In this document: positions 1-64,000 of the stretch, one piece after another
Layout: every line of letters begins with the position of its first letter
Numbering within the stretch: position 1 is the stretch's first letter
NCBI RefSeq assembly: GCF_022045235.1
Contig: NW_027266343.1
Span: 51,616,134 to 51,680,133 of the forward strand
From: Haliotis cracherodii
Lineage: Eukaryota
Length of the DNA: 64,000 nt
Direction of reading: 5' to 3'
The notes under the pieces: model-generated
Database searches by the model: none
Seen by the model: only the letters and a program-made list of their open reading frames with translations
What the model was told of the DNA's origin: nothing
Translations under genes and position numbers: made by a program

Positions 1-323
1 TTTGTCTGTTTGTTTAGGCTGAAGAAATTAATTAACATGCGCCCTTTGTCGAAATCTTGATAGATCACTGTTAACAAATCAGTGTTCAAAAATGGGTAAA
101 ACAAATATTGCCTCCAAGTTTATTTTGCTGTCCTTGCAGACGCTAAGTTGCGTTGTGTATCATCCGGGTACTCACAATAAAAAACAATAACAAAGGCAAC
201 AACCAGTCCCGGGGAATTGGTTTAGATCAGTGCCCCTTTAAACTTAAAAGTCTTCATAGCAGGATTCAAAATTATACTATGCTCCAAAATGTCACAAACG
301 TTTTCTACCTAACACATACTTAC

Positions 324-355
324 AGCATATGAACGTTCAGATTGAAACACGTTGT
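324..355 (-). CDS. TEP1: candidate TEP1 micro-exon (TTCFNLNVHM)
   Basis: strong acceptor tttttgccattacgcag| and donor |gtaagtatg flanking a 32-nt open segment; weak similarity to recalled human LTNLHVVAAHL. Confidence 0.3.
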
Positions 356-611
356 CTGCGTAATGGCAAAAATGATATTTCAATATGGCTGACATGATGA
401 CCATGTAAAAATTTCAAATTCTGCAAGCACACTTTAGGGACAACGAAGCCGGAGCCATCCATACCAAGTTTCATCTTAACAGTCCTCGCAGTGTGGGAGG
501 TGAGGCGGGACACTGAAACTGCATGAGCTTATGGACAGACAGACAAAGAGTCATTGGGTAACTTTCAGTCCAGGAGAGATAAAACCCTGAACTCTTTAGT
601 GTAAGACTGAC

Positions 612-697
612 CAGATGGTAGGGCAGCTCACTGAAGGCACGGGTGTGGCCTGTCCATGTTCCTGTCCTCTCTGGGTCGGCCTGGCGGAGGTAGTACC
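612..697 (-). CDS. TEP1: TEP1 exon (YYLRQADPERTGTWTGHTRAFSELPYHL)
   Basis: LPYHL matches recalled human ...EALGDLPYHLLQSG; acceptor ccatgtttcag|GGTAC; donor CATCTG|gtcagt. Confidence 0.55.
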
Positions 698-1837
698 CTG
701 AAACATGGAACGCCGTATGATAGGAACACCAATATATGTTTGAAGACAACAGCATGACCATCAACCTAAATCACTGTACCGATTAATATATCCCTGTTCA
801 TGGAGGGTGTCAAATGACAAAGCCAGTATTTTCATTATAAAGAATAACAAATTTGCTGCAGACAATGATATCCACGGTGGATTCTGTTACCTGCAAGTAG
901 CTTGTGAAGGGTCAGTTCCTTGTCCGCGGCTGCAACTCGCAGATAGCGGTGACGGACAGCGGTCATTATCTCCGCATGGGCCAATGACAGACAGGTGCTC
1001 CTGGAAACATCAGGTTGCCATGGATATTAGAAGACAAAAACAAAGTCAACACACAACCATGGTGACTTTGAATAAGCAGCTTGGAGTGATGTCCCCCTGA
1101 ATATGAGAAGTCAGATCGCCATTTGGCCACAATGTTTTATTTTGTGTTATTTCAGATTGTGCAGTGGTGTTAAGATTCATTCTACAAGGACTTTGAAAAA
1201 ATATCTCTTCTGACTGTCAATTAGAGGTTTTCAATTACAACTAATAACAACCTCTGATTGAAACAGTTTATTTGTTGGCTGCATAACCATAGATGATTAT
1301 TATCATAGGAAAGTGCTTCATTCCTGTCACGTTAAATGTTGTCACAGAGATGATCAACATGGATTGTAGAGCTAGAGACCTACATATTTGATTTGCATGT
1401 TGGCATCAATACAATGCTCTTATGTTTGAGTTGCACATACAACATGTGACAGTAATATTATCGCCAGATGTCACAACACATCAATATTGCCAAACTTTAG
1501 AATACAAACAGATACCCAGACCTCTTTCAACCAATAACATTCCAGGCCCACCATATTAAAGTGAGTGAGAAAGGTTTTATCTTGTTTTTTTAGCAATATT
1601 CCAGAAATACCATGGAGGGCGACACCAGAAATGGGCTTCACATATTGTACTCACAGGGGGAATTGAACCTGGGTCTTTGGTATGATGAGGGAACGCCTAA
1701 CAACTGGGCTACCCTACCACCCCTACCATACTAAGCATCATTAAAATAAACAAACTTATGTATGTATTGGGGCAAAAACAATACAAATAGCAAACACCAA
1801 GAAAACCCATAAATGAATAATGTCCGGAGTGTCTTAC

Positions 1838-2015
1838 CATGCTCCGCTTGGGTTGAGGAAAGTCTGGATCGAGCGGCAGAGGTAAGAGAAGGACGCTGGG
1901 GGCATGAGGTCCTCGAAGTCGACCTCAATGTTCATAAAGTCATTGATGTCAAACTTGCCACTTCCTAGAATGTTCCACCATGTGAGCAGTTCTCGAAGAT
2001 CCTCCGCTGGTAGCC
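1838..2015 (-). CDS. TEP1: TEP1 exon (LPAEDLRELLTWWNILGSGKFDINDFMNIEVDFEDLMPPASFSYLCRSIQTFLNPSGA)
   Basis: ORF 1834..2034; acceptor ccattttcag|GGCTAC; donor GCATG|gtaaga. Confidence 0.6.
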
Positions 2016-2254
2016 CTGAAAATGGAGGAAACACTGCACTGATTTGTCACATCCTGAAAATTTCAGCCATTAAGCCATCAGGCTGTCAATTAATATGGGA
2101 CAGCTGACGGTTGACTACAGAACAAAACATCTTTCACTTACTCACTCACTCCTGTATGGAGTGGGAATGAACAGGTGATGAAAGGACACCTCATGGCGAG
2201 TTTAAGTTCAAGATCATGTTAATTCTTAATCAAAACAAGCATGAAATTCTCATA

Positions 2255-2590
2255 TCCCCTGCCAATATGACATGTCTGGATGTGTGCAAGGCAAAAAATA
2301 TTGCACGTTTTTTTAAGATCTGCTCCAGAATGGAGCACTACTGCTATTTGTAGTCAAAATCAAACTCGTTGCCATGGAAACTCGAAAAATAAATTTTTCA
2401 ATAATCCCAAAAATATTAAAAAGCACCAGTTCACCACTAGACCTATCTATGTGCCAAGTTTGGTTAAGATTTCTCTCATGTTTTCTTAGTTTTTGCTCCA
2501 AAACAAAACGTGATTGACAGACGGACGGAAGGAAGGATGGATGGATAGCTATATCCCTTCCACTTTTGTGTGGGGGATAAATAACCAGTT
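2255..2590. mobile_element. non-autonomous MITE-like element with ATATCCCC...GGGGATA termini
   Basis: two further copies at 23700-24030 and, inverted with an internal ~150-bp tandem duplication, at 42017-42505; shared core gttgccatggaaactcga[at]aaataaatttttcaa and a gacggacgg motif. Confidence 0.6.
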
Positions 2591-2601
2591 CAAGTTCGTA
2601 C

Positions 2602-2734
2602 CATCTCTAGCGCAGACCAGCAGAGAGAGGGCTGTGGCCACTACACTCTGGCCATGGTCAGTCTCCAGTCTACCCAGCACTTCCTGCAGCAACTGGGGCG
2701 TTGTGTGGGGCAGCGACTTCAACTTGGTGGATAT
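2602..2734 (-). CDS. TEP1: TEP1 exon (ISTKLKSLPHTTPQLLQEVLGRLETDHGQSVVATALSLLVCARD)
   Basis: matches recalled human LRTLPATVPLLLQHILSTLEKEHGPDVLPQALTALEV; acceptor tttcctccag|ATATCC; donor GATG|gtacga. Confidence 0.7.
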
Positions 2735-3940
2735 CTGGAGGAAACAGCAAACTCAGTTATCTCCAAAATATACAATAAGACCAATTATTGTTATTGATAT
2801 CATTATTATTAACGTGATCATTTTGGGGTACGGAAAGAAAAAAGTGAAAGGATGCAATTTTTCTGGTGTGCCATATGTCATCTGCACATCAGTACCCTGC
2901 AGTTCTAGATCTTTGACATACTTCATATTGATCATGGTTAGACACATCCTCCCGAGGCAAGAGAGTTAACTGACTATAAAAGTCCAGTTTCCACCCTTGC
3001 CGAACTAGGCTGTTATTATGGAGTCTATGCATAGTCCAATCAAAATCATGCAATGAAATCGAAATCCGGTTCGTAAACTGTCATGCATGTGCACCGCCAA
3101 TTCGTGGTCAACAGATATTTTCCAAATTTTTTCAAGTTTTTAATCAAGGTGCTCATGTGTTCTGATGCACTTTGCGATGTCAGATCCGTTTTATCACAAT
3201 AGAGATGTTGAATATCGATCAGATCGTCTTGACTGGGCATGTGATACAAGAGGTTGAATCTGATTGGTCCATAGTCCTGAGAGACATAGAAGGGACATAA
3301 CTAGTAATAGCCTCTGGTGGCGCTACGATCAAGCCCAGGCCTTCCAGCCTAGTTTGGCAAGGGTGGAAACTTGACTTTTAAAGTCAGTTAACTCACTTGC
3401 CTCGGGAAGATGAGATAAACACTACCACTGGTCCTTAGTCTGAGACCAGTAAAAGTCTAGAGGTATTTTCTTCTAAAATTTAGTCATTTTTCATAACCAC
3501 TCGTCAGAAATGAACTTTGGCTAGTTGCCACTGCATGACCAATTGCTCATGATTGATATACATAGTTCTCAAACTTGACCAAGGGTCCATTCCACAAAGC
3601 GATGGTTGTGCTAAGGTGACCATACCTTACCATTACTTTCGACTGTAATTCATCTTACTATGAAGGCTTTGTGGAACAGACTTTTGGTCAAGTTTGAGAA
3701 CCATCTAAATCTTTAGTTTTTTAGGTGGACTTTAAAAAACACTAAGATTGGTAAAATCTGTGGAAGTTTTTGTTTTTGGAAATCAACAGATGGGGAGACT
3801 ATGCATCATTGTAGAAGCATTAAGACCAATTCAGGAAATTGGTAAACAGTGGTAAGTTCCTCTGGGAATTGGTTGGAAATGCTCCAATCAGTCAAAGATG
3901 TGTCAACTAGAGAAACTGCCCTCCATTATTTTTTTAAGTG

Positions 3941-3990
3941 AGTGAGTGAGTGAGTGAGTGAGTGAGTGAGTGAGTGAGTGAGTGAGTTGT
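3941..3990. repeat. (GAGT)n microsatellite at a SINE tail
   Basis: similar (GAGT)n or (GGGT)n tracts at 20065-20170 and 30372-30432, (GTGC)n at 29222-29290, (ACGC)n at 54296-54365. Confidence 0.9.
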
Positions 3991-4477
3991 GTTTAACGCT
4001 GCTTTTAACAGTATTCCAGTTATATCACGGTGTGTCAGCTTAATGTGGGAGGAAATCCCGAAGTTATGCAGGTCTCAGACGTTTTCCACTTCGGTGAAAC
4101 AAACCAGGTGCTGACAAACCTAGAAACATAATCGGGGTGAACTGGGATTTGAACCCACAATCATAGGTTTCTGGCGTGTCCAGGGGACGCAACTCTGCAC
4201 AGCAAATCGCGGATATAGCTGAAGACCATAAAATGTTGTACCTCATTAAGTCATACTTCCCAAATTGGTTTACTAATAAGCAACTAAAGCATGCCAGTAT
4301 ATACTGAACAAAAAGTTAGGGATCATGAATGTTTTTTGGGATATTTTTATGAAACTGTGTGCTCAGTCTTCAATACAAAAACATATCCCCAAAATATTCA
4401 CGATCACCCACCTTCTTGGTTCAGTATAAATAAATAAATCTTGGGTATCGCAATGTGTGAAATGAATCTGTGTTACC

Positions 4478-4569
4478 TTCTCGAAGACTCCAAAGACTCG
4501 GAGTTCCTCACAGGCCAGTTTGAGGTAGAGGGGACTAGTGGCCTCCTTCTTGGATGTAATGAGCTTCAG
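4478..4569 (-). CDS. TEP1: TEP1 exon (LKLITSKKEATSPLYLKLACEELRVFGVFEK)
   Basis: matches recalled human MRLLLVKRESGRPLYLRLVTDHLRLF; acceptor gttgttccag|CTGAAG; donor GAGAAG|gtaaca. Confidence 0.8.
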
Positions 4570-4726
4570 CTGGAACAACATCGCATCACATTACCACCAT
4601 CACTACCACCAGACTGACAAATAAGCATTCACTTAAATCAGTGTGCGAGTCAAAATGTTTGCCGCTAAAATGTGTTCCAAAAATCAAGGAATCATGTCAG
4701 TGTATTTTTTGTGGTACTAGTGTATT

Positions 4727-4965
4727 TTTACAAACCTGTAGAGGTTATGAATTCTCTGATGAAATCCTCCTTGGGGCACTTATTGCATTTTCCTGGCTCA
4801 AGAAAATCTACATGACATAGTTGTAACCATTTTCCTTAATAAAAATTGTTACCACACAAAAAACTTTGTTTTTGTCTGATATACGTCCACCCTTATGGTG
4901 CCTCACCCTCCACGGCGCGTCACGCCAAGGGAAGCAACTCTCACCCAAATCACTTTCCATATGTC
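4727..4965. repeat. DIRS inverted terminal repeat (element 3' terminus)
   Basis: ~200 bp near-perfect reverse complement of 10980-11180. Confidence 0.85.
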
Positions 4966-5003
4966 TAATGCTGACGGAATGTGGGGAGGCGGGTGGCCGT
5001 GCC

Positions 5004-5097
5004 CCAAGGAGGATTTCATCAGAGAATTCATAACCTCTACAGGTTTGTAAAATTCTCTTTCAGATTAAATCCTCCTTGGGGCACTTATTGCATCAAG
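5004..5097. promoter_or_regulatory. DIRS internal complementary region (ICR)
   Basis: 5004-5058 is the reverse complement of the outer ~55 nt of the left ITR (4729-4782). It is followed directly by an exact copy (5059-5097) of the reverse complement of the outer 39 nt of the right ITR (11157-11195). In element orientation the ICR is therefore complementary to the joined termini. Confidence 0.75.
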
Positions 5098-5561
5098 ATA
5101 GACTCCTAAAGATAATCTAGGAAGTGGCATCCGTCAGCAACAAGCGTGCATAAATACATCGTATTTTGATTATTTCAATGAATAAACAAGAGTTCAATAA
5201 ATGGAACCAACCTTATCGTGAGGCACCACCGTCGAAAGGCGGGGGCTGGAGACAGGGCGTTATCGACCATACACCATGAAAAGAGCCATTCTTTGTGGCT
5301 TATCATATCGAGAACTCGAGACACACACACCCCCCACCCCCCACACTTTTTTTGAACAAGTGATATTGGGGCACAGATCACGAGAGCCTATAAACCCGCA
5401 CAGAGCTAGGCCAGAGGGTCCCCGTAATCGAAGGAGTGCATGTGCAAATACGATGATTATCGAGTGGTAATGGCTGGTATTGTATCGACCGTAGAAGATA
5501 AAATCCGGACCGTTACTGAGCAGTGTTATAACCGGTCCGGGCGGTCTAAAATCTCGAAGGC

Positions 5562-6722
5562 TCAATCGGCTAGAGATGTAGAACTTTGCCCAGTTCGGAG
5601 AACTGACTGACCAAACCGAGCACGCTCGCTTGAGTGTTTGTCGAGTTGGTAATGTTTGATGAACGTGCTCGGCTGGCTCCAAATAGCCGCGGAGCAGATC
5701 TCCTCAATGGGCAGAGCCGCGGCATACGCTTGTGTCGTAGCCACTGCTCTAACCGAATGAGCCTTCAACTTGGTAGGGGGGTCCCTGCCTTGAAGTGTGT
5801 ACGCCGTACATATAGTAGAGACTATCCACCTGGAGATTGTTTGTTTGCTCGCAGGTGAGCCAGCCTTCCTACCGCCATAACAGCAAAATAGTTGATTATC
5901 CTTACGGATACCCTTAGTTCTGCTGATATAGGACTTAAGGGTCCTGCGGACATCCAAGACATGAGCATGTCTTGTAGTGGTCCCCGACGAAGAAGGCTGT
6001 GAAAGAGCAGGTAGCTCAATAGGAGCCGTCACGTGGAAGGCGTGTGCGACCTTAGGACGGTAAGAGTCCGGCAGGCGAATACTGACCCTGTCCCGGTGAA
6101 AGACAGTTAGTTCGGGATCGGCTGACATTGCGTGAATGTCGCCTACCCGTCTGCCGGACGTTACCGCCACAAGGAACGCCGTCTTCCAGCTCAACAGCTG
6201 AAGAGAGAGAGACGACAGATCCCGAAAGGAAGGACCGGACAGCCAATCAAGAACGATTGACAATTCCCAAGGGGGACTGATCCGCCGGACAGGCGGTCGG
6301 ATCCTGTCCACACCTGCTAAAAAACGCTGCACTAATGGGTGCGCACCCAAAAGTGCCCCGTCGACGGGGACGTGAAAGGCAGCGATAGCTGTAGAGTACC
6401 CCCGGACTGTCGATGCGGCCAGGCCGACATCTAGTCGCGACTGGAGGAACTCAAGTACGACTACGAGATCTGCAGAAAAGGGATCTGCAATCCCTCTATC
6501 GACACACCAGCGCGCATAGCAGGCCCATCTATCCTCGTACTGAACGTTTGTCGAATCCCTCCGCGAAGCCAGTATTGTGTCTGCAACTCGTGCAGGAATA
6601 CCGCTCTCCTGGAGGCGATTCCGGACAGTGGCCAAGCCACCCACTGAATCCTGGGATTCGGGTGGAGGGCCTCGTTCTGGGATAGGAGGTCCGGTCGTAA
6701 AGGTAATAGAACAGGAGCACAA
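5562..6722 (-). CDS. DIRS tyrosine recombinase (386 aa); overlaps the Pol 3' end in another frame
   Basis: N-terminal core-binding-like region, then catalytic HSVRAVATTQA (H-x-x-R) and the KHYQLD Tyr nucleophile; overlapping ORF arrangement typical of DIRS. Confidence 0.8.
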   Translation of the reverse strand: MCSCSITFTTGPPIPERGPPPESQDSVGGLATVRNRLQESGIPARVADTILASRRDSTNVQYEDRWACYARWCVDRGIADPFSADLVVVLEFLQSRLDVGLAASTVRGYSTAIAAFHVPVDGALLGAHPLVQRFLAGVDRIRPPVRRISPPWELSIVLDWLSGPSFRDLSSLSLQLLSWKTAFLVAVTSGRRVGDIHAMSADPELTVFHRDRVSIRLPDSYRPKVAHAFHVTAPIELPALSQPSSSGTTTRHAHVLDVRRTLKSYISRTKGIRKDNQLFCCYGGRKAGSPASKQTISRWIVSTICTAYTLQGRDPPTKLKAHSVRAVATTQAYAAALPIEEICSAAIWSQPSTFIKHYQLDKHSSERARFGQSVLRTGQSSTSLAD

Positions 6723-8337
6723 GTAGTCGCGCAGGCTGAGTGGCTAGCTGAGACAGGACCTTGGAAATCAGAGGTACTGGGGGGAATGCCCACAGAATTC
6801 TGTCCGTCCAATCTAGCTGGAAGGCGTCCGGTGCCACCGACCTCGGGTCGGGGACTCGGGAGCAGAACGTTGGTGTCTGGTGATTCACCCCAGACGCAAA
6901 CAGATCCACCTGGAACGACCCGTATAACTGGGAGATAATCCCGAATATCCCCGGGTCGAGCCTCCACTCGTGAGGAGCGAGGATCCGGCGAGACAGAGCG
7001 TCCGCACGGACGTTGTCTACCCCCGGGAGATAAACAGGTAGCACCCTGATAACGTGTGAGTCGCACCATAGGAGGAACTGCCACGTCTCTTGGAGAAGCG
7101 ACGGAGACACCGTTACCCCCTGCTTCCGGATGTAAGTCATCGCCGTTTGGTTGTCCATCTCTAGACGCACCACTTGGCCACGAAGCAGATCCAGGAAGCG
7201 TTGGAACACCAACCTGACCGCTCTCAGTTCTAGCACATTGATATGCAGTTTGATCTCCTGCTGGGACCATAGTCCCGAGGCAGTGTGATCGTTCAGAACG
7301 CCTCCCCAGCCGGAGAGTGACGCGTCTGTTTGAACTGTGAGAGACGGCACGGGAGTGTCGAGGGGGAGCCCCCGGGACAGATTCCCGACCTCGGTCCACC
7401 ACTGAAGGTGTGCATTGAGCCACTGCGGAGTCTCGAGAACAGTCTCGAGATCTTCCGAGTTCACCCAAAGTCGACGGAGCGCTTGTTGAATGGGTCTCAT
7501 TCTCAAGCGCGCCCGCCAAACCACATCCACTGTCGCCGCCATGTTGCCCAGTAACTGGAGCCATGTACGAGCAGTGTGACTGGCGGACAGAAGGAACTGG
7601 GAAGTAACACTTCTGACCTTGGTAATGCGATCTTGTGACAGAGATACAATTCCGCTCACCGTGTTGAAATTCGCCCCTAGGAAGACTAGATTCTGAGTAG
7701 GGCTCAGATCTGACTTCTTGAGATTGACTATCCACCCTAGAGTGATCAGAATATCTATCACTTGTTGTGTAGCTATCTGACTCAGGGATTGCGATAGAGC
7801 TCTTAGTAACCAGTCGTCGAGGTACGGATGGCAGAACCGACCTTTTGACCTGGCCACTTGGGCGGGAATCAACATCAGCTTGGTGAACACCCTCGGGGCC
7901 GTAGCGATCCCGAATGGTAGAACCCTGAACTGATAACACCTCCCGTCGAAAGAAAACCTGAGGTATTTCTTGAACTCGGGGTGTATGGGTACGTGGAGAT
8001 AGGCGTCTTTTAGGTCTATTGACGTTAGCCATTTTCCGGTCTCGACAGCTGAGATCACCGAGCGCAGTGTCTCCATCCTGAAGGACGGTACCTCTATAAG
8101 TTTGTTCAGCCTTCTCAGATTGAGAATAGGCCTGAACCCTCCGTCTTTTTCGGTGACTAGGAAATATGTCGAGTAGAAGCCCTCGCTTTCCTGTCCCACG
8201 GGAACCGGTTCGATCGCAGCCTTCATAAGAAGTGCGTCGACCTCGGCACGGAGGAATTCCGCCCTCTCTAGGGTAGCAGGCACCGGAGTGTGCTTTATCC
8301 CGGAGAAGGGGGGCGGATGGTGTTTCCACCGAGGCAA
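6529..8337 (-). CDS. DIRS Pol: reverse transcriptase plus RNase H (602 aa)
   Basis: RT motifs FRPILNLRRLN, SIDLKDAYLHVP, FRVLPFGIATAP and YLDD; RNase H motifs TDAS..GWGG, NVLELRAV, DNQTAMTYI and VDNVRADALSR; no methyltransferase domain evident. Confidence 0.85.
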   Translation of the reverse strand: MPRWKHHPPPFSGIKHTPVPATLERAEFLRAEVDALLMKAAIEPVPVGQESEGFYSTYFLVTEKDGGFRPILNLRRLNKLIEVPSFRMETLRSVISAVETGKWLTSIDLKDAYLHVPIHPEFKKYLRFSFDGRCYQFRVLPFGIATAPRVFTKLMLIPAQVARSKGRFCHPYLDDWLLRALSQSLSQIATQQVIDILITLGWIVNLKKSDLSPTQNLVFLGANFNTVSGIVSLSQDRITKVRSVTSQFLLSASHTARTWLQLLGNMAATVDVVWRARLRMRPIQQALRRLWVNSEDLETVLETPQWLNAHLQWWTEVGNLSRGLPLDTPVPSLTVQTDASLSGWGGVLNDHTASGLWSQQEIKLHINVLELRAVRLVFQRFLDLLRGQVVRLEMDNQTAMTYIRKQGVTVSPSLLQETWQFLLWCDSHVIRVLPVYLPGVDNVRADALSRRILAPHEWRLDPGIFGIISQLYGSFQVDLFASGVNHQTPTFCSRVPDPRSVAPDAFQLDWTDRILWAFPPVPLISKVLSQLATQPARLLVLLFYYLYDRTSYPRTRPSTRIPGFSGWLGHCPESPPGERYSCTSCRHNTGFAEGFDKRSVRG

Positions 8338-8510
8338 ATGGCCATCCCTTAGAGTGGACAGGGTCCAGGGATTGGATGTGACTGTCTCCCATTCCTGCAG
8401 GAATAGAGCCAGTCGGCCGCCTACGGGGACATCCGGCTTGAGGCAGTGGACCCCGGCTGTCGGCAGTTCGATAACATGCGACCGTGGGTCCGCCCGGGGC
8501 TCTTCGGGCG

Positions 8511-10049
8511 CTAATGGGAACCCGATGGGTTCCCGGCCCCGCGAAAAGGCTGCTGGCCTCGACCAGCTGCCCTGCCCCGGCCCCTGCCTCTCTTGCTCCT
8601 CCCGGCGCCCTTACCTGAAGGAAGCGGCTGCTTCCAAGCAGGTGCAGACTTCTGACCCGGCGCATCAGCGTAGGAGGAAGCAAGTGGAGAGGTCCGCTTA
8701 CGCGGTTTAACGCATGGTACCTCCAACAAGGCCTTAGAATCCTTGATGGAGGCATACAACTGTGCGGCCTCTCGGACCACCTGCTGAGCCCCAGGGAAGA
8801 GGGTGGCACCCATCTTATATGGCAAAGCAAGTAGATCCTGGCGTGTGGAAGCCGAGTATTTGGATACCGACATCCACAGCCTGCGCATGCCCATGACTGC
8901 GCACATCATCTGCGAGGCACAGCTACGAATAGCGTCCCTGGCAAGATGACTATGTACCTCCGTCAGTTGCGCGGCCAACTCCGAAGAGTCGGCCGGCCCC
9001 TCTCCCGCTAACTCCCTCTGTACGGCCGACAGATAAGCGGAGTGTACGGACACCCGGAGCTGCTGACATGCGTTACGATATTGCTCCTCGAAGCAAACGT
9101 AAGCAGCCTTCAGCTCCGTACCGCACGCGGGAAAGGGTGGCAACCGCCGGCCCTGCTTGACCTTAGCCAAGTTGGGGGTCGAAGACCCCCCCAGGGTAAC
9201 GGAGGTCCAGACGCATTCGTCCACCACCGGTACCTCAAAATCACCATCCTCTGCTAACGGGTACCGCTTAATAAGTTCGGGCAGGTCGAACTTCCTGCGG
9301 GCACCCGACAACAGAGGATTGATAACTTCATGCACCAATGAGGACAGAATACGGAGCCGCACCTGGGGCGCCTTGCTCGGAGCAAAAGCGTCCCCCGGAA
9401 GGCGGAACTCAGTCGGATCCGACTGGGGCATAGGCGCAGCCACCTGAGGCAGTACCTGGACAATCTTGTCCCGTACATGCCTCAACGAGGAAACGAAGGA
9501 AAATGTTCCCGAGGTCTCCGAGTCGTCTCCCCCCTCCTCCATCCACTCCTCCTCTCTCGATTCCGAGCCGAAATTAATCGACTCTTCCCCGAGAGAAGAG
9601 GCAGACGAAGTCGGAAGGGGACGCCCGAAGGCCTGGGCCTTCGCATCCCCGGGCTGCACCCGGCCCGAAGCCGAGTCCCGGTCCCGAGGTGCCGGGGGTT
9701 CAAGGGAACCCACCTGGCTCTGGGCTAGCAATCCGCTAGAGGAAGCCTCGGCCTCGGAAGAGGCGTCTGGCTCCGCTAGGGAGAACTGTGCGTCGGTAGT
9801 GAACGGGCCAGTGCCCGCCACCCCTCCGCTGGGGAGCGACCTCGAGCCGGCGCCGAAGCCCGGTCTGAGATCGTCCCCGAGACCAAGTGGCCTGCCTCGG
9901 CCGACGCCGGGCATATCACAAGGTCTCGAAGCCGCGTCCGGCGCCGACAACGGGGAAGGCTCGGTCCGCATCTCCTCTCGGAGCTGAGACTTTACCTCCT
10001 CCATCATCGACGCCATCTGCGACCTCAACAAGGCAGAGATGTCTGCCAA
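8511..10049 (-). CDS. DIRS Gag-like ORF (512 aa; the track 'M' is a TTG, and the first in-frame ATG is codon 12)
   Basis: position upstream of the RT; coiled-coil-like N-terminus, Ser/Pro-rich middle, basic C-terminus. Confidence 0.6.
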   Translation of the reverse strand: MADISALLRSQMASMMEEVKSQLREEMRTEPSPLSAPDAASRPCDMPGVGRGRPLGLGDDLRPGFGAGSRSLPSGGVAGTGPFTTDAQFSLAEPDASSEAEASSSGLLAQSQVGSLEPPAPRDRDSASGRVQPGDAKAQAFGRPLPTSSASSLGEESINFGSESREEEWMEEGGDDSETSGTFSFVSSLRHVRDKIVQVLPQVAAPMPQSDPTEFRLPGDAFAPSKAPQVRLRILSSLVHEVINPLLSGARRKFDLPELIKRYPLAEDGDFEVPVVDECVWTSVTLGGSSTPNLAKVKQGRRLPPFPACGTELKAAYVCFEEQYRNACQQLRVSVHSAYLSAVQRELAGEGPADSSELAAQLTEVHSHLARDAIRSCASQMMCAVMGMRRLWMSVSKYSASTRQDLLALPYKMGATLFPGAQQVVREAAQLYASIKDSKALLEVPCVKPRKRTSPLASSYADAPGQKSAPAWKQPLPSGKGAGRSKRGRGRGRAAGRGQQPFRGAGNPSGSH

Positions 10050-10159
10050 AGACGGTGCAGGAGAGGGTGCAGTGATTGCGACGGGGACCCTAGAGCCTTC
10101 TCCCCCGGCCCCCGGGGAGGGAGCGGAGGAGACAGTCTCAGCTGCTTTTTTTCCCCTTC

Positions 10160-10507
10160 TTACTTTTTTAGATGGGGGGGGGGGGCGGTCTTTGCCGATC
10201 TAATGTCCACCCCCGCCTTCAATAGACCCTTAAAGTGTAAGAGGTCCACCTTCCTCTTTTTTTGCGCCCGTGGTGTAAATGCAACACAGATCGGGCATGA
10301 CCCATCGTCATGCCCGTCTTCGGCCAAACACTTTATGCAAGTATCATGCCTGTCTTGGGGGGGAATCGAGGCCGAGCACCCCGTACACAGTTTGAAGGTC
10401 TGTAAAAAAGACCGTAATTTTTGAGTTTGGCGGGAAGGGTAATAAAGTGTATCAGTGCGATTGAAAGATCGGAAAGATACGTGCATAAATTGTGCAACTA
10501 GAAGCAA
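10160..10507 (-). CDS. DIRS upstream ORF (115 aa) with a Cys/His motif and basic KKRKV; probably the N-terminal part of Gag, separated by a frameshift at the G12 tract
   Basis: CTGCSASIPPQDRHDTCIKCLAEDGHDDGSCPIC; ends at the G12 homopolymer (10174-10185). The gag frame is open upstream to ~10203 and has no ATG before the TTG at 10049. Confidence 0.5.
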   Translation of the reverse strand: MLLVAQFMHVSFRSFNRTDTLYYPSRQTQKLRSFLQTFKLCTGCSASIPPQDRHDTCIKCLAEDGHDDGSCPICVAFTPRAQKKRKVDLLHFKGLLKAGVDIRSAKTAPPPHLKK

Positions 10508-10979
10508 AGGCGTAATTTAGAATGCGATTGGTAACGCGATACTAACAGCCAATGTCGTAGTATAATTATAACACCAAAGTGGGCGTGTTACGCGCGAAGG
10601 TGTAAAAAACCCGTAAAAAAGGTAAGTGTAATTTAAAAATAAATAACACACCACCTTGGGTTTATTAAAGGAAAAGATTGTAGGCTAAAGCCCGATGATA
10701 TAACATTAAAAAACCCAAGCCGTTTTTGATGGCCCTGGTGTTACATGTATCATACGTGGCACTACAAAATGGACGCTACTACGGCCTTTGTTTTCAAAGG
10801 TATCGTACACGTGTCACATAATTACAACTTTATAACTTCACAATGCGATGTATTACGCCTTTGCATGAAAGAAATGTACCATACATACAGTTTGGTCTGC
10901 CATGGTTCTTGTACGAACGATTATCTTGTACTTTGTTTTGTCTTGAAAAAAACAGCACGTCTGTCTTAGTCAGATGACA

Positions 10980-33146: not shown

Positions 33147-36100
33147 TGTGTCGTCAATATAGACTTCCGCTGAAAAAAAAGTAAAATAAGATGAGTTTGC
33201 TTTTCGTGGCATCTGTTTTTCAGTGACTGAGTAAGTCCGTAAGTCTGCTAACTTTGCAGCATAGATCCAATATGAGTTTATAATGTTGAAGCATATGGTA
33301 TTTGTCTTCCCAATGTACCTCATTTGGCATTGGTAGCAAACAAAACCAGAGTGTGAACCAGACAATCCGGTGACTGGTGTTTAGAAAAACGTCCCACATC
33401 ATTGAGGTACAATGACAACTGAATGGGCTTCACAGAATGGGCTTCACATATTATACCCATGCGGGAAAAATCAAACATGGTTTTTGGCATGTCAAGCGAT
33501 TACTTCAACCACTATAAAGACTACATAGACGAGAGCTGCGCTTGAGTCCGGCAATCAAGACATGACCCTACATACCCCATAGCGGCTATCAGCTGCAGAC
33601 TACTTCACTGCCCTTAATGTGGTTGAAGAATATTACATTTAATATACATAAATAACATGAATTAAATTATAGAATAACATTAACAAATCTTTTAGTCATT
33701 GACCATGCACATACTATACATTACGGCTTACATTTAGTACATTGGAATTAATACATTGCTGGAGTCTTTCTGAAGCTAGTACAAGCATGGCAATAAGATG
33801 ACACAATAGAATCACTTAAGGAAGTCAATTGATTAATTTGGTTAGAGAAGTACATCTCGACACTTAGCTCTAGAACCACAACTGCAATCATCAGTAATAT
33901 TAATGAACGCCACTTACTTATATTATCCATAGGGAGTTTCTGGGCTAAACACCGGTTATGATCAAAACAAGCGAGGTATAGTTCAGTCCAGAAGCAGGAA
34001 AGTAATGTTATTCCTTTGTGGAGCTCTCTTGATTATCGGACGAGAAACTATTATCAAAACTAGGTTTCGAATGTATTTCTCGTCTGACACCACGCAATTG
34101 TTTCTTACCTTACTCTAACAACTGTTCAGTTGTATTCGTGCAATCCAGTTAAAATCCCTGACACAGCAAAACATGTAAATACACGCGATTAACCGCGACT
34201 GTTGAAATATTTTGCAATAAGTACTTAGCTGGTTAGAGTTACTTCCCTTTGTTTATACTTGCCCAAGCTCCTCCACAGCGCGTGACACCTTCGTTACACT
34301 CTCGGGCGAACGGGCTATCGCTGGGAAGAGCTTAATTGATACTTCTTCACGTATGGTCAACGCTTTTATTTATTGGGGATCTTTCCAGTAGGGGCGTATG
34401 TATAGACTTGCACATGTATATAAGTAAATTATTATTTTAATTCATATTTCCTAGATTATACAAATGATAAGAAAAAGTTGACCCATGAAAAGACTGACGC
34501 CCTCAGTCCTTGTAGGCCGGCTTATCTAGACTTGCCAAGGACTTGGATCTTGTCACTAGGGGCCATAGATATCCATGGTATAGTCTTTAGGCAAGGCTTG
34601 AGTAATCACGACACGGTTCAACTCCGGACCATTCGTCACCACTCGCCCCTTTCCGTAACGGGCTTGTCCCGGAAAAAACACCGAGTTGGTCACGAATGAC
34701 TCCGGCCGGGTTCTGTCTCAAACAATGAGTATTAGTTTAAATCATAATTCCTATATTACATAAATATTAAGAACAAGCTGTTCCTGCAAAAGACTGGTGT
34801 CCATAGATATACTGTCCTCTTATATTCACGTACTTATCTAGACTAATTCTTTCTTTCTTTTCTTCGAAAGAACGTTAATACTCTTCTGCTATTTTCATAT
34901 GGAATCAAGCAAACTAGACTTGGTTAGTTTGATCTAGGATTGCCTAGGCTTTTAATAAAAACATTTCTAAAAATATATATATTCCACAGTCATGGCGCCG
35001 GACTATAGGACTTATCATTCAGTACTGTATACATTTTAGGTTAGTGAACAAGGTTCTCGCTGTATAGAATGTAGCTGAGCTACCTGGTACCCTCCGCGCT
35101 GTTCGGCGACGATCGTGGTGCCTCATGGTTAAAAAAAACTTTGTTTGTGCACATGTAAGCCTTTGAAGACGGGAACCTTGTTATTGTCCTGTAATAGGCG
35201 ATGTGTGGTCAGTCTCGCTGACTTGGTTGATACATGTCATCGTATCCCAACTGCGTGGGTCGATGCTCATCATGTCAATCACTGGATTGTCTTGTCCAGA
35301 CTCGATTATTTACAGACCGCCGTCACATTGCTGGACTTTTGCTGAGCGCTGCGTTAAACAACAAGCAAAACGGTAGTGCTGTCGGACACTGCTAGCGAAA
35401 ACGACACCAGTCATTGTTGGAGAAAACAGACGCGTTAAAAAAAACGACAAAGGAAATGATAGTAATTGATTATAAGTTATTCTGTGTTGCAAACATTTAT
35501 AAAGTAGCACAGATTATTTGATATTTTAAAAAACAAAACTTCATACCTGAACAACAAAAATGATATGTACGTTATTTTGCATAATTTTTATATATACCGT
35601 ATTGCCGGGTTGTGATAGTACAGTAAAAAAAAACCTGTACGCTCTAGGTCCTACAACAGACGTCTGTAGCGACCAGAACTGGGATACGACCAATCCCCAG
35701 ACCCCAAGTTAACCAAGTTAACAGTACAGAGATATTGTATGGTTTCCTTTACATTATATATTAAAAGACAATTTAACCGATTTGCTTTCAAACATGTTCA
35801 CACCACAAGTCATCTGAACACGCTCCGTATTATAGATCCTCCCGGCATGACGATGATGATGGTGATGATGATGATGATGATACTTTCCAGTGAAAAGTTG
35901 GTTACAAGAACGCTGTGTGCTAAGGAGTCATCAAGATGCAAAGATGAAGAGGAAGGAATTAAAGCTAAAAACAACTATTGTCATGAAGCCGTTACAAAAC
36001 ACATGTCAAGAGATAATCGAATCACTTTGTAAAAAAAACTTTCTCAAAATACTAAAAACATCATAAAGCACGAAGTGCTTTAAAAAGATAACATTACAAC

Positions 36101-39011
36101 ATTGTATAGTTTGGGAAAACTTTCATTTTAGGGTGGATTTTCTACGATTATACATTGTTACACAGAAATATTTAGATATATTTAGTATCATAAATGAGTT
36201 CCAATATATCTAAGGGTCACTGACCTTCGCCGATTGTTGTTTACCTGTTTATTTACATTCCGAGCTGACTCCACTCATCCGTACCATAGCCAGTGTATTA
36301 GCAATGAATCCTTAACTAATTACACAGGCACTGATGTAATCTGAGCCAACTCACCATTTCGCCCGGTACCACCTCACATGGCCACTTGTTGATTCCAGCA
36401 GGCACCGCGGGAGGGGGGACAGGGAGGAGTGTTTGCGGTGTGAGGTGACATGAATCAACAAATAGCTAATGAGATACAGAGACTGAATGACAATAAACGA
36501 CGAGTATCTTTCATCTCCAATTACCCTGGAAGAGGCGATCCTGCTATTTAACACCTCCTCCCTATTCCCAGCCCCCCCCCCTTTTTCTGTCTCTCTAGCA
36601 GCCCCTTTCACGGTAACCAAAGACTGACGCTAAGGCTCTGAAGATATATAATTTTGATAGAAACAAGCATGAATTTGAAAAGAATCGCCAGTCAGATTGA
36701 AGTTTCAAATCTGAACCTCTGTACAATCTTTTATAAGTCAGGGTTGGCCAGAAGTTTGAATAGTAATACTGACGTTATTATTTTCTTTGTGATGATAGGT
36801 CGGCTCGCGTTAAAATATGAAAAAATAAATAAAACTATCACAAAGTACGAATGAACATGTAAAAATACATAAAAGTAATATTATCGATTCGTTTTAATGT
36901 TCAAATTTCACTTGTCATAGATGTTTCTTGAATGAAAGTCGCAAAAGTGTTGGTAAAACACGTATATGTCTTACAAATTTATAATTAAAAAAATACGAAT
37001 TATTTGTCGCAAATAAAATCTAACATAAACGGTCTTAAAACGCTGGACGTAGCGTCCAAGAGCTTCTACTTTCTAAAAAGTTCTTGTGTGTGGGGTGGGG
37101 GGGTGGGGGGGGGGCTCGTACAATTAGATTTGCTACCACTTAGAATTACCCTAGTTGCGCCCATGGTGCATAAAACTAAAATATATATATTTTGGGTCGG
37201 TGGGGAAGAGAAAACAAAAGAATCATTCGGCAAGACTTTCACATGTGTTCTAACCTTCATCAAACGTCAATAATGGCATTATGTTGAACAATGTAACCAG
37301 AATCAAAAAGATCAAAGAAAAGCGCCGCGCATGCACAGGTGTGCGTATATTGTAACTGAGGAGGTTATAAAACCTTGACTCATCATATTTACTGAATTGG
37401 AACTCTGGTACAGATCCATTACTATGCTCTGGAATAAAACTTTTCACTCATATACGCGGATATAGAGTAGGTGGTTGGGGTATTATCTCCCATGCAGTGT
37501 ACTAAGTACACCCACCCAACGCCACCCATACACTGGTTTGCCTGGTCCAGACTCGATTGTTTGTTTGTTTGTTTGTTGTTCTAACGCCTCACTCAGCAAT
37601 ATTCCAGCTACATGACGGCGGTCTGAAAATAATCGAGTCTGGATTAGACAATCCGGTGATTGACATCATGAGCATCGATCCACGCAATTTGGATACGATG
37701 GCATGAATCAATCAAGTTAGCACTTACATTCCTGCATGGGCTGTAGAAATCGAGGGCAGAAATGTCAAGCATGATAGCTGGGAAATTAAATTTAAATTAT
37801 TTTTCCAACTATATTGCAGTTTTGTAAAGGTCTCATAAGTGCATTTGTTCAGGAATACGTGAAATGCTTTGATCCAATGTTTAATTATATCATATTTCTA
37901 TTTTCAACCCGCATCCCTATATTTGTCTGTTCATACAAGGCCAGATTTGAAAAAAATGAAAAGCAGTGATTTTGTGTTAATATACTCTTATAAAAAATTT
38001 ATTAAAATACCATGATTAATATCTGTTGAAAACTCATCTTAAACATACCCTCTCACAATTGATGTTTCCCCTACTCAGCATTTTCATGAAATCAAAACAA
38101 ATATTTGACTTTTTCAAAATTCGCCCTACTGATCTGAATCCACGCAATACAATGTAAATTGCATCTTCACAGCTTCGTGGAGTTTTCGATAAGACCCATA
38201 TTAGTATTTCTATTGGCTGAGGTGTATTAAGATTATGGACATGGCTTCGTCGCTCATATTTTGTACATCATGGCAATGCATTAGATATTGGTTTACAGTC
38301 ATTGTGGCTCATTGTGGTACTCTTCAAATATATTGCGCCGTGTGTTTGATAAGGCCGTTTCATTACGACGTGGCAATACTGTAGCTATATTGCAAATTCA
38401 TGTAGTGTTACATTGTGTCACTGTCAGTCCATTCAGGTCCCACATTCTTCGCGTGTAAGGTCAAGTTGATGCTACTTAGTATTTACCATAATTATTAGCT
38501 GTATATGCATCTAAACGGGTTACATCATTCCTATATATATTGGAAACAATATTGTCAATGGCGCTGTTACATTTTTATATTACTACATGATTTCCGCTGG
38601 CATGCTGAAAATATATTATATTGCTACTTCACGTACTTAAATTATCATCATTGTATTTTGCGTGCTTCATCAAAAATAACTTTAATGGCTGAGATACAAA
38701 ATATCAAACTGATCGACATTTCTGATAAAAAAGTTACTTCGTTACCCCAACGACTTTGGTGTCACGTGATTTATGTTTACAAATAATGTAAGCTCCGCCC
38801 AATTGTTAATTGACGGGAAAACCCAAGCCAATGAAAAGCGTTGGCGGCCTGGACGTATGGCGAGTTATAAAATGCACGTGGAATCCGTGCGCTGTCACAC
38901 GTGCCAGGTGCAAGAGTCGTCAGTGCTGCCCAAATTCTATCACCCAAGGCGGCGCACCATTGACCGAGGCTACCATCTTTAACTCGGAGGCGACCTGTGG
39001 CTGATTCAACA

Positions 39012-39899
39012 ATGCTACTACACCCTGTGCTGGAACCTGACTCCGGGGACTGTCGTACGACTGACGACTTTGAACTACTCGCTGGGGATGGTGTTCCAAA
39101 CCACCAAAGCCTACTACTCCCTCAGATCCCCAAATTCACGCCACAGCTCGCCAAGAAGAAAATCTTGTCCGCCAAAGAAGACTTCATAGGTAGGAATGAC
39201 TCCGCGTTTAGCGACGTGTTATGTCTGGGGAACGACCACATCTACGACCCCTACCAGGACTACTTTGGGTTGTGTCAGGAGTTCGCCGGGGGCCGGGGCG
39301 AGCTGAGCCCTAGTTCCGATATTTCCCTGTCATCGGACGAGAGTAGCGACAGCTTCAAATATGCAAGTTTCCAAGCTTCAAATCCATCGCTTGTGAATTC
39401 GAATTTCAGCAAGTTAGACCAGGAAAGACTTTGTGCTTTGACGACGGCGGAATTCGAAAGAAACGGAACTACTTACGAACTGGACGAGTATGACATCATA
39501 CAACAAAAGGTGCGTGGGCACGAACCCCCCACCCGCGAGATCCCGGTTGTTCCAAATGATCGGATCAAGGAATACCTGTGGCTCAAACAGTGCAAGACAG
39601 CCCGTGGCGATGCCACACAACTACAGGTGCAGGGGAAGAAAAAATCGAAGTTGATCTGTGTATTCTGCAAGAACAACAAAGAACCTCCACACGTGTACAC
39701 AGGACATGTTTTGAAGGATTCCCGTGGGTATACGGCGTGCCCAGTGTTGAGGAAGTACCCGTGTCCAATCTGCCAAGCCATCGGGGACCACGCCCACACC
39801 ATCAAATACTGTCCCTTCAACAACGACTCAGAGTTTCGAACCAGCCCCTCTCCTCTCCGTACGACGCGCATGGCCACAGGTAAAAAGCGTCGAACATGA
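39012..39899 (+). CDS. nanos: Nanos-family RNA-binding protein, single exon; 295 aa from the ATG at 39012 (ORF track starts at GTG 38997)
   Basis: C-terminal tandem CCHC Nanos zinc fingers [56 protein letters not shown]1-interacting-like motif [12 protein letters not shown]; stop TGA at 39897-39899. Confidence 0.9.
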
Positions 39900-41282
39900 A
39901 GAGTTTACCAGAGTGTGTATACTGTTACATTCCACCTTTGAAGTGTGTTGTTATAACGGGGACTCGTAACGCATCCACTTTTCCAGATGAATGGAGCTGA
40001 TTTTATTCGCAACTGATTTTAATCTTGACTCGAATGAGAAATTGATGATGAACTCGCCTGTGTTGTGTATGATATTAACTATCTAGTTTTGTTTATTGTT
40101 TAGCCTAGGAACACGTGAATGTGTTGAAGAGGAGTGCTGTGTTCAAAACGAGTTTACCGTTTTGACAAAGAATACAGTGCTTATGTGTTAAAATGCAGGG
40201 ACATTTTAACAATGTATGTGGTGCAATGGACTGTCAAATTTGGAGACGTTTTAGTTTGAAAAAAAATCATTCTCAGAGTACGTTATAAGAATTAGCTTGA
40301 AATTTTACATTTTAGGATTTCAGAGTTTTTGTTGAGTTTCCAGTAGATCTTAATTATTGTGCATTTAATGATTTTATTTATGATGCTTTAGCATGTAGGA
40401 TTATACGTCATTGTAAATTTGAAATTTTAGAAGTTTCCGACAGTTTTATTGATATGTTATTTTATGACCGCCAGTATCGAATACTGATGGAATATGCCTC
40501 CTGTAAATAGGGCGACTTTGTAAAGGCTCTGCTGTATTGAGAAGTAGTAGTTTTAGTATCATAGAATATAGATGTAATTCATACAATATTGTTTGTTTTT
40601 CTTTGTCAAATGACATTAGTTTACCGTGAAAGGAACGATCGTTTAAACATGCATATGCTTAAAATATGTACTGTAATTAACACTCGCACGTGTGTTAACA
40701 AATGAGTGTGGGTTATGTGTGTGTTAACCCCGACAGTCGTGTTCCCAGCAGCCTTTGCTGATCGTAAGAGTGAGTCAGTCAAAACAACGTCGCATCGGCA
40801 TTATTTCAGCCACATAGCTACCAAATGGATCGGGGTAACTTGTTGATTGCCTGTCATCGTAACCAAACGACGTGGACCGTTGCTCATAATATCGATCACT
40901 GGATTGTTTGGCCCAGAATCGATATTTACAGGCCGCCGTTATATAGCTGGAATATTGTTGTGTGCGGAATTAAAAACAAGAGTGCAATAATCTTGAACGC
41001 GAAGTTACATCATCTCATCAATTCAGTGAGGCTAGAACTATAAAACCAACCAACCAACCAACCAACCGTACTATAGTACACAGTATTTTATCAACTCGTG
41101 AACCAATCACATATCACCATCCTGACATGGATACATGATAAGCATTTATGTAAGTGCAAGAATCGTGTACACAATGTTATAACCAGTTTCATGTCGCCTT
41201 AATGTTGGAGGAAATTACAACAGTGACGCAGGTCTTAATAATGCTGTATGCTCAAACCCATGTCCTCGTGAAATGTACTTGG

Positions 41283-41478
41283 GCCTGTGTGGGTCAGGAT
41301 GCAGTGAGGGGCGATGGGGTAGCCTAGTTGTCAAAGTGTTCGCTCGTCACGCCGAAGACCCGGGTTCGATTCCCCACATGGGTAAAATGTGGGAAGCCCA
41401 TTTCTGGTGTCCCCCGCCGTGTTAGTGCTGGAATATTGCAAAAAGCTCGTAAAACCATACTCGCTCACTCACCCTATG
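41283..41478 (+). mobile_element. tRNA-derived SINE family A, sense copy
   Basis: tRNA-like head ggggtagcctagttg...cccgggttcgattcc with A and B boxes; body gctggaatattgc; (ACTC)n-type tail. A second sense copy is at 51662-51838. Confidence 0.8.
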
Positions 41479-44400
41479 ATGCCGTGACCATGATGCATCT
41501 AGACTAAAACAACACATTTTAACGTTCAGTGTAAGGGAGCACCCTGTTGATTTTCTTCCCGGGGGTGGGGATATGGAAGCCCCTTCATTGTAGGAAAGTA
41601 TATGATATGCCCTTTTCTCAGACTGTGTCTAAAGAATAAAGTTCATCATTTCGTTTTATTTATGAAAGTAAGTGATCCCTTCCCCTACCCCTCCCGAAAA
41701 TCGCGATAGAACAGGTCTTCAGCAACCCATGCTTGCCGTAAATGGCGACTATGCTTGTCGAAAGAGGCGACTAACGATCGGGTGGTCAGGTACCCTGACT
41801 TGGTTGATGCATGTCATCGATCCTAATTGCTCGGATCGATGCTCATGATATCTATCACTGGATTGTATGGTCAGACTCGATTATTTACAGACCGCCGTCA
41901 AGTAGCTGAAAATCAAATGATTGCCCCCTAACGAGGTGCCATGCTGCATGTCACCATGACGATGGATACAATCTTCATAAGAGTGGTGGACGCATCTCGG
42001 GCATACCTGTTTTTGTTTTTTATCCCCCACCTAACAAAGTTGGCGGGGGATATAGAAACGGGCTCCGTCCGTCCGTCACGTTTCGTTTCCGGAGCATAAC
42101 TCATAAACCGTTCAATATTTTTTCATCAAACTTTGCAGGTCTGTCAGGTACATGCTGAACTGGTGCCTTTTGCTATTGAGAAGTTTTAGAAATGTTTATT
42201 TTTTACGTTTCCATGGCAACAAGATTGACTTGGGTTCTGTGAGGCTAGGGTTCGTTTCCGAGCATAACTCATAAACCATTCAATATTTTTTCATCAAACT
42301 TTGCAGGTCTGTCAGGTACATGCTGAACTGTTGCCTTTTGCTATTGATAATTTTTTATTTTTTACGTTTCCATGGCAACAAGATGGACTTAGGTTCCAAA
42401 CTCATCTTTTTTTACAATTTCCATGACAAGTTCTACCTCGGTTAAAAGAGGTTAGGGTTTGTTTAGATTCAATTATGTCATAAATTCTGCAACAGGGGCG
42501 GGGGATATAGCCACGTTAGTGGCAAACTCTTGTTTAAACTATGAAAGGAGGAGATGATAATTAGTTTTCTTAACACGCTGTTTGTCAACAGCATTTCATC
42601 AAGATATATTTAGTGAATGGATGACAGACCGATTTCTACCGATAATTAATCTCTAAGACAGAAAAGCCTCGGATTTGATGACTGAGAATTTTTTCTTTTG
42701 TTCTGCGCTGATAAGTACTTTATTTTTGTAAACATGCAGATTCCCGCCCTGGTTGAGAAGATTTCATCATGTGCAGTACGTGCAAGGTCACCTAGCCTCC
42801 ATGTTGTGCGGCGCTGTCTGTGTTTTGTCTGCCACGCGCGGCACAACATGCACGTGATTATTGCAGAGATGTGGGCGGGGCACAAAAGCAAGACACGGTA
42901 CATGGTGTCGAGTATACAATTGTTAGCCCGTGCTTTTACACACGCCACGCGCACTTCTGGCAGGATACAATGTACATCGGATTACTGGGAGAAAAACTAG
43001 TGTCTTAATACGTCTTCGAAAATATGTATATAATGTAGTGATAAAAAACTACTTACAGGAAGCGTGGTCATGAAATAACGTAACAATAAAATGGACAAAT
43101 CGTTTCCTAGTTTCAACGACCTTCGAACGTTCAACAGTTAAATTGTCTTTTAATGTAGAAAATCATTCTTTTCGGATGCCATTTCTGTTTCAGGGTTTGT
43201 ATTAGAAATTACGATAAATGAGGGTACCAAGCTCCCATCCCCTCCCCTGAATCCCCAATACCATCTTAGTCTCATTCCGAGCCGTTTCATTCACCCCTGA
43301 ATCCCGAATACCACTGAACACGTCAGAGTGCGCTCCACAAAGGCAGAATGAAAACACGCAGATCACGTTCCTAGTTCATGAAAGGGTGTGATTTGAAGTT
43401 AAATTACCGAACGAATGAAGTAAAAATTATTAAGTATAAAAAGAACGTTTTGATGTATACCATAAATGATGTTTAAATGTTGAATCTGCGTACGATTTTA
43501 TTTGCGTCCCGCATACCACATGGCTTGGTCCCGAATACCCTCTAAATACACTAGTAAATAGACACCCGAATCCCGCTTACCAGCCTCATAAATAGTCGTG
43601 TTCCCAAATGGAAGGTGGCAGAGCATTACATTTAAATGTTGGTGTTGAGCGAGTGAATGAGTATGGTTTTACGCCGCTGTGGAGAATCGAACCGGGCCAG
43701 CCTCGTGACGAGCGAACGCTTCAACCACTAGGCTACCCCACCGCCCATCGGATTCGACTTTTTATTATGACTTGAATCAGTAGTCAGTATTTCAAAAATG
43801 TATGAATCTTTGTCACCTAACTGATGTATGGTTGTCTATCATGAAAGGATAAAGGATTTGTCGATGGCAACATATATTTTTTAAATAGTTTACAATTATG
43901 ATCTATTTACTGTATAGCCACGACCTTTATACTTCTAGTATATAGTATTGCCAGAGCTCCAGATAAGTTTTTGAGCAATTGCGTTTTTGCTCGAAGGTTC
44001 CTATTTTAATTTGGTTATAACATTTTTCATTGGGTAACCAATATTTTTTCACTCATCTATTCATCACTCTATTGGGTTTTTTTTTCCAAAGTGAGTAAAC
44101 ATTTTTATGATTTCAAAAAATAATAATAATGTTTTAGATGTATATAAGGGTTCTAAGTATAAGCTTGACTCGGAAAGTAAACTTGCTCGTAATTGTGTTT
44201 CGAAAATTAGCTCCATTGTACGCATGCTGAAAAAGCTTCATTGGGTATTGACGCATGTTGTTTATACATTTGAGTTTTTCATTTAATGTACGCAAGTTAA
44301 TTGAAAGTAATTAGGTTTTGAATATTGTTTTGGGGTATTTTAGGCAAATACGCAGCTTATCTGCAGCTCTGTAATAATTGCTGAATTGAGTTTGTTATGC

Positions 44401-44494
44401 TTGTGGAGCCACCTGTTTCTAGTTTGTGTATTAAGGACAAAAATCACCCGGCTTGTTTATGAATTCCACACGCGTCATCCGGAGGCTTAATCTT

Positions 44495-44768
44495 TCTTTT
44501 CTTTTTGACGTCGACCCGTGAAGATCCGAGGTGGAATAGGTCGTCAGCAACCCATGCTTGCCGTAAAAGTCATTTGTGCTTGACGCCAAGGGCGACTAAC
44601 AGGATCGGGTGGTCAGGCTCGCTGACTTGGTCGATGCATGTCGTCGTATCCCAATTGCGTGGATCGATGCTCATGATGTCAGTCACTTGATGGTTTCTGG
44701 TCCAGACTCGATTATTTACAGACCCCCGTCCCATACTGGAATATTGTTGAGTGCGGCGTTAAACAACA
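44495..44768 (+). mobile_element. SINE family B, sense copy (head gacccgtgaagatccg...ggtcgtcagcaacccatgcttgcc; (AAC)-rich tail)
   Basis: sense copies also at 45683-45925, 41695-41905, 35190-35350 and 40805-40965; antisense copies at 11196-11395, 17280-17525, 18705-18925, 21812-21958, 37558-37725, 48238-48400, 52958-53200, 56858-56995 and 59030-59295. Confidence 0.8.
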
Positions 44769-46717
44769 AACAAAAGCATTTAAACTTATAATTATTGCCT
44801 TTGAAATTTTGTGCAAGTCTAATATTACCAGTTTAATGTAAATTATTTTAATGTATAGTATGACATATTTTGCTCCCAAACTAGACTTACACAAGTCTCT
44901 AAGGCAATAATTAATAGTTTAAATCATAAGTTCTAGATTATGTAAATACTAAGAACAAGATGTCCCTATAAGAGACTGGAGTACTGTCCACATATCTAGA
45001 CTTGCCTATTAGGAGGGTTGTATTATTACACATCCGTGGTCTTTTCTTTCAGTACAGCCTTGGAGCAAGACTACTCTATACCACTGAAATAAAATTAATC
45101 TTAAACTGAAATTGAATGTGAACGTCGTTGTGGTACACTGACGCACAAACATAGAGGTCAAACATGACCAGCTCCTCATGGAGTAGAGCCTTGGGGTGAG
45201 TGAGTTGAATTTAACGCCGTTTATATCTCGACGTGTCAGCTTGATGTGGGAGGAGGGCCCGAAGTGATGCAGGTCTCAGACGTCTAGCACTCTGATGTAA
45301 CCTACAAGCACGGGTCTGGTGCTGACAAACCTAGAAACATAATCGGGGCGAACCGGGATTCAAACCCACAATCATAGGTTTCCGGTGTGCCCAAGGGAAG
45401 AGCCCTGGTAACATGGTGGTGTGTTGTAGTTACTACGGATTGTGTTGTTCGATGTAAATAAAACAGTTGGTCCACTGTTATCATAACACACGTAATTTGT
45501 CAGGAAAGGAATCAGTCGTATCAGCGATCATACATGTGTATAAATTTATGGAAATCACCAAGACTCTTTAATCAACATCGACACACCACACTTCATTTGG
45601 CCTTGTCAGCAAATCGCAGTAAGCTTTTAAATCGTCACAATGTGTACAACATAATATCTGACTTGATCATTATAATTATATATGGCCCGTGAAGATCCGG
45701 GGTAGAATAGGTCTTCAGCAACCCATGCTTGCCGTAAAAGGCAACTATGCTTGTAAAAGGCGACTTTCGCGATCGGGTGGTCAGGCTCGCTGACTTGGTT
45801 GATGCATGTCATCGATCCCAATTGCGTGGATCGATGCTCATGTTGTCAATCACTGGATTGTCTGGTCCAGACCACCGTCATATAGATGGAATATTGCTGA
45901 GTGCGGCGTTAAACAACAAACAAACAAACATTATATATGCCGAACAAAAATTGTTAGGGATCATGATAATGTTTTGAATATTTATTTTGTAATGACAAAC
46001 TCTGTAATTATCTCAAGGGCTCGGCAAATGTACGCTATAAATCCCTAGATCCATTACTGTGGTTCTCGCGATCTCAAATTACCCAACCTTGATTTTCATT
46101 CGCCAATTTGATTTGCCAAAGTATACACAATTTATGGATACCATCTTTATTTTACTGTAAAGGCGACGTTTCGGTATAGATCGGATAGATCCTTATACGG
46201 TTGTCACGCAAGGATAAATATGATTTGATTTGCTACGCCACTCTAACTAACTGACCTTTAAGATTGCGAGTTGGCGATATCAACAACATGGCGACAGGTT
46301 CCACTCATTCATATAGGGTTTGCGAGATATTCAACATTGAAAAACTATCTGACACGCAAAAGAAAGCCCTAAAAATTTGTTTGATGGATAGGGTGAATTC
46401 ATTTCCATCATGACTGGCAGTGGCAAGTTCTCCTGTACATATTTACCTTTTCTTTATTTCGATGTTTCATTGGTCGTTAAAATGTTAGCGAAAGTCAAGG
46501 ACGGATAGGATGCTGCTGCCCCCCCCCCCCCCCCCCCCCCAAAAAAAAATAGTCATGATCCCTAACTTTTTTTTGTCCAGTATACATTTAAATTAAACCG
46601 GATACATCAATCCAGGGGCGAGCAGGAGACATTCATCGTAAATTACCGAAGACTTCAAAATGGAACAATGACCTTCAGTTTTCCCCAGACTGTTGTTACA
46701 ACAGGGCAATATTTCCT

Positions 46718-48157
46718 TCACGCTGTCTGGGTGAAGTTAAAGGCGAAGGCTATCTGGCTGACAGGACCCTGGGCTGTTGCGACTAAAAGCGGCGAAGAGC
46801 TATTAACCCACGGAACTTCCAACACGGCAATCTGACCTTGAACTTCATAATCATAGGGAACCGGAAGTGTCCACATTATGTTTTGCTGACCGTCCCCAAA
46901 GGATGTATCCAAGGCAACCAAGTAATTCGTCGCATTATAGGAAGAGTGGGGCTGAGTTTTATTAACCCGTCTTACGGCGAAAAGAAGGAGGTCAGCATGC
47001 GTTTTGGGATCTATGGCTACCATTACCCTTGACGTCACTTGTACGCTGGTGTTTAGCATGTGGGAGACGTTAGCGATTTGTTGGACCTGGCTGGAGATTT
47101 GATCGAATCCGTTAATGGTGTCGCCAAACTGCGTGACAGCCCACACCAGGCTTCCCTCGCCAAGCCCGGCCCGTTGCTTTGTGTGAGTGACTGGTGTTTT
47201 TATGTCCTTAGGATCTGTGTCCCGGAGTTCTTGTTTCACACCAGTGTCCCATGACGAGTCCAGACCCGGCCTGCCATAGGAATCGTCATAGACCGACATA
47301 TGAGAGAGGGAGAAGTTGTTGCTGTACGACAAGCTCATGTTTGTACCTAGATCTTGAATACCCACCAGTTTGGAAAATGAGCTTTCAAGGCAGCACTGAC
47401 GATTTTCTTCCAATGTCAGCATATCACAGATCCCTGTAGGGGGCGCCACACTTGCCATCACTGTTCCAAAGAAGTATATCAAACTGGACTGTTCACTTGC
47501 CTGCTGTGACCATTGGGGACGAATCTTGTCGCTGGGATGGCGGCCCTTGTGTGAACCGCCCGTACCGGAAGTACCAGGGTTTTGATGCTTGTTTGTGTTT
47601 CCTGTACCGGTAGAAAGAATGAAATCGTCCTGAACCATTCCCACAACATCCATAGATTCGCCATGTCGAAGTACTGGATTCCGCAAACTGTTGGTTGTTT
47701 CCCAAATATTTGTTCCACCCTTTGCTTCAGATCGTGTGAGCATGTCTAGGAGGCCGGAGTTACCAGCCACCTGATTAGCCGTCATATACTTCAGTCTCGT
47801 GTCGTGCTCGAGTGTGTCACGTTTGTTCCTGGAGAGACGAGACCGTTTCATTGCATCAGGGTTCCCAAGTCTTATTGTCTTCTTATCACGTGAGATCTCG
47901 GACGCGGGTTTATGTTTACTACCTGCTACGTTCCCAGCGTTTTGTTTCCCTTCATCTTGGGACGATTCCGTGGATTTCTCTGGTCGCCGACAGTTGACCT
48001 TGACCTCTAGTTCCAGGTTGAAGTACCAGACGATATCGATAGGCTGCAACAAGCGGTCCAAGAGGTCTATGGCGTACAGACGCTGCATACCGAGAGTACC
48101 AAGCTGTGGAAAATGTGGAAGAACCTGGTTTAATCTGCGACACAATATGATATCCAT
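46718..48157 (-). CDS. unknown protein A (479 aa); intronless ORF, paralog of the adjacent ORF B
   Basis: long ORF, improbable by chance; N-terminal QRLYAIDLL, a long S/T/G/N/K-rich disordered stretch, and a C-terminal ~150-aa domain shared with ORF B (VWAV..., LLFA, MWTLPVPYDYEVQGQIAVLEV); many NxS/T sequons. Confidence 0.55.
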   Translation of the reverse strand: MDIILCRRLNQVLPHFPQLGTLGMQRLYAIDLLDRLLQPIDIVWYFNLELEVKVNCRRPEKSTESSQDEGKQNAGNVAGSKHKPASEISRDKKTIRLGNPDAMKRSRLSRNKRDTLEHDTRLKYMTANQVAGNSGLLDMLTRSEAKGGTNIWETTNSLRNPVLRHGESMDVVGMVQDDFILSTGTGNTNKHQNPGTSGTGGSHKGRHPSDKIRPQWSQQASEQSSLIYFFGTVMASVAPPTGICDMLTLEENRQCCLESSFSKLVGIQDLGTNMSLSYSNNFSLSHMSVYDDSYGRPGLDSSWDTGVKQELRDTDPKDIKTPVTHTKQRAGLGEGSLVWAVTQFGDTINGFDQISSQVQQIANVSHMLNTSVQVTSRVMVAIDPKTHADLLLFAVRRVNKTQPHSSYNATNYLVALDTSFGDGQQNIMWTLPVPYDYEVQGQIAVLEVPWVNSSSPLLVATAQGPVSQIAFAFNFTQTA

Positions 48158-48790
48158 TAATATGCCAGTCTTTTACCTTGTCTTTATAGACAAGGGTATA
48201 GGCTCAGTTAAGCCAGGGCAGTGAGGGAGAATGTTTAGCTTGCAGTGTTTGTTTGTTGTTTAACGGCGCACTCAGCAATATTCCAGCTATATGACGGCGG
48301 TCTGTAAATAATCGAGTCTGGACCAGGCAATCCAGTGATTGATATCAAGAGCATCGATCCACACAATTGGGATACGATGACAGCTTGCAGTGAGGTCAAA
48401 CAATCTTTGTCTCTCAATGTCCACAGTACAAAGGTCTGATGAGATGCTCCCCGAGGCTCTCCGAGGCGCTGGGGTAGGGTAGGAAGGGAGGGACAGGTAA
48501 GCTGTAGGTACAGTGTGTGCTGTGTGAGGGGTAGGGAAGGGGAAGGACAAACTAAGCGGTAGGGGCGGGTACAGTCGCCGTTGACAGCCGTTAAATGAGT
48601 AGAAAGCAGTTAAACGAGGCGGTTGCTTGTACAGATAGAATAGATTCGCAATCACGTACAAATGAAAAAAAATAATGTCGATGCTACTGAAACTATAATT
48701 TATTTAAGAAGAAACAATTGAATGTATCCATACGACGTGTGGCACAAATAACCGTTCTCGAATGTATTCAGTTGTCATGTATATGATATT

Positions 48791-49657
48791 TTAGCGGAGG
48801 CCAAAAGCATACACACCGGTCATATTTCTACCAGTTCCGACAAACGTCTCATAGGATGCGCTCACAAAACTGATTTGGCCTTCAACCTGGAAGGAATCAG
48901 GTAACGCAATATTCCACATCACCGTTGGTGCTTTCTGAGAAGACAGAATTCCTTGCAGCGTTACGAGGTGTTGGGAGTACCTCAGGGCGGTGGTGTTTGC
49001 AATGCTCAATGCGAACATGAGAACATAGCTGTCGGCAGTGTCGATATGTACCATCAGACTTGAGGATAGCCTGACGTGTTTTACATTCAGTAAGGCATTT
49101 AAGGTAATATTCATGAACATGCTTTTAGTTTTTGGGTTAAGTGCTGAAATAACAGAACCCCGTTGCTGGGCAACCCAGACGACTGGCATCTGAACGCTGT
49201 CGTCATGACAAAATGTGACGTCATCATAAACAGCAAAATTTGATGGTGGATAACTGGATGTATGCACTATGGTTCCTTTGGAACCGTCTTCTCTAACGGC
49301 CAGCAACGTCGAAACGGCGTCACAATCACCACCCCGCCCATCAACCCCCGACAGGCTGATGTAGATGGTGCTGTGATAATACAACAGCACATTTTCAGAA
49401 CCACCATCTGTGTCATCAGAGTCGGCATCAGATGCGAATGTGGCCCTTCCTGTTCCAACGTTCACGCTCCATACCACGCGCATGCGCTCTAATTCACTGA
49501 CCCGGATGTCGACAGAATATAAGCGCTGCATTCTCACGATCTGAAAACGGACATAGGAAGTGGTTGAAGCCAAGCATTGTGAGATACACTGGTGCAGGAC
49601 ACGGCGGGTGAAGGAGGGATACCATATAACCCCAGAAATAAAGTTACATGTATGCAT
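48791..49657 (-). CDS. unknown protein B (288 aa); paralog of ORF A
   Basis: N-terminal QRLYSVDIR and C-terminal domain (VVWVAQQ..., LMFA, MWNIALPDSFQVEGQISFV) alignable to ORF A; NxS/T sequons. Confidence 0.55.
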   Translation of the reverse strand: MHTCNFISGVIWYPSFTRRVLHQCISQCLASTTSYVRFQIVRMQRLYSVDIRVSELERMRVVWSVNVGTGRATFASDADSDDTDGGSENVLLYYHSTIYISLSGVDGRGGDCDAVSTLLAVREDGSKGTIVHTSSYPPSNFAVYDDVTFCHDDSVQMPVVWVAQQRGSVISALNPKTKSMFMNITLNALLNVKHVRLSSSLMVHIDTADSYVLMFALSIANTTALRYSQHLVTLQGILSSQKAPTVMWNIALPDSFQVEGQISFVSASYETFVGTGRNMTGVYAFGLR

Positions 49658-49789
49658 GAGGTTAAATAAATATAACTTTATTAAAGAATCCCCGAGTATT
49701 AAGGAATTCTCAAGACCTTTAATTGAACTGGTTATGAGTATATGTGGAGAAGGGATGAGTATAGGTTGCTGGAGCTGAGAAGGGGATGA

Positions 49790-50990
49790 GTGCAGGATGT
49801 TGGAGCTGAGGCGGTGGGTATAGGATGCTAGAACTGAGAAAGGGATGAGTAAATGTTGTTTGACTTGAGAATCGAATCCGGGTCTTCAGCGTGACTTGGC
49901 CACCCGACCGCCCATAGGCTGCTAGAGCTGAGAAGGGGATGGGTATGAATTCCATAGCTGAGAAGGGGATAGGTTTAGGCTGCTGGAGCTGAGAAGGGGA
50001 TGGGTATGAATTCCATAGCTGAGAAGGGGATAGGTTTAGGCTGCTAGAGCTGGGAAGGGGACGAGTATAGGCTGCTGGAGCTGACGGGGTGGGTGTAGGT
50101 TGCTAGTGCTGAGAAGGGGACAAGTTTAAGCTGCTGGAGCTGAGGGGATGAGTATAGGTTGCTGGAGGTGAGGGGGGTGGGTATAGGCTGCTAGAGCTGG
50201 GAAGGGGATATGTTTAGGCTGCTGGAGCTGACGGGGTGGGTGTAGGTTGCTAGTGCTGAGAAGGGGACAAGTTTAAGCTGCTGGAGCTGAGGGGATGAGT
50301 ATAGGTTGCTGGGGGTGGGTATAGGCTGCTAGAGCTGGGAAGGGGACGAGTATAGGCTGCTGGAGCTGACGGGGTGGGTGTAGGTTGCTAGTGCTGGGAA
50401 GGGGACAAGTTTAAGCTGGCTGGAGCTGAGGGGATGAGTATAGGTTGCTGGAGGTGAGGGGGTGGGTATACGCTGCTAGAGCTGGGAAGGGGATATGTTT
50501 AGGCTGCTGGAGCTGAGGGGATGAGTATAGGTTGCTGGAGGTGAGGGGTGGGTATACGCTGCTAGAGCTGGGAAGGGGATATGTGTAGGCTGCTGGAGCT
50601 GACGGGGTGGGTGTAGGCTGCTAGAGCTGGGAAGGGAATAAGTATAGGCTGCTAGAGCTGAGAAGGAGATGTGTATATGCTGCTAGAGCTGGGAAGGGGA
50701 TGAGTATAGGCTGCTGGAACTGAGAATGGTATGTGTATAGGCTCCTGGAACTGAGAAGGGGATGTGTATAGGTTGCTGGAACTGAGAATGGGATGTGTAT
50801 AGGCTTCTGGAGCTGGGAAGGGGATGAGTATAGGCTGCTGGAACTCAGAAGGGGATGTGTATAGGCTGCTGGAACTCAGAAGGGGATGTGTATAGGCAGC
50901 TGGAACCGAGAATGGTATGTGTATAGGCTGCTGGAGCTGAGAAGGGGGTGAGTATAGGCTGCTGGAACTGTGAAGGGGCGTTTAACAACA
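49790..50990. repeat. 31-bp minisatellite, ~38 copies (gctggagctgagaaggggatgagtataggct), ~1.2 kb
   Basis: tandem units; period not a multiple of 3; embeds a SINE fragment at ~49855-49915. Confidence 0.95.
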
Positions 50991-51171
50991 AACTAACCAA
51001 CAAAACAAACTCACAATAGATATGTGTATCCTACTCACACACAGGAGTCCCAAAGAGGGACAGGTTAGCCGAAATTGCTTAGGCAGAAGGCAACCTCTTA
51101 AACACTTAATGCAACAACAACAACATCAACAACAACAACAAAACAGATGCTCCTGTGTGACACCAGGTCCT

Positions 51172-51343
51172 CCCTACCTTCTCTTGGGGTATGGCTGCGT
51201 CCTGGGGGTCGGGCTGGAACTGGGTGAGGATGTAGGCGCGGCTCCCCCGCATGATGGGCTGGGCGATGGGGTGAAAGGTCCCGTTGTACATCTCAACGTT
51301 TCCCCGTAGCACCAGGGACGCCAGGGGGATTCCATCTGGGGAA
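51172..51343 (-). CDS. candidate exon of an unidentified gene (DGIPLASLVLRGNVEMYNGTFHPIAQPIMRGSRAYILTQFQPDPQDAAIPQEK)
   Basis: acceptor ttccccag|ATGGAATCC; donor CAAGAGAAG|gtaggg; stop-free. Confidence 0.4.
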
Positions 51344-52212
51344 ATTACGGATGATACAATAGAATGGTTTATATGTTGCTGTCGAAGGCAATATCATTTC
51401 AGACACTTCAGACATTTTAACACTTCAAAAAACTACGAGAAAGGTAACAGACCGGTATACTTAAATAAACATGTTTTTTTATGTGATTAGATCTGATTTC
51501 ACTTATTGTCCAAGGAAGGTATATACATATATGTACAAGCCATGACATCGATTATAATATCTGTTCTTGCTCTTCATCAATTTTTCTAACAAATTATTGT
51601 GTGATGGCTTTCTTGTCATGAGCGCGTGTCAGAATCCGTATAAACTAACATATAGTGTATGAAATCAGGGGCAGTGGGGTAGCCTAGTGGTTAAAGCGTT
51701 CGCTCGTCAAGCCGAAGCCCCCGGTTCGATACCCCACATGGGCACAATGCGTGAAGCCCGTTTCTGGTGTCCCCCGCCCTGATATTGCTGGAATATTGCT
51801 GAAAGCGGCGTAAAACCATATTCACTCACTCTATGAAATCATTTATTACACAATTAATTTCTACCCTAAATATGTTTTTCCTTCTGCTGATTTCATAGAC
51901 TGTGTAAAAGAGTTGGCTAGACTTGCTAAACATAATCTGGTTGTGTTTTCATAAAAGACTGATTTATGTCCCGTCATCATGTCGGAAGGTGCACAAACTG
52001 TCATAAAACTGTCATAAAAAATATCCCTCTAAATATTCCTGATCCCCAACTTCCTTTGTGCAGAGAAATATGTAAAGTTTTAAAGAAGTAGATATCACCC
52101 GAGTATGTTCTGTATCGTAAATATTATATTTTAGGAATGAAAATGTAAACACAGGGGAAGAAATAATGGGAGTTTTTTTTAATTTAAAGAACGAATTGAA
52201 TACATGAGTCAG

Positions 52213-52214
52213 CC

Positions 52215-52247
<33 letters not shown>

Positions 52248-52250
52248 ACA
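52213..52250. repeat. poly(C) homopolymer tract, ~38 nt
   Basis: other long C/G homopolymers at 52380-52405, 46521-46550 (C~30 then A9), 37084-37115 and 36574-36583. Confidence 0.9.
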
Positions 52251-54035
52251 CACACACACAAAAAAAAAACCTTTAATATTAGATAGTATTAAATGATTAG
52301 TTCATTCATAATTTTACGTGCTAACATGCTAACATGGTAGGGATTGCGTATTCAAAGTGTCATCAGATGCAACCCCCAGTTCCCCCCCCCCCCCCCCCCC
52401 CCCCCTGATCCGCCACTCCTTACTTTAATACGAGTGCTGACGGTTGATGTCAAATACCCAAACTCTAAAATGAGGATATCAAGTGACATGCTCCAGGCAG
52501 TTCACATTACATTACGTGAAGGGGAGAGTGAGGGAAAGGGTTGGGGTGGGTGGGGGTGGAAACTCGGTACTGTGGTTTGGGGGAGCGGTGGGGTGGGGGG
52601 TGCTGTGAGGGGGAGGGGGCGCGATTAGTTCAGGTCAGGAAATGGTCGTAAGTGTCAGGCTAAGGAATGGAGATGTTTATCTTGATATTCAGTCATTTAG
52701 ATTCCGAGATGTGTTGATGTTCATGTGTTATAGATGCTGGATTTACAACACCCCGCGCTGGCTTGCCACCTCGTGAAGGGGGCGTGGGGATGGGGGGTCT
52801 GTACTGGGACGGCAGCGTGTCGGACATATACCAGATCCAAACACCGGCTTCGAACTGTCTCATTCATTTAATAGTCAAGAAACAATTAACGCTTGCCACA
52901 TGAAAAGAGATATGCTTATCGCTCCCCTGAAACAAGTAATGCGTTTGTTAGTAGAGAAATTTGTTTGTTGTTTAACGCCGCACTCAGCAATATTCCAGCT
53001 ATGTGACGGCGGTCTGTAAATAATCGAGTCTGGACAACACAATCTAGTGATTGATATCAGGAGCATCGGACAACACATTGGGGATACGATGAAATGCACC
53101 AACTAAGTCACCCGATCCCGTTAGTCGCCTCTGACGACAAGCATGGGTTTCTGATGACCTATACTAACCCGGATCTTCACGGGTCTCGCAAATAGGCGAG
53201 CATATCCTACGCCAAGGTGGCACCCATGTTTAATGGTTACTAAAAGGAAGCCTTATGTACTTCATATAGGTATCATAGTTGTGTTTTCGACCTTTAAGTT
53301 GCAGTGTTTCGACGACTGTTTTCAGCCTAGTAACGTTTTGATAACGTTTTTTAATATTTAGTCAAATCCAATTTACTTTTGCAGAGCAGTTTATAAAGTC
53401 TTGAAGTCTTATATACTACTCAAAAGAAGTTAAGAATCACCTGATTCTTTCATATTACAATAGTGAATATCTCATGTCATGACAGATTAACTTTACCATT
53501 ATGAAAGAATCGGGTGATCCTTAACTTCTTTTGAGTAGTATATTACACAATGCATTTCTCTCCTTGCGTCTATTTTTGTAATGTATATTGATTTCATGTA
53601 GACTGTTATTACACAATACATCTTCTTTTATCAGAAAGTATATTTTCTTGTGCTGATGTTGTTTTCAGCTAGCTTGACTAGCCTTGTTAATAATCTTGAC
53701 AGGTTTGATTAAATTAAACTAAATGCAGATATCCTACAGGTTTTGAGGTGATAAAACACATATTTCACAGTCGAGCTGCTTGACTACACAAACTCATATA
53801 ATTAGTGAGATGTTGACTTTTTATAAAAGTGATGATTGATGAATAAAGTAAGTACAACCACAATGAATTATGTGATTTAATAAATATGTTTGTTTGTTAG
53901 GTTTCATATATATTTTCCCGTTAGGTCATGTAGCAATTGTAGCGTTCATGTATTTGTTTTATAAAACATGAGGCCAAAGAATTTTCAGGAACCAGTTATA
54001 TTTTTATACATGGTGTAACATGGTCTGTCTCAGAC

Positions 54036-54295
54036 AGAGACCGCCTCCGTCGTCGAGTGGTAGAGCGTCCGCTCGTATAGCGAAGGTCCGAGGTTCGATC
54101 CCCGGATGCGTCATAAATACGTTAAAAGATGGTACTTGTTGTTACCCCTGTCTGGCGCTCGGCATTAAGGGGATAAAACAAGGACTGGTCGGCTCGGAGT
54201 CAGCATACTGTGTCCTGACTGGGCTATTCATGTTAAACTGCGGCATGGTATCTCAGTGGGCTTGCGCTATAAACTCGGCATTAGCCCGGGACTAG
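54036..54295 (+). mobile_element. SINE family D, sense copy with tRNA-like head gcctccgtcgtcgagtggtagagcg...ggttcgatcccc
   Basis: antisense copies at 19795-19990 and 29300-29545; fragment at 17440-17560; abuts an (ACGC)n microsatellite. Confidence 0.75.
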
Positions 54296-55189
54296 TACAA
54301 GCAGCCACCCAACACACACACGCACGCACGCACGCCACGCACGCACGGACCGCACGCACGCACGCACACACACACACGTCGCTGTATAAGTGCAATAATC
54401 GTGGACGCGACGTTAAACCCCATTTCACCTCACCTCACCTCACCTCACCTCACCTCACCTTAGAGACAGAATATTGACTCACTTGCGAGATAGGCGACGA
54501 CCTCCCCCCGTCTGAGACACGATCAAAAAGATGTTCCCATCTCCGAATTCCAGACTGAAACAGAACAATGGTGGTGAGTGGATTGGGTTCTGCGCCGCTT
54601 TGAATGTACAGTATTTCAGTTGTATCCCAGTTGAATATGAGTGGCAGCCTATTGGAAGCCGGTCCACTTTGGTGAAACCCTAGTCTGTCTCACAGTCCCA
54701 GACTAACATCTAGTCTTTGATGTGATCATATTTTACGATACAAACAGTTGTTAAATTATAGTTATGAAATATAATAATAAGAAGCCCATTCTCTACTGAT
54801 ACTGCAGTAATCTAGACTTGCTATTTTATTCATTTATATTTGTTGCAGGGTCTCAGTACCTGAACCATATTATATTCCCTTCCGCCCAACCCTTACTATA
54901 GTTGTATGACTCTAAACGAAGCAAGTCTAGATTTTCCACAGTCTTTGTATCTCCCATCTCCCTTTTCAATTTAAATGGAGTTGTTGTTTTTTATCAGAAT
55001 ATATATTTTCAGAGACTAAGCGTTAGACTAGTGAAATCCACGATCACGGATATGATTCCGACTGAACTGGATCAGGAACCAGGAACAGGAATCATTGGAT
55101 TCTGGCAGGTCTAAGGGACGCAAACCATGCACAGCAAATTAGACGACTGGGCCACTCGCGTGCCCCACGGACAATCGTAGTTGTAAGTC

Positions 55190-55930
55190 ACTGAGCGACT
55201 GGTGGGTCTGTATTCCAGGGGATGTGACCCCGAGTTCTGTAAGTCTCTGAGCGACTGGTGGTCTGTTTGATAGAGGTATGTGACCCCTGAGTTGTGTAAG
55301 TCACAGAGCGACTGGTGGTCTGTTTGATAGAAGTATGTGACCCTGAGTTACGCAAGTCACTAAGCGACTAGTGGTCTGTTTGATAGAGGTATGTGACCCT
55401 GAGTTGTATAAGTTACAGAGCGACTGGTTAAATGTTTGATAGAGGAATGTGACCCTGAGTTGTGTAAGTCTCTGAGCGACTGGTGGTCTGTTTGATAGAG
55501 GTATGTGACCCTGAGTTGTGTAAGTCACAGAGCGACTGGTGGTCTGTTTGGTAGCGGTATGAGACCCTGAGTTGTGTAAGTCACAGAGCGACTGGTGGTC
55601 TGTTTGTTAGAAGTATGTGACTCTGAGTTCTGTTAGTCACAGAGCGACTGGTGGTCTGTTTGATAGAGGTATGTGATCCTGAGTTACACAAGTCACTGAG
55701 CGACTAGTGGTCTGTTTGATAGAGGTATGTGACCCTGAGTTGTGTAAGTTACAGAGCGACTGGTTAAATGTTTGATAGAGGAATGTGACCCTGAGTTTGT
55801 GTAAGTCTCTGAGCGACTAGTGGTCTGTCCTCTAGGAGATGTGACCCTGAGTTGTGTAAGTCACAGAGCGACTGGTTGTCTGTTTGATAAAGGTATGTGA
55901 CCCTGAGTTCTGTAATTCTCTGATCGACCT
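55190..55930. repeat. ~60-bp minisatellite, ~12 copies (gtaagtcacagagcgactggtggtctgtttgatagaggtatgtgaccctgagttgt)
   Basis: tandem units with point variants. Confidence 0.9.
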
Positions 55931-56134
55931 CTGGTCTATATTCTAGGGGATGTGACCAATATGTGTTAAGCTCGGGCGTATTGGATGTGACCCAGAGTTC
56001 TGCAAGTGACCCTGAGTTACCCATGTCACTGAGAATCACAATGTCCTGGGAATAATGCAAGGGTGTTCGTGCCAGGCAAATTTTAAATCCTCTCATTCAC
56101 AGCTAGCGGATGCCATGGGGATCACTATAATACC

Positions 56135-56335
56135 TGAAAACAGGTGTCATGGGAGGGTCCAGGGGAATAACTGGTTTCTCCACCCGTGCCGTCGCCGTCG
56201 ACCTTCGTGAGGTATCTGCCGTCGCTGCCGATGATGTCTCCACTGATGTCCATGATGGGGAGCGAGGGGTTTACCAAGCTGGAGTCCCTCCACAGCACCT
56301 TCCCGGTGTCTCCGTCAACCCCCACGTAGCCACTG
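56135..56335 (-). CDS. candidate exon of an unidentified gene, PQQ/beta-propeller-like repeat (SGYVGVDGDTGKVLWRDSSLVNPSLPIMDISGDIIGSDGRYLTKVDGDGTGGETSYSPGPSHDTCFQ)
   Basis: acceptor gtcgttgcag|TGGCTAC; donor TTTTCAG|gtatta; G-x-D-x-x-G-K-x-L-W pattern. Confidence 0.4.
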
Positions 56336-57122
56336 CAACGACACACATAAAACGAGTTAAGTACCTTTAGCGAAAGTAAAGGTATCAAATACTAGTAACA
56401 CAACTCTGTGAGGTTTTGTTGTTGTTGTTGTTGTTGTTTAACGCCGCACTTAATGTTCCAGCTATATGCTGGTGGTCTGTAGACCTGCACAAGTCTCTAA
56501 GGAAATAATTATTAGTTTTAATCATAATTTCTAGATTATTTATAGTAAGAACAAGTTGTCCCCTTGATAGACTCGCGTCCTTAGACTTGTCTATTAGAAG
56601 GATAGAATTACTACAGATCCATTGATTTATCTTTCAGTACAGCCTTGGAGCAAGGCTAGGTGGTCTGTTGAACACGAGTCTGGACCAGAAAGGTCCAGAG
56701 CAACGATCCACGCCGTCGGGGTACGATGATACGCTTTGTTTGTTTGTTTATTTGCTGTTTAACTGTTTAAGTCAAAGAGCACGGTTCATTTGTGTATTCG
56801 TCAGTTAACCCATTGGAAAGCTGTCACACGTTTTCTTTCTGTTGTTGTTTGACGCCACAAATCAGCAATATTCCAGCTATATGACAGCGGTCTGTAAATA
56901 ATCGAGTCTGGACCAGGCAATCCAGTGATTGACATCATTAGCATCGATCTACGCAATTGGGATACGATGACATGCATCAACCATAGCAACGAGCCTAAAA
57001 TTAATCATTTAGCCTTCAAAAATTGCCACCCCCCACCTGTCCATTTGGTCGTCTTTTACGACTAGCGTATGTTTCTGGCGACCAAATCATTCTGACCCGT
57101 AACCTCTACATGGTAACTTCAC

Positions 57123-57200
57123 CCCACCCCAACCCAACCCAACCCAACCCAACCCAACCCAACCCACCCCCACCCCACCCCACCCCAACTCACCTCAACC
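57123..57200. repeat. (AACCC)n-like pentanucleotide microsatellite degenerating into (CACCC)n
   Basis: ccaacccaacccaacccaacccaacccacccccaccccacccc. Confidence 0.8.
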
Positions 57201-60200
57201 CGCCCCATCCCACCACAACGACCTGTTTTATGGGGTGTTTAAGCCATTATGCCACCAGGTGTTCCAGGTTGTATTTGAGACGTTCACAACAAAGATGAAT
57301 GGAGATGCAGTCACATTGTAGTGCAATATGATCTGACGTCTATTTTTAGCGTTATGCTAAAACGAAAGTTGGCTGGTGAAGGACCAGAGTATTCAAAATA
57401 GAATAGTGTTAATACTCATTATAATCGAGGACAGAACCAAAATGGGATCAAGTAATCCAAAGCTGACACCGATGATGTTGGATTTGTGAACCTTCTGCTT
57501 TGTCTGAGCCAATTCCAAAACACCGATATGTTTGATCGCTCAACACTTCAACAGCAGCGCCCCTGAGATGTCAGGCTGGCAAGTTGACCTGTGACCTCAC
57601 GCGAGAACAGATCTCACTGCATGGTGTTGACTAGGACTAACATCTAGCCTCTGAAATGCACAATATTTTTACAGAAAAAAACAGTTGTTAAATTCTAGTT
57701 ATGAAATATAATAAAAAGGAGACCAAGGACTTTCCCTCATTTTCAGAGACTAAACAAATCTGCAGAGCTATAAATGCTTTGAATTTCACAAATTAAAATA
57801 TTATAGACGTGCATAGGATGCATTGGATATATTTGTTTCAAGGTCTACATGACTAGGTGTTGACAAACGCCCCCAGCATCACGATTTTGTTTCCATGTTA
57901 AACTCTGTATATAAATTGCTAGTATAGGAACCAGCATTAGAACATTCATTAGATGCTGTGTTAAAACAACAGAAATACGCACAATTTTGAATACCAGTGT
58001 GTGAATATGGCTTAACGTCGCTTTTAGTAGTCATCTTGAAATATGAAAAGACACTAGGAACGCGACTGATGCTTTTTACCCATATGGGGAATCGAACCCA
58101 CATCTCATGCGTAGCTAACGATCTACCCACTAATTTACCCCGCAAGTTGTGTCACTGAAAGGGAAAACATGAGTAGAACGTCTGGTTCAGTGAGCCATGG
58201 CCCTCTGATAAGTGCAGATAAAAATCTCGAGGACAAAAATTGATTACCAGTTCAATATGGCCTGTCTTTATCATACAAACGACGAACAAAACAATCTTAA
58301 AAGAGACTTGCTCCATTGTCAGCTGCACCCGTCTGAAAATACAACGACTTGATTGTAACAGAATATCCAATGTCGTCACTTGTGTAGAACTTCGTCGATT
58401 CGGACATCAAGCACGTACATGTACTTGGGTAGCCTGGCATTTAGTGCCGGAAATATAGTTATATTATTCAAATATATATTTACAAAATAACAAAAGTAAA
58501 ATCCAAATGAGCCCAGACAAATGCCAATTACCTGGAGCTGATGCAATCGAGACTTACCCAATCATTCTAGATTTGAGTTTTTAATTTATTCTCTAGAGCC
58601 TCTAAGGTTGCCATGGAGGTTAACGGGTTGAATGAGTGAATTGGTTTGGTTTAACGCCGCCTGTGGCAATATCTGACATATAACGCGAGACCGCTAAAGG
58701 AAAAACTACAGGATCCCAATCAGGGTGAATCATGACGCTTAATGGGTGACGTTGCTTTCAACAGCATGGTTGATGATGAACTTATTTAATTAAGAATTGA
58801 CTTCGACATTTTTTTTCGTTTACGGAGGTATAATCTGGCGTGCACACCATGTAATTAAGCTACGCGGGTAAACCTAGAAACGTCAACGCAAATAAGTCTG
58901 ATTAATCCGTTTTTCAACATTACCAAAACCAAAAAACTGTAGATAACTGTACGAAATCAGCGACCGACATTGTTCAACGCAATAATGCAAAACAAGAACA
59001 CTCTATTATGATCCAATAAGGTTGGTTGGTTGGTTTGCTTGCTTTGTTGTTTAACGCCGCACTCAGCAATATTCCAGCTATATGACGTCGGTCTGTAAAT
59101 AATCGAGTCTGGACCAACAATCCAGTGATTAATATCATGAGCAATCGATGACATGCATCAACCAAGTCAGTGAGCCTGACCACCAGATCCCGTTAGTCGC
59201 CTCTTGCGACAAGCATAGTCACCTTTTACGGCAAGCATGGGTTGCTCAAGACCTTTTCTACCCCTGAATCTTCACGGGTCTTCAAAAAGGAAAAGTCCGG
59301 TAGTGGGCGAGGTTAATTGCTGGATAGCGAAATCGATAGCTTTACACTCATACAAGTGAGTAAGTGACATCGTACACTGCAGGCCAGAGATGTTGGGACA
59401 GACAGACCTGTTGTCCTAAATCTTGGTGTCGACAACGTTGTCAAGGACACGGCATCATACCTCGTCTAATGTAGTGACCAGTACGGAACTACGAACGTTC
59501 TCACGAATTACGAATTACAAAATAATTAATCTTGTGCTTAAGTCATTACGATTGTTGCTACCCACTTTTTGCGACGGGCAGACGACATGTCTATCGTTAC
59601 TGACGCAGCCAAGGCAGACGACTTCCGGTTCCTGATGCATTTGACAGTTTGTGCCGTCCAGACGACCTTGACCCCTGACCTTGGAATCCCTGATGGCGTC
59701 AGAAGAGAAAAGGACCCCGTGGGTGTGCACCCGTATGACGGGCAGCCGGACACAGTTTGAGGGGACCACGCTCCGGACACACACAGCAGACCGGTGACCA
59801 CGGCGCTGTACAGGAGTAACATGGCCCAACTTTCGCTGACCGATATAGATGTGTGTTGCCTCCTGATGAATGTCCTTTATCACTCCCTTGTCATTCGACT
59901 CATCTGATACGTGCCAATTGAGGTCACGTGAGAGTGATATCAATTGCGGACGATTAAACACCCCAACGACAATGTCGGTGAGGAACAGGTGTACTAGTAA
60001 TGCAGGCTTATTTAAGCCAGTCATGTGTACGGTTGTACTCTCTGTACAGTCACAAGTAACGATGCTGATAACGATGGACAGGTTGAAGTGCATCCCCATT
60101 GAATTGCCACTGACTGTGATGTAACTGTTGATGAGACGAGCGTACTATCCGCATTTCACGTGTCCAGATGATGCACGATCATGCCTTAAACCGTTGGCGG

Positions 60201-60229
60201 GTCGCCGTGAAATGGTCAATAATTGCGCA

Positions 60230-60620
60230 TGAATTGTCCACTGATCAGCCTACTGTTGGATGGGTCAATTTGTACACCAGCCACTGTTGGGAGGGTCTGA
60301 CTGTACACAGCTACTGTTGAATGGGTCAGATTGTACAGCAGCCACTGTTGGGAGGGTCTGACTGTACACAGCTACTGTTGAATGGGTCAGATTGTACAGC
60401 AGCCACTGTTTGGAGGGTTTGACTGTACACAGCTACTGTTGGATGGGTCAGATTGTACAGCAGCCACTGTTCGGAGGTTTTGACTGTACACAGATACTGT
60501 TGGATGGGTCAGATTGTACAGCAGCCACTGTTTGGAGGGTTTGACTGTACAAAGCCACTGTTCGGAATGTTTGACTGTACACAGATACAGTTGAGGGGGT
60601 CGGACAGTACACCAGCTACA
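60230..60620. repeat. ~60-bp tandem repeat, ~6 copies (ctgactgtacacagctactgttg[ag]atgggtcagattgtacagcagccactgtt)
   Basis: visible direct repeats. Confidence 0.85.
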
Positions 60621-61914
60621 GCTGAGTAGGAATGACTGTACACTAGTTTCTGTTGTGTGGGTCTGACTGTACAGAAGGAAGGGTCTCACTGTTCTGATAG
60701 GATCGGATGTTGGATACACTGTGGAGATGTTGTCCAGATGTTCTGAAACAATCTATAATTCCTGATTGTCAATTATCAAATATTTTATTTTTTTCACAGT
60801 GTGTAATTTGTCGATTATTATGTATTTATTCTTTTATAAAGTTTTGAATGACAGGCATTTTTATTGGCCCTCTCCATGGAGTTTGAACAGTGCATGCTTC
60901 TGTCATCACCACATCTCATCGCCGAGTGGGATGTATACGGTATCACGTTGCATAGTGATGTGAAGAGGCGGCGCGTGGGACTTAGTCTGTCATACAGACC
61001 CTGATACAAATATGTCGAAAGCAGCCCATGCAAGTCTATAATGTTTCGCAAGTCTAGATTACTGCAGTATGAAGAGTGTCTCTGGGCTTCTTTTTATTAA
61101 GATAATATTACAACTTTTTTTCTGTAAGATATGTTCATTTCAGAGACAAGATGTTAGTCAAGACCATCCCGTACCACATGAGTAATCGACCCAACCCAAT
61201 TTCTTTACAACAGAACGTCGGCGGTTTCATATAAAACAAGAGTCATATGTTGAAATGTGTAGGCATGGACAACTAGAGTCTGTCTTACAGACCCTGATAC
61301 AAATATATATCAAATACAGCCCATGCAAGTCTATAATGTTTGGCAAGTCTAGATTACTGCAGTACCAAAAAATGAAGAGAGTCTCTGGGCTCCAACAAAT
61401 GTTTTTTTCTGTACGATATGTTCATTTCAGAGACTAGATGTTAGTCTAAGACAGCTAGACTAACGCTCAGTATCAGAAAATATATACATGTGATAGAAAG
61501 AAAAAAGTTCATTTAAATTGAAAAGGAGCCTCAGTGAGATGGGAGATTCAGAACCTGAACCTGTGGAAAATCTAGACTTGCTTTATTACAGGAGAGGATG
61601 GAGGGGGTTACGGGAGGAAAATAATATTGTTCAGGGAGTGTGAGACAGACTGGTAAGACAACTAACAGACAGGAAATCGTGGCACAGCTGTGATATGAAC
61701 TTGCTCTTTCGATTACTTCGGGCAATCATTGTTTAAATGTCTATGAGGACGTTCCTGTCTTTAAAGACCGAGAACGGTGGAATTTGCCTCAAATTGTTGC
61801 TAATAGTTTATGAAAATGTATATGACAGGCAGACAGGAGCTTTCCGATCTACTGATAAGGTCGCGAGGACTCAGATGGCTGGAATGACCTCTTTGTTAAT
61901 AAACAGTCACAGTG

Positions 61915-62400
61915 GGAACTAGACTTGCATAAGTCTCTAAGTTAAAAACTATCAGTTTAAGTCATAATTTCAAGATTATATAAATAATAAGAACAAGTTA
62001 TCCCTCCAAGAGACTGGCGTCATTAGACTGTCCGCGTATCTAGACTTTCCTATTACACTCATTATGTATAAGGATAGAATTACTTACACACCTGGACTTA
62101 TCATTTAGAGCAGCCTTAGAGCAAGGCTAAGTGGGCGCTTGCTCCTGCTGTCCGTCTCCCATTCGCAAGCCGCGCCCCACGCTCTGTAGTTAGCCTTGCT
62201 CCAAGGCTCATTGAATGAGAAGTGCATGGGTGTATAGTAAGTTCTATCCTTATAACAGGCAAGTCTAGATAAAGGGACAGTCAAAGGACGCAAGTCTTTT
62301 TTAGGGACAACTTGTTCTTATTATTAATATGATCTAGAAATTATGATTTAAACTATTAATTATTGCCTTAGAGACTTGTGCATGTCTCTCTCTCTCTTGT
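61915..62400. mobile_element. foldback or long-TIR element with ~190-bp inverted arms around a GC-rich palindromic centre
   Basis: arm 61920-62110 is the reverse complement of 62215-62400; partial single-arm copies near 44790-45010, 56470-56660, 34430-34560 and 34720-34830. Confidence 0.6.
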
Positions 62401-63744
62401 CAATTTGTCAAGTCATTGTATTGTTTTAAACGCTCCATTATTTTTCAGGAATGGAGAGTTGATTGTCAAGTATAGATTATCTTGAATCAACATTTCAATT
62501 AATTTGCTCTTGGAATTGAAGGAACTATTTTTTGAGTGAATGTGAATGATTTCAAATTTTGTCGGAAAACATGTGTCATCGTCAGATTTGTGGACATGAG
62601 ATTGTCGACCTCAGCTACGGCGACACTTGGAGGTATGGTGTGACATTAACTATAAAAAACAAACATATATATCCTTGCTCTGGGCTCGATATTTCATATA
62701 ATCCCTGTCAGCATGTGTATTTACAATGTGCAAGCGATTGATAAATTATTCGTCTTGATCCCCACGAAATCATGGGAGAGCCGTGAACCATGCATTGTAA
62801 ATATCAGCTCGCGACGGAGCTTAGTGCACGTGCACCAGCGACAGAGAACGTATTCCCCGTGCATCACCGCAAGATCGTCTCACACAGTATAAATACAGTC
62901 CACAAAGAATCCTAGTTTATTTTTCAAATATTTTCCACTAGAGAAAATATTTTGTCAAATTGTAAAAATAGGAAAGCGTTTAAGTGCTCGAATATCCTCT
63001 ACATATTGTTTAATAATGTATAGCAGGGGTATATAATCATAATTATGCAATACATGCAGTTACAAAACCCCTTTAGTTGTGAACTAAAACATTAATAATC
63101 TGACGTGAATATATAATGGTAATGTTGCATTTTTCAGTTGAAAATGGACGTGATCTATCTGGGGACCATCACCGTGGCACTGGAAAGTCCATATATGTCC
63201 CCTGTGGCACATATTCCGAAAAGCCAGATTTACACGTTCTTGCAACGGAAAATGGTTCTAGGACAAAAACACAGAGAAGAAGGAATATCTTTTTAATCTG
63301 AGGAATGAATGAAATGAATAGCACCGAGCAACGGTATATTGACGCGTGGCCTTATCTGTATAGAAAAGGGAAAACGTAACAAATTATCACGTATATTGTG
63401 ATAATATACCGGTATAACGCGGGCATTGTATATAAACAGCTTCACCTTTCGGAATGCATCCAACATTAATTTAGAACTGATTGTAATTAGGTTTCTTTGG
63501 AATATCAGATAAGATCACGCACTGCTTTCGAACCACATCGCATGCTTTAAAGGAAAGACGTTGCATGAATGACTCTGAAATGTTTCTTGGAAATGGGTTG
63601 TTTGTTTGTGTTACTCTGAATAAGTTTAGAACATAATCGACTCGTCAAAATATGCTTCAAAGTTGTAAAATACATGTTTACTGTGGTTATAGTTGAGTGA
63701 ATTTAGCGCTGCTTTTGACATTATTACAGTTTCATTATTTCATT

Positions 63745-64000
63745 ATTATTTCACAGTTACATTATTACACTTTTACAGGTACATTATTACACTATTACAG
63801 GTACATTATTACACTATTACAGGTGCAATATTACACTATTACAGGTACATTATTACACTATTACAGGTGCATTATTACACTATTACAGGTCCAATATTAC
63901 ACTATTACAGGTGCATTATTACACTATTACAGTTACATTGTAACATTATTACACTTACATTGTTACACTATTACAGGTGCATTATTACACTATTACAGGT
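63745..64000. repeat. 22-bp tandem repeat (acactattacaggtacattatt), ~11 copies, running off the window end
   Basis: visible direct repeats. Confidence 0.9.

Follow-up and report, generated by a model that had tools for sequence, protein, structure and literature searches.

Among the closest described systems is DIRS-1 of Dictyostelium discoideum (Cappello, Handelsman & Lodish 1985, via PMC7192593). This 4.8-kb element is bounded by non-identical inverted terminal repeats (ITRs) and carries an internal complementary region (ICR) just upstream of the right repeat, with adjacent parts exactly complementary to the first 33 and the last 55 nt of the element. It possesses a right extension (rE), gag, reverse transcriptase, RNase H and methyltransferase domains (RT/RNase H/MT) and a tyrosine recombinase (YR), and its YR ORF overlaps that of pol over a long distance. 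Experiments in Dictyostelium showed that retrotransposition requires the ICR, at a step after first-strand synthesis (PMC7192593).

The architecture of two ICR halves (lICR and rICR) and rE is general among DIRS1-like elements (Piednoel et al. 2011, PMC3266345). Identical trinucleotides at both ends, i.e., a 3-bp circular junction, were found in 23 of 28 published elements and are usual, not defining; a short four-fold conserved block at the boundary between the divergent and the conserved part of the ITRs was described in the same study. The vertebrate elements AcDIRS1, AcDIRS2, TnDIRS1a and XtDIRS2 have ICR halves of 36-43 and 57-61 nt (Table 3 of PMC3266345), an rE of 26-30 nt, a long conserved ITR and a long ORF overlap. 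They start with NTT and end with N(A/G)T, with a mismatch of the central base (CTT/CAT in AcDIRS1). In molluscs, LgDIRS1-3 from Lottia gigantea and AcaDIRS1-2 from Aplysia californica also carry ITRs, an ICR and an rE (PMC3266345). They are 4.7-5.8 kb long, with an rE of 46-49 nt, right ICR halves of 67-88 nt and conserved ITRs of mostly 31-36 nt (141 nt in LgDIRS2). They start with ATT, or with AAT in the case of LgDIRS2, identical trinucleotides were reported at both ends, and no long ORF overlap was reported in molluscs. PAT-like elements and Ngaro likewise combine a tyrosine recombinase with RT/RNase H (PAT-like elements also with MT) and repeat terminal sequence internally for circle formation, but their termini are split direct repeats. 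The methyltransferase-like domain is absent in Ngaro and VIPER. LTR retrotransposons such as Ty3/Gypsy possess direct LTRs and a DDE integrase and generate target-site duplications (TSDs) of 4-6 bp, while Cryptons encode a YR without reverse transcriptase.

The window analyzed here, a stretch of 64,000 nt (64 kb) from the genome of the abalone Haliotis cracherodii, contains a DIRS1-like element of 6469 nt (6.47 kb) on the minus strand at 4726-11194. A repeat finder was run on 4400-11500, and the element was searched by blastn against the whole window. The segment at 4999-5093 (95 nt) is very probably the ICR of this element, i.e., an antisense, joined second copy of its outermost 42 nt (5') and 54 nt (3'). 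The last 54 nt of the element, 4726-4779, recur as a perfect reverse complement at 4999-5052 (54/54; blastn E 8e-22), and its first 42 nt, 11153-11194, do so at 5052-5093 (42/42; E 3e-15). The two halves abut without a spacer and have one base in common, A5052; upon base-by-base extension, both matches stopped abruptly. When the 64-kb window was shuffled 30 times, exact inverted matches of the 95-nt ICR never exceeded 14 nt. No second copy of the element was found in the window by blastn, and the ICR-junction pattern gave 0 matches against JGI metagenome contigs.

The sequence-only reading had proposed that this region equals the joined element termini in the configuration of a circle junction, with the element 3' end followed by the 5' end on the window plus strand, and had placed the element on the minus strand with the window-left ITR as its 3' ITR. 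These proposals were borne out, and the predicted element ends (~4727 and ~11194) were correct to within 1 nt. Its positions of the halves (5004-5058 and 5059-5097) were off by about 5 nt, the exact match to the right end covers 42 nt instead of 39 nt with the 54-nt half being exact as well, and the ambiguity of the ends amounts to one A/T base instead of a 'ca' dinucleotide. Counting the 3' trinucleotide in the manner of Piednoel et al. 2011 would place the element 3' end at 4724. The features of the element are compiled in Table 1.

Table 1. Positions of the features of the abalone DIRS1-like element in the window, listed from its 5' to its 3' end.
Feature	Position	Strand	Remarks
lTer, first 42 nt, begins ATTCTCTTTCAG...	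11153-11194	minus	42/42 complementary to 5052-5093; homologous position is the 5' homology boundary in three H. asinina copies
Left (5') ITR	10976-11186	minus	211-nt inverted repeat with 4755-4965, 99%
Zinc-finger (CxxC...HxxCxxC...CxxC) N-terminal part of gag ORF	10163-10516	minus	Split from gag body here; one ORF with gag in L001 and L002
C12 homopolymer, 1-nt frame error	10176-10187	minus	C12 to C13 restores a 668-codon zinc-finger-gag ORF
gag-like ORF body	8514-10199	minus	Weak Pfam LAP2alpha match (E 5e-4); same family precomputed for gag of L002 and L005
814-codon frame overlapping pol, upstream part of long YR ORF	6464-8905	minus	Runs into YR domain in L002 and L005
pol open frame (RT, RNase H, methyltransferase-like)	6532-8610	minus	True frame only down to 6713
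64-nt deletion site	6712-6713	minus	Alignment with six relatives, four families
Terminal part of the 814-codon frame	6464-6712	minus	Carries true pol C-terminus, downstream of deletion
Tyrosine recombinase catalytic region	5565-6743	minus	Weak Pfam Phage_integrase match; homologues PF00589/PF02899; Cre/Tre profile match
lICR, complementary to first 42 nt of element	5052-5093	minus	Exact match
rICR, complementary to last 54 nt of element	4999-5052	minus	Exact match; base 5052 common with lICR
Motif GGCCACCCGCCTCCCC, directly 3' of ICR	4983-4998	minus	14/16 positions invariant in alignment of four families
Right (3') ITR	4755-4965	minus	Pairs with 10976-11186
Right extension (rE), 29 nt, 3' end	4726-4754	minus	Other copy only in rICR
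Two flanking bases (sense 'AT') after terminal A	4724-4725	minus	Probably target-derived

The ITRs are inverted and non-identical. They agree at 208 of 211 positions, with a perfect core at 4763-4958 (196/196), and diverge in their outer parts. Each ICR half was 100% identical to its own terminus and 92-94% identical to the other ITR in direct orientation, the latter because bases 4757 and 4761 differ between the outer ITRs and are mirrored half by half. The rE matched only 5024-5052 within rICR and had no ungapped counterpart in the left ITR. A 17-nt motif, AATCCTCCTTGGGGCAC, is present four times (4763-4779, 4999-5015, 5068-5084 and 11162-11178), i.e., once in each ITR and once in each ICR half. 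The TTGGGG core does not vary between families, and the motif corresponds to the four-fold conserved block of Piednoel et al. 2011 (PMC3266345). The sense-strand motif GGCCACCCGCCTCCCC showed its high degree of invariance although the four families diverge by about 40% in non-coding DNA. Its interpretation as a tRNA primer-binding site or polypurine tract was rejected, with the sense strand being pyrimidine-rich and having no tRNA-like complement.

Only one copy of the window family was available, and family-level tests made use of relatives that are 70-75% identical. The DNA around six relatives was retrieved. The ICR was tested in four insertions of Haliotis asinina belonging to two families, namely L001, L003 and L004 (one family, about 70% identical to the window element) and L006 (a second family); L005 and L007 lack termini and were therefore left out of this test. 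All four insertions carry ITRs and an ICR at the same position as the window element. The ICR halves comprise 42 and 54 nt in L001, L003 and L004, and 44 and 55 nt in L006, always with exactly one common base. Comparison of each ICR with the reverse-complemented joined termini revealed 0, 0, 0 and 1 mismatches (0 in the window copy). The termini of different families differ from one another at 16-22 positions, each of which shows the matching change in the ICR. For termini and ICR, the divergence between families is 13-25% as compared to about 40% in neighboring non-coding DNA, and when the 3' non-coding regions of four families were aligned, the best-conserved non-coding blocks were the ICR and the sequence directly adjoining it. 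In the three copies of the same family, homology ends exactly at the first and last bases predicted by the ICR.

A related element on a metagenome scaffold (L002) showed a different right end, which lacks 25 nt predicted by its own rICR. Right after ...GGTTTGTATAAAT, a 96% direct repeat of the internal region 387-504 of the element follows (5789-6255), and no left ITR is present on the contig. This right end could be due either to a nested insertion into another copy at AAT or to mis-assembly.

With regard to coding content, the RT was recognized by Pfam (RVT_1, E 6.6e-21, 75 bits at a cut-off of 29.6) and contains a YLDD motif in ORF2. The RNase H downstream of the RT scored below the cut-off (RT_RNaseH, E 1.5e-3); its motifs TDAS, LELRAV and DNQT are present and nearly invariant in an alignment of 40 sequences, and PF17917 is precomputed for many homologues. 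Pfam returned no match for the MT region, and a methyltransferase-like fold of the pol C-terminus was obtained with a structure model. For the YR, the Pfam match was weak (Phage_integrase, E 6e-3). A profile of eight YR homologues matched Cre/Tre recombinase in the PDB with E 1e-5 across HxxR...W...Y, and residues R199, H329, R332, W355 and Y365 are invariant. Among named sequences, a snake, a fish and frogs provide the best YR homologues (35-43% identity). The best relatives of the RT come from H. asinina and H. cracherodii, the closest being P0006 from H. cracherodii with 86% identity. The G+C content of the coding part (window 6001-10000) is 56-61% as compared to about 40% in the genome region.

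The frame map of the element revealed the co-oriented order gag, RT-RNase H-MT, YR catalytic domain. In kind, no coding domain of such an element is missing. No integrase (rve) match was obtained with Pfam in any ORF of the element, and neither direct LTRs nor long direct terminal repeats were detected by the repeat finder and blastn. The flanks of five insertions contained no direct repeat beyond a single A, i.e., no target-site duplication. The element is a DIRS1-like element of the order DIRS according to its RT, RNase H, MT, YR, domain order, ITRs, ICR and rE and the lack of a TSD. Three other identities were considered and rejected. A PAT-like or Ngaro element would have split direct instead of inverted terminal repeats, an LTR retrotransposon (Ty3/Gypsy) is incompatible with the lack of direct LTRs, integrase domain and TSD, and a Crypton is incompatible with the RT encoded on the same strand between the same termini.

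Compared to DIRS-1 (PMC7192593), the abalone element shares the non-identical ITRs, the position of the ICR, the rE, the set of coding regions and the long YR/pol overlap. Its ICR halves of 42 and 54 nt compare with 33 and 55 nt in DIRS-1; it differs in its ITR of about 211 nt, its size (6.47 kb vs 4.8 kb), its mollusc host and its ORF order gag-pol-YR with the catalytic part of the YR last. Moreover, the abalone element is known from its sequence, whereas the essential role of the ICR in DIRS-1 was established by experiment. The ICR halves and the rE of 29 nt resemble those of the four vertebrate elements, as do the extent of the conserved ITR and that of the ORF overlap. The host phylum is another one and protein identity is only 35-45%; the resemblance is one of structure only. 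LgDIRS and AcaDIRS belong to the same phylum and superfamily and mostly share the ATT start, but differ from the abalone element in length, rE, right ICR half, conserved ITR, ORF overlap and terminal trinucleotides. By these numbers (ICR, rE, ITR, overlap and NTT/NRT ends), the abalone element appears to be nearer to the vertebrate than to the described mollusc elements. From PAT-like elements and Ngaro it is distinguished by having inverted repeats and an ICR.

In L002, an intact relative, a 1086-codon ORF (2101-5358) in the -1 frame overlaps the whole of pol and has the YR catalytic domain at its end, and L005, likewise intact, carries a long pol-overlapping ORF of 967+ codons into the YR domain (931-3831). 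The long YR ORF of L002 contains 0 stops as compared to 22.4 ± 3.8 in synonymous-codon shuffles (0/2000). Between families, its amino-acid identity is about 37%, vs 66% for pol.

The condition of the window copy was assessed next to that of its relatives. The ICR showed 0 mismatches to the termini in 96 pairs, which corresponds to a 95% upper bound of about 3% on pairwise divergence. Should each transposition also renew the ITR core, in line with the model, the count would become 0/292 and the bound, as we infer, about 1%. A stretch of 64 nt that is present in six relatives of four families is missing between 6713 and 6712, and the relatives show CTCCTG microhomology at both edges. This deletion is private to the window copy or its family. 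As a consequence, pol is frameshifted with its true C-terminus in another frame, and the YR catalytic domain is separated from the long upstream ORF. The interpretation that the window copy has three intact ORFs was wrong. The ORFs seemed intact because all three frames remain open across the deletion, and the lesion was revealed by comparison with the relatives. In addition, the C12 run separates the zinc finger from gag, which could be either a real mutation or a homopolymer assembly error. The cis elements are flawless (96/96 ICR-terminus positions, 196/196 in the ITR core) and are accompanied by these two frame-breaking lesions. The designation 'young copy' of the sequence-only reading is therefore right with respect to low decay, with no mismatch between ICR and termini and all frames open, and misleading if it is taken to mean intact. 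The window copy is little decayed, yet not intact.

Provided that the RNA template already carried the 64-nt deletion, the window copy might represent a naturally trans-mobilised non-autonomous animal DIRS element. Together with its relatives, it might further stand for an abalone lineage that recombines at a single shared A in a target A-R-T (vs the identical 3-bp junction), and for the presence in Mollusca of a DIRS1-like architecture of 'vertebrate type', with a YR ORF of 1000 codons over the whole of pol. Taken as a whole, this scenario is rather doubtful.

The bases at the insertion junctions were compared in five genomic copies. All have an A at both ends, starting with ATTCT..., and the ICR junction has a single A. 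Thus, one of the two terminal As is supplied by the target, which is what conservative recombination at a shared base would yield. The 3' A is followed by AT, AT, GT, AT and GT in the five insertions, where the circle junction has TT. T at +2 was observed in 5/5 insertions (chance ~0.002) and a purine at +1 in 5/5 (~0.03). The start reads ATT, and the 3' end together with its flank reads AAT or AGT; the first and third positions agree in 5/5 insertions and the centre in 0/5, and a single base is unambiguously shared. Since the central base varies (A, G, A) within one family, the two bases that follow the 3' A probably stem from the target; with only five insertions, this counts as a lead and not as a result. 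Written in the notation that Piednoel et al. 2011 used, the abalone element has the start ATT, the end A(A/G)T and the junction AAT, and AcDIRS1, AcDIRS2, TnDIRS1a and XtDIRS2 have centre-mismatched trinucleotides as well (PMC3266345). A perfect 3-bp overlap (AAT) at the junction of the window copy was rejected, as the left junction predicted in this case is GCACAATTCTC and the genome reads GCACATTCTC. The empty target site would read ...GCAACAAGCAC-A-ATACACTAGT... without interruption.

The geometry fits the Cappello model as summarised by Malicki et al. 2020 (PMC7192593); the Cappello/Goodwin-Poulter model is also presented in PMC3266345. By analogy with DIRS-1 of Dictyostelium, the transcript and the single-stranded cDNA would lack the outermost terminal sequences. 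Within the long identical ITR core, one ITR could be restored from the other; the divergent outer ITR bases and the 29-nt rE have their only other copy in the ICR, and because of this the ICR would have to track the outer bases. On the cDNA strand, i.e., the window plus strand, 11153-11194 would pair with 5052-5093 and 4726-4779 with 4999-5052. Both cDNA ends would thereby anneal side by side on the ICR, with the 3'-OH at 11194 abutting the 5' end at 4726. Fill-in and ligation would yield a circle with a junction that is the complement of the ICR and reads ...ACAGGTTTGTAAAATTCTCTTTCAG... in sense orientation, with the right ITR on one side, then the left ITR. The Cre-like recombinase would then cross this junction with the target at the single shared A, leaving an A at both ends and no TSD. 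DIRS-1 cDNA is single-stranded. Since it is mostly linear, and since the circle junction was not amplified or recovered in Dictyostelium (PMC7192593), ligation and circle formation remain model steps. Likewise, templating of the junction by the ICR, as proposed in the sequence-only reading, remains a model, taken over from Dictyostelium. The 1-nt overlap in the abalone element, as compared to the usual 3-bp circular junction, would count against the reading of the segment as an ICR that templates a circle.

The ICR might alternatively have a mainly non-template role, either as a recognition site of the recombinase, being a palindrome with two inverted CCTCCTTGGGGCAC motifs, or as a self-priming 3' hairpin together with the right terminus, and its identity with the termini would then be a by-product. 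The ICR indeed forms an imperfect palindrome with arms (4999-5023 and 5060-5084) that are 92% complementary, and the CCTCCTTGGGGCAC motif occurs 4x per element and is conserved across families. In a single-stranded DNA fold of 4726-5100, rTer and rICR formed a very stable stem of 54 bp with lICR unpaired (z = -13), and the primer of DIRS reverse transcription is not known (PMC7192593). Such a role would leave unexplained why the left half mirrors each of the unique outer 5' bases in every family and why the halves abut without a spacer. Moreover, deletion of the ICR in DIRS-1 allowed cDNA synthesis and blocked a later step (PMC7192593). As a replacement for the templating role this explanation is improbable, but roles in recognition or priming are compatible with templating and do not exclude it.

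Two further explanations deny that the segment has any part in replication or that it is real, and both are extremely improbable. A nested duplication that arose by chance or secondarily beside the right ITR, e.g., a fragment of a second copy or the junction of a tandem dimer, would be unrelated to replication. The junction of tandem copies would likewise read 3' end then 5' end, but it would be in sense orientation and the ICR is antisense. The segment is found at the same place and with the same half lengths in five insertions of three families, with all changes compensated, and the E values of 8e-22 and 3e-15 add to this, so that a nested duplication is effectively refuted; the comparison with other copies, which the sequence-only reading had named as a check, gave covariation of ICR and termini in three families. 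The exact matches might also have arisen as an assembly artefact by repeat collapse or mis-joining, and the C12 frame error does hint at small assembly errors. However, the same architecture is present at four loci in an independent chromosome-level assembly of another species, and the ICR halves hold terminus-specific bases instead of a collapsed consensus. The reading of 4999-5093 as the ICR of a DIRS1-like element is thus retained.

Several other features were noted in the window around the element. Minisatellite arrays are located at 11570-12288, 14366-14741, 25482-26145, 49914-50978, 55182-55915, 60250-60619 and 63749-64000. The first of these consists of 35 copies of a 20-nt unit about 375 nt from the 5' end of the element and gives rise to a spurious ORF of 242 aa. 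An intronless ORF at 38997-39899 on the plus strand encodes a Nanos-type zinc finger (zf-nanos, E 1e-22) and is 96% identical to a Nanos-like protein of H. asinina. This points to a Haliotis host that is not H. asinina, or else to a divergent allele of H. asinina. Two ATG-initiated ORFs on the minus strand (46718-48157, 479 aa; 48791-49657, 288 aa) had no Pfam match, and the nearest minisatellite array (49747-50978) starts about 90 nt past the 288-aa ORF.

An antisense ICR of joined ends is an already known defining feature of DIRS1-like elements (PMC7192593, PMC3266345). Since its principle has been known since 1985 and its essential role was shown in Dictyostelium (PMC7192593), the abalone element does not answer an open question. 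A text search of the literature found no individually described abalone DIRS element. With the present analysis, a DIRS1-like family can be annotated in abalone genomes with boundaries precise to the base, and the comparison of families shows cleanly that the ICR halves change together with the termini. Mismatches between ICR and termini can be used to date individual insertions. To our knowledge, the circular intermediate has never been observed so far, and the ICR junction sequence constitutes an exact probe for it in abalone DNA.

Follow-up and report, generated by a model that had tools for sequence, protein, structure and literature searches.

A run of 12 cytosines on the minus strand of a 64,000-nucleotide stretch of Haliotis cracherodii DNA (contig NW_027266343.1; hereafter the window, in whose coordinates all positions are given) splits the gag gene of a DIRS1-like retrotransposon into two reading frames. 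We consider it likely that this C12 run represents an inactivating homopolymer length change within gag of a defective copy. Comparison with homologues indicates that the small Cys/His open reading frame (ORF) that ends just past the run is the normal N-terminus of Gag and not a separate gene.

The element carrying the run is a DIRS1-like retrotransposon by its reverse transcriptase (RT), inverted terminal repeats (ITRs), internal complementary region (ICR), tyrosine recombinase (YR) and LAP2alpha-like gag. Pfam, repeat and relative comparisons gave its content as ITRs, ICR, gag/LAP2alpha, RT-RNase H-putative methyltransferase (MT) and YR, located as follows:

4726–11194, minus strand: complete copy of a DIRS1-like tyrosine-recombinase retrotransposon, 6469 nt, with boundaries set by the ITRs and ICR
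10976–11194, minus strand: 5′ ITR, the element beginning with ATT at 11194
4726–4965, minus strand: 3′ ITR, from arm complementarity
4999–5093, minus strand: ICR, complementary to both termini
6529–8610, minus strand: pol frame (RT, RNase H and putative Dam-like MT), disrupted between 6718 and 6717
5562–6722, minus strand: tyrosine recombinase ORF, 386 aa, from identity to an ORF of L002

The ITR arms (4755–4965 and 10976–11186) are complementary at 208 of 211 nt, but because two DIRS ITRs are not necessarily copied from one template, this divergence (3/211) was left out of any dating of the copy. The outer 125 nt of the ITR are 72–75% identical to the ITRs of the related elements L002 and L007. 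The ICR is complementary to the 3′ terminus at 54 of 54 positions (4999–5052 with 4726–4779) and to the 5′ terminus at 42 of 42 (5052–5093 with 11153–11194). Within pol, the RT (Pfam RVT_1, E = 6.6e-21) is of the DIRS/Ty3-related type and is 68–73% identical to the DIRS pol ORFs of L008, L009 and L010; its nearest named relatives are Haliotis proteins (63–86% identity), and an exact-protein look-up of the closest H. cracherodii RT (P0050) returned no record. RNase H is followed by a putative methyltransferase-like region with a weak Pfam Dam match (E = 0.011) that is kept in relatives. The YR ORF shares 78.6% identity with the recombinase portion of a 1019-aa ORF of L002 and matches Pfam Phage_integrase weakly (E = 0.0058, below cut-off), with the R...HxxR...Y residues readable as R...HSVR...KHY. 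No integrase or protease family was found in the element with Pfam, and an Rfam search of the whole element gave no match. The flanks gave a hint, from a 7-nt extension only and not relied on here, of an empty site in a SINE-like repeat.

The features around the run are these:

10160–10507, minus strand: Cys/His ORF from the ORF list, 115 codons from a TTG, with its first ATG at 10486
10286–10396, minus strand: Cys6His2 module, N-terminal domain of Gag (F-K-x-C-x2-C...H-x2-C-x2-C-L...H...C-x2-C; alignments A1 and A2)
about 10244–10267, minus strand: basic KKRK patch after the module
10174–10185, minus strand: C12 homopolymer (G12 on the plus strand), the frame-break site, within the Pro codons of a conserved PPSK motif
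10160–10162, minus strand: premature TAA stop, 11 nt past the run, which ends the as-is product
8511–10173, minus strand: rest of gag in the −1 frame, with a C-terminal domain resembling LAP2alpha and a basic tail rich in RG (stop at 8511–8513)

A preliminary description of this DNA had placed a G12 tract between a Cys/His-motif ORF and gag, and the tract is indeed present at 10174–10185 of the plus strand; all features lie on the minus strand, however, so that in the mRNA sense the run is C12. It is the sole homopolymer of at least 10 bases within the element, and about 0.002 runs of 12 would be expected by chance in 6469 nt. The Cys/His ORF encodes C-x2-C...H-x2-C-x2-C...H...C-x2-C followed by KKRKV and terminates just past the run, as had been described, at the TAA at 10162–10160; beyond the run its frame adds only HLKK and a stop, which are not conserved. 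The as-is product is 115 codons as listed, or 84 aa if spliced as proposed below. The gag frame lies at −1 relative to this ORF. It is open through the run from 10199 (about 10203 in the preliminary description), and reading the frame bears out that it has no ATG until codon 12 (about 10016) of the 512-codon ORF at 8511–10049. One C more (C13) or two fewer (C10) would join the two frames. The expectation that a single-base change would fuse them thus holds, with the approximate size of 650 aa now resolved to two values: 658 aa if translation begins at the in-frame ATG 10486, and 634 aa if it begins at the proposed spliced start. The C-terminal half of gag matches Pfam LAP2alpha at E = 4.8e-4, below cut-off.

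Six related elements encode the Cys/His module together with gag in a single uninterrupted ORF. The frame stays open across the equivalent site in P0001, P0002/L002-6, L008, L009, P0011 and P0013, and the PPSK motif is kept at the site of the run in P0001, P0002, P0003, P0009, P0011, P0013 and P0017, with the Pro codons of the homologues' PPSK corresponding to the C run of the window. The run itself varies, being C8 in L001 and C5 in L002 and L008, with no run in L007 and L009. Homologues match the Cys/His frame up to ...TAPPP and the gag frame from PPSKKVRR onward, and the shift must therefore fall inside the run. A fused-frame protein query finds P0001 at 95% coverage in one unbroken alignment across the run, and in tblastn the repaired Gag matches L001, L002-6, L008 and L009 each with one in-frame HSP; the rest of gag aligns along its whole length as one HSP, with 38% identity to P0001 and 44% to the P0002 family. 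The 115-aa Cys/His ORF alone found no matches in a set of 5.8 billion proteins, in which only the artificially fused query succeeded. None of the window's gag, Cys/His ORF and YR ORF had a record in exact-protein look-ups, and a DNA pattern spanning the run had no match in JGI metagenome contigs. The in-frame homologues confirm the earlier suggestion of one Gag protein, split at a homopolymer into the Cys/His ORF and the gag frame.

Ten positions of the Cys6His2 module (F2, C5, C8, H18, C21, C24, L25, H30, C35 and C38) are invariant across the 25–29 sequences of alignments A1 and A2, and an AF2 model of the module has a pLDDT of 89. No Pfam family covers the module, and no known fold could be matched to it. 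The invariant Cys/His set and the compact predicted fold would fit a domain of zinc-binding type. The module is also carried by a 53BP1-like protein of Haliotis rubra, a chimeric host gene model.

How the frame was broken can be proposed from this comparison. In intact relatives, the module is followed without a change of frame by a PPSK/basic linker and then by the LAP2alpha-like Gag domain. The window's C12 run occupies a tract of Pro codons in which C13 or C10 is in frame, so that translation from the C12 template would stop four codons on, giving an 84-aa product and leaving about 550 gag codons out of frame. The indel may have arisen by slippage in reverse transcription or in later DNA replication.

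A second lesion makes the copy defective in its own right. Relative to L002, L003, L007, L008, L009 and L010, pol has a 64-nt frameshifting deletion between 6718 and 6717 that removes a conserved APLWxxxSWFPxxLRFLAxP, part of the putative methyltransferase-like region, and has CTCCT microhomology at its flanks. Otherwise, the appearance of the copy suggests that it is young and clean: no other stop occurs in gag (about 630 codons), pol (627 codons) or YR (386 codons), and the ICR matches the termini at 96 of 96 positions.

This young and clean look makes a homopolymer miscall a real alternative, though a less likely one: the true genome would have C13 (or C10), the run having been misread in sequencing or assembly (by one base in the case of C13), and gag would be intact there. 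The run is the longest homopolymer of the element and the frame break is confined to it, the remaining gag is intact over about 630 codons, the identity of ICR and termini suggests a young copy, and L007, from another abalone assembly, is likewise broken at a homopolymer. Nevertheless, a microhomology-flanked deletion of 64 nt cannot be a homopolymer miscall, and there is therefore no reason to expect an intact gag. Much longer runs (C22, C24 and C32 as called) are also present in the assembly elsewhere in the window. Given the pol deletion, the best reading is that the copy is defective and that its gag was inactivated by an ordinary homopolymer indel, which we infer to be biological and not an error of base calling. 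The lesion in L007, a Haliotis asinina copy, is a different homopolymer frameshift nearby (G9 vs G8) of opposite sense, which indicates that such lesions are common in these copies.

Programmed recoding, in which −1 ribosomal frameshifting or polymerase stuttering would yield both a short zinc-module protein and full Gag, is very improbable. Long homopolymers are known slippage sites, and programmed −1 frameshift or transcriptional slippage sites occur in retroviral gag-pol, IS elements and the paramyxovirus P gene. The run resembles these in being a homopolymer at the junction of two frames, a shift of −1 (or of +1 nt in the RNA) is needed, and tRNA-Pro could re-pair on a run made up of C alone. 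However, the ORF of the six relatives is continuous and the site holds C5, C8 or no run, and so nothing programmed is conserved. The canonical slippery heptamer is X XXY YYZ with Y = A or U, which C CCC CCC is not, and the RNA downstream of the run is not unusually structured (fold z = −1.1; 23 of 200 shuffles fold as well). The tail of the 0 frame is only the non-conserved HLKK, and L007 breaks at a different run in the opposite sense. Thus, unlike at programmed sites, we found no slippery site, stimulatory structure or conservation of the kind that marks −1 frameshifting, nor the conserved homopolymer and two conserved products of transcriptional slippage, and the position is inside gag rather than between gag and pol. 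Of the causes raised in the preliminary description (frameshift or pseudogenisation, sequencing error, and translational or transcriptional slippage), mutation or error is favoured, and programmed slippage, with neither a conserved run nor a heptamer nor strong structure, is disfavoured.

That a small Cys/His protein and a Gag starting at its own internal ATG (codon 12, about 10016) are two genuine genes has almost no probability left and is in effect refuted by the in-frame homologues: both ORFs are open as listed and the 115-aa ORF alone lacks homologues, but the homologues are fused, the gag-frame stretch PPSKKVRRGKK...LADISALL between the run and codon 12 aligns with them and is therefore coding, and the module ORF has no conserved start of its own, with stops 0–4 codons upstream in L001, L008 and L009. 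A genuine, unprogrammed homopolymer indel is the most likely cause.

The comparison also bears on where Gag begins, for which we propose:

10889–10903, minus strand: coding part of gag exon 1, ATG GCA GAC CAA ACT (MADQT), from a five-lineage comparison
10400–10888, minus strand: 489-nt GT-AG intron, phase 0, with donor GTATGT at 10888–10883 and acceptor ttttttacAG at 10401–10400

In the window, L002/3, L007, L008 and L009, an ATG plus 4–7 codons directly precedes GTATGT, and in the same five lineages a pyrimidine tract and AG directly precede the (S/T)FK codons of the F-K-x-C module in phase 0. Donor, pyrimidine tract with AG, compatible frames and conservation, as in spliceosomal GT-AG introns, were therefore all found in five lineages, with candidate introns of 489 (window), 390, 403, 410 and 421 nt. 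In the donor region, a 17-nt island (CAAACTGTATGTATGGT) is 100% identical between the window and L007 inside otherwise unalignable sequence. The candidate intron has 38% GC, against 53–62% in the exons, and contains 8 ATGs and 6–9 stops per frame; in L008 and L009 the acceptor TAG doubles as an in-frame stop. The proposed start at 10903 has the Kozak context aaccATGg. We infer that the window's Gag normally begins with MADQT joined to TFKLC, the ATG at 10903 being spliced to the TFK codon at 10399. The absence of a gag ATG would thus be resolved, because the start codon appears in a 15-nt mini-exon 489 nt upstream, joined by splicing. We do not take the in-frame ATG at 10486 for the natural start; it sits in an AT-rich, stop-rich and ATG-rich segment, and the relatives' stops 0–4 codons upstream of the module disfavour it further. 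For neither L002 nor L009 did the protein collection contain the predicted spliced product.

On this sequence evidence, it is quite probable that the clade's Gag would be translatable only from spliced RNA, with an ATG mini-exon of 5–8 codons and a conserved intron of 390–489 nt. The DIRS1-like clade with the mini-exon layout is represented in abalone genomes and marine metagenomes. All genomic copies examined keep the candidate intron, and transcripts would therefore partition into unspliced templates and spliced Gag mRNA. Splicing is used by other retroelements, as in retroviral env mRNAs, the Drosophila copia gag mRNA and intron-retaining Penelope-like elements. As in those, the replicating genomic RNA must stay unspliced for the intron to be inherited, and the spliced form would serve as mRNA; unlike in those, Gag itself would need the spliced RNA, and the first exon would carry no more than an ATG plus 4–7 codons. 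This layout would be the reverse of the retroviral one, and the searchable literature on tyrosine-recombinase retrotransposons yielded no account of it. That literature, which excludes Goodwin & Poulter 2001 and Poulter & Goodwin 2005, likewise yielded no natural intron in DIRS elements, and the word 'intron' is absent from the overview of mollusc DIRS1-like elements (order DIRS; LgDIRS/AcaDIRS families) by Piednoel et al. 2011 (PMC3266345).

Like those mollusc elements, the element has ITRs, an ICR that pairs with both termini, ATT as terminal trinucleotide and the order gag, RT/RH/putative MT, YR without protease or DDE integrase. Unlike them, the window copy is defective (C-run frameshift in gag, 64-nt deletion in pol), and a long +2-frame ORF overlaps its RT, whereas long overlaps between ORFs are absent from Mollusca according to that overview. 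The LAP2alpha domain of TMPO and ZNF451 derives from a DIRS1-like gag (Abascal et al. 2015, PMC4495291), and the Gag described here resembles it (E = 4.8e-4 for the window, below cut-off; 26 bits for P0001 against a cut-off of 25) but adds the N-terminal Cys6His2 module and PPSK/basic linker, which are undiscussed in that paper. Zinc-finger motifs have been reported for the Gag of Pat1-like elements and of some further YR retrotransposons (Poulter & Goodwin 2005, cited by Szitenberg et al. 2014, PMC4157794); among YR elements, a Gag Cys/His motif like the one here is a known character that is present in some and missing in others.

The homopolymer is of little weight in itself, since lesions of this kind inactivate transposon copies all the time. 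What it exposes is a well-conserved N-terminal Gag module of a DIRS1-like clade, for which Pfam lacks a model. Because its start codon would sit in a separate mini-exon, Gag of this clade is systematically cut short or divided by automatic ORF callers; module, split ORFs and intron together would improve DIRS annotation in mollusc genomes, and the module with the mini-exon layout may explain chimeric host gene models such as the 53BP1-like protein of H. rubra. The conserved intron offers a directly testable hypothesis of how DIRS elements, a little-studied order, would separate mRNA from replication template.

The GC-rich block at ~5.5-10.2 kb contains four minus-strand coding units and lies within a defective copy of a DIRS1-like tyrosine-recombinase (YR) retrotransposon. 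DIRS1-like retrotransposons are recognised by inverted terminal repeats (ITRs) together with an internal complementary region (ICR) that matches the two termini, and the extent of the element was set from these features:

4726-11194, minus strand: whole element, 6469 nt
4755-4965 and 10976-11186: ITRs, 211 nt each, 208/211 complementary
4999-5093: ICR, half complementary to the 3′ terminus at 4726-4779 (54/54) and half to the 5′ terminus at 11153-11194 (42/42)
10160-10507, minus strand: Cys/His ORF, 115 codons from TTG, first ATG at 10486
8511-10049, minus strand: gag, with a sub-threshold LAP2alpha match
minus strand: RT ORF, with RVT_1 (E = 6.6e-21) and weak RNase H and Dam-like methyltransferase (MT) matches
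minus strand: tyrosine recombinase ORF, 386 aa
6461-8830, minus strand: long overlapping ORF, the fourth coding unit, in the +2 frame relative to RT

The Cys/His ORF is positioned inside the element between the 5′ ITR and gag. The closest named relatives of the RT are from Haliotis (H. cracherodii, 86% identity over half of the query; H. asinina, 63-82%), and the ATT terminus of the element is also that of mollusc DIRS families in the table of Piednoel et al. 2011 (PMC3266345). Upstream, the pol frame remains open for ~100 nt within the end of gag (8511-8610, minus strand), a stretch that has no ATG.

A short, highly repeated SINE-like sequence (11196-11285) directly adjoins the 5′ end of the element and recurs at at least 15 other sites in the window (e.g. 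48250-48338, 59044-59128, 52962-53050 and 35279-35367). For the copy at 48244-48338, the alignment also takes in the final 7 nt of the element's opposite flank, a weak hint of an empty-site relationship. Just outside the element, a minisatellite at 11570-12288 (35 copies of a 20-nt unit, CACAAACACACATTCTGAAA) yields spurious long Cys/Val-rich ORFs. Exon-like ORFs at ~13000-17100 (minus strand) with a P-loop (GKPGSGKTSLVV) and a DUF4062/TEP1-NWD-like N-terminal motif belong to a host gene that is probably of NACHT/STAND type.

The run that separates the Cys/His ORF from gag is G12 on the plus strand (10174-10185) and C12 in the mRNA sense, all coding being on the minus strand. It is the only homopolymer of at least 10 bases in the element, for which the chance expectation is ~0.002. 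The Cys/His ORF (...CTGCSASIPPQDRHDTCIKCLAEDGHDDGSCPICVAFTPRAQKKRKV...TAPPPHLKK*) stops 11 nt beyond the run, and the gag frame, which is −1 relative to it, is open from 10199 onward (...DRPPPPSKKVRRGKK...LADISALLRSQM...), with no ATG ahead of codon 12 of the 512-codon ORF at 8511-10049 (minus strand). The preliminary description was accurate on the run, the end of the ORF, the gag frame and its late ATG, and its proposal that a single-base change in the tract would fuse the frames also holds: either one additional C or the loss of two joins them. Longer C homopolymers occur elsewhere in the window (C22 at 46519-46540, C32 at 52216-52247 and C24 at 52382-52405), so long C/G runs are tolerated by the genome or by the assembly.

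As the sole query of a protein search, the Cys/His ORF returned no homologues. The query with one C added matched P0001 (621 aa, Logan assembly; 38% identity, 95% of the query) in a single alignment that takes in the Cys/His module and runs unbroken to the C-terminus, and an exhaustive HMMER search with P0001 gave 44 proteins, many matching the N-terminal module only. In tblastn searches of the related loci retrieved, the repaired window Gag gave single in-frame HSPs spanning module and gag in L001, L002-L006, L008 and L009. A conserved motif, (D/V/T)PPSK followed by basic residues, falls exactly where the window has its C run.

Residues at the PPSK site of homologous proteins and of the repaired window Gag
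P0001: TPPSKLNK
P0002: VPPSKAKK
P0003: DPPSKRK
P0011: VPPSKAKK
P0013: DPPSKVK
Window, repaired: APPPPSKKVRR

Homologues match the upstream frame of the window up to the prolines and the downstream frame from the prolines onward, so the frame change is confined to the C tract. Because the site in relatives has C8 (L001), C5 (L002 and L008) or no run (L007 and L009) at the DNA level, and is in frame in every case, we infer that the ancestral state was one Gag ORF and that the window tract is an expanded run of proline codons that is now either one C short or two C too long. The continuity of homologues across the site thus bears out the main reading first offered, that the Cys/His ORF and gag constitute one Gag.

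As for the cause of the frame break, we lean towards a real lesion in a dead copy. The pol of the window copy lacks 64 nt present in L002, L003, L007, L008, L009 and L010, with a junction in the MT-like region (6718/6717, minus strand) flanked by CTCCT microhomology. With the deletion, a conserved APLW...SWFP...LRFLA motif is lost and pol and the long YR ORF are both thrown out of frame, so that the copy is defective independently of C12. A real lesion is favoured because slippage, by reverse transcriptase or in replication, typically produces homopolymer indels as well as microhomology deletions. Homopolymer lesions are evidently common in this region of gag, since L007 (H. asinina CM074537.1, ~8060-8100) is broken by a different homopolymer ~30 nt upstream of PPSK (G9, vs G8 in L009), giving ...AGGGYLGSGPSI* in place of ...AGGDIW..DPPSK. 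A base-calling error is possible but less probable: a 12-mer is a classic miscall site and the copy is otherwise clean (gag, pol and YR contain no further stop, and ICR and termini match at 96/96), but the 64-nt deletion in the same copy cannot be a homopolymer miscall. Programmed recoding is unlikely: no relative conserves either the run or the frame break, a tract made up wholly of C does not form a canonical −1 slippery heptamer, folding of the 114 nt downstream is no stronger than that of shuffled sequences (z = −1.1), and in the 0 frame only four codons, which are not conserved, follow the run. Neither exact look-ups nor a scan with a DNA pattern recovered sequence from the same family. 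Among the options raised initially, pseudogenisation is favoured and recoding is not upheld; C12 is an inactivating lesion of a kind ordinary in transposon copies, or may be a base-calling error, but it is not a recoding device.

Ten positions of the module (F2, C5, C8, H18, C21, C24, L25, H30, C35 and C38) are invariant in 25-29 sequences, in which D16 and R49 are nearly so. These include eight potential ligands, which would suffice for two Zn ions. AlphaFold2 with the module alignment gave a confident model (mean pLDDT 89), in which short beta elements and small helices surround the ligands and a long helix follows. Gag zinc-finger motifs are already recognised in some YR retrotransposons (PMC4157794), so the existence of such a motif is not new; this particular module appears to be uncatalogued. 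P0011, an 1822-aa Haliotis rubra protein (XP_046554219.1, 'mucin-17-like'), is 53BP1-like in having tandem Tudor and BRCT domains, and its N-terminus (residues ~38-148) bears the DIRS Gag module and PPSK linker. Either the gene model is chimeric or a DIRS 5′ end has been exonised.

The +2-frame ORF has 0 stops in 627 codons across the whole RT/RH/MT ORF, whereas synonymous-codon shuffles had a mean of 19 (minimum 8) and none of 2000 was stop-free. In L002 (5279-8338) this frame continues into YR as a 1019-aa ORF; in the window the two are set apart by the 64-nt deletion. Long ORF overlaps occur in half of described DIRS1-like elements but are reported absent in molluscs (PMC3266345), unlike in the window element.

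No ATG in the module frame is conserved among the lineages compared. L001 has a stop four codons upstream of the module, and in L008 and L009 a directly adjoining TAG is both in-frame stop and putative acceptor. In all lineages a pyrimidine tract ending in AG immediately precedes the first conserved codons, (S/T)FK or FK, and ~390-490 nt upstream of that AG every lineage has an ATG, 4-7 sense codons and then GTATGT, suggesting that Gag starts by splicing of a mini-exon to the module.

Predicted mini-exons, continuations after splicing, and mini-exon plus intron spans
Window: ATG GCA GAC CAA ACT, then GTATGT; spliced N-terminus MADQT-TFKLC; 10400-10903, minus strand
L002/3: MSEKQAT, -SFKSC; L002 3022-3432
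L007: MSTSEAQT, -FKSC; 7483-7909
L008: MPKATQKT, -FKKC; 82-515
L009: MAEKGDGS, -FKQC; 125-569

The predicted junctions are in phase 0 in all five lineages, and the putative introns are AT-rich and 390-489 nt long. The 5′ sequences of the window copy and L007 are alignable only at the outer ITR and at a 17-nt perfect island on the exon 1/donor junction. The putative window intron has 38% GC (53-62% in exons), 8 ATGs and 6-9 stops in each frame. The predicted gene start in the window is as follows:

10903-10901, minus strand: predicted start ATG
10903-10889, minus strand: predicted exon 1, coding
10888-10400, minus strand: predicted intron, 489 nt
from 10399, minus strand: predicted exon 2

The predicted spliced ORF encodes 84 aa as it stands and 634 aa (C13) or 633 aa (C10) when repaired. 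N-termini similar to the predicted ones (MATSSFKKC, MSALSFKKC and MASFKQC) occur in more distant proteins that bear the module. Because one such distant protein, P0026 (a vertebrate-type locus, L011), has its ATG contiguous with the module in the genome, the intron would be specific to this DIRS clade. In the literature searched, which did not include the founding papers, DIRS elements are nowhere described as having natural introns. Although incidental, the predicted mini-exon with the start codon and the putative 5′ intron that follows it, both conserved in this DIRS clade's gag, are of more interest than the homopolymer.
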